DNA from: Trichodelitschia bisporula
Taxonomy: Eukaryota
Direction of reading: 5' to 3'
Assembly: GCA_010356995.1 (NCBI GenBank)
Contig: ML996701.1
Location: 426,963 to 490,962 of the forward strand
Length of the DNA stretch: 64,000 nt
Part shown: one piece after another, positions 1 through 64,000 of the stretch
Layout of the letters: every line of letters begins with the position of its first letter
Position numbering within the stretch: position 1 is the stretch's first letter
Notes under the pieces: generated by a model
Told to the model about the DNA's origin: nothing
What the model saw: the letters and a program-made list of their open reading frames with translations, nothing else
Database searches by the model: none
Made by a program: the position numbers and the translations under genes

Positions 1-479
1 ATGGAGTCAAAGGTCGACGACACTTTGAGCGACTCGACGGGATCGTTACGAAAGACAATCGTAATGCCTTTCTGCTTTGAGAAAACCAGTATGACGAAGC
101 CCGATAATCGAAACTCGGATAGCGTGATCTGTAGCGGAATCGTGAGGCCTGACGCTGCGGCCAACGGCTCCGGTGAGGCAAAGGACGGCTTTGTCGACAA
201 GTACGTGTTCAGTGGATTCGCCTGCACTCGTGTTTTCAGCGTCAAAAAGGCATCCCCGGCGTATGTCATCTTGAAGATGCCGCGAAAGCGATCCTCTGCC
301 AGATCCCCAATCTCCAGTATCTCGAGGTCCGGCGGGGTCTCGCCCAAGTTGAGCTCGGTGACGACAATATCATCGACTATGATCGGAGGTTTGGGCGACT
401 TGTTTAGTGCGGCCGTCAACATCTCGCGCGCACGCGAGGTGTCGGCCATCAGCGGCGACCAGTTGAAGTTGAAGGCCAT
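1..479 (-). CDS. MDM34: Mitochondrial distribution and morphology protein 34 (ERMES SMP-domain subunit), 5' part; runs off the window
   Basis: Minus-strand ATG at 479 reads [90 protein letters not shown], the characteristic Mdm34 N-terminus. The + strand ORF 1..486 is its antisense shadow. Confidence 0.93.
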
Positions 480-2099
480 GGCTTGATAAGGTTGGTGCGG
501 GGAGGACGCGAGCGCGACAGCGCGACGAAAATGACCGAATGCAGGTTGAATGCGCTTTCGAGTCTAAGTACGGCGGGACGATGAATTGGGATTGGAGCCA
601 GCTCGATGGGTTTGGCCGGACTGTGGGAGAGCGTTGGCTAAACGGAGCGTTTTTCTTGCGTGCAGATTTTATCCTGACTACTCGCGTGCCGGCAGCCGCC
701 GCGTGAACGGGGAGGATGATGCCATGCGCCGGGGGTTGTAGTGTAGTGTGGTTTGCGCTGGGCTATGAGGCTCGCATCGACACTCAAGGGCGGGAAGTGC
801 GTCGATAGAGGCCGATGAATGAGTTTTAGGTGAATTTTGAGGCGTTAGGTTGGTAAGGTAGGAGGTAGAGTCGGAAAGAGAGGTGGAGAGAGAAATTGTG
901 GGCTTTGGAGCGGCGGTGAGCTTTGCGTCCAGGGTTCTTGTTGTTCGGGTCGGAGGAGCAAGGGGACGGCTTGGAAGCCGCTTGGGAGAGCCCGCCGTCA
1001 CCCGCTTCTCCTCCTGTCGCCATTTTTTCCCGCACTCGTCAAGCCACACACGCGGGCCGTTCGCCAATCGACGTGCATTGCCGCTGCAGTTGATAGGCAA
1101 AAACCCCGCTAAATCATTAACCGCCGACACACCGCCTTGCCCATCTCTTTTCTCTCTCGTCGATACATTCCGTGGGGTTCCATCTTCTTGATTGATGCGC
1201 CGTCGGCTGCTGCTGCTTGATGTCGCGGCTTGCTGTACGGGAGAGTCGTTGTTCAATTGTCCCTGAAAGGGTCTTCAAGCTTAGAGAAATGCATCATCAT
1301 TCTAATTTTGACTATTGGCTACTACGGTCCAGACGGCGCGCACCACTCCGTTCCCAATCACCCCACTTCGTCCATTGCCTTGGATAAGCTGTTCCTGCGT
1401 AGCTTCTGGAGTCGAGAAATTGGCCGATATCATTCGCTCCCTCACATATGAAAGCTGCATAAAAAGCGACCATGAAACGCCAACCCGCTCCAAGGGTTAC
1501 CACGTCATACATTCCGCTAGGTACATATGCACTTCCGTACGTCGGGGAAGTACTGCTGCTCATTGGATGGATATTCTGGGGTAGTACTTAGCATATGTAC
1601 AGCATTGTGGCAGTCACGTCTTGCTCGGCGCCTTCCATCAATCGATAACAAGTGGAATTGACAGCCGATTCCTGAAGACGTTGTTGTGGTATATGCTCGG
1701 CCGGAGTGATGATCTTGTCGCAGCAAGCGTCATGATCGCTCCCGTTTCTACAGACATACTACGTACCGTCTGCAAACCGTCAATCGCCTACCCGCCAGCT
1801 CCTTCGTCGCTGAAGAACGAGTTCTTCGGCTTCACCACCGCCTGGACTGCTTGCGGACCTGCGCAAAGCAGGTGAAGGGTACAAGTCTCTTGAGATTCTA
1901 TTTGTGTCTACGTCGTTGGATTCGTAGTGCTGTCATATGCGGTGAGAGGGATATCCAGAAGATAAATGGCAAAGAAGGCATGTCGTCTGGGCAAGCCCCT
2001 ACCCGCTTCGTATCACAGGTGAAAGTTGCACGGAAACGTTCACGAAAAGCCCACGCACTTCAAGTCACCGAGTTACTCCTAGGACTCCAAAGGTACAGC

Positions 2100-2497
2100 T
2101 TATGCCGCCGTATCCTCGGCGAGAATCTTTTCGACGGCCTTGACTTTGTCCTCGAAATGCTGCGTCTTATCGATGCGCGAGCCTACGCGGATATCGCTCT
2201 GGATGCGGACCACACCACCTTCATGCAGCAGCGCATGCGCTTGTCCGATGACCCTCATAACCTGGTCCCAGGAGCCCTCTGCAAGTCCGTTAGAGAACTG
2301 GACCGGGACACATGGTGCAACGAAAAAAACTCACCCACAGTAGTGCCCGCCGAGTGCATCGAGTAGGCGAGACCGGACTGCTTAAGCAGCCGCTGCACCT
2401 CGGCAATCTCGCGTGATACGGACGCCGTGGGTGTGCCGATGGGGATAAGGCAGAAGTCGGCGATGCAGGCTGCGGGAGTGGGCAGTGTCAAGGCCAT
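2100..2497 (-). CDS. ECM15: UPF0045/thiamine-binding family protein (Ecm15-like), 2 exons
   Basis: Spliced product MALTLPTPAACIADFCLIPIGTPTASVSREIAEVQRLL...MHSAGTTV|EGSWDQVMRVIGQAHALLH...RIQSDIRVGSRIDK...; intron ~2279-2334 (GTGAGT..CTAAC..CAG). Confidence 0.88.
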
Positions 2498-3674
2498 TTT
2501 TGGAGTTGAAAATTGTTTGGGAGGGATGAGCGGGAGATTGCGCGGTCCCCATGTGAGGTTGGACGGATCTCGTGAGATGCCACCCCGGATATGTCCGAAC
2601 GGAATTACGTTGTATTGTTAACTCAGTTCCTTGCAGCTGCACTATGCCTTGTACGGTAGTACGGTAGTACGAAATCTCAAGCATCGTTTTAGGACATATA
2701 ACTCTTTAGTAGTCGTGATCTCTCTCTGGTTAGCAATAGAAGAGCTACGGTATGGAGGATAGGCAGAGAATTGGTAGGCTTTGTCCTTACGGTACCTGGA
2801 CTCCGCTAAAGTCTAGATTGCCATACTCGCATCGTTCAGATGTCGAACCTAGCTCTAGACCAGCAGCCCTAACGCTGACCTTGCTATTTAGGATTGTAGC
2901 CCCCCGGGGAAGGGCTGCCCGACGAAGATGTTGTTACCCCGCCCGATAGTTTCTGCATTCTTACCCAGCAAAAATCTTAGCACGAGGCGGTAATGACTTT
3001 CTACCGGAGCGACGACAAGACTTTCCCGGGCCGCCTTATGGCCCCTGCATCAGATCTCGAACGTCAAATGCCTCTGCGGTACGCGCTATTGGATGGGCCG
3101 ACAGCTCAATACGGTAGGTAAAGTTGAAGACGAGGCTAACACAACGTGGGAGGTGTCGTAGCCGTTGAATTATCACAGCTGAACAGCATTTGACATATGG
3201 GGAATTTGACATCACCTAATGGTGGACAGGGGGCGGGGAATCTGAACGCAGCAAGCCTCGATCGAAAAATTGACAGGGGTTCTCAACGAGTCTGTACCGT
3301 CGGCATCTCGCAGCGCGAGCTGAAACTGATCACGACCTCTTCCGCTCTATTTCTTTCGCACTCAGACTCTCGCTTAACACTTTTAAACGTTGCCCTAGGT
3401 CTTCGGTCTCCAGAAGACGCGTACGTAGTAACGAACCGGCATTGGCCATTAACGAGCCGATTTCCAAACGTCCGTCTGGTTGACTACCGCACTCTTTCCC
3501 GTCGATCGTTGCCAGCAGCTTTGCCGACACCGAGACTTGGGTTGATGTGTGGTTCGTTATCGCCTCAACCAGTTTTCTACTGCTCTGTACGCGCGGCTTC
3601 GCGATCGAGATTTCTTCAAGACCCGGACTCTGGAGAAGCGACTCTGATATAAATTTCACCGCCAATCCTTCATA

Positions 3675-4952
3675 ATGGCACAGCTCGATCAGTCCTTCGG
3701 CTTGTCTGCTCTGCAAGAGGGTTTGCCTCCGATTGCAGAGAAGATCACGGCAATAGCAGATCCCGTGGAATCGCGGCATTCCAGTATTGATGAAATGTCC
3801 CCTCCTGCCACCGAAGTGGCCTCTGGCGCCGCCCTCTCCTTTAAGGACTACGTCGTTAAAACCAGTACGCAATTAGTTGAGAATCGCTTCTTGAATCTCC
3901 ATTGTGCTAACGGCCAGTCAGCCCTCTGCGGTATTCCCGTTGGCCTTACATACCTTGCGGAAGGTGCCGCCAACATCATCTGGTGCATCGATTACCGCAA
4001 TGAAAAGCCCCTCTTCGGACCCGAAGGCCCAAGCTGCATCCTCCGCACCCGAAAATATCTGGAGGGTGAGATGCCGGTGGATACGTTACAAATCTACGAG
4101 AATATTCTCGAGTGCGAGCGCTATCTCCCCAAAGACTCGGTCCTCACGCCCGTTTGTGTTCACATCGAGCATTCTCTTCCCAAAGCCTTGAACAAGCTCC
4201 TCGCCTGGTCTGAGTCCACAAACCCGCCACTTCGCCCCCTGGACCGCCATCGCTCGCGCGTCATCGATGACCGGAACGCACTCATTCTGCCTAACTTAAT
4301 CCCGTCGGAGGGCTCCGGAAACCTGCTGTTTGAGTTCAAGCCTAAGTGGCTGTTGCAGTCGCCGACCGCACCTGAGGGTTATCGCCGGTGCCGGACCTGC
4401 GCGTACGATGCCAAGCGGGGACGTACAAACGACGGGAAGACGTTCTGCCCGTTAGTGCTCGTAGAGGGTCGGCGTGAAGAGGTTGCAGAGATTGTGCAGA
4501 GATTGTGTGGACGGTGGAAGACACATGGGGGAAGGGACGATGTCGATGAGGCACAAAAAGAGAAAGTAGCACCGTTGCTTGCTGAGGCGCTAACTGGTCC
4601 GGGAAAGAAAATCTTAACGGCCCTGCGGAAAGCGCAGGAACAGGATTCGCAAGGAGTCTTGGAGTGCGACAAGCTTCCACGCGACGACAAGGAAAGGGCT
4701 GCCCAGATGAACAAGGTAGCCCATGCCATGACTTACCGCGATTGTACAATGTTCGTCACAGTCAAGGAGGCGCAGGGCTCGTTTACGGCTGATATCAAGC
4801 TCGCCGACTTGGATCTGAAGGAGGCCACGGAGGGGCGGGTAAAGAAGTGGGTGGAGATTGAGAGGAGCCTGATCGATGAGGGCTGGTATACCGGCAAGGA
4901 GAAAGACCCTGGCCAAGTGCAGCACCACGGGTGTTCGTTCTGGAACACTTAG
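3675..4952 (+). CDS. IPK1: Inositol-pentakisphosphate 2-kinase
   Basis: 425-aa ORF with YLAEGAANII, FEFKPKWLLQSP, CRTCA, FCPL, RDCT and DLDLK motifs typical of fungal IP5 2-kinases. Confidence 0.85.
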   Translation: MAQLDQSFGLSALQEGLPPIAEKITAIADPVESRHSSIDEMSPPATEVASGAALSFKDYVVKTSTQLVENRFLNLHCANGQSALCGIPVGLTYLAEGAANIIWCIDYRNEKPLFGPEGPSCILRTRKYLEGEMPVDTLQIYENILECERYLPKDSVLTPVCVHIEHSLPKALNKLLAWSESTNPPLRPLDRHRSRVIDDRNALILPNLIPSEGSGNLLFEFKPKWLLQSPTAPEGYRRCRTCAYDAKRGRTNDGKTFCPLVLVEGRREEVAEIVQRLCGRWKTHGGRDDVDEAQKEKVAPLLAEALTGPGKKILTALRKAQEQDSQGVLECDKLPRDDKERAAQMNKVAHAMTYRDCTMFVTVKEAQGSFTADIKLADLDLKEATEGRVKKWVEIERSLIDEGWYTGKEKDPGQVQHHGCSFWNT

Positions 4953-5451
4953 GCCTGGGATGAGAGTTTGCAGGCGGGCGTCATTTTGGATGAGCTTTGA
5001 ATCGCGATTGGAGATGTTGCTTTACATTGGCGGACTACGGGATACCCGAGATACCCGCGTGGTGTTTGGTGGCCATCGTTGGCGTTTTTTGGCGTCTTTG
5101 CACAGATTTCTTCATTTTATCCCATCTATGTCTGATTAAATAGGTTGGTGCCGTGTTTTGGCATGCACGTAAGTACTTCTGTCGCATCCACTCGTACAGT
5201 GATTCCTGCGGTCCTTTTCAGAAAGTGCTTGTTGGAATTATGCTTTACAGCTAGGGTACTAATTTCAGTAGCCCTTCGCTCAAGCCCTTAGGAATATTCA
5301 AGGAAAGACCGCCAACGGAAGCGGCTTACAGCGGCATTCCGATATCAGAATTCAAGGCACTGGAAAAGGTACGCAAGCGTTTGGCTTCTGCCTGAATCAA
5401 GCGCGCTCAGCTGATATTCCCGCTTGGAGGCACCATCCTTCAAACAGGTCT

Positions 5452-6894
5452 CTAGAAGGCCACAAGGGTTCCCACAATACCCATAACCTCATCCAACTCT
5501 CCCTTCTTGTTCTTCATTCCGGGATATTTCTTGAAGTTGTAGTTGGCCTGCAGCAGTCAGTATGTCTCCGTACGCCGTATCACCATAGCAACTAACCTGC
5601 AGGTGCATAGTATCTCCCTTCTGCAGTGGGATGCCGTCTGGGAAGTTGCACGGATCCTGCTTTTCGATATGCAGAATCTCCAGGTTGTTATAGTCGCCGC
5701 CCTTGAGCTGGCGCCTGCGCATCCCTCCCATGCCATGTCCGGTCGACTTGGTGTAGTGCGGCACAGAGTTGCAAATAAGCTCGCTGTTCTTGAAGATCTC
5801 AACGCCTACACCGCCATCATGCATATGCCCGCCCGTCCCGAGAATAAGACCCGGCTGCGGCGCCCGCCACGGAAACGAATGCTCAGAAAACACCTCAGTC
5901 TTAGGCTGCTGGCTCATAGTGAGATTGCTCGGGCCCCAAGGCGAAGTGATATTCGTCCCCGGACAGCGGATCTCGGGACCGATAGTCATCCACAGCGTTT
6001 TCCCCTGGCGGTAGTCCGGGTGCGGCCCATCAAGGTACTCGTAGTGAATCGTCAGCCAGACCCACTTCTCCATGTTTTGCATGTTCATCAGCTCGGTGCT
6101 TAGGATGAAGCTGTCCGCCGCCGTGATGCTGTACCCAGACTTGATCTTCGCGTCCGGCAGCGCGAAGCCCCCCGTCGTCCGCTCATTACCGGACATGAAG
6201 ATATTCTCCACGCGCCCCGTCCCGCAATTCGGCTCCAGCACCTTAGGTCCCGAATTCAACAGCACGGTATGATGGAACCACGCCCCATTCGCATTCGTCG
6301 CCGGGCTCCCATCCGCATACTCCAGATCCGCAAAGATCGCAAGAATCGTACACTCGCCCGTGCACGGCTTTTTCGCGCCCATCTTGAACGTATTCGCCAT
6401 GCCCTGCACGTTGAGCACCTCGCTCTCAAAGTTCTTCTCCGATGTAGGCGGGATCCGGTAAGGTCCGTATCTGATCTTGACGGCTTTCGCTCCGGGGTCT
6501 TTCCACGTCCCCTTCGCTGGCACGTTGCGCACCTCTGGCACAGAGCTATTTGGCGGCACGGGTTGCGGGCCGTTGCCCTTGGGCGAAAGCAGCCCAAGTA
6601 GCGATCCGATGTCGAGTTTTGGCGCTCCGCCTGCTCCACCGAGCCCGCCTGGAAACTGGCGACGGGTTAGAGTGCCGCTGGGATCGAGCTGCGCGGCGCG
6701 AGCTTGGAGGAGCTTGTGGCCTGGAGCCGTTAGCTCAGTTTCTATCGGAACGGTGGAGAGGACGCACTGCTCCGCGGCAGCAGAATCGGGTTGTTCAACA
6801 GGCTAGACACGATTTCGCGGTCAGAGATTGGTGCAGGGGGCGCAAGGCTGAGGGCCGCAGCCCCGGCGACAAGGGAAACGAGTGTGAGGTGCAT
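5452..6894 (-). CDS. Secreted uncharacterised protein with HH / HxH / C-terminal Met motifs (possible PHM/PNGase-F-like fold), 3 exons
   Basis: ATG 6894 gives signal peptide MHLTLVSLVAGAAALSLA; introns ~6721-6767 and ~5548-5597; mature region has WFHHTVL, GGHMHDGG and ends GELDEVMGIVGTLVAF-stop. Confidence 0.75.
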
Positions 6895-7886
6895 GGCTCT
6901 CACAAGGGGATCTCTCCGTGCATGAAAGGTAGCGGCGGGAACGTATCATGTACCTGCGCTGAGGGATATATATCCCCCACGTCCTACCTACACTGTTTCC
7001 TCCGACTCCCTGGTTATCGACATGTGGCGATCGAGGCAATATGCGCGACTCGGAGCCGACTCGCAAGGCCTACCAAAAGATTGTGTCTTAAAGGGAAAAT
7101 ATAAATTATGGCCGTACACGGGCGATTGCCGAGCATTTGTAGGGTGCGCTGTGTGCATTCCGAGTGGTGCGGTCGGCTATGGCAATTTGCTCGAGACGCT
7201 ATTTCATATGTATAAGGTTGGCACATTGTTTAGCTGGCTGAGCCACGGTGGGACGTTTATTGCCATTTGACACCTGGGAGATAGGAGGAATATGTCACGG
7301 CCGGTGGACGGGTTGTCGAGGTGTTAGCCTGGGGTGGAGATCTAGGTTTAAGGTGGATGGCTTTAGGTGAGGTGATGGCGATCAGCACTGGGATTGTAAG
7401 TACATGTTGGTACCATCTCTTCAAGCCCACGATGAACAATCAAAACCGACCTACTGCCGCCGGATAGTGTTCTCGCTTGCCATTCGTCCTGAGCTTGGCG
7501 AGGAATGTGGTTGATCAGGTATGGCGCTGTTGCACCACGCCACCGTTCCAGAACCCGAGCTGCTGCAACTCGGGCAAATTTGAATCAACGTCAGGTATCG
7601 GTTGCTGACTAGTTCTTCACACTTCCCTATGGGGCTTGCCTTAAGTCGATATCCTACGGGGCCTGATGAAAGTAGCCATAACCTGTGGTGCGAGATGTCA
7701 ACGTTCACTTGCAGGGAATCAATAGGCCGGAGCAATAGTGTTGCAGAAGTGCGGCTTTTTTAAAGCTTCGCAAACCGCTCACGAAGCCGAAGCACTTGAA
7801 CTACAGAACTCCTCAGCCCATCCCACCGAAACGCCTCGCTAACAGAGGGGTATCACCGCTGATATGAGCCGGAAAACAATCGCAAA

Positions 7887-10459
7887 CTAAAAGATCGGAG
7901 CAGGAGACTCCAGACCCGGATACTCCCCCTTGGGGAATACCTTGCCGGCAACAGGGTCGTACTCCATTGGGTCGGGGTCGACGGTGTAGGCCGGCTGGTC
8001 GGCCGGAGTCAACGAAGTCTGGTCGATCTCGCGGCCAGTGAGAGCGAACCGAATCTTTGATTCGGCTATCGGCTCAACCGCATGCTATCAATGTCAGTTT
8101 CCTGCCTCAACTGAGCATGAATACGGATAACATACCTCGAAGAACTCTTGAATCTCGCGACCATGCATGGCCATGATGTCGCCGTGACTGAGACGCATGC
8201 TGATGGAAACTTCAGGCTTGCCAGTAGCAGGAAGCTTCAACTTGCGAGGAGTATCCTTCAAGAAATTGGAATACTCCTTTGTGCCGCGAGTAAGAGTCTG
8301 GAGGGTGTTAAACGCCTCCAGACGCTCCTCGTATTTAGCACAGCCCGGAACGGGAGGCCGGTCCACAAAAATCTTGGACTTGGTTTGTCCAAGATAATGC
8401 TTTGTCTTCAAGCGAAGTGACATGGTCGCCGAATGCCCAAGGCTGATGGTCCCGATCGTCGGCCCCAGACCAGTCTCGCCATCGTCATGGTACTGGTGAT
8501 AGTTAGAATGAACTCTTTCCTGGGCTTCCATCACTGAGAGAAAGGAAAACTCACGCCGATTTTATTCTTCTCCATGTAGGCGAGGGCGAGGATTTCATTG
8601 AATTCCTGGAACGTATCCCCCACGAGAAGACCAGCGGCCCAGTTCATGCGCGTCCGAGCCACAGCGATCGCGCGGGGAGCATCCACGAACGACTTGGTCG
8701 TTGCGGCAGCTAAGAATTTGTACGGCATACCCTGTTTGGACGTTAGTGACAGGATCAGTGAGAGTTATGAGGAAAGACGAACGTAGTTTGCTGTGAAATG
8801 ATTGCACAAGATCCCACCTTTGACTGCACATTATCAGAAAAACGGAAAGTAATGCACCGAGTTTTGCTTACTTTGGCCACCCGTTCCGTTGTAACGGCGT
8901 TCGAGATCAGAGTCCTGATCCTTCTGGATGTCTTCAAACATCCAGTTGGCTCCATCAGCCTCTGCAACAACGCCACCGCTCGCAATCATGTGAGCCACGA
9001 AGCCATCGACGCCAGGCAGCGTCCACTTGTTGACTCGATACCCATGGACGTAAAAGACCTCGAGTTGAACCCCCGATGCACAAGTGTCGAAGGAGGTTGG
9101 GACACCGGTAGGAAGCGGGTTGGACCAGTTGAAGAGGTCATCCGCCCGAACGCCTTCATGCGGGAGCTCGAGGACGAAACGACAACCGCCACACACCCAC
9201 TTGGTCCAGTGCACACGGGCCCCACAGCGGCCGCACTTCGGACAAACGAGGCCGCGGGTGGCCTCCCAGGAGTGGCAGGCGGTGGTGCAAGCGGCATCGG
9301 AGGTCTTCGTGATATCCGGGACCAGGGAAAACGGATTTTCCTGTTCCAGGGCGCCCCAGGGGGTGTAGGACTTCACAAAACGAGGATCATAGCGACCCGC
9401 GTTGCTGCCGATGGTCCAGAACTCCTTGCAGTCAGGGTTCAGACAGGTCCACATCTTCAGATTCACTTGCGGTGAATCAACGTGGCAAACCATACACGCC
9501 TGAACCACTGGAGGCGGAAGAGAACCGAGAGACTGGGCATCGCGGTTTGACAGCCACCATGCATCTTGCATGTCGGATCGCAAGACCTCAAAGCGGTATT
9601 TCCAGAGCTTGTGGGTTCCGGAGCGCTCACACCAGAGGTGGGTAAGTTTGAAGAACCCAAGCACCGAGTAGGTGCGGGGAAACTTCACAGCAGCGTCCGA
9701 GTACAAACCACCGACAATGATGACGACAGGCGTCTTCGACTTGATCGCGTTACGGGCAGCCTTCAATGCACTTCTACCCGAATCCTGGTCCTTCGAAAGA
9801 CCAACAGTCCCGTCGTCCTTGAGACTGAAGCCACCACCAGCCCGAGCGATAATGGTAGTGTTGTCGATGAAATCGCGGGCGCTGCCACTACTGTCAACCA
9901 AGTACGCACGAACCACTCCATTCGTGGAGTACGTTCCGCCTTGGAACGCACGGAAGTAAGAGAGCGTCTCGCAGAGGTCTTGCCGACCGTCCGCCCACAC
10001 ACGAGGAGCCAGGGGAACTTGATCCTTGAAAAGTCCCTTGACTGCAGCATGATGCGCCTCCGCAATGCGCTCCAGCTCGGAAATCAGTCCAACATCGACC
10101 GCGGGTTGGACGGTGATGATGTCATTGTTCAAGTCCGCCACGGCAGGGACTGGAACGGCAACAGTGTCTGTCACGGCAGGACCCGGAGCGGTAACGGTAT
10201 CTGTCACGACAGGACCGAGAGCCGCAACAGTGTCGATCACGGCAGGGCTCTGAACAGCAAGAGCCTCCGATTCGGTGTCTGAGGTGGGGACGTAGGTGCT
10301 GGTGTCCGAGGACCAGCCGTGATCCTCACCGGCAGCGAGGAGGTTCACCGCGGAGTCGACCCTCACAGAGCGCCGAAGACGCTTTGATGAGACGCCGGTG
10401 CTCTCGGTGACTTCAGGAGAGAGGTCCCCGAGCAGCATAGCAAGCTCACGCTTGGACAT
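7887..10459 (-). CDS. AlkB-type 2OG-Fe(II) dioxygenase with SRA/SAD-like N-terminal region and Cys clusters; at least 5 coding exons
   Basis: After splicing four introns (~8825-8871, ~8731-8783, ~8493-8554, ~8086-8135): HFTANY|GMPYKF, FNEIL, IG|YHDDGE (HxD), LSHGDIMAMHG, FE|HAVEP (distal His), RFALTGR. Cys clusters CMVC..CLNPDC and CPKCGRC..CGGC upstream. Splice signals at ~10480-10620 suggest leader introns, so the start is uncertain. Confidence 0.8.
10135..10250 (-). repeat. 33-nt coding tandem repeat (~3.5 copies) encoding PAVxDTVxAPG-like units
   Basis: Protein reads PAVIDTVAALG PVVTDTVTAPG PAVTDTVAVPV PAVAD. Confidence 0.8.
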
Positions 10460-12221
10460 CGTGCTGAGCAGTAGCTATTCTGAATCAGTTAGCGTATGAT
10501 GAAGAAGCAGTGGGAGTAGTTTCGAGTACACAAGTAAACCCGGTGGGTTGAGGCGGGTGCTATGCAACAAGTCCCAGCAAGACGATGTTGTGCTGTGAGG
10601 GGGTGAAAAGGAGTAAGCTTACCAGCTGCGATGTGTGCTTTGTGTTAGAGAAAGTTCTTCAACACTAAAAGGGGGTCGGTGATAGTGAGGATGAGCTGAA
10701 GTAAAACCTGCAGCAGGAAAAGATGTGAAGCTTAAGGAGTTGCGATGGTGCTTTGCAAAGCAGAAGATCGAGGTTGACGGTTGAGGTTGTCGCGGGAAAG
10801 GAGGCATTGTGGGCCAATTTTTTCGAATTTATAGTCCGACCCACGTGACCGGAGGAGAAACGATGGACGCTAGGCGAGTCGTGAAAGGAAAGTGCGATGG
10901 TGGGTGGAGGTGCTCGGTAGGTGGTCAAGGCACGTGATGGTACTGAAGAGGAAGGAACGATGGGTGGGTCGCACTGGACTGAATGGTGAGGCGGGTGGTG
11001 ACATCGCGCCTCGAACCAGTCGACACGGCGTAGGTGAAGTCTTCGTTGTCAATATAGGAGCCGATGGTACCTAGATGCCAGTGGACATTCGAAAGGAGCC
11101 ATTGCAACAGCGCTGTGTCGGCGGGGCCAGAGCGTGATATCGTTCCGCTGCAGCATACTGCCAGTCTCGCAGTGGCAAGCTTGACCGCCCTGAGGTCTGG
11201 CCGAGTGGAGGGTTAACCTTATGCCCTGACAGAACAAACGGTGAAGCTGAGTTGCAACGGAGGGAAAGCTAATATAGTCTGGTGGTCTTCAAAATGCGAA
11301 TCGGGCGTTTATGTAGCGGAGGGATCGTATCAATGCCAGCGTGACACCAGCACGTTGGCGAGTAAAGGACCACTTATAACTGTATCCAGCAACTTGAGAG
11401 ACCTGATATCCAGAAATGAGAATTGGATCCCAATAGTCAGGTCCTTGATGTCCCCGCTTATAGCGGTTGTTGGTTTGCATGTCGGGCAACGACAGTTAGT
11501 CCAAGATGCTGCTTTCGTTTCGAATATATATGCTCTGGCAAGTCGTATCGACCCCGTCAAACACCGTCATGGTTCATGAGGTACTACAGCGTATAATCCT
11601 GTCGGCGATTAGCTCACGTTCAAGGCGAGAAGAAGACTAAGGTTAAAAGACCGAAGCAATTTCACATCGCATACGTATGGCCGTCATAGGTTTCCAGGAG
11701 ACATTTATTCAGAGGGTGGCTTGTATCCACAACACAGCAGATTGATGATGATTAGTTTCTGAATTTCGTTGGCATTGATGTTTGTCGTCGATTGTACAAA
11801 GCTTGGCCTGCTTGGCTCTCAGCAACCGGCTCCGAGACAATCCCGCGGTCCTACGGCCTGGTGGAACCTTGCTTGAGCCGACACACTGTGGTACCGCTCT
11901 TGGCCGAGCCGCTTCGGCCGATGGCCATGGCGCGACCGACTTCGTTTACTGTCTCGACCGGCTCTTTGCCGGATGAGCGACCGACCGCCTTGATGATTCC
12001 AGTGCTCAAGAAACTCATGCCCGAAGGCGTCTATAGTTACGATCGGACCATCCGAGTTGCATGGCCGTCAAACATGGGGCCTCTGGACGGAAAAACTGCG
12101 TACGGTCTGTCTCGACGAACAGGAACAAGTAGCCATCAAGTCCCGATCCTCAACGCCGTGCCGTTCGGGAACGCACCATTTCCGACTACGTTGGAGACGT
12201 GGTGGGGTTGTAGGGATCTGG

Positions 12222-12227
12222 CCTCGG
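12222..12227 (+). promoter_or_regulatory. CCTCGG hexamer, possible FarA/FarB-type fatty-acid/peroxisome element
   Basis: CCTCGG ~235 nt upstream of a PTS1-bearing acyl-CoA ligase; a single 6-mer, may be chance. Confidence 0.25.
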
Positions 12228-12461
12228 CAGTAACCGAAATGTAGAGAGCCGAGCAACGGGGGGGCGGGTGGCGTTCACGAGAATGAGGGGGGGCGGGCGA
12301 CAGCAATCGATTAGTTGGAAGATGATACCCAGCGTCAGCAGGACCTGGCCCTACTTGAGCGATTGACCACCCGGCCCATCCCGTAAACCCAAACCTCGTA
12401 TCCAACCTGGTATCCAACCTCGTATCCGTATCTTCCTCGAGCATTTCATCCTCCCAGCGCA

Positions 12462-14323
12462 ATGGTCTTCTATCCCCCAGCATGGGTCCCGAAGCTCCCC
12501 TTCGACCCGCCCGATAACGTCCCCATCTCGGATTTCATGCTGGATGACCGCTATGGGCGCTACCCGATTGCCGACTCGAGGCCTATGTTCACCTGTGGCC
12601 TGTCAGGCCAGTCGTACACTGCGCCGCAGGTCAAGGAACGCGTCGACTTCCTCGCGCGCGGGCTGGCAAAGGAGCTGGGGTGGGCGCCGAACACTGGGAG
12701 CGAGTGGGACAAGGTCATTGGCGTCTTCTCGCTGAACACGGTACGTCAGCACGAACACGCTACATGCGGGTGCCTAATTGGACATAGCTGGACACCGTTC
12801 CGCTCGCCTGGGCCGCCCATCGCCTCGGTGGTCTTCAAACGCCGGCTAATGCGCAATACTCCGTCGCGGAAGTCGTATACCAGTTGAAGGACTCGAAGGC
12901 CAAAGCACTGTTTACGTGCCTGCCGCTGCTGGAGTCGGCATTGCAGGCGGCGAAGCAAGTTGGCATCCCGCGCAACCGCGTCTATATTCTGGAGCTGGCG
13001 AAGGAGGCCACTGGGGGAGCTACAAACAGCGAGTTCAAGACCGTGAGCCAGCTCGTGGAGGAGGGCTCCAAGCTACCAACGCTTGAGCCGTTGAAGTGGT
13101 CCAAGGGCGAGGGCGCACGCCGGTGCGCGTTTCTGTGCTACTCGAGCGGCACGTCAGGGCTTCCGGTACGTCTGAAGCTGTGATTGATATGTGGCGCTGC
13201 TAACTTTTGCCAGAAAGGAGTTGTGATCTCGCATCGGAATGTCATCGCCAATACACTGCAAATCGACGTCTACGAGAAGACGTTCCGGAACATACTTGCC
13301 AAAGGTGTAAGGGGCCCGTACTTAGAGAATGTTCTCGGTCTCCTCCCCATGAGCCACATCTACTCGCTCGTGGTCATCTGCCACGCGGGCGTCTACCGCG
13401 GCGACGGACTCATCATACTGCCCAAATTCGAGTTCAAGTCGTACCTGCACGCGATCCAGGACTACAAGATCAACACGCTGTACCTGGTGCCTCCGATCAT
13501 CATCCTGATGGCTAAGAACAAGGGTGTTTTAGAACAATATGATCTCAGCGCCGTCAAGGCCATTTTCACAGGTGCAGCGCCTCTCGGCGAGGAGACGTCC
13601 ACGGAACTCAATGCGATCTATCCGAAGTGGCTCATCCGCCAGGGCTATGGGCTGACCGAGACGTGCACCGTCGTCTGCTCGACCTCCGGCCAGGACATCT
13701 GGCTCGGCAGCTCTGGCTCCCTCCTCCCCGGCATCGAAGCACGCATCGTCGCGCTCGACGGCGCCGAAATCACAACCTACGACACACCGGGCGAGCTACT
13801 CGTCAAATCGCCCGCCGTCGTCATCGGATACCTAGCCAACGACAAAGCCAACGCCGAGACCTTCGTCGCAGACTCAGAAGGCGGGCGGTGGATGCGCACA
13901 GGTGACGAAGCAGTGATCCGGAAGGCACCCAGCGGAAACGAGCATATTTTCATCGTAGACCGTATCAAGGAGCTGATTAAGGTGAAGGGGTTGCAGGTTG
14001 CGCCCGCGGAGCTGGAGGCGCATTTGCTGACGCATGAGTATGTGGCTGATTGTGCGGTTATTCCGGTGCCGGATGAGCAGGCGGGGGAGGTGCCGAAGGC
14101 GTTTGTGGTTAAGAGTGGGAGTGTGGGGTTGGAGGAGAGTGATCGGCTTGTTAAGCGGGCGATTCAGAAGCATGTTGAGGAGCATAAGGCGAGGCATAAG
14201 TGGCTTAAGGGCGGGGTGGAGTTTATCGATGTTATTCCCAAGAGCGCCAGTGGGAAGATTCTGCGTCGGTTGCTGCGGGATAAGGAGCGGGAGGCGCGGA
14301 AGAAGAAGGGCGCGAAGCTGTAA
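12462..14323 (+). CDS. Phenylacetyl-CoA/4-coumarate-CoA ligase-like AMP-binding enzyme, peroxisomal; 3 exons
   Basis: Introns 12741-12787 and 13166-13213; YSSGTSGLP|KG, QGYGLTE, RTGD, DRIKELIKVKG, PKSASGKILRR motifs; C-terminal AKL (PTS1). Confidence 0.92.
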
Positions 14324-14889
14324 ATATGTGGTGGGTAAGGGGACTGATCTTGTATATGCACTTTGTACAGTGGGTTTTCCGTTCAAAGTTCTGTCGCAGC
14401 TTACAGCGTATATCCGTAGAGTGTGTTGGCTTGCGGTATTGAACTAGGTTTTGATCTATGGCAAAGTGCTTTGAATCTTGCCATCTCTCTCTACCGCTAT
14501 GCGGGAAGTGAGTCATTAAGAAATTGATGTAGAACTTCGAATAATATCACTACAAACACGATCTGTCTTTGACGGGTAAGTGCTGGAGTTCTTCTAAGTG
14601 CGAAGCTAACTAGGAGCAGACAGCAACCGAAGACCAACATGCAGACATTGTGCGTGGAGATACTACGGTATCACAATGGAATGAATCCCTATGCTCAACT
14701 TCACGCCAAAAAGCCTCATCCTCACACGCTATCAACAGTTCCGCCTCTCCAGAACCAAATAACCAACCTACAGCTACTCCAATACCGCAAGTACCAGCGC
14801 TCCCAAAAAGCCTCGCCAAACAAAATACCCCATACCGCCTATGAATACATACCATGAGTAGAATAGCAAACGACACACCATCTTCAAGC

Positions 14890-17800
14890 CTACAAAAACG
14901 CCGGTGTAAGCGGACTACTCCCTGCACCCAACCCCCCACTAATCCTCTTCCTAAGAAACTGCTCCGCCATCTTCTGCCCACTAGTCGGTGTCGTAGGCGT
15001 AACCCTCCCGCCCTTGACCGGTGAAACCCTCCCCGCGCGCACCGGGCTCACATTCTCCTTAACCCCACCCGCCCGCTTCCTAATTGCCAGCGGGCTCGGC
15101 GCATGCATGGGAGACCCATTCAGCGGCGGCGGAAACGGGCTCGGCAGCGTCGTGACGCTCCCGAGGCGCACAGGCGATCCCGTCCGCACACTGCCCGGCC
15201 CCGTCACAGCATCGTTCCTGTGCGGCGTAATCGGCTCCGCCGCATACGGCCCGCGCGAAATATTCAGCAGCGTCGCGTCGCCTAGCAACGGTCGCGGCGT
15301 ACTGGCTCGCGGCGTGCGAGGTCGTGTCTCGGCCACGCGCTCAAGGGCAAAGGACGATGTGCTCCGCGCTCCGAGCGCACTGAGCGGGCGCGCCAGACTC
15401 TCGAGTCGGGGAGCGCGCGTGGTAGTAGCTACACTTCCGCGGCGGCCGCGGTTAAGCGCCGGAACCTCAAGCGCCTCGCAAGACACATCATCCGCGCGGC
15501 CCGGATGGCGCTCCTCGATCGGCGCGCAAGAGGTGGATACGTGTGGCCGGCGGCTCGGCCCAACACCCACGGGTGCCGAGTCCGAGCTAGGTTTCCTATC
15601 AGCGGCGGGGCGCCGCGGAAGGGGAAGCGACTCGCTGCTCCGGCCGGGCGGGAGACGCGGCGGTCGGCCCGTCTCGAGCATCGGGAAGCGGTCATTCATC
15701 AGGCTTGAGTGGCGGGAGGCAGGTGGGGGGCGGCGCTCAGAAATGCGGCTTGAGGGCCTGGTGATGTTTGGGCGGGGAGGGGGGAGGGAGGCGGGGGAGG
15801 GGGGTGGGAGGGGAGCCGGTGGAGTGTCGTCCATTTGTGCGCCTTCGCGGATGTGCCCCGATTTCATGGGGGTGGAGAGTGCGAGCCCAGCCTTGGGTGC
15901 CGTGGACAGGTCCTTCGTCTCGCGCGAGAGCCAGGCGCGCCAGTCGCGGCTCATGCGGGCCGGCGACTCCGTGGCCTTGCCGGTGAGGGGGAATTTCGCT
16001 ACAGGCACAGGCCGGCTGGTTATGATAACTGCGGTGCCGGTATCGGCGCTCTTGCGCGAGGCCAGGCTGGTGCTGCTCTCGTTCCGGCCGCGGATGGGCG
16101 AGTCACGGACAGGCGAGTTCTCTGTTTGCTGGCTGTAGATGCTTGGCGAGATGACGCCGGCGCCGCGCGGAGATCCCGGGCCACGTTTGATCGTACTCGG
16201 GCTGGGCGGTACGTTTTCCATCGAGCAACGCGGGAAGAACGATGGTTGACTGTCGTCGAGGGGCGTCTTCCAACGCTCGCGGGCCAGTTCGGCGCGGCGT
16301 GCGAGGTGTGTTGGCGATGGGGGACCGGGGATTGGATCCGTGCTTCCGAGCTGGTCGCGGTTCCGCCGCCGACGGGTGGAGAGAGTCTCTTGTGGGGGGA
16401 GGGCGGGCATGTCTGCTAGAATGGCGGCGGTGGAGGCGTTCGAGGGGGTGCTATTATGCGAAGGGAGGGGCGCGAAGGTGGGCAGGTCTATGACTGGGAG
16501 TTCCGGCGTCACAGCGCGGATGGTTGGCCTGCTTATCTCGCGGATTGTGCTCGAGGCAATGGAGCTATGCCGCCGCTGAGATGGGAGCGAGGCATATGCG
16601 CTCTCTTGAGCAGGAATCTGCGCAGGGGGACGTTCTTCGTCATTGACAGCGCGTGCCGGAGAGGGGATTGCGTCCGCAGTGGAATTGCGGCGGCGGCCAA
16701 AAAATCTGGCATTGAAGATGGAGGAGACCGAGGTTTTACGAGATGAAGGCGCGGGGTTGCCCAGCTGGCCATCCTCAAGGATTACGGTCAGACGGCGGCT
16801 GTCGTCCGCGCTGATGGTTGTTCCGGCGATGGTGGAGTCAGCCCAGCTGGTGACGCGCGATTTGGACGTTGCGACGGTGAATTCGCTAACAGCAGGGCTA
16901 CCAGCGCGGGGTTGGAAGGCTGGCGGGAGATGGACGGGAGTGACGGAGCGGGAGGACGCGGTGTTGTAGGACGCGGTGTTATAGGAGCCGCGGGAGCTGC
17001 CCATGGGCGTCGAGGAGGTAGAGGTGAGGGTATCACCGAAGTGCGACCGTCTGGCATCCACTTGCTGCACAGGGAGGCAGCGGCTGCTGGCCGAGGACTT
17101 GCGGAAGACGCGGCGGATCTTGTCACGGAAGGAGTTGGAGGCTTTGCTCTCGCCGCTGGACTTGCGCGGTACGGACCGGGACCATACCTCATCAGTTGGC
17201 AGTGGAGCAGAAGCTTCGTAGGTGGTGGCGGTGTTGGAGGCGCTGGACAGCGTGGTGACTTCAGCCTTGTCGCTGCGCTTTCTGAAGGAACTAAGCAATG
17301 ACGGGCGATTCCGCACACGCCGACGCTGGAAGTCTAGGAGATGCTGATCACGGCATCGGTTCAAGTCCTCGTCGACCGTGTAGGTCTTGGAAGGGGTATT
17401 GTTGGAAGCAGTGCGCAGTGGCGGCGGGATATGAGTAGGTGTTCGCTCTTGCTCCGCAATGCTGTCCAACCTCGTTCCTGGTACCGCAGGATCCGGCTCA
17501 GGCGGAAACGAAATGTCCTCAACAGACGTTGTCTTAGACTCCTGGGTTGACGAATACATAGACCTCGTCTTGCGGACCACTCGAAAGGGGGCAGAGGAGC
17601 TACGGTGCAGATCCGCAGTCGGTTGGACCTGCGGCATCGGCGGCCCACAGCGAGGTTCCGAGATGGACATCGACGCTGGGGACGGAACATTCGGTGATCC
17701 CAACGGCTGGGAGTTACTGCGAGAGAGCGCCGAGGTAAACAGGCGCCGATTAGCGTTCAAACGCAGCGGTCTCTCACCACCGAAGTGGCTCCCCTCGCCT

Positions 17801-18033
17801 TCGGACCGCCGACCCCTCGTTTTGCGTCTAGCGGCCTCAGACTCAGCTGCATTCTCGCTCCTCGTATGAGCATGGGCCCGCTCATAAGCAACGGTGGCAG
17901 CAACCAGGGCGTGTTTCTGCGCGGCGACGGGGTCAATGAGACTCGAGGCTGAAGGGCGGCGCTGGACAGAGGAAGAAGATCTGCTGCGACGAAGGGGGGC
18001 GGATGAAGAGTGAGTTGAAGCGTTGTGAAGCAT
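14890..18033 (-). CDS. Large Ser/Pro/Arg-rich low-complexity hypothetical protein
   Basis: 1047-aa uninterrupted ORF; short ordered-looking segments (AQKHALVAATVAYERA, SFRDKIRRVF, SRVTSWADST, SRDWRAWLS, MNDRFPM); no domain recognised. Confidence 0.75.
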   Translation of the reverse strand: MLHNASTHSSSAPLRRSRSSSSVQRRPSASSLIDPVAAQKHALVAATVAYERAHAHTRSENAAESEAARRKTRGRRSEGEGSHFGGERPLRLNANRRLFTSALSRSNSQPLGSPNVPSPASMSISEPRCGPPMPQVQPTADLHRSSSAPFRVVRKTRSMYSSTQESKTTSVEDISFPPEPDPAVPGTRLDSIAEQERTPTHIPPPLRTASNNTPSKTYTVDEDLNRCRDQHLLDFQRRRVRNRPSLLSSFRKRSDKAEVTTLSSASNTATTYEASAPLPTDEVWSRSVPRKSSGESKASNSFRDKIRRVFRKSSASSRCLPVQQVDARRSHFGDTLTSTSSTPMGSSRGSYNTASYNTASSRSVTPVHLPPAFQPRAGSPAVSEFTVATSKSRVTSWADSTIAGTTISADDSRRLTVILEDGQLGNPAPSSRKTSVSSIFNARFFGRRRNSTADAIPSPARAVNDEERPPAQIPAQESAYASLPSQRRHSSIASSTIREISRPTIRAVTPELPVIDLPTFAPLPSHNSTPSNASTAAILADMPALPPQETLSTRRRRNRDQLGSTDPIPGPPSPTHLARRAELARERWKTPLDDSQPSFFPRCSMENVPPSPSTIKRGPGSPRGAGVISPSIYSQQTENSPVRDSPIRGRNESSTSLASRKSADTGTAVIITSRPVPVAKFPLTGKATESPARMSRDWRAWLSRETKDLSTAPKAGLALSTPMKSGHIREGAQMDDTPPAPLPPPSPASLPPPRPNITRPSSRISERRPPPASRHSSLMNDRFPMLETGRPPRLPPGRSSESLPLPRRPAADRKPSSDSAPVGVGPSRRPHVSTSCAPIEERHPGRADDVSCEALEVPALNRGRRGSVATTTRAPRLESLARPLSALGARSTSSFALERVAETRPRTPRASTPRPLLGDATLLNISRGPYAAEPITPHRNDAVTGPGSVRTGSPVRLGSVTTLPSPFPPPLNGSPMHAPSPLAIRKRAGGVKENVSPVRAGRVSPVKGGRVTPTTPTSGQKMAEQFLRKRISGGLGAGSSPLTPAFL

Positions 18034-18681
18034 TCCTACGGCTTGGGGCGGGGGGTGCCGTTGATGCTGGGTGAGCCCGCGGCGAAGGATGTACTGGAAG
18101 TGATGCTGAAGAGGCGGATGGAGAAGAGTGGGATCGGGCGGGGGGCGGAAGACACGTCAATGGTGGGCTGAAAAGAAGAGTAGAAGGGACAGCCATGGTG
18201 GATTGTAGCTTCGTGAACTTCTGGGAGGAGAGGACCGTGGAAGGCGTGGTGCTCGTGGCAAGGGGACACGATATATGACTGAGGATGGAAAGCGTGCTGG
18301 GATTGATGAGGAAAGAGAGGCTAGATTTAGAGAAGCAAAGACTGTTCAAACTGAAGGGACCGCCTTACATCTTCCACTTCTGATGATCAGCTCATATTTC
18401 ATCGAGATGGTCGAAATGTCTACTCAAACCATGCCGACTTCGAGTTCACGACACCACTTCTTGATGACGACACAGCAGAACACGGGATCTTGCTACTGAA
18501 CTCGAGGATTGAGATATTACGATAGGATTTTACCGGTACGATAAGAGGTACAGTACCACTCAATTGCCCGACAGCTTTCTATTTAAATGGGGAACCGATT
18601 TAGAAGGCTGATGGTTGTCGATTCTCACGATGTCAAAGTGTTTTGACGTCGTCGGCCCTCCCCGCCCGGCGTCAAAAACCA

Positions 18682-18724
18682 AGCGCCGCCACAGCGCCAC
18701 AGCGCCACAGCGCCACGACGCCGC
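18682..18724 (+). repeat. 8-nt microsatellite-like repeat (CAGCGCCA) x~4
   Basis: agcgccgccacagcgccacagcgccacagcgccacgacgccgc. Confidence 0.7.
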
Positions 18725-19825
18725 AACAACGACGCCTCCCCATCATCAGCCTCAAGCAGGTTCCCGTCCTGCATCGGAGCTGTCGCCAACTTCCCGCTCG
18801 TCTCCGAAGCAGAGCTTCAGCTCCGTTCAAGCCGTGAGCTCTCTGTTCCAAACCCTCAACCTCTCCCATATCTCAAACCCTCATCCCATCCCAAACTCCA
18901 GAACCCCCCACCCCCTCTATCGCCAAACCTAGCCCTCCCTCTAAAGTACGGTAACATCGGTAGCCGCCCCCCACACCCCAACCCCGTGTCCTAATCGCGT
19001 GCTCCCCCCATCCCGGCGACAGCGCGCATCAAGTCAGCCACCCTCCACCCCGGCCCAATCTCGTACCACTCGTGACCACGACCAGTAGCACGCTTCGACC
19101 ACTACCCCCGCCCCCGCAGATCCAACAGCTCTCAGGAACCGCCACGTCGCGCTGCAGCTTCGCAAAGCGGTGGAAGAAGTGAAGCGTGCACAACGAGTAC
19201 GGTACCTGTCGGGCAACATGGAACTCTCCCGTCCAACAAAATGCCCTCGAATCTGGTATCTCGCATGCGCATCGCGTGCCAGTAACTGACCCGGGTTGTC
19301 TCGGATCCAGACGTGCGCGGTTCCGTGCCTGCATTGCCCAGCCCACCAACCCCGCGCCCCCGCAGTGGCCGGGACCCGAACCAAGCTCCGCCATCCAGTC
19401 GAGCTGCTGCCTGCTGGGGCGAAACGCCATACGAGGAGGAATGGCGTTAGCTGTCCGGCATGGAGCTCTCCTCGTTGCGATAAGCTCAAGTACCAGATTA
19501 AGAGCTTCAACACCACGATGTCGTGAAGCATTGTAGCTAATTAGCATACATCACGGCATCACATATCGCCAGGTGCATTCGCGAATAGTTAATACAGCCT
19601 ACAGACCCCAAACACGCGAGCGCCGTGAACCCATCTGTCTGCTGTGCCGCAAGCTCGCCACGCCCGCAGCCGCAGCGTGAAAAAGACATCCCAAACGCAA
19701 GCACACGCAATACCAGTAGCTATCAACACAAATTGAGCCAGACGAACCAAACCCCCATGATGCTAACCTCGCAGCCGCGAGGGAGACCGTAGACCGACGG
19801 AATCTATATATTCCTAACCCATCCT

Positions 19826-21434
19826 CTAGTACGCCTCGAGGAACTCCTTGAGCTCCTCCTCGACCATAGCCTCAATCTTCTCCGCCATCGCCTCGATCTT
19901 CTCAGCCAGAACGCTCGACTCCTTCTGGATCTTGCGGCCAGTGCCCTCGAAGGGGATGGTGAACTGCGAGCCGGGGAGCTCGATCTTGGCCTCATAGGCG
20001 CCCTTGCTGATGATGTCGGTGTAGTTGGACGAGCCACCACCGTTCCAGGCGAGAACATTGGGCGAGCCAGTGCCGACGTCAGAGAGGGCGTTCTTGGTGG
20101 CAATGGAGACGAGTGCGGCCTTGAGCTGCTTGGGGGTGATCTCAGCGACAGCGTACGCAGAGTCCTTGGCAGGCTGCAGAGACAGCAGGTAGGCAAGCAG
20201 ACCCGCAATATGAGGCGAGGCCATCGAAGTACCGGAGATGGTGTTGACGGCGTGCTTGCTGCCGATCCAGGTGGAAAGGATGTTCAGGCCAGGGGCGAAG
20301 ATGTTCAGGCAGTTGCCCCAGTTGGAGAAGTAGGCACGCTCGTCAGACAGGGTGGACGCGCCAACGGTCACGGCCTTGTCAGCAGCGGCGGGCGAGTAGT
20401 TGCAGGCATCAGCGTTGTCGTTACCGGCAGCGACGGCAAAGTGGATACCAGCGTCGACGGCAGCGTTGACGGCCATGTCCAGGGTCGGTGACTTGCCACC
20501 ACCCAGAGACATGTTGGCGGCAGAGCCCTTCCAGCCCTTGCGCTTGCCAGCCTTGGCCGCGGCAACGCTCTCGGTGTGCGACTCCGCGGCGTACTCGACA
20601 CCCTTCACGACATCGGACATGGTGCCGGAGCCGTTGGAGCGGAGGACCTTGACGGCGATGATGTTCGCCTTCTTGGCAACACCGTACTTCTTGCCGGCGA
20701 CGGTGCCGGAGCAGTGGGTGCCGTGGCCATTGCCATCCTCATCGGCGTCATTCATGGGGATGGTCTTGCCCCACGCTGCGCGACCCTCGAAGTCAACGTG
20801 GTTCACGTTAGTGCCGGTATCAATGACGTAAACATCAACGCCCTCGCCACCGTCCGCCGTGTAGAGGTACTTGTTGAAGGTACCAAAGGACAGGCTGTCA
20901 CGGTGCGAGATACGGGCCAGACCCCAAGGGGCGTTCTTCTCCGTCTCGATGTCCATCGTGTGGACCTCGGAGTCCCGCTCAATGTATTCAACCTGCGTGA
21001 CATTAGCACCCTGGTCAGGCTCACGTGGACGGGGTAGATGCGGGGCCGAGATAACTCACATCCGGATGGCGACGAAGCTGCTCGATCACATCCTCGTCGA
21101 AGTGGCCAGAATAGCCCAGGAAGCTGCCCGCAATGTTGTAGGTGTGCTTCAGACCCGTAAATGCCTCATTAACGGTGGGAAGCAGCGAGCGCTTGCGGAG
21201 CTCCAGCTTCCGCGTCTCCGTCGTTTGGTGCAGCTGCTGTATCCACGAAGTGTGGGCATCAGCATCAGCCTTCTTCACATGCTCCTTGAGCTTGATAATG
21301 TAGGAGTTGGGAATATGTTTGGCGTTGCTAGACGACAGGAGGGGAGCTGCGTCGTTGTGGATGGTCCCAACGTTGAGGACAGGCGACGCTGACGCAGCCA
21401 GGGCGTACAGCGACAGAGCGGCGGCGAACTTCAT
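19826..21434 (-). CDS. PRB1: Vacuolar subtilisin-like serine protease (protease B/Alp2 type, S8 with I9 propeptide); 2 exons
   Basis: Signal peptide MKFAAALSLYALAASA; intron 20993-21059; catalytic VIDTG, GHGTHCSG, SGTSMASPH; APWGLARISHR. Confidence 0.93.
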
Positions 21435-22426
21435 CGTGAGGGCCTGCCAAAGACGATGAACTCTAGAGAGAAGTGGGCAGTTGACGGGGAAGATGAAATG
21501 GAGATAGATGGGGTTGTTGGATGGGATGAAAGGTGGAGGACCTCAAGGGTGACAAGACGGCAGCTCGGGGGGGAGGGAGGGTGAGGCAGCAGCTGGGGCT
21601 TTATCTCCACGAGAGGCTGGCGTTATCGCCGGGGGAACTGTCGGAGCGTGAATCACAAGGACCGCCGGGGGTGGCGTTGGGTGAGTGGGTGACTGGGGGG
21701 CTTGGCTTTTGGTTGCAGCGCAACAGTCAGTGACGCTGACTGAGGAGCCTGCCAAGCCTAAGTGGGCCTGGATTGGCTGAAGCTCCCTGCGGCTGTGCCT
21801 GTCCTGCCGCTTACGGCTAGCCTAAATCGTTTCAAATGGCTTGTCTCAGCGTCACAGGATCTCTGCTCAGCCCGAGAGAGGTCAAGCCTCAAATGCTCAC
21901 CAGCCTCCTCTTGGCCCGTATCCTGTGAGAGTGGAGGCCTGACGCCAAGCGTTAAATGGTTGGTGCGCATCGTCAGGCAGCCAGTGTCTTGGATCAGTTT
22001 GGCGGCTGATATTTGTGATGCTGAGCACATCTCGTAGATATTGTAGCAAACGTACAGCTTAACACGCTGTAAATCTGTCTTCTTGTGTGACTATCAAAGG
22101 CCTTTCACCTTGTATACCTCATAAACTTGCCAGGAATTGGCCTTCTTCCTGTTTGCGCAACCGCAGACTGGGGTACTTTGCGCACAAGCACTACACACCG
22201 CAAGCTTCAACACGACCCCCCCCACCCCAAACTACCCCGCCACAACCCGTCTCATCTTTCTCCCATTCGAGTCCCCATGAGAGCTTCGCCACTGCCCTCT
22301 GATTGTGTAGTTGGCAATTGCGGGGGTCGGATGTCTAGACCCGAGCGCTTGTCATCAGTTTGAGGCTACGAGATATGCCCGTCACGCGCAACCTCCACCA
22401 TTCAGACTCTTGACCGGAGCCGTGAG

Positions 22427-25400
22427 ATGGACGTCTCTCCGCGTCGCCACCGGTCGTCAAGGACCTCTGCTGCGTCCCCGGAGCAAGACAAGCAGATTAC
22501 CTGCGATTTGCAAGCGCTGATCAGCGCCATCACCGAATCCCTTCCCTTTCCACCATCGCTCAGTTCCATCCAGCTACAATGCGACGACCTGCGACGCATC
22601 CGCCAGCTCCTCATAGACCACCCACTTCCGACCGAAGCGCGGGACGCCTTCCGTCGTATCGGCGGCTTCACAACCCTCCTTGACCTTCTACGCTCCCTCA
22701 ACGGCTTCTACACACCCCAACTGACGCGCGACCAGCGAACAGGATTTTTCGAGCTCCTGAAGACAGCTTTGGATGTGCTGTCAGAGTCGCTGGACGCACA
22801 TCCGGGAAACCGGCGATACTTTGCGAACCGGGTACCAGGCGGGGGCTGGAAGTCGCTCGAGCAAGCACTAAAGGATACTGGCTTCGGTGCGGTACATTCT
22901 GGAGAAGACAATGGAGGCGAACAGTTCTTCGGAACGCTGTTGGCGTTTGCCGTAGCGGAGGAGTCCGTCGGGAGCATCTTCCGCGGCATACACAAGTTAT
23001 CCAAATCGCGCAGTAGCTCAACTTCCGAGGAGGATCCCGTCTGGCTGGTGCCGCTTCGAGACCACCTGCGGTCGACCTTTAGCGGACACGAGATTCTGCG
23101 GAACCCGGAGATTGTACCGATAGTGTTCAACTTTTGGCGACTACTGGCCGAAGATACCCAGGAAGAGCACCGGATAATGCTGTCTACAGCTGTCGCTCTG
23201 GCTGTCAAGCAGATCGCCGATCTCTCAGTGCGCAACCAGATTGCTTTGCACAACAATCAGGGTGTCTCAATCTTGCTCTCTGTTCTTTTCGACAGCGAGA
23301 GCACAAGTCCTGCACAGCGTGTGTGGTACGATCTGGCAGTTAGCCTCATCAGCTATGGCATCAACAAGTTGGATGATGCGTGGCTGCTCTTCCGACGTGC
23401 GAGCACCTCTGACCGAGCGTCCGAGTTCCTGCTTCAAGCCATGCAGGGCTCGTCCAACCCAGCATTCATCCAGCTTGACCTGTCGTTACATGGCTACAGT
23501 TCGATCGAATTGCCTTCTCTGGGACGTGCTTTTCCGCCGACTTCGTCCAGCAGCGGCTACACTATGGCCGCATGGATTCGCATTGATAAGTTTGATCCCG
23601 ACGTGCACACGACAATATTTGGCGCCTATGACTCCAGCCAGAGCTGCTTCATACTCGCATATCTGGAGAATGACACGCGGCACCTCATCCTCCAAACCTC
23701 TATGAAGTTAGCCAAGCCCAGCGTTCGCTTTCGCTCTGTGACGTTCAAGGAGGGAGTCTGGTATCACATTGCAATTGTCCACCGGCGTCCCAAGACGACA
23801 TCCTCCAGCCGAGCGATGCTATTTGTGGACGGGATGTTTGAGGAGCAGATCAAGTGCCCTTACCCAGCTAGCGCACCTCTTCAGCCAGGCAGCACAGACA
23901 GCTTTGCTTCACTGGCATCCAACACGAACAAGCATACTGCTCCGGTGCAGGCCTTTCTCGGGACACCACAAGACCTGGCCTTGCGCCTGGGCCGAGGAGT
24001 AGTTACCACGAAGTGGTCTCTTGGGTCATTTCACCTATTCCAGGAAGCTCTGAGCGACCAGCTCATCACAGTGTTCCAGAAATTGGGGCCACGCTACAGC
24101 GGCAATTTCCAGGACTGCTTAGGGTCATTCCAGACTTACCGTGCGTCCGCCGAGCTGAACCAGCACAACGAGCTGCTTCATCCCGGGCAGGAAGAGAATT
24201 CGGAGATCGTGTCGGCCATTCGGCAAAAGGCGTCACTCCTGCTCGGGGAGAATCAACTGTTACTCAGCTTTTCTCCCAGCGCAGTGATGGATAATGATGA
24301 TACCAATAACATCAACGAAGCTAAACTCGCGAAATCGCTGTCGAAGGAGGCGAGACGGAATATGCAAAGGGTCATTCGGGCGGGAGGGAACTCCATAATC
24401 ATCAACGCCGCTGTTCCCTCACTCAACGAAGCCCTTACCCAGCCGCACGGAGTGGCCATACTCACTGGAGATCCTGTGGTTTCTGTTCCCCAGTCCCTCG
24501 ATGACGCCTGCTGGCGGTTAGCTGGATCTGCAGCCGCATGCCTAAAGTTGGTCGAGCTTGCCCGCACGAAGGACGCCGTCTTGCGGGCAACAAAAATCCT
24601 CTTTCAATCCGTTGAAAGTAGTTGGCGAAACAGCGAGGCCATGGAGCGCGAAAACGGATTCCAGGTCCTGGCCGGGCTGCTTCGCGAAAAGCTCGGATTT
24701 GGCTCCATCCTCGGCGACGCCGGAAACCGCAAGCCGTACTGTGCGCCTGTTGACCCAAGCGAGCGTGAGGAGCTGGCTCTTGAGCTGCTTCGCGCGGTGC
24801 TCCAGTTTGTGGGCTACGATGAGAAGAATCCCGAGGGGTCCATCATCATCAATCCACTGGCGTACCGCGTTTTGCTCGTGGACTTTGACACATGGCGCAA
24901 GAGTCCAATGGCAACGCAGAAGCTGTACTACAGCCAATTTGTGCATTTCACCGTTCGGAGTCGTAACCAAAAATTCAACTCGCGACGTCTAATCCGTATG
25001 CGGAGCGTCAAGCGTCTCCTTGATGCGCTCAAAGGAGAGTTGTTCAGTATTGACGTTTTTCCCGACTTCATGGAAGCATTCATTTCGCTGTTAAAGTGCA
25101 ATATTTCTGGGGATAACTTGCGCTCGTTGGCGCTGTTCGTCACTTATGCGCTGCACGACAGCAGAGCATTCCCCGGACGTTCACGATCGCACAAGAGCAA
25201 CGTCCGTAGTGCTAGTGTGGCGTCAAAGCCAAAGTCTGAGGCCTCTACACCATACTCGGCAAGCCCTGGAACAGACGGCAAGGCCGCTGCTGACATGCCG
25301 AAGTATGAAGTCGGCGTCAAGATCTTAGAGATGTACACCGATATCATTTGCGATCCTAGCAACGCTGAGCCCATGAACAAGTTTGCAAAGACCGTCACTA

Positions 25401-28400
25401 ACAAGGTACAGTATCTCCAAGTCGCCGTGGCTGCCTACGGGCCTGATTATTTACAGTGGATCCTATACCTTCTCGACGAGCACGACCCTCGGGTCGTCTT
25501 TCTCGCCACAAAGCTGCTCGCCCGTTTGCTCATCGCACATGGGCCGCATTACGTGAAGAAGTTTTCCGAGAAGAGCGGAGGCTTTGTGATTATGAAGCAG
25601 CGCCTTAAGAGCTGGTGGAACATGCCGGCTCTCTGGACCATCTGCTTCGCGATCCTGTTCGGTCAAGACGTAGGGCACATTAACTTTGACGAGGATTTCA
25701 ACCACTTTACGCTGGCTGAGATATTCTCACGCAAGTCCGTACAAGTTGTTTATCCGGAAGCTTTCCAGGTTATCACATCCATGCTCGAGTACGGTCTGAG
25801 AGCCATTGTTGATAACAATGAGCCTCCGGAAAACGGTACGTATCTGGACCCGAACCAGGTTGAAGGTAGGACGGGCGGTGTCCGTGAGCGCTCTATGTCA
25901 CTTCATACGGACCGAGACACGCGGGCTGTAGAACGGACTCCTATCCAACGTATTGCCAGCGACGCCGAGGTGCTCAACACAGTCATCCGGTTCCTTGCCG
26001 ACCTCCACATGAAGTGGGGCAGCTTCAGGGATTTTGCGGCTACCAGCGATTACGTCCAAGGGCTGCTATTCGTGCTATATCCAGTAATTGTGACATCTGA
26101 CAACGTCAGCGCAGAGACGGAACTGCACTCACGAGGTTCGGCCTTGACGTTTGAAGGGCAAGATGTGGTCATTCGGCCGCATACGACAGCCGAGAACCAC
26201 CGCCCGCCCATCGTGCGGACAACTGCAGTTGAGGGGCCGCCACCCAGCCCGACCACTGCGCGGGCCATTCCGTTTCGGCGGGCCTCTTCGTTCATTCTCA
26301 TCACGTCCGATCGCTCAGAGGCCGACCCAATACCCGCCCGGTTTAGCTCCATAATGTCGCCTACGAGCTCTGGACCTGTGTCCCTGCGTGTTGGTAACGC
26401 GATAGTCGAAGGACTCCTCGAAGTCATCGTCAACGTATTCCTGGATCAAGTCCTCCACCGGAAGGAGTTTGCTGGCTTCGGTCTGTTCCTGAAGGTGCCA
26501 CCCGGATTCCAGGAGCACCAGGTCTACTTTGAATCGTACGTGCTCAGTCATACCATGACAACGCTTGCGAACAACATACGCCTGAACCAGAAGGTCCTGT
26601 GCGAGCCCCGCGTCCTCACCAATGTGGCGAGGTACACAGCATTTATGGCGGAAGCCATATTTGAAGGCTGGTTTCTTAACGGTGCTGAGCCGCTGTTAGA
26701 CTTTACAGGGCATGTTCTCGAGTACCTCCAACGCCCGGAAATTGCTGCGCTGAGAAGCGTGCGTCTTTGCAGCTCGTCCATTGCATCGATGCGAACCGTC
26801 TTCCTCCGCGTTTCGCTGCTGCGCCTCTCCGAGCTGGATCCCAAGTCGAATGAAAAGGCAACAACAGCGTTTCTCGACCGCATGATGTACTGGCAGACGG
26901 TGATCCTGTCAACCGATCACAATGAGCACTACTTTTTGCGTCTGATCTTCTACCTGCTCTACATCAAAATCGTCAGCCGTTCGGAGCCCGTACGACTGGC
27001 GGCAGTCAACTTCTGGCGTATGCTGCTTGTACAGAAGCCCGAAGAGGCTTCCCACGTGCTTACCCATGCCGCGCCAGCACACCAGAAGCAGATTTCCAAC
27101 ACCTTTATGGAACTGGCTGCCCTTGACAATGAGGCCTTTTTGCAGTGGGTTGACCGCCAACTCGATCAGCTGGATAGCATCTTCCTCGGGGCACTGGCCA
27201 AGCACTGGGAAGATTTCATTGAGAAGGAAAACGAGCGCACCGAAGAGACAGCGCGGAACCGGGTCGCCAAGCGGCGCGAGAAACTCAAGGCATGGAATGA
27301 AGTTGAGGTCTTGACGCAGGAGATCTGGCGGCGGCACGAGAGCGCGACGAGTCACTGGCGGAACAATGTGTACTCTGCGGAGCGCCTCAAGCACCAGCGC
27401 ACGCTTCAGGATCAACAGGACAACCTGCAGTTTACGGCTGCTACGCTCAACAAGCTGGACCGCATACTCAAGGGTCCTTGCGGGCTGTATGAGGAAGATC
27501 CTGAGCCAAAGTGGCGGCTGGATGAAACTGAGGGCAAGCAGCGCATGCGATTGCGGATCATCCAGGACAGCATAACCCAACAAGATGACTATCAACCCAA
27601 GAGGCGCACCACCGACGCGCCGAGGACCTTGAAAGTCGAGACGAATATTAAGGTTGTGTCTGCAAAGGACATTCTTGTCGACACGCCGTCACACGACGCC
27701 GCCCCGATGTTTCTCGAGCCAGGCCGCCAGCGTTCGGTCAGCCAGTCATCGGCAGCCTCTGGATTCCGCGAAGATGAGTATGAAATTATCGAAGACCCTC
27801 GCGAGGACGAAGATGGATTTGAGGACAAGAACCGCAAGGTTATGCGCACACTCCAACCCGGCGACGTCATCCAGAACGTGTGCAATGTTTCACGCATCAT
27901 CGGTCTCGAGGCCTGTGAAGGGCTGCTTATTATCGGCAAGGAATGTCTCTACCTGCTGGATAACTACTTCCAGCGCGCAGATGGTGAAGTCGTGGGCGTC
28001 TGGCAGGCGCCACCTGAGGAGCGCGACCCATACCTGCAAATGATCATGGGCCAGGATACCAAGCGGCGCAAGCCACGACTGTCGCCGAGCGAGCAGACGT
28101 CGCGCAACTGGCGCTGGTCCGAGGTTATGCTCGTTTCGAAGCGCCGATTCCTGTTTCGCGATGTCGCTTTGGAGATATTCTTCACCGATGGGCGGAGCTA
28201 CCTCCTCACGACCATCTCACCGCACGCCCGCAACGATTTGTACACGCGGCTGATGGCACGCGCACCGTTCTTGAACAATCCATCATCGATACACTCAGAG
28301 GATGTCTGGCGGCTTGAATCGCTGCGGAACCCAGAGGAGGCACCCCAGAGCTTTGGGAGCAAGTTTGCCAACGTCTTCGCGTCGTTGTCAGCCAATCCCG

Positions 28401-30234
28401 CTACGCGCAAGTGGGTAAAAGGGGAAATGTCCAACTTTGCCTACCTCATGCTCATCAACACCATGGCTGGGCGTACGTTCAACGATCTCACGCAGTACCC
28501 CGTCTTCCCCTGGGTGCTGGCCGACTACACCAGCGAGGAGCTAGACCTATCAGACCCTCGCACTTTCAGAGATCTGTCTAAACCGATGGGCTGCCAGGTG
28601 CCCGCTCGCGAGGCGGAGTTTCGTGAGCGGTTCCAAATCTTCAGCGATCTGGCCGAAGACGGGGCACCGCCTTTCCACTACGGGACGCACTACTCATCGG
28701 CTATGATAGTAGCGTCGTACCTGATCCGCTTGCAACCGTTCGTGCAGTCGTATCTGCTGCTCCAGGGCGGCAGCTTCGACCATGCAGACCGCCTATTCTA
28801 CTCTATTGAAAAAGCCTGGTTATCGGCATCGCGCGATAACATGGGCGACGTGCGCGAACTGACACCTGAATTCTTCTACCTCCCCGAATTCCTCACCAAC
28901 ATAAACGGGTACAACTTCGGCCAGCGCCAGGGCTCAGGCGAGCAAATAGGCGACGTGCAACTCCCTCCCTGGGCCAAAGGCGATCCCGCCATCTTCATCG
29001 CCAAGCACCGCGAAGCCCTCGAGAGTCCCTTCGTCTCGCAGAACCTCCACAAATGGATCGACCTAGTCTTCGGCTACAAGCAGCGCGGCGAAGCCGCCGT
29101 CGACGCCACCAACGTCTTCCACCACCTCAGCTACCACGGCGCCAAAGACCTAGACACCATAGTCGATCCCGTCGAGCTGCACGCCTCCATCGGGATAATT
29201 CACAACTTCGGCCAAACGCCGCATCAAGTCTTCCAGCGTGCCCACCCCCAGCGCGAGGAAACGAGCCACCGCTTCCGCGGCCTGGATTCAAATGTGGATA
29301 CCTTAGCGCGCGTCCCGAATACTATACTCGAAACGCCAGACCGCGTCGCGCACCTCGTGTGGTCTGCTAAACATGATCGCGTGCTCGCCTCGTCGCCATT
29401 CCGCATCTTCGTACCCCCGCACTACGACCGTGTCCTAGAGCTTGGGTTTGCAGATGCTAGTGTGCGGTTTAGCACGCCGGACTCGCGCCGCCCGCTTGCG
29501 CTGTACGAACATCTGCATCTAGGCCACGCACGAGCGGCTGTCTTTGTGGATGGGCGCACGCTCGTGACGGGTGGCAGGGATGGCGTGGTTACGGTGTGGA
29601 ACGTCGAGCAGGCGGGTAAGACGGTGGAAGTGCAGCAGCGGACCAGCCTCTTCGGGCACCGGCGTGCGCTGACCTGCCTCGCGGTCAGTAAGCCCTTCGC
29701 CGCCTTGCTGAGCGCGGATGAGGGGGGCCGAGTGCTCATGTGGGACCTCAACCGCAGCGAGTATGTGCGTGAGGTGATCGCGTCTGGAGCGGAGGTGCGT
29801 GCCGCAAGGATAAGTAATGCGACGGGGGAGATGGTGCTGTGCGCTGGGCGGGAGGTGTGTGTTTACTCCTTAAATGGGGCGTTGCGGGTGAGGGTCAATG
29901 TGTGTGATCCCGGGAGGGAGGATGAAGTGCTTTGCTGTGCGTGGTATGAGGGGGTTAAGGAGGAGTGGTTGGAGAGGAATTTGCTGGTTACTGGGCACCG
30001 ATCCGGTGTTGTTAAGATCTGGCATAAGGCGGTTACGAAGGAGGGGCCGTGGAAGTTGCAGCTTGTGCGAAGGCTGGAAGATGGGGGGATTGGACCTGTG
30101 ACGAGTGTCCTCGCTGTGCCTGGGGGTGTGTTTGCGGGGGATGATAATGGGCGGGTGGTGAGTTTGCCTTTGCGTATGGAGTGAGGATTGGGAGCTAATG
30201 TGCACAGTATGAGTGGCCGGTCTCGCGGGATTAG
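22427..30234 (+). CDS. BPH1: BEACH/beige domain protein (ConA-like, PH-BEACH, WD40)
   Basis: GRTFNDLTQYPVFPWVLADY, HYGTHYSS, DVRELTPEFFY, NFGQTP motifs and C-terminal WD40s; in-frame intron 25406-25456 and terminal intron ~30158-30207 giving last exon YEWPVSRD-stop. Confidence 0.93.
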
Positions 30235-30893
30235 AGCCTCGGAAGCATTTGATTGAGCAGCTGCTGGGCGTTCGGAAAAGCGGTGCTGGATGCTCTGAAT
30301 GAGTGGGCGGTTGGCTGTGATTTGCTTAGACTGTTATTGGATTATGTCTTGATGGTGCATGTAGACATGAAGTAGAGAAGCAGAACGAGATTAATGTGCC
30401 TTGTAGGTGGGCATGCCTACTACTGCTGGATCGTTGTTGCATGCCACGAGCCAACCCGGTTGTGCTTCATACCGCCCACTTTCACCCGCGGCTTATGATG
30501 CATTCCACGAGGATGGGAATCTGCCGTGCCTTTCAAAGTTCCCCGTTCCGACTACGAGTCTATCAAATTGCTCCCCAGAACCTCCCCGCTTTCTGAGATC
30601 CTAACAAGCTAGATCTCAGGGTAATGTCATCAGCGACGTTCGGAATAGGGCATCAGATGAGAAGCCCTCCTTTGCCGTCAGCATGGCTTGATAGCGTCAC
30701 GTGAACTGCTGGAGGCCTTAAGTTAATCCCGACGTCATCACCTCCCATCACCAAAATAAAAGGGCTCAAGGCCCACTAGCATCATTGAAAACGAGATAAA
30801 CCGGCGTAAAAATGCCTTCCTAGGTCTATGGTATCTATCGCTCCACCGGTATGTAAAGCCCCCCAAGAAACAAACCTCAACCAAACCAACCGC

Positions 30894-32472
30894 CTACAAA
30901 TTCATCTGAAACCTCGGACTCGTCCGAATCCGCTCACCATACTTCCAAAAGATAATCGGCATAGGCACCATCGCCAGCGCAATAAACCCTAGCAACGAAT
31001 TCCCCCACCCCAGGCCCAGCGCGGCAAACATCTTCGGCCCCGCAAGCGGCAGCAACGCGCCAAGCAGTGAGCGCATGACGGTATTCGCCGCGGTGACGGA
31101 CGCAGCGTACATCTGATAGGAGTCGATCAGGTAGGTCATGACGGGCATGAACGTGGTAATCATGCCCATGCCGACGAAGCCCGTGCCGATAATCGGCGCG
31201 ATCCAGTGCACCCTCTTCTCCGCCGTCCAGCCGTACATGAACAGCCCGATGGGGATGAGACACGCGGCAGGGATCATGGCGGGGAGGCGGAACTCGGGTT
31301 TCGTGACGCCGTTGTTGCGTGCCGAGAGTTTGCGCATCAGGCGGTCGGATGTCACGCCCGCGACGCCCAGCCCGAGGAACATCCCGATGCCGATTCCCAG
31401 ATACGCGAGACCGACGTTGCTGCTGCTGAAGTGGTAGCGCTTCTCGAACACACTCGTCATGGTTGTGAACAGCAGGTAAAGGTACCCGTACACCACGGCC
31501 ATGTAGAGTGAGAGGAAGAAAACCATAGGCGACAAGAAGAGCATTTTCGTCGGCCGGATGATTGCCTTCCACATGTACGTCCGCGGCGACTCTGTGGTTG
31601 CGAGTTTGCTGCGCAGCGCCATGTTGCCGGTTTCTTTGCGTAGGCGCGCCGCTTTACGCTCCAGGATCACCGGGGCGTAGGTTTCGCGCTGGAGAACGGC
31701 CATTATTATAGTCACGGCGCCGGCCTGGGGTGTTAGCGAGGTCTGAGTCAAGAGGGAGGAGGCTTACGATGATGGCTACGAGCCAGAAGTCCCAGCGCCA
31801 GCCCTTGGCCTCGCTCAGGTACGACCCAGCCACCGGGCCGATCACAGGCCCCAGAAGCGGACCGATACTCCAAATCGCCATGGCGGCGCCGCGCTCTGAC
31901 GACACGAACAGATCGGCGACCGTGCCACCTCCGATCGTGAGGGGGGTGCTACCCATAAGACCGGCCAGGAGCCGGAAGCCGATCAACATCCCCATGCTGT
32001 CGCTTACGGCGCAGGCGACGGTAAAGATGACGTAGAGCACGTTGGTCACGTTGTAGACGATCGCGCGGCCGTACAGCTCGGACATGGGTGCGATAATGAG
32101 CGGTCCGAAGGCGTAGCCGAGGATGTAGATGGAGACGACGAAGGAGGCGATGGTCGTGTCGGTGCTGTGGAAGTCCCTCATGACCCCTGCGATTCCTGGG
32201 GCGAATATGGAGGAGGCGAGCGGCGTGACGAAGGTGAGTGCGGAGAGTAGGCCGGCGGTTGTCCATTTCTTGCCCGTCGACCAGTTGTATGGATTCTCGG
32301 GGTCGTCTGGGCCATCGTAGTCGACGATGTTCGAATCGTAGCCATCGGTGCCAGGGCGGGAAATCGGCTCGTCGACATCAGACTGGCTCTTCTCCACATC
32401 GACAAACTCCTCCTCTTCCTTTGGGTTATCAACCTTCGGTACCTTGCCGTCGGCGGGCACTTTATCATCCAT
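30894..32472 (-). CDS. MFS multidrug transporter, DHA1 family; 2 exons
   Basis: DYDGPDDPENPYNWS, APMSELYGR, GPLLGPVIG, RETYAPVIL, PEFRLP, LGLGWGNSLLGF; intron 31725-31767; first ATG at 32472. Confidence 0.92.
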
Positions 32473-34159
32473 GACAGGCAAATCCGCTGCCTTACTCGCT
32501 CAATTAAGAATTAAACAAAGTTTGAAAAAGAGCGTCAAGAATTGCCCTCACTCCAGGTTAGGGCGTGGGCGCCCCCAACTTATTACATCCCCTCCCTCTC
32601 GGCACTCGACTCCGACGCTCCGCGCGACGATGCTACTCCAAGAGTGGCGACCGGATGCGCGTCGAGCCCTGCAAGCTTCTGCGCCTCATCGGGAGCCGGC
32701 AGGTGCACGGACGCGGGTGGAGCGGACCCGCCGTAGCGAGGCGGGGGACTTGCGAATGGGCGTGCGGAACGGAGACGGGGGTGGGGCGGGGTGGAGCTTG
32801 TTTTCGCTTGATCGGTTGTTGGGGTGGAAGGGTGGGCATCGCGGAGACCCCTCGATTGCTGTGCTTCGCTAGTCCATGCCGTTAATTCAACCTATTCAAG
32901 GGGGAAAAGATAGGAATGGGATTCCGTAGTCCGGGTGTGCGGCATCGGGTTCTCTTATTCCTGCTGCAAAACTCGGAATGGAACGTAGAGGGCAGGCGGA
33001 ACTCGGCGCTTGTTTACAAACATTGACGATAGCCGACGTCAACGACGTCAATGCCAGATTGCTTGTCACAGACAACCGGGTTCGAACTCCCACTGCAATC
33101 TGTGTCGTCCAGGTAGCGCAACGGACTCGAAATGAGTGCAGGGTACGATGCCAACCCGGTCCCCAGGCCAAGGCCCTGGACGCTGGAGAACATTTCCAAC
33201 GCAACCATGGCATTCTTGGCTTCCATATTGGTGCCTGAGGCTGGAACTTGGCGGCTCAGTTCTTTCCGGCTTCCGGTGACCTTCGAGAAGAGCTGGCGGG
33301 CAGCCGGATCAGCGTGTGGGCGTTCCGTGTGGCGTGTAGGGGGGCGTGGATTGTTTTGGGAGGTCGAGATGCCGATGGAAGCGTACTATATGTGTTCCGG
33401 TAAGGCTGAAGACGGCGTGGACGGATACCTGCCTCGTAATGCGTGTGACCGTCACACAACACCACGCCGACTTGTAGGGAGGTGTACTTCGCTAGTCTGT
33501 CTTCATCTGAACCACAGTTGCTAATTCGGATTAGTTTCCTCAAATGAACAGTCATCGCGTACTTACTCCAAGCTGTCGTCCAACGCACCACGGTTCTTAA
33601 GAGCTCTGGAGTTGGTTGGAGTTGCAGGGGAATGACAATGAATCGGCATAGCTGCAGTCTGCGTATTCATATCAGTAGGACCTCAGTCTTGTTTTGCGGG
33701 AATGACATGAGCTAGTCATGGTATCAAGGCCGAGTAATGAAAGCAGAAGCGCAAGGCACCAGACAGCTAAAGAACCTGATCCGAAGAACGGCGATTGAAA
33801 GCAGAACGAAAGACGAAGATCAAGAGAAGTTGAGCGGCGTGCCCACTCAGATCTAGACAGTGCTTGCCACGTATGCTTCTTCCGCAGTCATCCAAGGTCC
33901 CTTCCAGGCTTGCCCTCTGCGACTTCCCAAAGGTAAGTATGCTCCTTCCTGGGATATCAATGTTCCTTCCTTAGCTCACATCAGGAGCGACGTCACATCT
34001 TACGATCAGAGGCGCAATGGACATCACCAAATAATCAACTTGTTCGATTGATCTACTATCTTCCGAGTCCACCCTGATCTCATCTCAAGGCCTATCATGC
34101 TCCGCATGATAAGTCACCCATCGAGGCCATTGCCATGCCTCGTCACTCCCTCGTTGTAA

Positions 34160-34312
34160 TCACGTCCTAGAGATGCAATCGCGGTATTGTTGGTACGCCG
34201 TGCGCCTAATCACCTCCATATGGCAGCTGTTGCTGTCAGGGGCGGAGCAATAGGCGAGCATACGGGAGATAGAATGCCCACAGCCGTAGGTTATCTTCTC
34301 AACGCGGCACAT
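34160..34312 (-). CDS. Cys/His micro-protein, array copy A (50 aa)
   Basis: MCRVEKITYGCGHSISRMLAYCSAPDSNSCHMEVIRRTAYQQYRDCISRT; CACCATG start context; terminal CxxC changed to YRDC. Confidence 0.7.
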   Translation of the reverse strand: MCRVEKITYGCGHSISRMLAYCSAPDSNSCHMEVIRRTAYQQYRDCISRT

Positions 34313-34689
34313 GGTGGTGCGTGAGCTTGTGTTTATCCATATGCGTGTTGTATGTGTGGATGAGTGTGTTTCGGTCATGGTTGTGGTCTTCGTTTTGGGA
34401 CGGCCTGAAAGGCTTTCATACATCGCGATGGGTGACGCTCCAGCGGCGTGACGAAACCTGGTGGTGAACATCTACACTTAAAGGACTAACGTCATCGGTG
34501 TAGGTTTAGCTCTAGAAGCTTATGAGGGATTGCAGAGAACGGGTCGTAGGAACCGCATGCAAGCTGAATGGCGTCTGTTCTAGCTGTCGGAGAGTGGCTT
34601 GACACCATGCTTTCACCGTTATAACGGACATCATCAAATGAGCCACTCAATCGATTTATCTCCTATCTACCGAGTCTACGCCGGCCTCG

Positions 34690-34833
34690 TCACTCACCGC
34701 AGCTGGGGCATTTCCGGGACACCCCAATCTTGCTCACGGCCTAGCAGCGCTTGCCCATGAGTGCGGAGCAACGGACAAGAACCCGCGTAATAGAGTGACC
34801 TCAGCTGTATATTATCTTCTCGATGCGACACAA
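34690..34833 (-). pseudogene. Cys/His micro-protein, array copy B, pseudogene
   Basis: (TTG)CRIEKIIYS*GHSITRVLVRCSALMGKRC*AVSKIGVSRKCPSCGE*: start ATG>TTG, TGA at 34801-34803 where other copies have Cys, TAG at 34741-34743. Confidence 0.8.
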
Positions 34834-35063
34834 GGTGCTTGTGTGTGTTCGTGTGTGTATGTTTGTTGCGGCTAAGGTCTCCATTTCGGCCCGCTAGAGG
34901 GATTTTTATAGATCTTGGTATGTGATGCTGAGAGGAGTGACTAAGTCTTGTGGTGATCACCGATACTTGAAAGCTAACGTCACTGGCATAGGTTGGAATC
35001 CAGATGATTTAATCGACTTGTTTCCTATCTACCGAGTCTACATCGGCACCATCGCGAGGCCTT

Positions 35064-35258
35064 TCACGCTCCATATAGCAGGTCACCCGTCGGTGGCTTA
35101 ACATCTTTAGCAGCGCACTTGCAACACTTCTGGCCCCTCCCGGTCTCCCTCTGCCTGATTATAACATGGCAGCTCTTGCCGTCGGGGGCGGGGCAACGCT
35201 CTAGGATACGCGTGTAGAAGTGCCCGCAGGGGGCGATTGTCTCCTCAACGCAGCACAT
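35064..35258 (-). CDS. Cys/His micro-protein, array copy C (64 aa)
   Basis: MCCVEETIAPCGHFYTRILERCPAPDGKSCHVIIRQRETGRGQKCCKCAAKDVKPPTGDLLYGA; TATAAAA ~105 nt upstream. Confidence 0.78.
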   Translation of the reverse strand: MCCVEETIAPCGHFYTRILERCPAPDGKSCHVIIRQRETGRGQKCCKCAAKDVKPPTGDLLYGA

Positions 35259-35856
35259 GGTGATGTGTAAGCTTCTGTATGTTTGTGTTTGTGTGGGTAT
35301 GGTGTATGGGGATGTGTATCTTGTGGACCGTTGCGGCCTTCGTTCGGGGCGGTCATAGGGGCTTTTATACACCGCATTAGTAACAGGCTATGTGTGACGC
35401 TTCAAGAGAGTGATCAAGTGTTGTGGTTAGCATAGACTCTTGAAGGGAAACCCTCACCGGCATAGATTGGATTCTAGATGGTTATAAAGAGTTTCAGAGC
35501 ATCGACAAGGCTACGCTGCGCGTATTCTGATCCAGCAGGGATTCTAGTTCTAGCCTTGCATGACATGGGCTACCCACGGACTCAAGGCCGGACAACGAAG
35601 GCAGTCTCAAGTACTTAGCGGGTGAAGACTGGATTCGCATAGGACTTGGAATTGCAACGTCGGAAACGGTCAGCGGCGTATGGCTGAATAGCTTATCCTT
35701 GTCGTCGGAGAGTAGCCTCACATCATTATTAGAGTCAAAATGGGCGTCATCAAGTGAAAAATTCTTTCAATTCATTTTTTATCTACTTGATTCCCGGCGG
35801 ACTAGTATGCTCCGCCGCAACTCGCCCATCGGTCTTCGTCATGCCTCTCCTCCGGC

Positions 35857-36021
35857 TCAATGGAATATCTTATAAGTAATAGCATAACACTTGGGGCATT
35901 TGTCCGGTAGGCTGCGCCAGGTCTCGGTAGGGTGGCAGTTGCCAGGGGGGCCATGGCAAGCAACGACGAGGTGCTTCTCGGTATGTCCGCAGGAGAAGAT
36001 CATCTTCTCAAAGTGGCACAT
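35857..36021 (-). CDS. Cys/His micro-protein, array copy D (54 aa; below ORF-track cutoff)
   Basis: Hand translation MCHFEKMIFSCGHTEKHLVVACHGPPGNCHPTETWRSLPDKCPKCYAITYKIFH; TATAAAA at 36151-36157. Confidence 0.78.
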   Translation of the reverse strand: MCHFEKMIFSCGHTEKHLVVACHGPPGNCHPTETWRSLPDKCPKCYAITYKIFH

Positions 36022-36689
36022 GATGGTGCACGGATGGCTGTCTACAAATTTGGTGATGTTTGGGTGAGGTTCTAAACCCGTGTGGTGTGTGTGGGAATGC
36101 TTGTGTCGCGTGGATGGGTATGGTCGTCACTCCGTGGCGGAGAGGACGGCTTTTATACGCCAGGATGGGTGATGCTCTGGACGAGTGACGAGTCTTGCAG
36201 TGAACATGGATGCTTGAAGGGCGGATATCACAGGTATACAGTAAGCTGACTTTGAATGGTTATGATGAGTTGCGGCACTGGAAATGGTAGCAGCGTATGG
36301 TGATGTAGACATGGAAGGAGCATTGTTATGTTAGGAAAGAGCGTACTTATCTAAGCGAAAGGGACATGACGTAGTGTGCTCATGGCTAAGGGAAGGAGCA
36401 TTAAAGGGCATCGTATGCATATTCCTAAGAGTCTCTGACTCTCTTCCTCACGTCGACTTTACTTAAATCTTCAGTTTTACAGTTGCCTCGCACGTAATGG
36501 GCCCTTGCTCTCATCATGCGGCACAATAGCTTACATCTAGTTATAGTAGAGCAGCTTCACATCGTCATCAGAGTCACAATAGGCGTCATAAAGTGAACCA
36601 TTCATTCAATTCATATCCTATCTATCCCATTCGTACCGGCCTACCACGCTCCAGAGGAGTGACGATGTCTTCTGGTAAACGCCGATACT

Positions 36690-36884
36690 TCAAGCACGCC
36701 ATCCCTCGGTGGTCTTCAGAAAGGCCACTCTCCGCAGCATATTGCCGCAAGTGTCGCAGGCGGACTGCTCTTTGCGGTGGAGGATGTTGAAATTGCAACC
36801 TGGACTCTTCGGATTGGGGCAAGAAACGAAGTGGCGAATGTCGGTATGCCTGCAGCAGAAGGTCACTTTCTCGTAGGTACACAT
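36690..36884 (-). CDS. Cys/His micro-protein, array copy E (64 aa)
   Basis: MCTYEKVTFCCRHTDIRHFVSCPNPKSPGCNFNILHRKEQSACDTCGNMLRRVAFLKTTEGWRA; TATAAAA at 36998-37004. Confidence 0.78.
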   Translation of the reverse strand: MCTYEKVTFCCRHTDIRHFVSCPNPKSPGCNFNILHRKEQSACDTCGNMLRRVAFLKTTEGWRA

Positions 36885-37209
36885 TTGTGATGTGTTGTTG
36901 GAGTCTGTGTTAGTTTGTCAGTATGTCTGGGTACGTGTGTTATGTGCGTGTGTGCTGGAGATGGTTGTAGTCTTCGTTTTGGAGCGGCCAAAAGGGGTTT
37001 TATACACCGCGATGTGATGTGACGCTCGCGATGGATGACGGAACCTAGCGGTGAAAAGCGACATTTGAAGGACAGCCATCACCGGCATACGATGAACAAT
37101 CCCGGCTGGTTTCAATCCAGCAGTTCAGCAGACATATACGAGAATCCAAAGACGGCGCGACTCTCCGCCGCAAGTCATCTATCGGAACCATCGCGATACC
37201 CTACCCTTG

Positions 37210-37368
37210 TCAGGACTCTATCATTCTGCAATCGTCGCAGTTGTACCTGTCCTTGCGGTTGTGGTTGGCGAAGACATGGCACTTCCTGCCCTGAGGTTTG
37301 TCGCACGGGGAGATGATGTTGATGACGACGTGCCCGCAGAAGTGGACGACCTTCTCAAGGATACACAT
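37210..37368 (-). CDS. Cys/His micro-protein, array copy F (52 aa)
   Basis: MCILEKVVHFCGHVVINIISPCDKPQGRKCHVFANHNRKDRYNCDDCRMIES; TATAAA at 37515-37520. Confidence 0.78.
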   Translation of the reverse strand: MCILEKVVHFCGHVVINIISPCDKPQGRKCHVFANHNRKDRYNCDDCRMIES

Positions 37369-37782
37369 TGTGGTGTCTGGGTGAAGTTGAACCGGTGGAG
37401 GTGTGAATGGATCTGAGTAGAAATGGGTGTGGTGGGTGAGTGTGCATGTTGGATGTGGGGATGAGGTTGTGGGTTGGATGGTTGATGTAAACATTTCGGG
37501 TCGCGCAGAAGGGGTTTATACTCCACGACATGTGACGCTGGGGACCCGTGAGCACAGGCCCCTTGGGAACTTGAAGGGAAAACATGACCGGGATGGGTTT
37601 GACAGTTGCCGCTGTCTAATGCAGTATAAGAAGAGACAACAGCGAGCGAATCCCTAGATGGCGAGAGAGAGCGGTCGAAGTCCAGTATCCCTACCGCGTC
37701 ACCCTCCACATCCGCTCTGCTCAACGCCCTCCCCCAAAAGCGCTGGACAGTCAACATCCCAAGCCTCTTTTCCTCTGCTCCA

Positions 37783-39546
37783 TTACATCCTAAACACACC
37801 AAACCTCGTCTCCTCCCCGCCTGTATCCGCCGCCACCCTCAACCCCAACGCAAGCACCCTCCTCGAATCCGTCGGCAGTATGACCCCATCATCCCACAAC
37901 CTCGCCGACCCATAAAGCACCTCACTCTCTCTCTCAATCCTCTCCTTAAGTCCTTCCCCCCCCTTCCCCACACTCGCCATCACCGCCTCCAACTGCTCAG
38001 CCCCCATAACACTCGTCCTTGCATTCGGCCACGTCCACAAAAACCGCGGCGAATAGGCTCTTCCACACATACCGTAGTTCCCAGCACCGGCACTCGCCCC
38101 AATCACAAGCGTCAGCTTCGGCACCGCCGCACACGCCACCGCTGTAACAAGCTGCGCGCCGTGCTTCGCGATACCAGCATTCTCCGCCGCGCGACCCACC
38201 ATGAAGCCAGCGATGTTTTGCAGGAATAGGAGGGGTATTTTGCGCTGCGCGGCGAGTTGGATGAAGTGTGCGGCTTTGAGGGCGGAGGGGGAGAGGATGG
38301 GCCCGTTGGAAGCGAGGATTGCGACGGGGAGGTTGTGGATGCGCGCGAAGCCTGCCCGCGTCAGTTGGGTCTATGAAAAAAGGGGGGACGTACCTGTGAC
38401 AATCGTCTGTCCGAAGTCCGGCTTGAATTCAGCGAATTCGCTCCCGTCGACGAGACGCGCGATGACCTCGTGCGCGGGGATCTGCCGCCGCAAGTTCGTG
38501 CCTACGATACCGGCTAGCTCGGCGGGGTCGTAGAGCGGTTCTTTCCAGCTCGCGGGTGCGGCTTGGTCGGTTGGGATTGAGACGGCAGCGTTCCGGGGCC
38601 AGTTGTAGTTGGAGATGGAGCGGCGGGCTAGGACGATGGCGTGTGCTTCGTCGACCGCCATGTAGTCACCCACACCCGACACGCTCGTGTGCATTGCCGC
38701 GCCACCCAGGTCCTCAGCGTCTACGACTTCGCCCGTTGCGGCTTTGACCAGCGGTGGCCCGGCGAGGAAGATATGCCCCGTCTTCTCGACGATGATGTTC
38801 TCGTCGCTCATAGCGGGGACGTACGCACCGCCCGCGGTACACGGCCCCATGACGATAGACAGCTGCGGAATGCGGGCTGCGCTCATCGTGGCCTGGTTGT
38901 AGAAGATGCGGCCGAAGTTATTAACGTCCGGGAAGACATCAGCCTGGTGCGCGAGATTTGCGCCGCCGCTGTCCACGAGGTAAATGCACGGCAGGCGATT
39001 CTGCCTCGCGATCTCCTGCGCCCGCAGATGCTTTTTCACTGTGATGGGGTAGTATGTCCCGCCCTTAACCGTGCTATCGTTCGCAACAATCATGCTCGTG
39101 ACACCGCTGACCGTGCCTATCCCCGTAATGATCCCGCCACCGGGGACGTCCTCGCCGGGATACAGCTCGTGGCCGGCCAGAGGGGAGAGCTCAAGAAACG
39201 GCGTGCCGGGATCTATCAACGCTGTGATGCGGCTGCACGATTAGCTTCCTCCATGGTGGCAGGACGCAACCACTTACTCCCGCGGCAGTATCTTCCCCCG
39301 CGCACGATGCTTCTCCCGCGCCTTCTCCGAACCACCCTGTGCAGCCGCACGCCGCAGCTCCGTGACGCGCGCGCAGGCTGCCCGCATTTGTGCATCATTG
39401 TGCTTGAATTCTGCGCTCGAGGTGTCGATCTTCGAGCGGAGGATGGAGACTTGTGAAGCGTGGTGCGAGTGCGTGTGTGAGGCTATGTGCCGGCGGGGGG
39501 GTAAGCGGCGGTTAAGGATCCGGATTGAGAGTCGGGGAGGAGACAT
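37783..39546 (-). CDS. mccB: 3-methylcrotonyl-CoA carboxylase beta (carboxyltransferase) subunit; 3 exons
   Basis: Arg-rich mitochondrial-type leader; [67 protein letters not shown] end; introns 39233-39277 and 38352-38393. Confidence 0.93.
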
Positions 39547-40196
39547 TGTGGGTGGTGGTTGTCGTGATGGTCGGTTGTTGAGGTTAGTGATGTTTGCTGG
39601 TTCGCGTCTTATGCGGGGAGGAATGGCCGATGATAGCCGTGGGACCTGGGGAAGGCCCTGGAGACAGGGCTTCTCCACATTGTGGCTGGTGCTTACAGGA
39701 GGGGGCGTCAACGTCATCGTTGCTGCATAAAAAAGATATCACGGTTTATCTGGCGCTCGTAGCATTAAGGCGCTTCATCGAGCAATTGTGTATGGATTAC
39801 TGGCTAGTCGAGTGAGATATCAAGAAGGGGGAGTCGCGATGTGTTGACAGAAGACAGACACCGGGCGGTACTGAGTTGACCGGCTTGGACTGCTGATGTC
39901 AGAAGGTTAATTGTAAGGTTACTGGAGGAATAATCCTTTGGAGCTTGCTGTGCCCTTCGTTGCCACGCTTCAGGTCCATTGATGGCATACCGTATAGCAA
40001 AGGTCTTGGATAGAATAATACTGAAGTAATCCGTAGCACTCAGAGATTTGAATGAGGTGGGGCACAACGACTTGATACGTCCCGCTCAATTACCGAAGCT
40101 ACCCGCCCCAAGGTCGCACCCGGGAATGTGGCGCTCGCTGACCACGACCGTTGTTTATGAAGTCCACAACCCCACAAAATGAAGTAGAACAGCTCA

Positions 40197-41582
40197 ATGG
40201 CGACCTCCACCCTCGTCCCCCGTCTCCTCGCGCGCTCCATCCGCCAAACATGCCGACAGACCTATCTCCCCCGCACCGCCACCCGCGCCGCCTCCTCCAT
40301 CCACCCCAAAGGCTTCACCCCACCCACCAACGATGAGCTCTTCGAGCTACGAGAGCAAGTCTCAGACTTCACACGTAACGCCGCCCTCCCCCCCAATCCA
40401 CCCTCTAACCACGCCGCAGGCCGCGAAATCCCCCCCTCCGTCGCCCACGCCACAGACCTGAACAACGACTTCCCCACCCCAATGTGGGGGAAGCTCGGGT
40501 CCGCGGGCTTCCTCGGCGTGACCGCGGACGAGGAATACGGCGGGCTGGGCATGGGCTACCAAGCGCACTGCGTGGTGATGGAGGAGCTGAGTCGTGCGTC
40601 CGGCAGCATCGGGCTTAGTTACGCTGCGCACTCGCAGCTGTGCGTCAATCAGCTCATGCTCCACGGCACACCGGAGCAGAAAGCCGCGTTTCTGCCTGAG
40701 CTTATTAGTGGGGAGTTGGTGGGTGCGCTGGCTATGACCGAGGCGCAGGCCGGCTCGGACGTGCTCTCCATGCGCACCAAGGCGACGAAGGTGAAAGGGG
40801 GGTGGGAGCTCAGCGGGGCGAAGCTGTGGATTACGAACGGGCCCGACGCGCATCTCGTCATCGTGTACGCGAAAACGGACCCCGGGGCGCGGAAAATCAC
40901 CGCCTTTATCGTGGACACCAGCGCGCCGGGCTTCAGCGTGACCCGCAAACTCGACAAACTCGGCATGCGCGGCTCAAACACCGGCGAGCTGGCCTTCGAC
41001 TCCGTCTTCGTGCCCGACGACCGCGTCCTCGGTGAGATAAACGGCGGGACCAAGGTCCTGATGAAGGGCCTCGATCTCGAGCGCCTGGTCCTCTCCGCCG
41101 GACCCCTGGGCCTCATGCGCGGCGCCTTCGACGTCGCACTCCCGTACGTGCACTCGCGGACGCAGTTCGGCGACCCCATCGGGCATTTTCAGCTCGTGCA
41201 GGGCAAGCTCGCAGACATGTACACGGCTTACCAGCGCTCCGCGGCGCTGACCTACGCGCTGGCCGCGGCGGTGGACACCGGATCCGCGGCGCACTTTGCG
41301 CGGCCTGAGAGCCTATTCCCTCCGCCCGCAGACGTTACGCCCGCGCATGACGCGCGGGTGCGGAGTCAGGACTGTGCGGCGGCTATATTGGGGGCAGCGG
41401 AGAGTGCGACGCGCGTGGCGATGGATGCTGTTCAATTATTGGGTGGAATGGGGTATTCGAGTGAGATGGCGGTGGGGCGGATTATGAGGGATGCGAAGCT
41501 GTATGAGATTGGGGCGGGGACGTCGGAGGTGAGGAGGGTTATTATTGGGAGGGCTTTGAATCGGTTGTATGTTGATGTTTGA
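40197..41582 (+). CDS. ivdA: Isovaleryl-CoA dehydrogenase, mitochondrial; 2 exons
   Basis: SRASGSIGLSYAAHSQLCVNQ, KLWITNGPDA, KLDKLGMRGSNTGEL, GLDLERLVLSAGPLG, RDAKLYEIGAGTSEVRR; in-frame intron 40375-40419; divergent from mccB. Confidence 0.93.
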   Translation: MATSTLVPRLLARSIRQTCRQTYLPRTATRAASSIHPKGFTPPTNDELFELREQVSDFTRNAALPPNPPSNHAAGREIPPSVAHATDLNNDFPTPMWGKLGSAGFLGVTADEEYGGLGMGYQAHCVVMEELSRASGSIGLSYAAHSQLCVNQLMLHGTPEQKAAFLPELISGELVGALAMTEAQAGSDVLSMRTKATKVKGGWELSGAKLWITNGPDAHLVIVYAKTDPGARKITAFIVDTSAPGFSVTRKLDKLGMRGSNTGELAFDSVFVPDDRVLGEINGGTKVLMKGLDLERLVLSAGPLGLMRGAFDVALPYVHSRTQFGDPIGHFQLVQGKLADMYTAYQRSAALTYALAAAVDTGSAAHFARPESLFPPPADVTPAHDARVRSQDCAAAILGAAESATRVAMDAVQLLGGMGYSSEMAVGRIMRDAKLYEIGAGTSEVRRVIIGRALNRLYVDV

Positions 41583-41715
41583 AGGCTATAATGACAACTT
41601 TGTTTGCTGGGAAACCCGGGGGCTTGGGCCACCTACCGCAAAGGGAAATCGATGCCAAGGAATGGATCACTCACTGAAGGTGGACACTCCACGCATGCAA
41701 ACGATACCATTCCTT

Positions 41716-41791
41716 AACATCAACATCATGCCTCAACATCAACATCACTCCTCAACCATCAACATCATTCCTCAACATCAACATCATGCCT
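41716..41791 (+). repeat. 19-nt minisatellite x4 (AACATCAACATCANNCCTC)
   Basis: Four consecutive near-identical units just downstream of ivdA. Confidence 0.8.
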
Positions 41792-42122
41792 ATATACAGC
41801 ACTCAAAAACATGATTCACTGACTGCCCAAGGCTCCTGCTTCCAAGCTCCTGGTCCTGGGAAAGGCCCTGCTCGACAGCATGCTGGACGAACTGCTGGAC
41901 CTTAAGTGTCATAGGAGGATACCATCTCTCCCATATCAAATGGCCACATGCCCTGTATGGGTCACGTGACTCGATAAGCTTGATGCTGATGCCTGCAATT
42001 CCAGCCCTGGCTGGACTTGCAGGGTGAGGGCTTGGCGCTGGCCTGTGCGCTAGCACCCCCAGCTCCCCCACACTCCACATTCATACGCGACACCCTTACA
42101 TAGTTCCTCAAGCTTTCAATGA

Positions 42123-42584
42123 ATGTTATTCCACAACCAATGCTGTGCAACCAGTGATTTGTGCGCCCCTGACATTAAGGATCGCCAGTCGGTCCTTGAA
42201 GTGGACTTCGCCAAGGTCATGCAGGATCTCAAGAAGCTCAGACGGGATCTCAACAAGCTGAGACGGGAGCAAGAAAACTTCAGACGGGAGAAGGGAAAGC
42301 TCCTGTTTCGCATACGCCAGAAGTGCAATGAAAAGGTCAAGCTCGCCAGGGCCCTGGCCACCCTTAAGAAGCGCGTAGACGGACTCAAGCATGATATCCC
42401 GACGCTCCACCGCACTACTGAGCAGTGTACGCACGAGGCTGAGCGTGTGATCAAAACGTTCATGGAGGCGAAGGGCAGGTCGGATATCGGAAACAGTGCG
42501 GAAGAATTGAGTGGTGGTACGGAAATGGCGGGGAGTGACGGTGGTGATAACTGTCATCGGCGGTACCACCATCGCCGGTGGTAA
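42123..42584 (+). CDS. Possible small coiled-coil hypothetical protein or gene remnant
   Basis: 153-aa ORF with 21-nt/heptad repeats (KKLRRDL NKLRREQ ENFRREK); no other support. Confidence 0.35.
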   Translation: MLFHNQCCATSDLCAPDIKDRQSVLEVDFAKVMQDLKKLRRDLNKLRREQENFRREKGKLLFRIRQKCNEKVKLARALATLKKRVDGLKHDIPTLHRTTEQCTHEAERVIKTFMEAKGRSDIGNSAEELSGGTEMAGSDGGDNCHRRYHHRRW

Positions 42585-45180
42585 ACAGACGGGCTAAGAT
42601 CGGGAAGGCGACGTCCAGACGAGCTAGGAATACCAGTGTTCAGCAAACCATTTGAGCCGACCTGACCGTTCAAGCGATCGATGTCTAGGTTAACCTTACT
42701 CAGTGCTCCAATCCATAGCAATCTGATTAAAGCGCTTGATCCCGAACTGCGACCCTCATTCTTGCCCTTGTGAAACAATCTCCAACGCGACAGCTTCTGA
42801 GCCGCGCTCGATCAGTCAGTGGTCCAAGGGTCTGCAATGGCGCTGATAGATTTCGTAGAGCTGATGGCGTAGACAGTGTTGTGCTGATAGAGCTCATCGT
42901 GCACAGCAGACAGCTACGAGTACTCGGCTATCGTTCCCGGAGCCGTTGGAATTTTGGTCGGCGCTCCCTCTTGCTCGAACCGAAGCTTCTCCCCAGCGTA
43001 GGACCAAACCCCGTGCAGAGCCAGCGAGCGGCTCGAGAAGTACACGTATATCATGCCTGGCCGATCGTCTTCCGCCGTTATGAAAGTGCAAGCCAGTGGG
43101 GTGACAGGCAGGGCGGCATCTTTCGCATCGACAACAGGCCAGTCTATTTATTGTGAGCCAGTGCGATGTCGAGAGATGGCTACGTACCATTGCCTGTGCG
43201 ACAGTTGTACAGGGCGATCAGCCCGCACTTCTGCTGGTACATCACCCAGCAGTCTCGGCCGTCAAAACATGCTGCCAATAACGTATTCTCAGCCGGGATA
43301 TCCTTCATTACCATGGCTGATGCCGTAGACGAGTGCGTAAGTGGGAGTTCGCATATCTTAGTATTGCTTGCAGGGCTGTCTTTGCTAATCGAGACACACT
43401 AGGTTGGTTAAAAACGCCGCCGGCAACCACTCACGAAGGATTGTACAACCAAGCCTTATCATTGCCATATCCGCAGGCGGCAATGGCTCCGTTCGAGGAT
43501 TTAAAGCCCCGGTAGAAAGTGGGGCCGGGTTTGAGCATGGCAATGCAGTCGGCATGTGCTCCATCCCCGCCCTGGATGCCAAAGACGCTTTCCTGAACAC
43601 ATTCAGCCGCAGATTGCATCTGAATACGTGGATGTGCATACATAGCCCGATAAAATCACTGAAGCTAGAGCCGACGGTCTCCGCAGACACACGGTCTTAG
43701 GTCTACATCCATTAACTGCTGGAGCCCAACGCTGCCGATCACAAAGGTTCCATCGGGCCGTTGGACCCCCCACTGGCCCCGATTGCTCCCCCTCGCTTCC
43801 ACTTAGTTGCTGAAGTGGCATGTTTTCTTCCAACAATTTCTCTTCTGTCGCAGTGTCTGGCCGTCCAAAGAAGAGAAGATCACAACTCTCCTCTCTTTTT
43901 CCCTCTCTGGTCCTTGCAACCTGAACCAGGAAGTGAAGAGCGCTGTAATGGCTGCCATGTCTGAGTCAGCAGGCATGTCTTCTAAAAGATAGTCCATAAC
44001 AATGGGGTCTGATGAACAGTGATGAGAGGAGAGCCTTCTCTAAATATGCCTATGGCTATACGGCACGCCAAAGCTGAACGCGAACTTCTCGGCCTGCATC
44101 CGCGGGACGCCAACGAAGCTGAAAGCTGCGGTCTCGAGCTCGGGCTGGGAAAATCCCGTTTCGTCGCCTTGCATATGCAGTTCCAGCCTGTGGCTCCCAT
44201 CAGTCGGCTGGATTTGAGTACAACTGAGTGACGATGATGGCTAACACATGTAGTTCTAGCTCAGCTGACTGTGCCATTTTCGCTGACCACGGCCTAGCCG
44301 TCAGGGTCATATGTCCTTCACCGCTTACAGGCTCAACTTCCGTCGTCAACTTTGTTGAGCTGGAGCATGTTTTGGCAGTGCGCAAAGTTCGGCCTGCAAA
44401 ATGCGTCATGAAACCAGATGAGAGCTCCAGGGCTGATTAAGTACGTCAAAGATGTGAGGGCTTCTCAAGAAGCCGAAAAGCATCAGGAATGACCCTGCAG
44501 TTTGCATTTTCATGTCATGACTCCCAAAGTCCTGTCGTCGTCAGGTTGCGACGACAACCTGTCTTGGCGTACATGCCTGGATGTCTCAGGCCTTATGGTC
44601 CGACCACTCTACTCAACCTCACCACATCCAACGTATGCTTGATGACATTTTCTCTTGATTCACCCGTTTGTGGTTCGTATATGTCGATAATTCCGACGCC
44701 TTCAACGAATAGAGCTTCACTTGACCGGAAACTGGCATCCAATCTCCCTTATTGTCAGCAGCTTGCCTTACGACACTGACATCATATGACGTTTCGCTCG
44801 AGCTCAGCGATACCTCGTATCATTCTGACTTCTCCTACCCTCGAAGGAATTATTGATCTAGTTTTGGCCGGGCGAACCGTGCTTATTTCTTGCTAGTACC
44901 TGGAGGCACTGGCCAGCTTGCAATGTCCACCGACTCTCCATGCACCATGCCAGCCAACTCTCTGGACAATCCACTGGAGGTACGATATCTCAGCACCAGG
45001 ACGTGGACTACGGGATCTACAGTGGCTCACCTCCGCTGACGGCAAGTTATCTTCACGGAATGTCTGTCGAAAAGCACGATCCCACTCCTCTATTCCTCAA
45101 AATCTACCCCGCATCCCAGGTCTACCCTTTCGTCTCAACTGGAAAGAGATCGGATCTCGACTGGGAGTCATCATCGAACA

Positions 45181-45274
45181 TCCGGTATGGTCTAGTGGCT
45201 AGGATCACCCGCTCTCATCTAGAAGAGTTAGCTTCGGCGCCGGGTAGGCCCGGGTTCGATTCCCGGTACCGGAA
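45181..45274 (+). tRNA. tRNA-Glu(CTC) with 22-nt intron
   Basis: Acceptor TCCGGTA/TACCGGA; D-arm GTCTAGTGGCTAGGAT; anticodon stem ACCCG/CGGGT with CTC at 45214-45216; intron 45218-45239 after position 37; T-arm CCGGG-TTCGATT-CCCGG; T-run terminator ~45282-45289. Confidence 0.95.
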
Positions 45275-46816
45275 GATGATCTTCTTTTTGTCTTATTGCA
45301 GCCTTATTGCAGTCTCGAGGCTATGCGAAGAGGCTGAAGATCTCCAGAAGTCTTCCTTCATGTCGTCTCATCACAGATCTCAGACTTCTGATTTTTGGAC
45401 TGGCCGCACATAATACCCCGGAAACCCCGCGTTGCACCAGTTCTCAGAGCTGAGTCCCCACTTTCAGGCCAAAAGGCATTCAGCCTCGCACGGACCCAAA
45501 CTCTTTGGACCTGATACGACAACATATGCTGTCATGATCAGTAGTTTTAGAACAAGATGCTCCTTCCGGATTCGCAATCCTTTTCCTTTTTCCATCATCC
45601 TTACTGCGGAGACGGTACAACTCTTTCAGTGTTAATGAAAAGGGAATGAATACTGGCCAACTTTTACCGCTGCTGATAAACTCTCAGAAAGGCCTGACCA
45701 AGACCTCCCGATATCTCCTTCATCATGTTGATGAGCCCCAGTAACGTTTTCTGAGCAGTTCCAAGGGGCTTGTGACGCCTTTCAGTCTCGAAGGGGGGAA
45801 CCGGCCGAGTCAACCAGTCGTTGTGAGGTCCGAGGATGCGTGGAGGGTATGCTGCAAATCGCGAACATTCAGGGTAGCCACGGGGCGCAAGGAGTAGTGC
45901 CATGCCCATTGCTTTGTGTGGCGTGTATACGCTCACAACCGGCAGATACCATTGCACCGATAAGCTTAAAGTTTGAATGCTCTGGGGGCTTCTTTGATCT
46001 GGTTATCCCTCAAAATAGAAACAGATGGAGCGTCCGCACTCCGTTTGTTTCCGCGAACCTTATCTCGGCTTCACAGCCGTGCTCAACCTCACCCAGGGGA
46101 ACAACAAACGACTTCTGTTTACTTTACCTTGATGGCAGACCTTCTAGCCTCCGCTCTCGTTCGTCCTCAGTTCTTCTATCCTCTCCTTGATAGGGCGTAC
46201 TAGTAGTGCCCTGCATCCTGGGAGCTTCTCCGCAGTACGTCTGTAGTTTCGCAGCGCTGGAGAGCCACCAGTCAAGCGTCGGATCGCTCGCCCACTTTTC
46301 ATGTGAGTAGCCTGTAACATGCTCTCCTTTTTTTCTTATCCAGCCACTATTCGAATCCCTTCGGTCCCCTTTCCCCACGATTTGCCCTCACGCGTAGGAT
46401 CTGCCATGTGGCTTCCCCGAGCGACGTCCCTTGCATCGGCGAGCGGCGAGCTCCTACAACCCCCAACATGGATGTGGTCCGTGCGTACAGCCACAAGGCA
46501 GCCCGCATGAGCGCCATCCCACTTCACTCAGGCTGCAAACGAATTCTATCCCCACGGCACCCACGCGGCGGCTCTGATGCCCGGATCCGGACGACATGCC
46601 GTTGTGCGAAACGACTACGCATACACCTGCAACAATGCTCTCTCTAAGGAGCCTTACCTCTTCTGCTTTTTCCGGATATCGCTGGATGATATCGAACCTG
46701 GCTCGCCACTCCTGGCGTTCATGTGGCTACAAGATGAGAAAAGTGCTAATATGTCTACCAAGCCAGTCTGTTGTGCTTCATCGCATTCCAGCCCGCGGTG
46801 AACGTTGATCGTCAAG

Positions 46817-47858
46817 ATGGCCATAGAGTCTCCGACACCGAAGCAGCTCTTGGTTGAGTCTATCATCTGGTTCTCAATAGGTATGGGACTCGAATAATGC
46901 GGGGGCGCTCTAACATCCGCAGGACTCGTGTTGTTCATTGGGCGGTTATGCTCACGCCGGTTACTGAAGGGCTCCTGGAAAAATCTCGGGTTGGACGATG
47001 GCCTGATGGTGCTCACTTTCGTCTTTTACACTGTGCTCCTTATTCTCCTCCAATTGGCAATTCGCCATGGGACCAACCAGATGCAACCGCACGAGATCCC
47101 AGCTGTGCTCGCCGATCCCGCGAAAATCCGTGATCGCATTTACGGCAGCAAAGTCATCGTGGGTTCGAACCAAGCGTACCTGCTGACGCTCTGGGGGACA
47201 AAATCGTGCATGCTGGCGCTGTAGTAAGTGCGTCGGGGGGAGTCGAGGCGAGACTGACCGGTCTAGCTACCGGATGACGGCAAACACGTCCGCGCAAACC
47301 GTCGTCAAGTTCGTCATGGGGTATACGATTCTCTGGTTCTTGATCATTGAAATCACATACCTCACAATATGCCGGCCCTTCTCGCAGTACTGGGCCATCA
47401 TCCCCAGCAACCCGCAGTGCTACAACTACAACATCGGCTGCATCCTCGTCACCGTCGGCAACGTCAGCTCAGACTTGCTCATGCTGGGCATCCCCATCCC
47501 CTTCGTCCTCCACAGCCAGCTCCCCCCTATGAAGCAGGCCGCGCTGGTGGGCACCTTTTCCCTCGGGCTCTTCGTCATTGTCGCTGCCGTGCTCGGCAAA
47601 GCGTACAATTTTGCGCTGCCCAAGGTCACGATTTTCTTGCTCTGGGATGTGCGCGAAACGAGCACGGCTGTTTTCGTGGCTAATCTGATATGCCTGTGGC
47701 CGCTCGCACGCAAGCTCTTCGGCTGGCGCAGTTTCCTCCGCGGCACGAGCGGTCGGCAAACGGGCCTTTCGGGCGGGAAGGCGGACGACGGACACATCCA
47801 GATGAACCACCGGGATGGATATGGGGATTTGGCGTCGGTGGAGGACGGGCGCGTTTAG
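46817..47858 (+). CDS. PTH11-like / fungal rhodopsin-domain integral membrane protein (no CFEM); 3 exons
   Basis: Introns ~46881-46922 and ~47224-47266; GLDDGLM, WGTKSCMLALY, CRPFSQYWA, NVSSDLLMLGIPIP, FSLGLFVIVAA, RETSTAVFVANL. Confidence 0.88.
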
Positions 47859-47984
47859 TTAACCGAGTAGTGATTGCTGTATGATGGGATGTAGGCTAGG
47901 CGGCGTTGTCTGTTGGCGGCATGATATTAGAGTCAGGGTTGGAGACGGCTTGTTTAGGGTAATCCAGCCTCCCAGAGACATGCT

Positions 47985-48525
47985 TCAATCAGCGTTTTTA
48001 CGCCTTGCTTCACATAGAACCTCGAAGGGATGGAAGCCGTCCCGTTGGTGAACCAAATCCCGCATCGGTGCAAACAAAGTCATCCCACTTCTCCCGCCTG
48101 GCTCCGCACACTCCTTCAGCTCCTTCCAATGCATCCAACCCCAACCCTCACACTTGTCTGGCTCGAGGGTCTGCGGCTGGCTACCACCGATCACTAAACA
48201 GCCCATCATGATGGTGACGTAATGCTTCCCCTCAAACACACTGTTGACGGCGGTCAAATAGATGAACTTCGATTCGTCGACCTTTATCCCTGTTTCTTCA
48301 AGCAGTTCCCGCGCGGCACAATGCTCAAACGTCTCTCCAAACTCCAGGTGACCGCCAGGGAGGGCATAGGTGCCTATATAATTAGTGAGTGGTTAGATGT
48401 TGGAGGGATGGGAGGAGGATACCAGCGCCGTGACTGCCTTTTCGCTTGCCAATGATGAACTCCTCCCCGCCGTGGATGAGGAAGTTTTGGAAGGCGAAAA
48501 CACCAATACCGACGCGGACGGACAT
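47985..48525 (-). CDS. Nudix hydrolase, NUDT15/MTH2-like; 2 exons
   Basis: MSVRVGIGVF...GKRKGSHGA|GTYALPGGHLEFGETFEHCAARELLEETG (Nudix box), KHYVTI, EPDKCEGWGW; intron 48374-48422. Confidence 0.9.
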
Positions 48526-49111
48526 GGCGAGCGGGTTGGGGAGAGACACTTGCAAAGTTTTTCTGGGTAAAGCTGAGAGGAGTTAGTTGGTATACGCAGG
48601 TCCGTCGGTCTGACAGCCTCTTCTGCCATTGCGATAGGCTGCCTCGTGGACTCGGCCTGCAGTAAAGCGGGGCCAACGCTTACCTCGCTATGATCGTATT
48701 TCACTGAAGCTTCAGTGCAAAGGATCTGCGCTTTCTTTCCGTATGCTCGGCCCTCATCGTGAGTCTGGAGCCGGGAATGGAGTATCTTCATGTATCACGT
48801 GAGATGAATATCTCGGAGGAGAGGTTTGAACAGCAGCCGTCAATGGACAACATACTGTACCATGACTGTGATCTTTAGACATTTAGTTAGGAGAGCAGGT
48901 AGATGTACATCTCGGACGTCATCAGTCACATGATATGCTGTCTTCGTCGAGCACCAAGCAGAGCTTGTAACTGGACCTCGGCAGAGCCTCCGAACACTTC
49001 CAACCTCACCCCCACCATCCACCCCACCATGGCCTCCACAAACCGTCCCAACTCCCCCCAGACCCATAATCCCGACCCGCCCTCCCAGAAACCACCACCG
49101 TAGCGATCAAA

Positions 49112-49999
49112 ATGTCATCTCCCGAACAACCTATCCTCCCACCCCCCTTCATCAACATCCCCTCCCTTCCCAACCTCCGCGACATCGGCCTCCTCCCCAT
49201 CCCCCACCCATCCCGCACCCTACGCGTCCGGCCGAGCGTGCTCTACCGCAGTGCCGACCCGTCCCACGTCTCGTCGGAAAATCTCCGCAAGCTGCACCAC
49301 GACCTGGGCGTCACGCACATCTTCGATCTCCGTTCGGCGCCCGAATTCGCGCGCGCGCCCGACGCGCTCGCGACCTGGGAGCAGCGGCTCGCGCAATTCA
49401 ACGAAGGCACCCAGCCCCCGCGTATCCAACGCCTCTGGACCCCGGTATTTCGCGAGCAGAACTACGACCCCGAGTCCTTGGCTGTGCGATATAAGGCGTA
49501 TGGGGCGGAGGATGGGCGGCGGGGATTTGCGATTGCGTATGGGCAGATTCTTGATGCGGGGGGCGAGGCGTATGCGCAGTTGCTGAGGCATATGATTGCC
49601 CGCGGTCCTGAGGGGGGGACGCTGGTGCATTGCACGGCGGGGAAAGATCGGACGGGGGTTATTTGTGCGGTGCTGCTGAGCCTGGTGGGCGTGGAGGAGG
49701 AAGCGGTTTGCTGGGAGTATGCGCTTACCGAGCAGGGGCTGGGGCATATGAAGGAGCATTTTATGACGAGGCTTATGGCTAGTGGGGCGTTTGAGGGGTT
49801 TGGAGGGAGGGAGGCCGCGGAGAGGATGGTTAGGAGTCGGGCGGAGAATATGGCTGGGACGTTGGAGATGGTGAGGGAGAGATGGGGGGGTCCGGAGGGG
49901 TATTTGAAGACGGTGGTTGGGTTGTCCGAGGGGGAGATTGAGGCGTTGAAGAGTGTGCTGGTTGAAGAGGTGCGGGATGAGGGTGCTGTAAGGCTGTAG
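49112..49999 (+). CDS. Tyrosine/dual-specificity phosphatase (IphP/PtpB-like family)
   Basis: NLRDIG, LYRSA, IFDLRS, HCTAGKDRTG active-site loop, EYALTE. Confidence 0.9.
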   Translation: MSSPEQPILPPPFINIPSLPNLRDIGLLPIPHPSRTLRVRPSVLYRSADPSHVSSENLRKLHHDLGVTHIFDLRSAPEFARAPDALATWEQRLAQFNEGTQPPRIQRLWTPVFREQNYDPESLAVRYKAYGAEDGRRGFAIAYGQILDAGGEAYAQLLRHMIARGPEGGTLVHCTAGKDRTGVICAVLLSLVGVEEEAVCWEYALTEQGLGHMKEHFMTRLMASGAFEGFGGREAAERMVRSRAENMAGTLEMVRERWGGPEGYLKTVVGLSEGEIEALKSVLVEEVRDEGAVRL

Positions 50000-50221
50000 G
50001 TGCTGGGCTGTGGCTGTGGTGCCGGTGGACTCGGGATGAAAAAGGACCTATAAGTCTCCGGCCTGAATCCATCTCAACTTCTTGCAACAAAACGGTGCTG
50101 ACTCTCCCGTTGATGGTTCTCGGACGGAAAGGGTCCGCGCTCTGGGACTCCAACGTCTGATGTCTCTCGCTGCGGTCACCCACTCCGCCCCCTCGTCCAC
50201 CCGCACAAACTCGATATCAGG

Positions 50222-50316
50222 CGCAGCACACCGGCCACACAATACTTGCCGCACAATACCGGCCGCACAGCACCGGCTGCACAACACCAGCCGCACAACA
50301 CCGGCCGCAAAACACC
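50222..50316 (+). repeat. 14-nt minisatellite (GCACAACACCGGCC) x~7
   Basis: gcacaatacc ggcc gcacagcacc ggct gcacaacacc agcc gcacaacacc ggcc gcaaaacacc. Confidence 0.82.
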
Positions 50317-50602
50317 TTCCAAGCATCGTGGCCATTATACCATTGTAGCTAAGTACCTTCCACAATGGGAACATGATTCCCCGCGCCATGTGCGCCATTG
50401 AGCCGTAGCGGCGGCCACTCTCCAACTTCAAACCCCCGAACTCCAACTGCTTCCTCTGCAAGCATCACCGCGCACAAACACCCTCTTCCACCATCTGCGC
50501 CCCCCACTTGCTCAGCCAACTCTTCACGTTGCTCCCAGCGCCATGTAAGTACCTCGCTCCGAGTTACACTCCTGCTAACACTCCAAGCGACGCTGTTTCG
50601 AG

Positions 50603-51376
50603 ATGCCCTCTTACAGCACGCTGTTCAAGGGTTCTGGGTCGGGCCGCAAGGTCCACGACATGGCCCTTCCCTTTTACGAGCCTCAGAAGGAGAACGCTTG
50701 CAACGACCAGATGCCGGAGAGCTTGAGCCAGGGTCCTGTCCTCACTACGGGGCAATCGGCTCTCTCGGTCGAGCAGACTCCTGTCGTCCATCGCAAGGCG
50801 GTTCCACCGGTGCTCGAGAAGTTCGAGCACTACGTCCCGGCCACGCCGGCGCCTCCGCGCAAGCGTGCGTCGGTCGCGCATGGGAAGTCGACGATCAAAA
50901 AGACCCCGGTCCGCTACTCCCATGAGACGACGTTCGGCTTCGAAACCCCCAACATGGTCCCCGATGCCACTTCGACGTCTCCGAGCTACCCCGACCAGTT
51001 CTATGCAGAGACCTCCTTCAATGTCGGCACTTCGGTGGAGCTTCCGGGTCCTTCTGCTTCAGGGCTGTCGACGGCTCACCACCACGCTGCAGAGCGCAAG
51101 AATGCCAACAAGATCTGTCTCAAGCCTATGATCGGGGCGTACATGAGCTCGAACGAGTCCCTCGCTTCGGTCGACGTGGAGGCCGTCGCAGGGATGGAGT
51201 TCCTCCACGACCGTCGTGCTCGTGTCACAATCAAGCAGCGTCTCTCCCGCTGTCTTTCCGGAATCGGCAACAATCTGGCAAAGGTCTATGATTTGGAATT
51301 CCAGTTCTTTAAAACTGGTCTTCTCGACCACCACCACGATGATGCTGAGCACCTGAAAGCCCACCATATGGCCTAG
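50603..51376 (+). CDS. Hypothetical protein (257 aa)
   Basis: ORF with C-ending codon bias; GTAAGT..GCTAAC intron-like signals immediately upstream suggest a leader intron; no recognised domain. Confidence 0.55.
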   Translation: MPSYSTLFKGSGSGRKVHDMALPFYEPQKENACNDQMPESLSQGPVLTTGQSALSVEQTPVVHRKAVPPVLEKFEHYVPATPAPPRKRASVAHGKSTIKKTPVRYSHETTFGFETPNMVPDATSTSPSYPDQFYAETSFNVGTSVELPGPSASGLSTAHHHAAERKNANKICLKPMIGAYMSSNESLASVDVEAVAGMEFLHDRRARVTIKQRLSRCLSGIGNNLAKVYDLEFQFFKTGLLDHHHDDAEHLKAHHMA

Positions 51377-52063
51377 GTTATTTGGTGGATGGATTATGGC
51401 TGGCAGAGGAAAGATGGATGTTTCTTGTGAGGTCTGCTGCGCCGCATCAAGGAACGTCGTCTTCATAACCTCACCCAGCACGTGATCTAAAATTCCGCCT
51501 TATGACCACACCTTACGTCACCCAAGTCCATAGGAATGCAACTGCTCTAAAAGTCCTGACTATGTATTTGCTAGCCCACTGCCTCATAACGCTGTGTAAA
51601 ACCGTGAAGTCACTCCGCTACCCAAGCAAACTTTAAGTTCATGATCCCATCAACGACAAGCAAGGCTGAGCGCCTCGCACGCTGACTGGTGGAACCCGCC
51701 CGCGCCCCACCATCACCAAGCTAAACGACAATGCGCAACACACATTCAGTCCTCCAAACCCACCGTAGGGCTGGAATCTCCCCTATCTTCTTCCAAAGTA
51801 CCTATGTTCTTTCAACCCAATCTAGCACATAAGCGATATACAAACTCTGCCCCCTCGCTCCGCTAATTGCCCCCGTCTCGCACTGATTGCCCCACCTCAG
51901 GCCGCGCAACACCGCAAACCGCAAGCCTCGAACGCGATACCGCAAAGTGCGCGATAGCAGCCCAAACACCATGCCATCTCGAATACCTGCCCACTCTCCC
52001 AACCTCACATAATACCCCGCCCCCACCGTCCATGTCGCCCCCCGCCTGCGCCAGCAAACAAAC

Positions 52064-54775
52064 ATGCACTTCCCCCTCCAAGCCCTAACCCTGGGCACCT
52101 GGGCCCTGACCCACGCCTTCCTCGCCGCCGCACAAGGCACACCAGAGGACTACGCGCGCGCCGCCGCATATCCTGGCCGCATCACCGCCGCCGCCGCAAG
52201 CGCCGACATCGCCATAACACCACACTGGCTCCACTCCAACGACAGCTTCTGGTATAGACACAACACGGCCAGCTCCTCCACTTTCTTCCTCGTCAATGCA
52301 AAAAACGCAACGAAAAAACCGGCGTTCGATCATGCCGCCCTGGCCGCGGCGCTGAGTGCGCAGACGGGGGGGGAGGTGTCTGCGAGCCAGCTGCCGTTTA
52401 GCTGGATTGAGACGGAGCGGGATGGGGCGTATGTGCGTTTCCGTGCGGGGGAAAAGGCGTGGGAGTGGAAGGGGGGGCGGTTGAGCACGTATGATGGCCC
52501 GCTGCACGAAACGTCCCTCCGCCCTATTCCATTCGAATTTCCGAGCAGGGCTGGGGGCGCGGCGACAGCGATTACGTTCATCAATCGCCGGAAGGAGGAG
52601 TTGAGGCTTTTCTGGATCGACACCGAGGGCGCGGCGGTGGCGTACGGGACGCTGGAGGTGGGGCGTCCTAGGAGGGTTACTACGTATGTGGGGCATGTGT
52701 GGCGGGTCGCTGGCTCGGATGGGAAAGCGGTTGCGGTGTTTGTTGCGGGCGCGGAGGAGGGGAGTGCCGTTGTTGAAGATGGGACGAGTGCTAAGGGGGT
52801 GGGGTGGCCTAAGGGGGGTGCGTGGCCCAAGGGCGCGGGGGGGAAGGCGAGCGGGGCGGCGTTTGTGCGGGATTACAACGTGTGGACGCGGGTCGATGGG
52901 AAGGATGTGCGCATCTCGAGCAACGGGTCCAAGGACGCGCCGTTCAACCCGCTGGTGCACGTATCGCCGGACCAGCGCTTCGCGGTTGCGTACCAGTATG
53001 CGCCGGAGCAGGAGCACAAGGTTTATCTCGTGGAGAGCAGTCCGCGGGAGCAGGTCCAGCCAAGGTTGAAGCCGATTCAGTATCTTAAGCCGGGGGATAG
53101 GGTGCAGGTTGATCGGCCGAGACTGTTTGATCTTGTGGGGAAGAGGGAGGTGAGCACTGAGGATGGGTTGTTTGCGGGGCCGTGGAGTGTGGAGGATGTA
53201 GGCTGGAGTGCGGATGGGGGGGAGTATAGGTTTGTGTTTAATCAGCGTGGACACCAGGTCCTGCGCGTACTGGGGATGAATCGTCAGGGGCGGGTGCGCA
53301 TGCTGATCGAGGAGACGAGTCCGGCGTTCATCGACTACAGCAGCAAGACATACATCAAGCTCCTCGCGGCTACGGACGAAGCCATCTGGGCCAGCGAGCG
53401 GGATGGCTGGAATCATCTCTACCTGTTCGATCTCAAGACCGGTACTCTCAAGAACCGCATCACGAAGGGCGAGTGGGTGGTGCGCTCCGTCGAGCGCGTC
53501 GACGAGGCCAAGCGCACAATCACGTTCAAGGGGTTTGGGATGGTGAAGGGGCAGGATCCGTACTACGCCCATCTCGTGCGGGTCAATTTCGATGGCTCGG
53601 GCCTAACGCTGCTGACAGAGGGCGATGGGACGCATACCTGGAAGCTCTCGCCCGATGGCCGGTACCTGGTTGACACGTTCAGCCGCGTGGATTTACCAGC
53701 ACAAGTACAGCTCCTCGACGCGGGGACGGGGAAGAAAATCGTCGAGCTCGAGAAAGGCAGTTTCGATGCGTTGAAAGCAAAAGGCTGGAACGAGGCCGAG
53801 CGCTTCGAAGCCCCCGGGCGCGACGGCAAGACACCTATTTACGGGATCATCATCAAACCATCTACCTTCGACCCCGCAAAGAAATACCCGATCATCGAGC
53901 AAGTCTACGCCGGCCCGCAGGACTTTTTCACGCCCAAGGCTTTCAGCACGCTTACGCGGCAGCACCAGATTGCGGAGCTCGGGTTCGTGGTTGTGCAGAT
54001 TGATGGCATGGGGACGAATTGGCGGCATAAGGCGTTTCATGATGTTGCTTATAAGAATCTGAAGGATGGGGGGTTTCCGGACAAGATTGCGTGGATGAAA
54101 AAGGCGGCGGAGACGAGGCCATGGATGGATCTGGGTCGTGTGGGCGTTTATGGGGGTTCCGCCGGGGGGCAGAATGCTATGGCGGCGGTGCTTTGGCATG
54201 GGGAGTTTTATAAGGCTGCGGCGGCGGATAGTGGGTGCCATGATAATCGCATGGATAAGATAAGTACCCTCTGCCACTCTTTTCGTATCTGTCTAACGGC
54301 CAGGCACGTCTGGTGGAACGAAGCATGGATGGGCTACCCCGTGGACAAGGCATACGAGGATTCATCCAACGTCGTGCACGCGGGCAAGCTGACCGGAGCA
54401 CTGATGCTCATGGTGGGCGAGATGGATACGAATGTCGACCCGGCGTCGACGCTGCAGGTGGTGAATGCGCTCAACAAGGCGCAGAAGGACTACGAGCTTC
54501 TGTTTGTTCCCGGCGGCGAGCATGGGGCGGGGAGTGCGCCTTATGGGATGCGAAGGCAGTATGACTTTTTCGTGAAGCATTTGCTGGGCGTTCAGCCGCC
54601 GCCGCGGAATCAGGTGGGGCAAAAGGTGTTCATGGCTGAGGATGCGGCGGCGGTGAATGGGACGGATAGTGGGATGGACGCTGGGCCGGAGGTGTCGTTC
54701 TTTGATGCTCCGGTGAGGATGATAAAGGAAGACCCGTACCAAGAGTATGTTAGCATGGAGTACGAGGAAGCTTAA
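52064..54775 (+). CDS. Secreted S9B (DPP IV-like) serine peptidase with inserted VHL-beta-like domain
   Basis: Signal peptide; beta-propeller region (SERDGWNHLY, DPYYAH); VYAGPQ, GVYGGSAGG (Ser), DTNVDP (Asp), GEHG (His); candidate non-canonical intron 54260-54307. Confidence 0.88.
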   Translation: MHFPLQALTLGTWALTHAFLAAAQGTPEDYARAAAYPGRITAAAASADIAITPHWLHSNDSFWYRHNTASSSTFFLVNAKNATKKPAFDHAALAAALSAQTGGEVSASQLPFSWIETERDGAYVRFRAGEKAWEWKGGRLSTYDGPLHETSLRPIPFEFPSRAGGAATAITFINRRKEELRLFWIDTEGAAVAYGTLEVGRPRRVTTYVGHVWRVAGSDGKAVAVFVAGAEEGSAVVEDGTSAKGVGWPKGGAWPKGAGGKASGAAFVRDYNVWTRVDGKDVRISSNGSKDAPFNPLVHVSPDQRFAVAYQYAPEQEHKVYLVESSPREQVQPRLKPIQYLKPGDRVQVDRPRLFDLVGKREVSTEDGLFAGPWSVEDVGWSADGGEYRFVFNQRGHQVLRVLGMNRQGRVRMLIEETSPAFIDYSSKTYIKLLAATDEAIWASERDGWNHLYLFDLKTGTLKNRITKGEWVVRSVERVDEAKRTITFKGFGMVKGQDPYYAHLVRVNFDGSGLTLLTEGDGTHTWKLSPDGRYLVDTFSRVDLPAQVQLLDAGTGKKIVELEKGSFDALKAKGWNEAERFEAPGRDGKTPIYGIIIKPSTFDPAKKYPIIEQVYAGPQDFFTPKAFSTLTRQHQIAELGFVVVQIDGMGTNWRHKAFHDVAYKNLKDGGFPDKIAWMKKAAETRPWMDLGRVGVYGGSAGGQNAMAAVLWHGEFYKAAAADSGCHDNRMDKISTLCHSFRICLTARHVWWNEAWMGYPVDKAYEDSSNVVHAGKLTGALMLMVGEMDTNVDPASTLQVVNALNKAQKDYELLFVPGGEHGAGSAPYGMRRQYDFFVKHLLGVQPPPRNQVGQKVFMAEDAAAVNGTDSGMDAGPEVSFFDAPVRMIKEDPYQEYVSMEYEEA

Positions 54776-55531
54776 TCTGTCAGATAGAGACCAAAGGAGG
54801 ACAGAACAACTTCGCTCTAATGGAATAGCTTACTGAATTGGGCCACCAGGCTCCCTTGATCACTCCCTATAATCGATCTTTTCGGCCTTACGCTAGCGCA
54901 ACGCAGATCGCTTAAGCCAATAGGAGTAGTTACGTGTTCATGAGCAGTGCCGCATCGCCCATATCTTCGAGCCCTAGATGGATACTGTCGATCTGTCAAA
55001 TCGGATAAGTACCAACGGGACTGATCGGCTGCTCTCCACTCCATCGACCGCGGCCGGGTAACGCACAGTTCTTCCGACAGAACCCAACCTGTTAGCATCG
55101 AATATGGCATAAGGTGTGATATGCGCAGCGTCGCAATCCATCAAGCTGCAGTCGCCGCCGCGCCACTTTAAGCGAGACGCATTTCGGCCGTACAAGCACC
55201 GGAGTGGTCATTTGCACAATAGTGATAGATGGCCCGCAATCCACCACTATGTCCTCCCCCGCCCAACAGGGCTAAGTGCCCGAAACGCCATCCCTTGTTA
55301 GGCGTCTTCGTTTCGCCGTTACCCTCCGTTGTTCTGGATCGCGTCACAACCGAGGTTGCGCGCCGACGCGCGCGCATCATTGGCGACCAACCCGATCTTC
55401 CCCAGGGATCAACTCTAGATTTATAGTGCGAGATAGCGGCGCCGGCGAAAGCGCGCTCAAAATGCCGATGTGGTTCTTTAAGTAGGCCGGTCCAGGCAGC
55501 CCGGTCCGGTCGCGCCAGCAAGTCCATCAAC

Positions 55532-57088
55532 ATGAACGGCTCCAAGGACACCACCATCAGCGACGCGGTGCAGCAGTTCGCCGCGCAGGCGGAGGCGCAG
55601 ACGCCCGCCGTCGACATCCCCGAATACGATGTCGTTATCGTCGGGGCCGGCATCTCGGGCATCAACATGGCGTACCGGCTGCAGGAGAACCTGGCGAAGA
55701 AGAGCTACACCATCATCGAGGCGCGCGCCAACATGGGCGGGACGTGGGACCTGATGCGGTATCCCGGGATCCGGTCCGACAGTGACTTGTACACGTTCTC
55801 ATTCGCTTGGGCCCCGTGGACACAGCCGACGCCCATCGCTGAGGGCGGCGCCATCGTCAAGCACATGAAGGAGAGCGCGGCGCGCTACGGCATTGACAAG
55901 CACATCCAGTACAGGCACAAGGTCAAGGAGGCGCACTGGCATTCGCGGCTGCAGAACTGGACGCTGGTGGTTGAAGTGACGGGCGAAGACGGGGAGGTGA
56001 CGAAGAAGGAAATCCGGGCGAAGTTTGTGGTCCTCGGTACGGGCTACTACGACTACGACAAGCCGCAAGAGGCGCAGATCCCGGGGCTGGAGAACTTCAA
56101 GGGCAAGGTCATACACCCCCAATTCTGGCCCGAAGACCTCGACTACGCCGGCAAGTCGATTGCGGTTGTGGGCTCCGGCGCGACCGCTGTCACTCTAATC
56201 CCCGCACTGGCCAAAACTGCTGGGAGGGTGACGATGGTGCAGCGCTCGCCCTCGTACATTGTTTCGATCCCAAACCGCGCGGCGACAAAGGCGTGGTGGC
56301 AACGGATACTCCCGCAGTGGCTGGAAGCCCGAATCACCAGATTCCGCTGGCTGATAATGGGCTTTCTGTACCGGAGATACCTGTCGGCTGATGGCGAGAA
56401 GACGAAGTTGTTTTTGGCCAAAGTCACCCAAGCGCAACTGCCGAAGCGGATCCCCTACTCGCCGCACTTTGAGCCGAAGTACCTGCCCTGGGCTCAGCGC
56501 ATGTGCCTCTGCCCTGACGGCGACTTCTTCAAGGCCCTCCACTCTGGCAACACGGATGTTGCGACCGGCGTCATCAAGACCGTCACAGAGGATAAAATCG
56601 TGCTGGAGTCGGGGCAGGAGGTGGAGGCCGACATCCTTATCACCGCCACAGGTCTGCGAATGAAGTACGGCGGGAACTGCGAGTACTACGTCGACGGGGA
56701 GCACATCGAGTGGGGTTCCAAGTTCATGTACCGGGGGTGGATGGTGCAGGACATGCCGAACCTCGCTCTGGTGCAGGGCTACACCAAGGCCTCATGGACG
56801 CTGGGGGCCGATGCGACGGCGGTGTGGGTGATTCGCATGCTGAAGCATCTGGACAAGAAGAAGCTGAGCAGCGCGACGCCTCGTATTCCGAAACCTGGCG
56901 CGGTCAAGATAACTGGCCTCCCGGGCATCATGGGCCTCACCAGCACGTACATTATGAGCGCGCTTGACCGCCTGCCCAAGACGTCAGATGAGGCTCCGTG
57001 GCAAGGACGGGGGAACTACTTGCAGGACCTTTATGATGCTAAGTTTGCGAGTTTCAAGAACGTCCAGTTTACCATGGCGACGGCTTGA
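55532..57088 (+). CDS. FAD/NADPH-dependent monooxygenase, BVMO/EthA-like
   Basis: GAGISG, GGTWDLMRYPGIRSDSD, FKGKVIHPQFWP (FxGxxxHxxxW), GSGATAVT, ATG motif. Confidence 0.92.
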   Translation: MNGSKDTTISDAVQQFAAQAEAQTPAVDIPEYDVVIVGAGISGINMAYRLQENLAKKSYTIIEARANMGGTWDLMRYPGIRSDSDLYTFSFAWAPWTQPTPIAEGGAIVKHMKESAARYGIDKHIQYRHKVKEAHWHSRLQNWTLVVEVTGEDGEVTKKEIRAKFVVLGTGYYDYDKPQEAQIPGLENFKGKVIHPQFWPEDLDYAGKSIAVVGSGATAVTLIPALAKTAGRVTMVQRSPSYIVSIPNRAATKAWWQRILPQWLEARITRFRWLIMGFLYRRYLSADGEKTKLFLAKVTQAQLPKRIPYSPHFEPKYLPWAQRMCLCPDGDFFKALHSGNTDVATGVIKTVTEDKIVLESGQEVEADILITATGLRMKYGGNCEYYVDGEHIEWGSKFMYRGWMVQDMPNLALVQGYTKASWTLGADATAVWVIRMLKHLDKKKLSSATPRIPKPGAVKITGLPGIMGLTSTYIMSALDRLPKTSDEAPWQGRGNYLQDLYDAKFASFKNVQFTMATA

Positions 57089-57470
57089 GATGGTTGGGGA
57101 CATGAAGGAAAGGACGGTTGGAGGGGAAGGAGGAGAGGGGGAAGACGTGGAGTGGGACATGGTCAGCGGAACCCATCCGTCGGGGACGTGGCAGGCGCTT
57201 TTCATTTGGATTCTCTATGAATAATAAAGAGCTTTGGATTCTGTCACGTTCGAGTTCTTTTGCCGTGAAGTCTTTCAGCATCTGGGAGTTGTCGAATGAA
57301 ATCACGTCGCGAGAGGGCCGAGATGCGCAGTACTACATAGCTTCCGTCTCAAGGTTGCTGCCGTGGGCCATGGGACCCCTTGGGACCGATTAAAGACCGT
57401 TTGTATCGAGTCATTCGAACTCGGTCGTGCTGCCATCCAATTCCGATCGACCTCGACTCCCAACTTCTCA

Positions 57471-57590
57471 ACCTCGCCTCTTCACATCCATCAACCTCAC
57501 CTCTTCACATCCATCAACCTCACCTCTTCACATCCATCAACCTCACCTCTTCAAATCCATCAATTTCATCTCTTCATATCCATCAACCGC
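57471..57590 (+). repeat. 23-nt minisatellite (ACCTCACCTCTTCACATCCATCA) x~5
   Basis: Three near-perfect and two degenerate consecutive units. Confidence 0.88.
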
Positions 57591-59959
57591 ACTTCTTAGT
57601 CAACCTCATTTCTCAGCCACCAGCCGTGTTTCTGTTCAGTTGAGCTATTATCTGGCTCGCCATCTGCGCTCAGCAAGGGATCTCGAACCTCCCAACGGTC
57701 GAGGACTACTGGCGAAAAGTGTACGCTGGCGGCATTATCATTGAAGACATGTCCCGGAACAGGTTCATGCAAATCGAGCGGTATCTCTGGCGCAGCAAGG
57801 AGCGATGAACCGATGCTTAGCCGCGTTATTACCGAATCCCATCAGCAACCCCAGAAGTCGAAGTGCATCTTTCAGGAGCTCATTCCCAAACCTGAAAGGC
57901 GCCTGCTCGCGGCCAGATGCCGTGGGATCGTTGTGCGCACCTTGACGTGTGTCCGAAATTGAACAGAAGCTATCGCACCCGGCAGTGCGAGTCGTCTTAG
58001 ACGGCCTCGGAGGCGTTGAGTACGTCCCTGTGTCGCTGAAAAACACCGACTAACCTATTGTAGCAAGTTCCAGCTTGCTATCGAATTCGTTTATCGAGTG
58101 CAAAGCAAAGCAGAAGATACCTAGGCTTTTTAGGTGTCTGCAGGAAACGCTCAAAGCTAAACATAAGCACCATCTGCAACACAGAGCGACACTACCCCTA
58201 GACTTGAAACGGTTAAGAAGGTTGTCGCCATCGTTAGAGAGATATCAATTGTCCACATTCGCGCCACATCTTCCTCTGGGAAGACTGTCCTCTCACGTCT
58301 CGTGCACAACTACCTGCTTGCGTAGGATGTCCTAGTACTCTCCCTCGAAACACGGTTCTGCAGCGATGAGGAACCTGCGACCGACTTCCTTGTCAGAATG
58401 TGCCTGCGCTATGGGATTGCGGTCAACGCCTTTAGTTTCCTCGATTCGAATGTTGTCGTCATCATCAATGAGGCACAGGGGCTTGCTTTATCGAATGATA
58501 CAGCAAAATCGCCGACGTGCCCGTTTGTCGCTAAGATAGATCGCGCTAGGGGCGAGGCCTTCTATGCCGAAGTTGGCATTGATGTAACTTTTTTCTTTGT
58601 GGGCAAGGACGGCTTTGTACACGCTTACAACAGAAATACCCCGGCCGGGACGAGCGATGTTGCCTACTCCCTCTTCGCTCTGCTTTTCACCGAATTGATC
58701 CCAACAGAACGACAACATGTCCTGCGACTTCGCCACGTCAACCGCCAATTGGCAGGAAATGGCCAATAAAAACTTTGCAGGCCCCGAGACACTCTCAAAG
58801 ATCAAGGACGGGTCCGTTACCCCCTCCAGCTATCAATCGATGGCGTGCAGATAACAGAACTCCATAATATCACAAGGTATGTCCTCCGCCTAGCCATGCT
58901 GCTCAATACTAATGTATACTTCTATCCCTCTAGATCACGCTGTTATCCTCTTCAACCTTATACCCAAGGGCCGCCCGTGCTGCGGTTTGAAGCACTCAGA
59001 CTCTCACCACAGCGGTGGCTGAGAGACTGTGGGCACAGCCTCTGGCTCCGTATCGTCAGTAACCAAATCACAGGCAGTGAAGGCCACCATCCGCAAGGGG
59101 ATACGTACTCTGCTCGCGCACATACTGCTCTGGACACTTACAAAGACGGTATGGACAAATAATCTTGATTTTATCGACTCATCACCGGAATTGCCGACCT
59201 TGGGCTCACAAAGCCAGGCACTGGGGCTGACCCATCTACCAAGCATACCGCGCCCTTCGTGATGACATAAGTTATGGGGTCACTTTGTGGTCGCGTGGGC
59301 GCAGACGGCAGCCATCCCACACAGTCAGTCTCTGCGAAACTCCAGTTACGTGTTGATCGGGACACGTTCTATGCCCTTGAGCATCTCAGAGCGTGCACCG
59401 CTCTGAACACTCGTCCATCGCCTTCATCTCTCTCTGAACACTCATCTTTCGATGGCTGAACTTGCGATTATCGGAACTATCCTCATTTGGGCCCTACTGA
59501 GCAGTGGCTGGGAGACGATTTCAACTTCATCGTCGGAACCGATTCCACCGCCCAGGCGGTCCCATGAGTGCAAGCCTTTCATGTTCTAGAGGTTCATCCA
59601 TCGCAGAGTGTTGGTTTTGTGGTTGCTATTGCAGAACGTTGGCTTCGTGGCCTGCCATTGCAGGTACAGTCACAACATGCTGCCGTGATCAACCAGTACC
59701 GATGGAGTCCCAATAAGACGAGCGTTCCAAGCTATTTTTACCACAAGCCAACTTGGGATTTGCGTCGACAAAGTCGGGATGGGCTCACGCACGAGATCCG
59801 AACAAAGCGATTTCACCATCGATCTCACTGGATTTTACGGTGCTGGTACGACATAACCAAATAGGCCAAAGGTCGTGCTCACGATACACGACAGTGCAGT
59901 TAGAAATGAGGAGTGAGCACCGGTCGCTAAGCAGGGTCATGGATGCGATCATGCTAACA

Positions 59960-60640
59960 GCTCATCCCGAGCCGCTCGTGTCAGCCGTCAACTGGAGCCT
60001 GGTCGATTATGTGGCTGTGGTGGGCGGCTGGGGCACATCGGCGTTGCACTTGCGACAGCACATCCGCGGCTGTGGGTTATTGTGCAAGATTGCCGACGTG
60101 GTAGAAATACCTGGCCGAGACGAACTAGACGTCGACCCCCTAAAGCTTGTGTACAACTGGCTGTCGAATAAAGACCGCGGGTGCTGGCTTCTTGTTCTTG
60201 ATAATGCCGAAGACCAGGCTCTCTTCTCCTCGGACCCTCCTTTGGCGGATTTCTTACCACAATCTCACCATGGAACCATCCTCATAACATCGTGCAGTCA
60301 GAGCCTCGCATCCCGCCTAACTGGTGGTGTTTCGGCCGTACTAAAGGCTGAACCCATGGACCAGGACCGCGGCGTGAGCCTTCTGAATAAGAAGCTGCCG
60401 GAGAGTTCGGCCTGCGGCCAGGCCATCGATATGGTTGAGGAGCTTGAGGGCATGCCGCTGGCAATTACCTAAGCCGCGCTGCCTACATCGGCCATGGCTT
60501 CCGGTTATCACTGTGGCTCAGTACCTACAGCACCTTCGTGGAAGCAATGAGCACCAATCTAGAGTGCTGGCTAGGGACTTTGGAGACTTGCGTCGAGAGA
60601 GTGGAGCGCAGGATGCTGCGAGGTGGACGGTTGCGGCCTG
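59960..60640 (+). pseudogene. NB-ARC-type fungal NLR-like gene remnant
   Basis: Degenerate P-loop (VAVVGGWG), LVYNWLS...WLLVLDNAED, FLPQSHHGTILITS, LEGMPLAIT then TAA where Gln is expected, a frameshift, then ITVAQYLQHL...DLRRE. Confidence 0.8.
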
Positions 60641-61297
60641 TGCGCTTCGAGAGATGGGAAACCAGAATGAATCGGTGTCATGTCAACAGTATAGAGCCAA
60701 TCCAATTCTCTGATCCCGTGCGCGATTTTGAGCCGAAGTTACCCTGGTTGGAGGTTATAGTTCTACCATGGCACGTGATAATCTCCCTATGGTTGAGAGG
60801 TCGTGATGTCTGTCTTACGTGCAGCACTCACGAGCGTACGTGGCTCTGTTAACTACTTCTACGGCTAGCAGACAAGAGCACCCACAATCATTTGCTCTAC
60901 AATAAGCGGGCAAACCCGCTTCACCATGAGGGTTACTGGAGCTGCGAAAGAGAGCTTCGCCTGCCAGCAGTGCTTCGCCCATCACCTCTTACAATATTCA
61001 GCCTTTCGGCCTTCAGCCTAGCGCATTGCATCTAACCTTTATTATTCCGATCCGCAAGACGAGTCGTGGACCACCGTCATTCAGGCTTATTCCGCCCATA
61101 GTACATCCACTCACCGTCCCTATTCCGGCCCTAACTTCCTAACCGGATCCAGGGCCAGCCGGTCGATTCGTCAGCTCTAGATTGCAAGCAATTGCGATGT
61201 AAAGTACGTCGTACTCCAGTCCGCGCACAGATTACAAAATGATAGCACATAACTTCCGGCGCCGGCGCACCACCCCGCGCCCCATCCGCCTGCAAAA

Positions 61298-62959
61298 ATG
61301 AAGCATTCGCTCTCTGTCGTTCTTTTGCTTCTACGAGGCGCGGCTGCCGCAGAGTGGGTTGTTGGACAGCCGGTCCAGACGACGAGTGGCGTGGTAGGTC
61401 TGTTTCCGATGATGTAGAGCGCAGGCTGATCCCCCAGGTCCGCGGCCATCCCGCCGAAGATCACAATGAAGTTTCAGAGTACCTGGGCATTCCCTTCGCA
61501 GCACCACCTCTCGGGCCGCTGCGCTTCGCTCCGCCGGCAGCGTATGTGCCCAAGGGTAACGCGACGATAGACGCCCGCGCCTTTGGGCCCGATTGCCCGG
61601 CGCTGGTATCGCCCGTCCCGGCCAACGCGTCCGACATCGTCAAAGCGAACCTAGGGCATCTGGCGCAGAACGGGCATAACTTCAGCGAGGACTGTCTCAC
61701 GCTCAACATTTGGACTAAGCCGCAGGACTGGCCCGAGGAGCCGAGGAAAGCGGTGCTGGTCTGGATTTACGGCGGCGGGTTCACGACGGGGTCTACTGCT
61801 ATCCCGTTTTATAATGGGCAGGTGTTTGCGGAGAGGGCGGGGACGGTGGTAGTTAGTATTAACTATCGGGTTAATGTGTTTGGGTTTCCGGGGGCGCCGC
61901 TGGAGGATATGAATCTGGGCTTGTTGGATCAGAGGAAGGCAGTGGAGTGGGTGAGGGATAATATTGCGGCGTTTGGGGGGGATCCGAACCGTATTACGTT
62001 GTTTGGAGAGAGTGCGGGGGCGCGCGCGGTTGATATTTACAGCTATGCGTGGACGAAGGATCCGATTGTTAACGGGTTTATTGCGGAATCGGGCGCGGCG
62101 CCGCTGGTCTCCGGCACGAAACATAATCCCGCGACGTGGTTTGAGCTGAGCACGCGGCTCGGGTGCGGCGGCTCCGCGGCTGCGAATAAGACCGTGGAAT
62201 GCGTGCGCGGGAAAACGTGGAGGCAGGTGTTGGATGGGATGGGCACGGCGGGGGGGACGAGGCGTCTGCTCAGCTTTGTGCCAGTTGTGGATGAGAAGGT
62301 GTATTTCAGCGATTATGATGTCCGGGCGAAGGAGGGGCGGTTTATCAAGCGCGTGAGTGGCCTGGGTTTCGTGTTGGTGGGCTGGCTAATGGGTGCGGCA
62401 GCCCATGCTCGTCGGCAACAACGACAACGAAGGCGGTCTCTCCGCCGCCACGCAGAAGGCCAGTCCCGCCGCCGTCGACGCCATAAACGCAGGATACACG
62501 TGCGGCGCCGCAGCGGCCGCTGCCCGCCGGCGCGCGCTCGGGATCCCCGCGTGGCGGTACCGCTTTGTCCCCGTGTGGAGCAACCAGGCCTTCGCAGAGG
62601 GAGTCGGCGCATACCATTCCTCTGAGATCCCGGCTGTGTTCGGGCTGAGCGAGAGTATCTTCCCCGACATCCCGGCGAGCGAGGAGCAGCTCCGACTCAG
62701 CGCGACGATGAATAAGGCTTGGACTATGTTTGCGCAGGATCCGGAAAAGGGGTTGTTGGACCTCCGGTGGCCGTTGTATGATGCGAAGAGTAAGTTCCAC
62801 GTGATGCGGGGAAGGGTGGGGCTGATGGTGATTGCAGATGATACGCTTATTATTCTCGGCGAGCAGAATACTCGTAATGTGGGCTTCGATCTCGGGGAGC
62901 GGTATGATGCGAAGTGCGCGTCGCTCATGAGCAGCATGTCGAGCGGGAAGGGGGCGTAG
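61298..62959 (+). CDS. Secreted type-B carboxylesterase; 4 exons
   Basis: Signal peptide MKHSLSVVLLLL; introns 61394-61437, 62353-62401, 62790-62837; YLGIPFA, SEDCLTLNIW, WIYGGGF, FGESAG, GAYHSSEI. Confidence 0.92.
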
Positions 62960-63555
62960 GATTAGTCATCTCAGCCTTGCCGCGCTGTGGCAAGGCGCAA
63001 GTATCACGAGCCTCCCGAAGCGGACAAATCGGCAAGATCATATGCGCCCAAACCGTCCATCTCTAGGGTTGATCAAGCGGAAGACCTGCTCAAAGCACTC
63101 AATCGGTCTCGCCAACCCTCCCCGGGCTTGTCTCCGTTATATGAACCCCCACATAAAATCCCCGCCACAACCGAGGGCACCCAGACCCCCTGCTCTACGG
63201 CCATCAAGCCGAAACTCGCCAACGCGGAAAGGTTGGGCGATGGGCGCAAGCTCGCTGCTCGGCACGCAGCCCTCCGCGCTGCTCAGTAGAGTGTGCGGCT
63301 GCGATATGCGAGCCTCCAAGCCGGCGGGCGTAGAGCGTAGAGCCCTATCTCCCGCGCGATGCCTAGATCCATATACACATATTACGCCGGGCGCACGCGC
63401 ATGGCACCCGTGCGCGCACATTTGACCCAGCGCATGCCCCAGGTGGCGGGAAGGTGAGAAACAAAAGCTATCGTAGGAATTGCAAAGAACTTTCCTACGC
63501 GGGTTGACACTGGTGGCTCCTTCTTTCTTTTGGTTGTTGAGAGATTTTTGAAGCC

Positions 63556-64000
63556 ATGTTGCTTATTCTTGGGACGGCGCTTGTTGCGCTTGCGGCTGCG
63601 ACGCCGGTGCAGAGGCGCGCGGAGGCGATTCCGTTTGCTGGGCAGCGTATTGCCATGCCTGCGCTTGAGGCGGCGGGGTATACGGCGTATCTTGAGGCCC
63701 CGGAGCCGTGGGCGGATCCGGTGCCTGATAATGAGAGTGAGTTGTTCCGCCTTCCTCCTGTGGCTTCAGCCTGTTTCTAACTAGAGCAGTCGCCGCGCAC
63801 TCGGTGGATCTCACGCCCACCTCGGGCAGCACCCCGAGCCAAAAGATCATGTCGCTGCTCGCAGGCTTCGACGGGTCCGCCGGCTTCGGCGGGTTCGACG
63901 GCGGCGACGACGGGGTCGTAACCTCGGGCAACAGCCCCGTGCAGAACATCGGCAACACCGTGTACCTCACGCCCATCAAAGTCGGTGCACAGGATTTCCA
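63556..64000 (+). CDS. Secreted protein, probably pepsin-like aspartic protease (5' part; runs off the window)
   Basis: Signal peptide MLLILGTALVALAAA; intron ~63737-63790; last frame reads SPVQNIGNTVYLTPIKVGAQDF, resembling the A1 protease segment before DTG, which would lie outside the window. Confidence 0.6.

Follow-up and report, generated by a model that had tools for sequence, protein, structure and literature searches.

A tandem array of small Cys/His proteins in Trichodelitschia bisporula is probably a local expansion of an unnamed ascomycete family of structural-zinc modules

Trichodelitschia bisporula carries a run of short Cys/His reading frames that an earlier note on the same DNA described as a six-copy array of genes for intracellular micro-proteins, which raises the question of what such proteins would be and how many of the copies are still genes. 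In the 64-kb stretch analysed (the window), six homologous units lie on the minus strand, and each of the six proposed starts (34312, 34833, 35258, 36021, 36884 and 37368, copies A to F) heads one of them. The units lie directly downstream of a gene on the same strand (37783..39738) encoding a methylcrotonyl-CoA carboxylase beta-like carboxyl transferase (mccB; Pfam Carboxyl_trans, E 1.4e-79 and 2.8e-44), which is spliced and lies under RNA contigs, and whose upper coordinate marks where the last listed open frame ends rather than a mapped start. Leave-one-out HMMs recovered the intact copies from 2125 six-frame pieces of the window with E values of 2e-8 to 1e-11, the best unrelated piece scoring E ≥ 0.17, and no further array copy was found in the window.

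The homology extends beyond the reading frames. A promoter cassette of ~150 nt with a TATA box gave six full nhmmer matches (E 1e-30 to 1e-40) and no match with E < 1 outside the array, and a 3' block of ~95 nt, in which no conserved RNA structure was found, gave four full matches and one partial match. These repeats bear out the proposal that whole transcription units were duplicated and then diverged; the array copies are ~55-64% identical in DNA. From the array end upwards, and all on the minus strand, the 3' block after A (33986..34081, E 1.1e-24) is followed by the 50-codon ORF of A (34160..34312) and its promoter cassette (34376..34522), where the TATA box has become TATGAA. Unit B comprises a 3' block (34593..34688, E 1.6e-25), a pseudogene identified by codon reading (34690..34833) and a promoter cassette (34868..35011, E 7.6e-34). 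Copy C (64 codons, 35064..35258) and copy D (54 codons, 35857..36021) have all ligands and leaders without an upstream ATG, with promoter cassettes at 35325..35484 (E 1.8e-35) and 36112..36258 (E 1.1e-34), respectively. The 3' block after D is complete (35711..35804, E 8.2e-23) and that after C is partial (35007..35047, E 9.1e-5; repeat family D8); the 3' sequence CCTATCTACCGAGTCTAC, noted earlier at ~34662 and ~35024, is this same D8 family. The partial block of C runs directly into the promoter cassette of B. Copy E (64 codons, 36690..36884), whose leader is also free of upstream ATGs, has a promoter cassette at 36960..37111 (E 5.7e-39) and a 3' block at 36550..36643, the region of its 3' UTR and transcript end. 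A seventh promoter cassette survives as a 49-nt relic (36646..36694, E 2.4e-7; repeat families D1 and D4) that abuts the stop codon of E and indicates that one unit was lost. Copy F has 52 codons as genomic DNA (37210..37368), a 46-nt intron identified from RNA contigs (37201..37246), and a promoter cassette (37476..37617, E 1.9e-30) whose TATA-like box lies 152 nt before the ATG. The mccB RNA contig extends with its 3' end, at 37595, into this cassette.

The units are in very different states, and the count of six genes stands for three clean copies, C, D and E, but not for the two impaired copies, A and F, or for the pseudogene B. Only C, D and E appear intact in full: besides clean leaders, they have TATA boxes and an adenine at position -3 relative to the ATG. 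E fills seven of seven ligand positions, with CRH instead of CGH and an Asn after Cys30. Copy B was rejected as a gene, given its TTG start and two in-frame stops at codons 11 and 31, the former being a TGA at the position of Cys11. In copy A, a TAC codon puts Tyr where the CxxC knuckle should have its first Cys (C43), and the candidate leader contains two upstream ATGs, at -66 (in frame) and -28 (out of frame). The Cys/His consensus, described as fixed, is not kept in full in A or B. Copies A and F do sit within longer ATG ORFs (103 and 94 aa), as had been reported. The description of the units as intronless fails for F, which is spliced, and a scan of the other five units found no equivalent intron. 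The F intron (GT..AG, with a CTGAC branch motif) takes out the CxxC knuckle together with the genomic stop codon, leaving an mRNA with a 47-codon ORF and four Cys, and F additionally carries an out-of-frame uORF of 30 codons that begins 79 nt before the ATG and runs across it.

RNA evidence consists of assembled contigs from two runs of one sample, X3 and X4, alongside the DNA run X1, and the expression that the earlier note wished to see examined is supported to the extent that contigs cover the regions of E and F. The F splice joint (37199 to 37246) occurs in X3 (a 2728-nt contig) and X4 (a 351-nt contig, 37078-37474) and in no contig of X1, and introns of neighbouring genes are also spliced in X3 and X4 and not in X1. 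Splicing of this intron indicates sense, minus-strand transcription, and does so for F only. E is covered unspliced by an RNA contig over 36600-37199, and the X3 contig stops at 36600, within the 3' block after E. In X3, one contig is continuous from mccB through F to E. Since mccB is strongly expressed and immediately precedes the array on the same strand, the cover of E and F could represent read-through. In a collection of 15 billion proteins, no called protein was identical to the five peptides.

The codons that encode the putative metal ligands behave differently from the rest of each reading frame. Amino-acid identity is 0.905 at the seven ligand columns and 0.214 elsewhere, in agreement with the proposed scaffold of fixed ligands and hypervariable spacers. 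At ligand codons, identity at positions 1, 2 and 3 is 1.0, 0.95 and 0.65, with TGC and TGT, and CAT and CAC, alternating, and the ligand is still encoded in 40 of 42 codons (seven positions in six copies), so that Cys/His is retained at the protein level while its codons vary synonymously. At non-ligand codons the corresponding identities are 0.43, 0.49 and 0.48, which is lower than that of the promoter cassette (0.60), and no third-position excess of change was found outside the ligands, suggesting that most of each peptide is free of detectable constraint. From these sequence comparisons, purifying selection within the array appears to act only on the ligand positions plus Glu5, Pro25 and Arg37. 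The dN/dS values proposed as a further check are high, ranging from 0.23 to 1.30 in the core over 15 pairs, but dS is saturated (0.6-3.4), so that positive selection and relaxed constraint are inseparable.

The array peptides share the spacing C-x8-C-x-H-x8-C-x6-7-C-x12-14-C-x2-C, and a search of 1.84 billion representative proteins with hmmsearch returned seven matches, three of which (P0005-7) are true relatives (E 1.9e-4 to 5.6e-4); further searches added others. The module of the wider family reads M-C-x8-C-x-[H/C]-x8-10-C-x6-11-C-x12-16-C-x2-C. Short relatives (P0005, P0006 and P0012) are 71-87 aa long (hhalign 96.7%, E 3.1e-10), and long relatives (P0007-P0011 and P0013-P0020) are 180-283 aa long and carry the module at the N-terminus (hhalign 94.5%, E 7.7e-8), followed by a conserved, unrelated C-terminal region that the array peptides lack. 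All start with Met-Cys and align in register at seven ligand positions: Cys2, Cys11, His/Cys13, Cys22, Cys30 and C43-x2-C46. In alignments of 13 and 18 sequences, C11, C22, C30 and C46 never vary and at least 90% keep C2 and C43, whereas position 13 is Cys rather than His in P0016 and P0017, which supports its role as a metal ligand. One or two His had been proposed, and only one His/Cys position is family-wide, giving seven conserved ligand positions, while a second His, after Cys30, is confined to the array; seven positions fall short of two canonical four-ligand sites. These ascomycete MC-x8-CGH proteins are only 20-39% identical to the array copies, but the array peptides belong with them both by ligand register and by homology, and in a specificity control none of 80 unrelated metagenome loci (646,913 bases) gave a hit at E < 0.01. 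ESM Atlas features offer a weak lead to unnamed Ascomycota clusters of 57-77 members, with a recognition score of 2118 that is under the level of most real families. The HMM search suggested earlier thus recovers the peptides within the window and relatives in protein databases. No named relative, Pfam family or known function was found among the MC-x8-CGH proteins, and the claim that the peptides match no described family agrees with the lack of a Pfam match, of a name from any source and of a relevant paper in the literature searched. Since the family also exists outside this genome, the array is best described as the product of a local expansion within a broader, unnamed family of ascomycete proteins.

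AlphaFold2, in line with the proposed structural check, predicts one common topology for D (pLDDT 84.9, strands 93) and E (pLDDT 79.6), a three-stranded antiparallel sheet followed by a helix in a treble-clef-like layout. In the predicted model, the turn of the first hairpin carries C-x-H and the helix begins with CxxC, while Cys2, at the start of strand 1, groups with Cys22 and Cys30 at the opposite end of the sheet. No solved fold matched significantly (best Foldseek E 0.11, best VIA Z 3.8). The only recurring fold neighbours are treble-clef and zinc-ribbon mini-domains, which are of like size and also have a ligand pair at the turn of a beta-hairpin and CxxC where a helix begins; the matches are insignificant (Z 2.0-2.9, Foldseek E ≥ 0.11), come without a sequence relationship, and include PerR and Fur Zn(Cys)4 domains and small ribosomal proteins at Z 2-3 only. 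Unlike a zinc ribbon, the array peptides have a single CxxC knuckle and seven ligand positions, one of which is the residue right after the initiator Met. Zn2Cys6 proteins (Gal4-type, PF00172; CX2CX6CX5-12CX2CX6-8C) are likewise fungal and have six Cys that could share two Zn ions, as those of the array peptides could, but this identity was rejected on the different spacing, a predicted beta-sheet instead of two short helices, and no Pfam match at E ≤ 10. A RING finger was also rejected: RING_ZNF598, the best Pfam row, matches one of five members (E 0.0024), and seven ligands contrast with the eight-ligand cross-brace. Copy A matches no Pfam family.

The peptides could instead be disulfide-rich, toxin- or pheromone-like products exported without a classical leader. 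Defensin-like peptides and fungal effectors form tandem secreted arrays with a fixed Cys scaffold, hypervariable intervening sequence and birth-and-death evolution, and the array peptides are small with an even number of conserved Cys (six). This origin is nevertheless scarcely credible, as the conserved His swaps with Cys in relatives, pointing to metal sites and not to disulfides, larger leaderless proteins also contain the module, and no signal-like segment is present. Within the first 30 residues, hydrophobic runs are at most 3-5 residues long by a heuristic that considers such runs only, which accords with the reported lack of a signal peptide and led to the rejection of a secreted cysteine-rich identity. 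Metal buffering or detoxification, in which metallothionein-like Zn/Cu stores would scale in dosage with copy number, is very improbable. Fungal metallothioneins such as CUP1 and Neurospora Cu-MT are small, leaderless, Cys-containing proteins whose genes can be tandemly amplified, and the array packs six Cys and a His into ~50 residues. Metallothioneins, however, have about 25-30% Cys, whereas the array peptides (pI 8.3-9.0) have 10-12%, and this content together with the confidently predicted beta-beta-beta-alpha fold makes such a role a poor fit; the copies have diverged instead of being kept uniform for dosage, the module is also the N-terminal domain of the 180-283 aa proteins, and no metallothionein Pfam family matches at E ≤ 10, so this identity was rejected.

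A recognition or defence repertoire, in which a zinc scaffold would present diversifying surfaces to non-self (mycoviruses, transposons or competitors) or serve allorecognition, is quite improbable. The conserved scaffold with hypervariable loops, non-ligand codons less conserved than the promoter cassette, dN/dS above 1 in two of 15 pairs and tandem birth-and-death evolution are consistent with it, but dS saturation blurs the dN/dS signal, no link to a known defence gene was found in the window, and the copies are few and half of them damaged. It is also possible, though unlikely, that the array is dead weight, namely one or more family members amplified by unequal crossing-over and now decaying, with no copy of maintained function and with transcripts arising from mccB read-through or residual promoters. 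The damage to A, B and F described above, the reduction of the seventh unit to a relic, the absence of coding-type constraint at non-ligand sites and the joint X3 contig all argue for decay. Against this, 40 of 42 ligand codons persist with synonymous change despite the low DNA identity and saturated dS, which requires prolonged selection at the protein level since duplication; clean leaders, the -3 adenine and TATA boxes are retained in C, D and E; and F has a separate contig of 351 nt in X4, which starts ~30-40 nt downstream of F's own TATA box, at 1/50 of the depth of the mccB contig.

The preferred reading, to which a probability of about 0.6 is assigned, is a locally expanded tandem family of small intracellular structural-zinc modules under birth-and-death evolution. 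Each protein of 50-64 residues would be one small metal-binding module, probably located within the cell, whose seven conserved positions would hold one or two structural Zn ions. As only the ligand positions and the three further residues named above are constrained and the remaining surface has changed by drift or diversification, a zinc-stabilised binding module with paralogue-specific surfaces is likely; its partner might be a protein or a nucleic acid, and a function as a binding adaptor is a guess. Birth and death, proposed from the outset, fits the coexistence of intact, impaired, dead and relic units: C, D and E would be the surviving copies, B a dead one and the promoter relic the trace of another, with A decaying through a lost ligand and gained upstream ATGs, and F through a gained uORF and an intron that deletes its last knuckle. 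That three of six copies are damaged counts against this reading.

Within the family, a functional Met-Cys start is a highly improbable but distinct proposal, drawn from the conservation of Cys2 in 17 of 18 aligned sequences and its predicted location where strand 1 begins. Once Met is removed, the Cys exposed at the N-terminus would serve as both a metal ligand and a conditional degradation or modification signal, making the micro-proteins metal- or redox-gated switches that report zinc, oxidant or oxygen status. If so, hypervariable surfaces would let paralogues titrate different partners, and the standalone copies would regulate the long forms that contain the same module.

Located on the minus strand, the array is immediately downstream of, and co-oriented with, the methylcrotonyl-CoA carboxylase beta-like gene mccB, and each of the six starts proposed in the earlier note (34312, 34833, 35258, 36021, 36884 and 37368 for copies A to F) heads a homologous unit. 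Run over the window as 2125 six-frame pieces, an HMM built from the five open copies, a check suggested in that note, recovers those copies at E 7e-27 to 2e-24 and a fragment of copy B at E 7e-4, with the next best piece at 0.54. Each open copy was likewise recovered when it was left out of the profile (A at E 9.7e-12, C at 1.3e-9, D at 2.2e-8, E at 1.7e-9 and F at 2.9e-10), and unrelated window pieces scored E 0.17 at best. A specificity control of 80 unrelated metagenome loci (646,913 bases), gathered via the mccB C-terminal exon and all 56-63% identical, contained no close relative of the array locus and no copy of the module, the best profile matches being E 0.019 and 0.037.

The proposal that whole transcription units were duplicated is borne out by the flanking DNA. 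An upstream cassette of ~150 nt, terminating in a TATA box 77-152 nt ahead of each start, gives six full nhmmer matches (E 1e-30 to 1e-40) and no match at E < 1 elsewhere in the 64 kb, and a 3' block of ~95 nt is present after A, B, D and E and partially after C. The 3' sequence cited in the earlier note, CCTATCTACCGAGTCTAC, which belongs to repeat family D8, is part of this block. Right next to the stop codon of E lies a 49-nt remnant of a seventh cassette (36646-36694, nhmmer E 2.4e-7), and therefore the array once had at least seven units. All six cassettes keep short blocks upstream of the TATA box (CCTTCAAG, GTCAC and AGCRTCA, as in the cassette at 34376-34522), which are candidate shared transcription-factor sites. 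A 45-nt segment downstream of the array (33702-33746) shares 76% identity with a segment of the C-D spacer (35560-35604; repeat family D14), which hints that spacer material, perhaps with further units, formerly reached beyond copy A. Tandem Repeats Finder returned three trivial short repeats and nothing else, an inverted-repeat search returned two weak pairs without transposon-like termini, and Rfam gave no match at E <= 1; the 3' block was ruled out as a structured RNA on its consensus energy (-0.99 kcal/mol).

The six units are homologous, but they do not amount to the six-gene array first described. Copy B is a pseudogene, with a TTG start, TGA at codon 11 (a ligand Cys in the other copies) and a stop at codon 31. 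In copy A, TAC (Tyr) replaces the first Cys of the terminal CxxC, the TATA box reads TATGAA and the candidate leader carries two upstream ATGs. The only clean copies are C, D and E, in which every ligand is kept, the TATA box is intact, position -3 relative to the ATG is an adenine and there is no upstream ATG. Copy F has a 30-codon upstream ORF overlapping its start and, contrary to the description of the units as intronless, loses a 46-nt minus-strand intron (37201-37246, GT..AG ends, branch motif CTGAC) in both RNA runs, X3 and X4, the joint being absent from the DNA run, X1. Splicing deletes the CxxC knuckle together with the genomic stop codon, which itself sits inside the branch-point motif, and exchanges the last 11 codons for six others, leaving a 47-codon ORF with four Cys. 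A sequence scan found no comparable intron in copies B-E, and its three candidates in copy A all fall within the coding core, none at the position of the F intron; copy E is crossed by an RNA contig (36600-37199) without any joint. The intron, confined to F, appears to have arisen within the coding region, possibly as a recent gain by 'intronisation'.

The module was compared with known families at several levels. No credible Pfam match was obtained for the five peptides: four unrelated families were each matched by one of the five (best E 0.0024), and copy A matched none. A PDB sequence search returned only a chance row (E 0.13), the five copies gave no match in a word-index protein search, and the exact peptide sequences are absent from a collection of 15 billion proteins. 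Leaderless proteins of <70 residues are routinely overlooked by fungal annotation. Among 1.84 billion representatives, a full HMMER search returned seven matches at E <= 1e-3, of which three unnamed ascomycete proteins (P0005-P0007) have the module in common from residue 1; four long repetitive proteins (P0001-P0004) were dropped as relatives after inspection. Profiles including P0005-P0007 brought in further relatives, all unnamed and without Pfam domains, in two forms: proteins of 71-87 aa, and proteins of 180-283 aa that carry the module at the N-terminus and, after it, a conserved region unrelated to it. Profile-profile comparison with the relatives gave probabilities of 96.7% (E 3.1e-10) and 94.5% (E 7.7e-8). 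Features in the ESM Atlas pointed to unnamed Ascomycota clusters (scores 0.89-0.91), a lead only, given their low recognition value, and the named clusters yielded no usable match; a full-text literature search, screened at result level, found nothing on the module family.

In an alignment of 18 sequences, C11, C22, C30 and C46 are invariant and C2 and C43 are kept in >= 90%. Position 13 is His but is Cys in two relatives, a swap that would be expected of a metal ligand. The original count of six Cys plus one or two His thus stands for His13, but not for the His after Cys30, which occurs in A, C, D and F and not throughout the wider family. The module family is shared with other ascomycetes. 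The compact Cys6-His module is apparently undescribed, having no Pfam match, no name in the sources and no relevant literature within the range tested; the suggestion of an undescribed system therefore holds for the family, but not as something peculiar to this locus.

AlphaFold2 models of D (18-row alignment, pLDDT 84.9, about 93 in the strands) and E (13-row alignment, pLDDT 79.6) agree on strands at residues 2-8/9, 14-20 and 31/32-38, with a helix beginning at the CxxC. The predicted placement of C-x-H in the first hairpin turn and of CxxC at the helix N-terminus would be treble-clef-like, and Cys2, Cys22 and Cys30 would lie near the opposite end of the sheet, the sites being assigned from the modelled topology. 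With either model, neither Foldseek nor VIA returned a significant match (best Foldseek E 0.11, best Z 3.8, to BofC); the only recurring fold neighbours were the Zn(Cys)4 domains of PerR and Fur and ribosomal zinc ribbons, at Z 2-3.

The window has a eukaryotic, fungal character, and neighbouring frames encode a BEACH-domain protein and an MFS transporter. The mccB-like carboxyl transferase gene (methylcrotonyl-CoA carboxylase beta type; 37783-~39738, minus strand) and a gene for an isovaleryl-CoA-dehydrogenase-like acyl-CoA dehydrogenase (40188-41582, plus strand) form a divergent leucine-catabolism pair (37783-41582) with deep spliced RNA contigs in both X3 and X4. A small spliced plus-strand transcript (~33100-33932, RNA contigs at 33535-33932) converges on the array end, and its two GT..AG joints, 33398->33534 and 33483->33535, point to alternative 5' splice sites. 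In the D-E spacer, contigs of all three runs, the DNA run included, are broken at 36300-36450, with loose ends at 36300, 36331 and 36450 and a joint 36342->36428; DNA depth there reaches 1325, compared with about 410-430 on both flanks, and a 15.4-kb contig of high depth in DNA and RNA runs has 41 and 23 nt in common with it. This segment is a short dispersed repeat or a foreign insertion, in the latter case perhaps organellar. An open frame of dipeptidyl-peptidase-IV/S9 type on the plus strand (52013-54775) also matches a VHL beta domain, at E 3.2e-7, in residues 184-235 close to its N-terminus, an unusual combination.

The array is read here, with a probability of roughly 0.6, as the local expansion, now partly in decay, of a family of small intracellular modules with putative structural zinc. 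Across the six copies, identity at codon positions 1, 2 and 3 is 1.00, 0.95 and 0.65 in the seven ligand columns (C2, C11, H13, C22, C30, C43 and C46), where TGC/TGT and CAT/CAC alternate between copies, and such synonymous alternation is the signature of selection at the amino-acid level. The corresponding values in non-ligand columns are 0.43, 0.49 and 0.48, with no excess of third-position change. Fixed ligands and hypervariable spacers were thus correctly noted (amino-acid identity 0.905 and 0.214, respectively), and the family alignment lacks any conserved stretch of 7-10 columns. Mean nucleotide identity is 0.60 in the promoter cassette, 0.55 in the leader and 0.53 in the coding core, and therefore non-ligand coding sequence is no better kept than the promoter. 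With surfaces free to vary, the modules are plausibly binding adaptors. A hypervariable recognition repertoire would also have variable spacers, but is improbable; the suggested dN/dS comparison (0.23-1.30 over 15 pairs) gives no verdict on positive selection because dS is saturated (0.6-3.4), so that relaxed constraint and diversifying selection are indistinguishable. Copies A, B and C are closest to one another (0.63-0.64 identity) and F is the farthest. Repeat-induced point mutation, considered as the source of the divergence, left no signature (TpA/ApT 0.71 and composite index 1.22, both inside the window background of 0.65 +/- 0.06 and 1.21 +/- 0.07; transition/transversion ratios 0.6-1.5), though the age of the copies precludes a firm answer.

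Non-functional decay with read-through transcription is the strongest competitor, though a doubtful one. Runs X3 and X4, which come from one sample of one study, were treated as RNA because introns of 42-46 nt in neighbouring genes are spliced there and unspliced in X1. A 2728-nt X3 contig (36600-39232), with three minus-strand introns removed, joins mccB, F and E; given this contig and the shared orientation, read-through from mccB may account for the array RNA. In X4, the F unit minus its intron forms a separate 351-nt contig (37078-37474) at a depth of 7.9, compared with 441 in the mccB contig, and splice orientation makes the F RNA sense. Depth over units A-D (bins 33956-36259) is 0-0.96 in X3 and 0 in X4, values from assembled contigs, which cannot show absence. 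Metallothionein-like buffering fits poorly with a Cys content of 10-12% and a predicted fold of strands and helix, and is slightly less probable still than a recognition repertoire; the pI of the peptides is 8.3-9.0. Exported disulfide peptides, for which the even number of conserved Cys might speak, are very unlikely: the absence of a signal peptide was upheld, hydrophobic runs being <= 5 residues in the first 30.

For genes of this kind, the locus displays several routes of death or change side by side, namely a lost start codon with acquired stops, a lost ligand, a newly gained upstream ORF and the birth of a coding-region intron that removes a putative zinc knuckle, and it supplies an HMM for finding the Cys6-His module elsewhere. 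If zinc binding and a partner were not shown, this would be an ordinary lineage-specific gene family; if both were shown, a fungal-specific class of mini zinc fingers would be added.

Follow-up and report, generated by a model that had tools for sequence, protein, structure and literature searches.

A candidate U2-type AT-AC intron in the active-site block of a fungal dipeptidyl peptidase gene

An otherwise uninterrupted peptidase gene carries 48 nt that split its most conserved block; is this segment a translated insertion, or an intron with the terminal dinucleotides AT and AC? The gene lies in the 64-kb stretch of DNA analysed here (the window), as an uninterrupted ORF on the plus strand (52064-54775) whose translation gives 903 amino acids from the first ATG. 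Searching the 903-codon ORF against Pfam identified DPPIV_N (PF00930, 9.5e-35), Peptidase_S9 (PF00326, 1.1e-39) and VHL (3.1e-07); the propeller and the alpha/beta-hydrolase domain of the S9B family are both present. The part of the gene upstream of the segment encodes a signal-peptide-like N-terminus, a VHL-beta-like domain, the DPPIV_N propeller and the catalytic serine in GGSAGG (54158-54160). The downstream part encodes the catalytic aspartate (GEMDTNVDP), the catalytic histidine (GGEHG) and a lineage-specific C-terminal tail (residues 867-903), against which at least 95% of homologues show gaps. Ser-140, Asp-229 and His-261, numbered within a 300-residue piece, occupy columns invariant in 46/46 sequences of alignment A1, and we take them, from the motifs of the family (GxSxGG, D, H), to be the catalytic triad. 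Among bacterial homologues the named fungal ones make up a single clade, and for two genes of the window every named relative is from the Pezizomycotina.

Anatomy of the segment

The junctions read AAG/ATAAGTACCC...CTAAC GGCCAGG CAC/GTCTGG, and the translation runs from HDNRMDK through the 16 residues ISTLCHSFRICLTARH into VWWNE. Letters and translation thus agree with a sequence-only reading of this DNA, which had described ATAAGT...CTAAC...CAC as a 16-residue interruption of HDNRMDK/VWWNE. The segment has AT at 54260-54261 and AC at 54306-54307. Its donor fits the U2-type consensus at every position except +1, and the CTAAC motif, the branch-site C of which is 10 nt from the last base, sits at a distance ordinary for local introns. 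The features are collected in the table. The segment comprises 16 whole codons without a stop, as a translated insertion would have to; among fungal introns such a combination, a length divisible by three and no stop, is reported for only about 9-11% (PMC7072748 table).

Table. Features of the gene and of the candidate intron (window coordinates)
Feature	Position	Strand	Description
Exon 1, S9B dipeptidyl-peptidase gene	52064..54259	+	ORF, translation, Pfam; ends ...HDNRMDK
Candidate U2-type AT-AC intron	54260..54307	+	48 nt, in frame, no stop, 50% G+C, 62.5% pyrimidine
Donor ATAAGT	54260..54265	+	after exon AAG; GTAAGT consensus with A at +1
Branch-site motif CTAAC	54293..54297	+	branch A = 54296, 11 nt before last intron base
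Upstream AG	54302..54303	+	just 7 nt past branch A; frameshift with AT(54260) or GT(54264)
Acceptor CAC	54305..54307	+	first AC downstream of branch motif; exon GTC next
Exon 2	54308..54775	+	translation; starts VWWNE, ends in stop codon

The composition of the segment is non-coding and sets it apart from the gene. Its mean log codon frequency of -4.85 lies below that of every 16-codon window of the gene (mean -3.77, sd 0.21, minimum -4.38); the segment has therefore not been shaped by translation. Pyrimidines make up 43% of the gene, well below the segment. A search for sequencing runs that contain the stretch listed none of RNA. Two sequencing runs with the species label, guessed to be RNA, gave contigs with 12 spliced joints in neighbouring genes. 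These 12 introns are 42-111 nt long, a range that takes in the 48 nt of the candidate, with one of 460 nt; a GTAAGT donor is found in two of them, and ten have CTAAC, CTGAC or CTAAT at 8-14 nt from the end. Over 51874-55077 both RNA runs have a depth of 0, bar a repeat of about 36 nt, which bears on neither splicing nor expression of the gene. A blastn-short search of 54240-54330 against the 64-kb window for a second copy, as might point to a repeat or introner origin, found none, with no match longer than 17 nt.

The bare pattern ATAAGT-N15-80-CTAAC-N5-11-AC is not rare: when the window was block-shuffled 300 times, 110 of the shuffles contained it, at 0.42 matches on average, and alone it therefore proves nothing. 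What lies above chance is its exact coincidence with the edges of an insertion seen in no homologue. Allowing for four possible registers, we would put the chance of such a coincidence at about 5e-5, a rough estimate and not a computed value.

Homologues and the excisions that restore the block

The sequence-only reading had named orthologous proteins as a check on the insertion. It is absent from all 120 homologues listed, probably called as plain ORFs, in which the flanking block is contiguous and the catalytic region 62-74% identical. The window's own protein is missing from this list because the 90% cluster of P0001 is represented by the unrelated 56-aa P0242. The block is also contiguous in 58 of 64 metagenome loci, and four of the other six do not span the site; these loci are 41-59% identical and apparently intronless, with no close fungal relative among them. 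A PDB sequence search gave one weak match, 8pba (1.3e-11), likewise without the insertion. The segment separates columns that are invariant in 46/46 aligned sequences, with C166, H167, D168, N169, R170 and K173 on one side and W191, W192, N193 and E194 on the other. This split block presumably lines the S1 pocket, by homology to human DPP4. The rest of the gene is without decay: 140 of 144 near-invariant columns are kept, with no stop and no frameshift, and 15 homologues tested likewise keep 135-142 of about 143 columns.

We tested 3651 in-frame, stop-free excisions. Four register-equivalent ones of 48 nt restore the invariant block, and AT..AC is the sole recognised terminal pair among the four; the earlier claim that removal of the 48 nt restores the motif is borne out. 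Of the GT/GC..AG pairs listed, none does so. The 40-nt pair GT(54264)..AG(54303) shifts the frame, as had been stated, and leads to a stop at residue 763. The 60-nt pair GT(54264)..AG(54323) is in frame; its donor, GTACCC, is weak and its excision removes the invariant WWNEA. The remaining GT/GC..AG pairs cause a frameshift or the loss of conserved residues.

Weighing the alternatives

The sequence evidence supports an intron origin for the segment, and we consider 54260-54307 to be probably a U2-type AT-AC ('type II') intron. The natural AT-AC intron proposed in the sequence-only reading thus stands in so far as the segment is intron-derived and the AT..AC pair is unique; the switch between splicing, retention and first-step cleavage attached to it has no support. 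The main rival, which we consider less likely, is that the segment is a disabled relic, a former GT-AG intron that lost its terminal Gs and is now retained. The protein would then carry 16 extra residues in an invariant block and would probably be inactive or impaired, or the gene would be a young pseudogene. The in-frame, stop-free segment does keep the ORF open, and the public record for the gene is the retained form, the unspliced 903-aa protein. As the frame is open, however, an ab initio predictor would yield this form in any case and the record counts little against an intron. When residues 560-859 of the retained form were modelled with AlphaFold (mean pLDDT 76.8), the insertion came out unstructured, and it and the adjoining WWNE helix fall below 50 (over 176-196), as a tolerated loop could; the low value is uninformative since the alignment has gaps there. 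Against a relic stand the invariance of the interrupted block, the codon usage far beyond the range of the gene and the undecayed state of the remainder. It also seems improbable that a G to A and a G to C change, exactly mutually suppressing, should have arisen by chance while TAAGT and CTAAC stayed perfect; by our estimate, chance hits on exactly these two bases in a decaying gene are far less likely than a compensated pair.

Cleavage after the first step alone at 54259, which would destroy the transcript or truncate it between the catalytic serine and the aspartate and histidine, is highly unlikely, as is a toggle between splicing, retention and cleavage. The sequence-only reading had drawn on Neurospora telomerase RNA, in which an AUAAGU donor is said to drive first-step-only spliceosomal cleavage. 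In Aspergillus telomerase RNAs AUAAGU is reported to be conserved, and in the TER1 intron of Aspergillus niger, assayed in S. pombe, the first-base A is reported to stop the second step; those introns are reported to end in AG (PMC4299874, PMC3603654). The accessible parts of both papers ascribe the second-step block to the first-base A and mention no terminal-C acceptor. In the candidate, the acceptor-like site that comes first at a normal branch distance ends in C, a known rescuer of the first-base A (Parker and Siliciano 1993, cited in PMC5029451); such a terminal C should rescue the second step and not block it. No data point to regulation. That the segment is an ordinary GT-AG intron misread or misassembled at both ends, as the rarity of AT-AC introns might suggest, is extremely improbable. 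Two DNA runs, independently re-assembled as Logan contigs at a depth of about 415 and 200, span 52837-57506 and 50324-55967 with 0 differing letters and agree at 54260 and 54307, the two positions that had been singled out for checking; these runs are probably from the source sample of the assembly, may be its own reads, and carry no strain-level independence. We give practically no credence to a U12-type intron excised by a minor spliceosome. Only the terminal dinucleotides favour it; the donor ATAAGTAC (ATAAGT core) departs from the /ATATCCTT consensus, in keeping with the earlier judgement that it is not U12-like, and the branch region TGTCTAAC has the local U2-type motif and does not match the U12 branch TCCTTAAC. 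Minor introns and minor snRNAs, moreover, are reported to be absent from Ascomycota/Dikarya in two surveys (PMC10639083), and the named relatives of the two window genes belong to the Pezizomycotina.

Proposed mechanism, meaning and known systems

Under the preferred reading, that of a U2-type AT-AC intron, the segment would be a short intron of the major spliceosome whose terminal G...G became A...C. We infer both splicing and the spliceosome responsible; the reported lack of minor splicing in Dikarya and the non-U12 donor point to removal by the major one. U1 and U6 would bind AAG/AUAAGU, which departs from the local consensus only at +1, and the branch A in CUAAC would attack the donor. In the S. 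cerevisiae a1/c303 actin intron described by Parker and Siliciano in 1993, either change alone reportedly blocks the second step, and both together splice. In the second step of the candidate's splicing the first base, A, would pair non-canonically with the last base, C, which would let the first AC past the branch act as acceptor. The upstream AG would go unused, being too close to the branch at 7 nt and incompatible with the first-base A. Ligation would join ...HDNRMDK to VWWNE..., giving a secreted S9B dipeptidyl peptidase of 887 amino acids with its Ser-Asp-His triad intact. A more ambitious reading, which we think unlikely, is that of an efficiently spliced natural U2-type AT-AC intron of lineage-specific origin in an otherwise intronless, bacterial-type peptidase gene; because the intron is a multiple of three and stop-free, the balance of ligation, retention and first-step cleavage could then set the amount of active enzyme.

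If the segment is spliced, it is a clean natural case of first-A/last-C compensation by the major spliceosome, in a fungus without a minor one, and the public 903-aa protein wrongly includes 16 intron-encoded residues amid the most conserved active-site block. Gene predictors limited to GT/GC-AG introns would err likewise for every in-frame intron of this type. If it is not spliced, the locus is a dated case of intron disabling and exonisation. Should efficient splicing and a lineage-specific origin both hold, the gene would offer a genetically tractable natural test, in a filamentous fungus, of the rule that pairs first A with last C in the second step. The class has already been described. 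The gain, spliced or not, is therefore a further example and a corrected annotation and no new principle.

U2-type AT-AC introns are reported to be very rare. Those known have a strong /ATAAGT donor consensus (PMC5029451; also PMC1557818); the class makes up 0.003-0.008% of introns in animals (PMC1557818) and is rarer in fungal annotations than in those of animals and plants (PMC7072748). Twenty-four were catalogued across five model species, with human SCN4A/SCN5A among the examples (Sheth et al. 2006, PMC1557818). For filamentous fungi, AT-AC introns are 'hypothesized' in xylanase genes (PMC1557818); RNA-seq of Trichoderma longibrachiatum is reported to give AT-AC at 69/14305 junctions (PMC4324775), and in Fusarium graminearum AT-AC is among the non-canonical RNA-seq sites checked by Sanger sequencing (PMC3577648). 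In yeast an engineered AT-AC intron is reported to splice (Parker and Siliciano 1993, cited in PMC5029451).

The candidate resembles introns of the SCN4A/SCN5A type in its AT and AC ends, a U2 donor that departs only at +1, an ordinary branch site and spacing, and the lack of U12 signals; it differs in being only 48 nt long, in lying in Pezizomycotina as the sole intron of its gene, and in being known here from sequence. With U12-type AT-AC introns it shares the terminal dinucleotides only, as the donor and branch consensus are not matched and the machinery is reported to be absent from Dikarya (PMC10639083). The AT-AC junctions of other Pezizomycotina (PMC4324775, PMC3577648) have the same terminal dinucleotides, in a subphylum without a minor spliceosome; those junctions are reported from RNA reads, whereas the candidate comes from comparative and sequence evidence. 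Aspergillus telomerase RNA (PMC3603654, PMC4299874) shares its donor hexamer with the candidate, and a CUAAC-type branch site comes after it there too. There the first-base A is reported to halt the reaction after the first step and so make a 3′ end, whereas in the candidate, which lies in a coding gene, this A is matched with a terminal C that should make exon ligation possible. The a1/c303 actin intron, like the candidate, has A in place of the first G and C in place of the last; that intron is a laboratory construct, whereas the pair described here occurs naturally in a genome.

An insertion in a conserved peptidase block

The uninterrupted frame of the 903-residue protein (P0001), predicted from its Pfam domains to be a peptidase of family S9B, contains 48 bases that encode ISTLCHSFRICLTARH between HDNRMDK and VWWNE. 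The DNA reads AAG/ATAAGT...CTAAC GGCCAGG CAC/GTC, and the coordinates and letters on which the sequence-only reading based its U2-type AT-AC intron all agree with the window sequence and translation. That reading had named an insertion present in orthologous proteins as part of what would refute it; residues 560-860 were used as the query, and in all of the best 120 of 7999 scored relatives (62-74% identity) HDNRMDK-x-WWNE or a close variant is unbroken. In a 109-sequence alignment at least 95% of homologues have gaps opposite the segment, the sole internal run of at least three residues for which this holds; the other gap-facing parts are the C-terminal tail and two residues close to the N-terminus. 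The segment is flanked by invariant columns (C166, H167, D168, N169, R170 and K173; W191, W192, N193 and E194; 46 sequences, numbered on a 300-residue piece) and thus interrupts a block that is among the most conserved in the enzyme. We take this block to correspond to the Tyr662/Tyr666 segment of human DPP4, lining the S1 pocket. The sole PDB sequence match, 8pba (1.3e-11), has ...DWRLYDTAYTERYMGYP aligned at the block and lacks the insertion. The block is also unbroken in one frame in 58 of 64 metagenome loci (41-59% identical); four of the others do not span the site, and the remaining two are L051 and L052.

Conserved-column counts and the catalytic columns gave no sign of pseudogene decay. 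The protein retains 140 of the 144 columns conserved in at least 95% of 108 homologues, within the range of 15 homologues put through the identical test (135-142 of about 143), and the 46-sequence alignment shows no change at the catalytic Ser, Asp and His.

Features of the peptidase gene and of a neighbouring RNA contig (window positions)
Feature	Position	Strand	Residues	Basis or remark
Peptidase ORF	52064-54775	+		903 codons counted from first ATG, no interruption
VHL-beta-like domain (PF01847)	52562-52717		167-218	Pfam, 3.1e-07
DPPIV_N			298-545	Pfam, 9.5e-35
Peptidase_S9			633-840	Pfam, 1.1e-39
Candidate intron	54260-54307	+		48 nt, AT..AC
C-terminal tail	54641-54772		857-903	about 40 residues, acidic
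Introns on RNA contig	46881-46922, 47224-47266	+		GT..AG
Introns on RNA contig	48374-48422, 48573-48683	-		read as CT..AC

The NCBI/UniRef entry is exactly the unspliced 903-residue translation, the expected output of a predictor limited to GT/GC-AG introns on an open frame. P0001 is placed in a "90% identity" cluster under an unrelated 56-residue representative, P0242; this looks like a clustering artefact, and it conceals P0001 from length-filtered homology searches. At least 95% of homologues have nothing that corresponds to the C-terminal tail (...EDPYQEYVSMEYEEA). By analogy, the VHL-beta-like domain suggests that the target may be hydroxyproline-containing peptides.

The peptidase looks bacterial in type: among the matches listed, its catalytic region is 64-68% identical to proteins named from Abditibacteriota, Pirellulaceae, Fimbriimonadaceae and Luteolibacter. 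In a FastTree built quickly from 109 sequences and rooted at the midpoint, one clade holds the 11 named fungal proteins and the window protein, and the five named bacterial proteins fall outside it. The likeness, the tree and the absence of further introns in the gene hint that the gene passed from a bacterium to a fungus long ago, but rooting and taxon labels are too thin to support that claim.

Excision, composition and neighbouring introns

All excisions of 30-150 nt starting within 54200-54300 were enumerated. The open frame is kept by 3651, and only four restore the conserved block, all of 48 nt and register-shifted (AT..AC, TA..CG, AA..GT and AG..TC). No GT/GC..AG pair overlapping the segment does so in this enumeration. 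The 40-nt excision GT(54264)..AG(54303), previously said to shift the frame, indeed leads into a stop and was ruled out; the in-frame 60-nt GT(54264)..AG(54323) has a poor donor and removes the invariant WWNEA.

The composition of the segment is non-coding. G+C is 50% (gene, 60.6%), GC3 56% (74%) and pyrimidine 62.5% (43%), the last reached by only 2% of 48-nt windows of the gene. Its mean log codon frequency is -4.85; no 16-codon window of the gene is as low (mean -3.77, sd 0.21, minimum -4.38).

Two runs with the same species label are spliced RNA. Missing from their contigs are 12 segments of neighbouring genes, each of them GT..AG, or CT..AC as its reverse complement, with lengths of 42, 43, 43, 44, 44, 49, 52, 57, 59, 69, 111 and 460 nt. 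Their donors are GTAAGT (2), GTAAGC, GTGAGT, GTATGG (2) and others; the candidate donor differs from GTAAGT by an A at +1 and follows an exon ending in AAG. In 10 of the 12, the A of a CTAAC, CTGAC or CTAAT/CTGAT lies 8-14 nt ahead of the final base. The candidate has a perfect CTAAC with its A at 11 nt, bearing out the claim of local spacing. The motif pattern alone is not significant (present in 110 of 300 window shuffles); the evidential weight lies in its exact match to the insertion borders.

RNA contig depth over 51874-55077 is zero in both runs, save for a repeat of about 36 nt (52852-52887) in the low-complexity GWPKGGAWPKG part of the gene. Contigs from all four runs match only those 36 or so nucleotides before entering unrelated sequence, and DNA contigs break there; the repeat is common to another, expressed locus. 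A single RNA contig, 46763-48684, has + strand followed by - strand introns, and thus covers two convergent genes, the 3' ends of whose transcripts meet or overlap. At 57478-57550 DNA- and RNA-run contigs disagree through small insertions (CG, T), and a very deep 52-nt contig lies on 57478-57529; the stretch resembles a short repeat or a tract of variable length.

Readings of the segment and known AT-AC introns

We infer that the segment is a spliceosomal intron, or was one until recently. Two DNA runs (mean word depth about 415 and 200) gave contigs that span 52837-57506 and 50324-55967 and match the window in every letter, and no variant is listed at either segment end. These runs are marked as the probable origin of the assembly, so an assembly slip is excluded, whereas a peculiarity of the strain is possible. 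Named relatives of two window genes, among the matches listed, are all Pezizomycotina (nearest Tothia, Venturia and Microthyrium, 60-74% identity), and minor splicing is reported absent from Dikarya (PMC10639083), which agrees with the earlier premise of no U12 splicing; together they leave the major spliceosome as sole candidate. Sequence error and U12-type splicing, even taken together, are extremely improbable. The proposed switch or cleavage, for which the AUAAGU donor reportedly described in Neurospora telomerase-RNA work was invoked as precedent, seems to us very unlikely.

On balance we favour a working U2-type AT-AC intron as the candidate reading. Either terminal change alone, G1 to A or last G to C, is reported to block the second step (PMC4299874), yeast splices an engineered AT-AC intron (Parker and Siliciano 1993, as cited in PMC5029451), and known U2-type AT-AC introns are described as having a strong /ATAAGT consensus (PMC5029451). 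A disabled intron now retained in the mRNA is possible, if doubtful. It accounts for a stop-free segment of 3n length, a combination found in only about 9-11% of fungal introns in a table of PMC7072748. Retention would require that chance changed exactly the two terminal bases to the one mutually rescuing pair, that TAAGT, CTAAC and the remaining 2.7 kb of the gene stayed unchanged meanwhile, and that an invariant active-site block tolerates 16 residues of non-coding-like character.

A working AT-AC intron would be of practical use in correcting the annotation, and would offer a filamentous-fungus system, with a convenient natural substrate, for tests of the first-base/last-base rule. Wu and Krainer reportedly worked on the AT-AC introns of SCN4A/5A. 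U2-type AT-AC introns are an already described class, with 24 counted in five species (PMC1557818), and filamentous fungi have supplied earlier examples or claims: hypothesised cases in xylanase genes (PMC1557818), 69 AT-AC junctions of 14305 in Trichoderma longibrachiatum RNA-seq (PMC4324775) and AT-AC junctions reported from Fusarium graminearum RNA-seq (PMC3577648). The segment thus adds a further, still candidate, member to this class.
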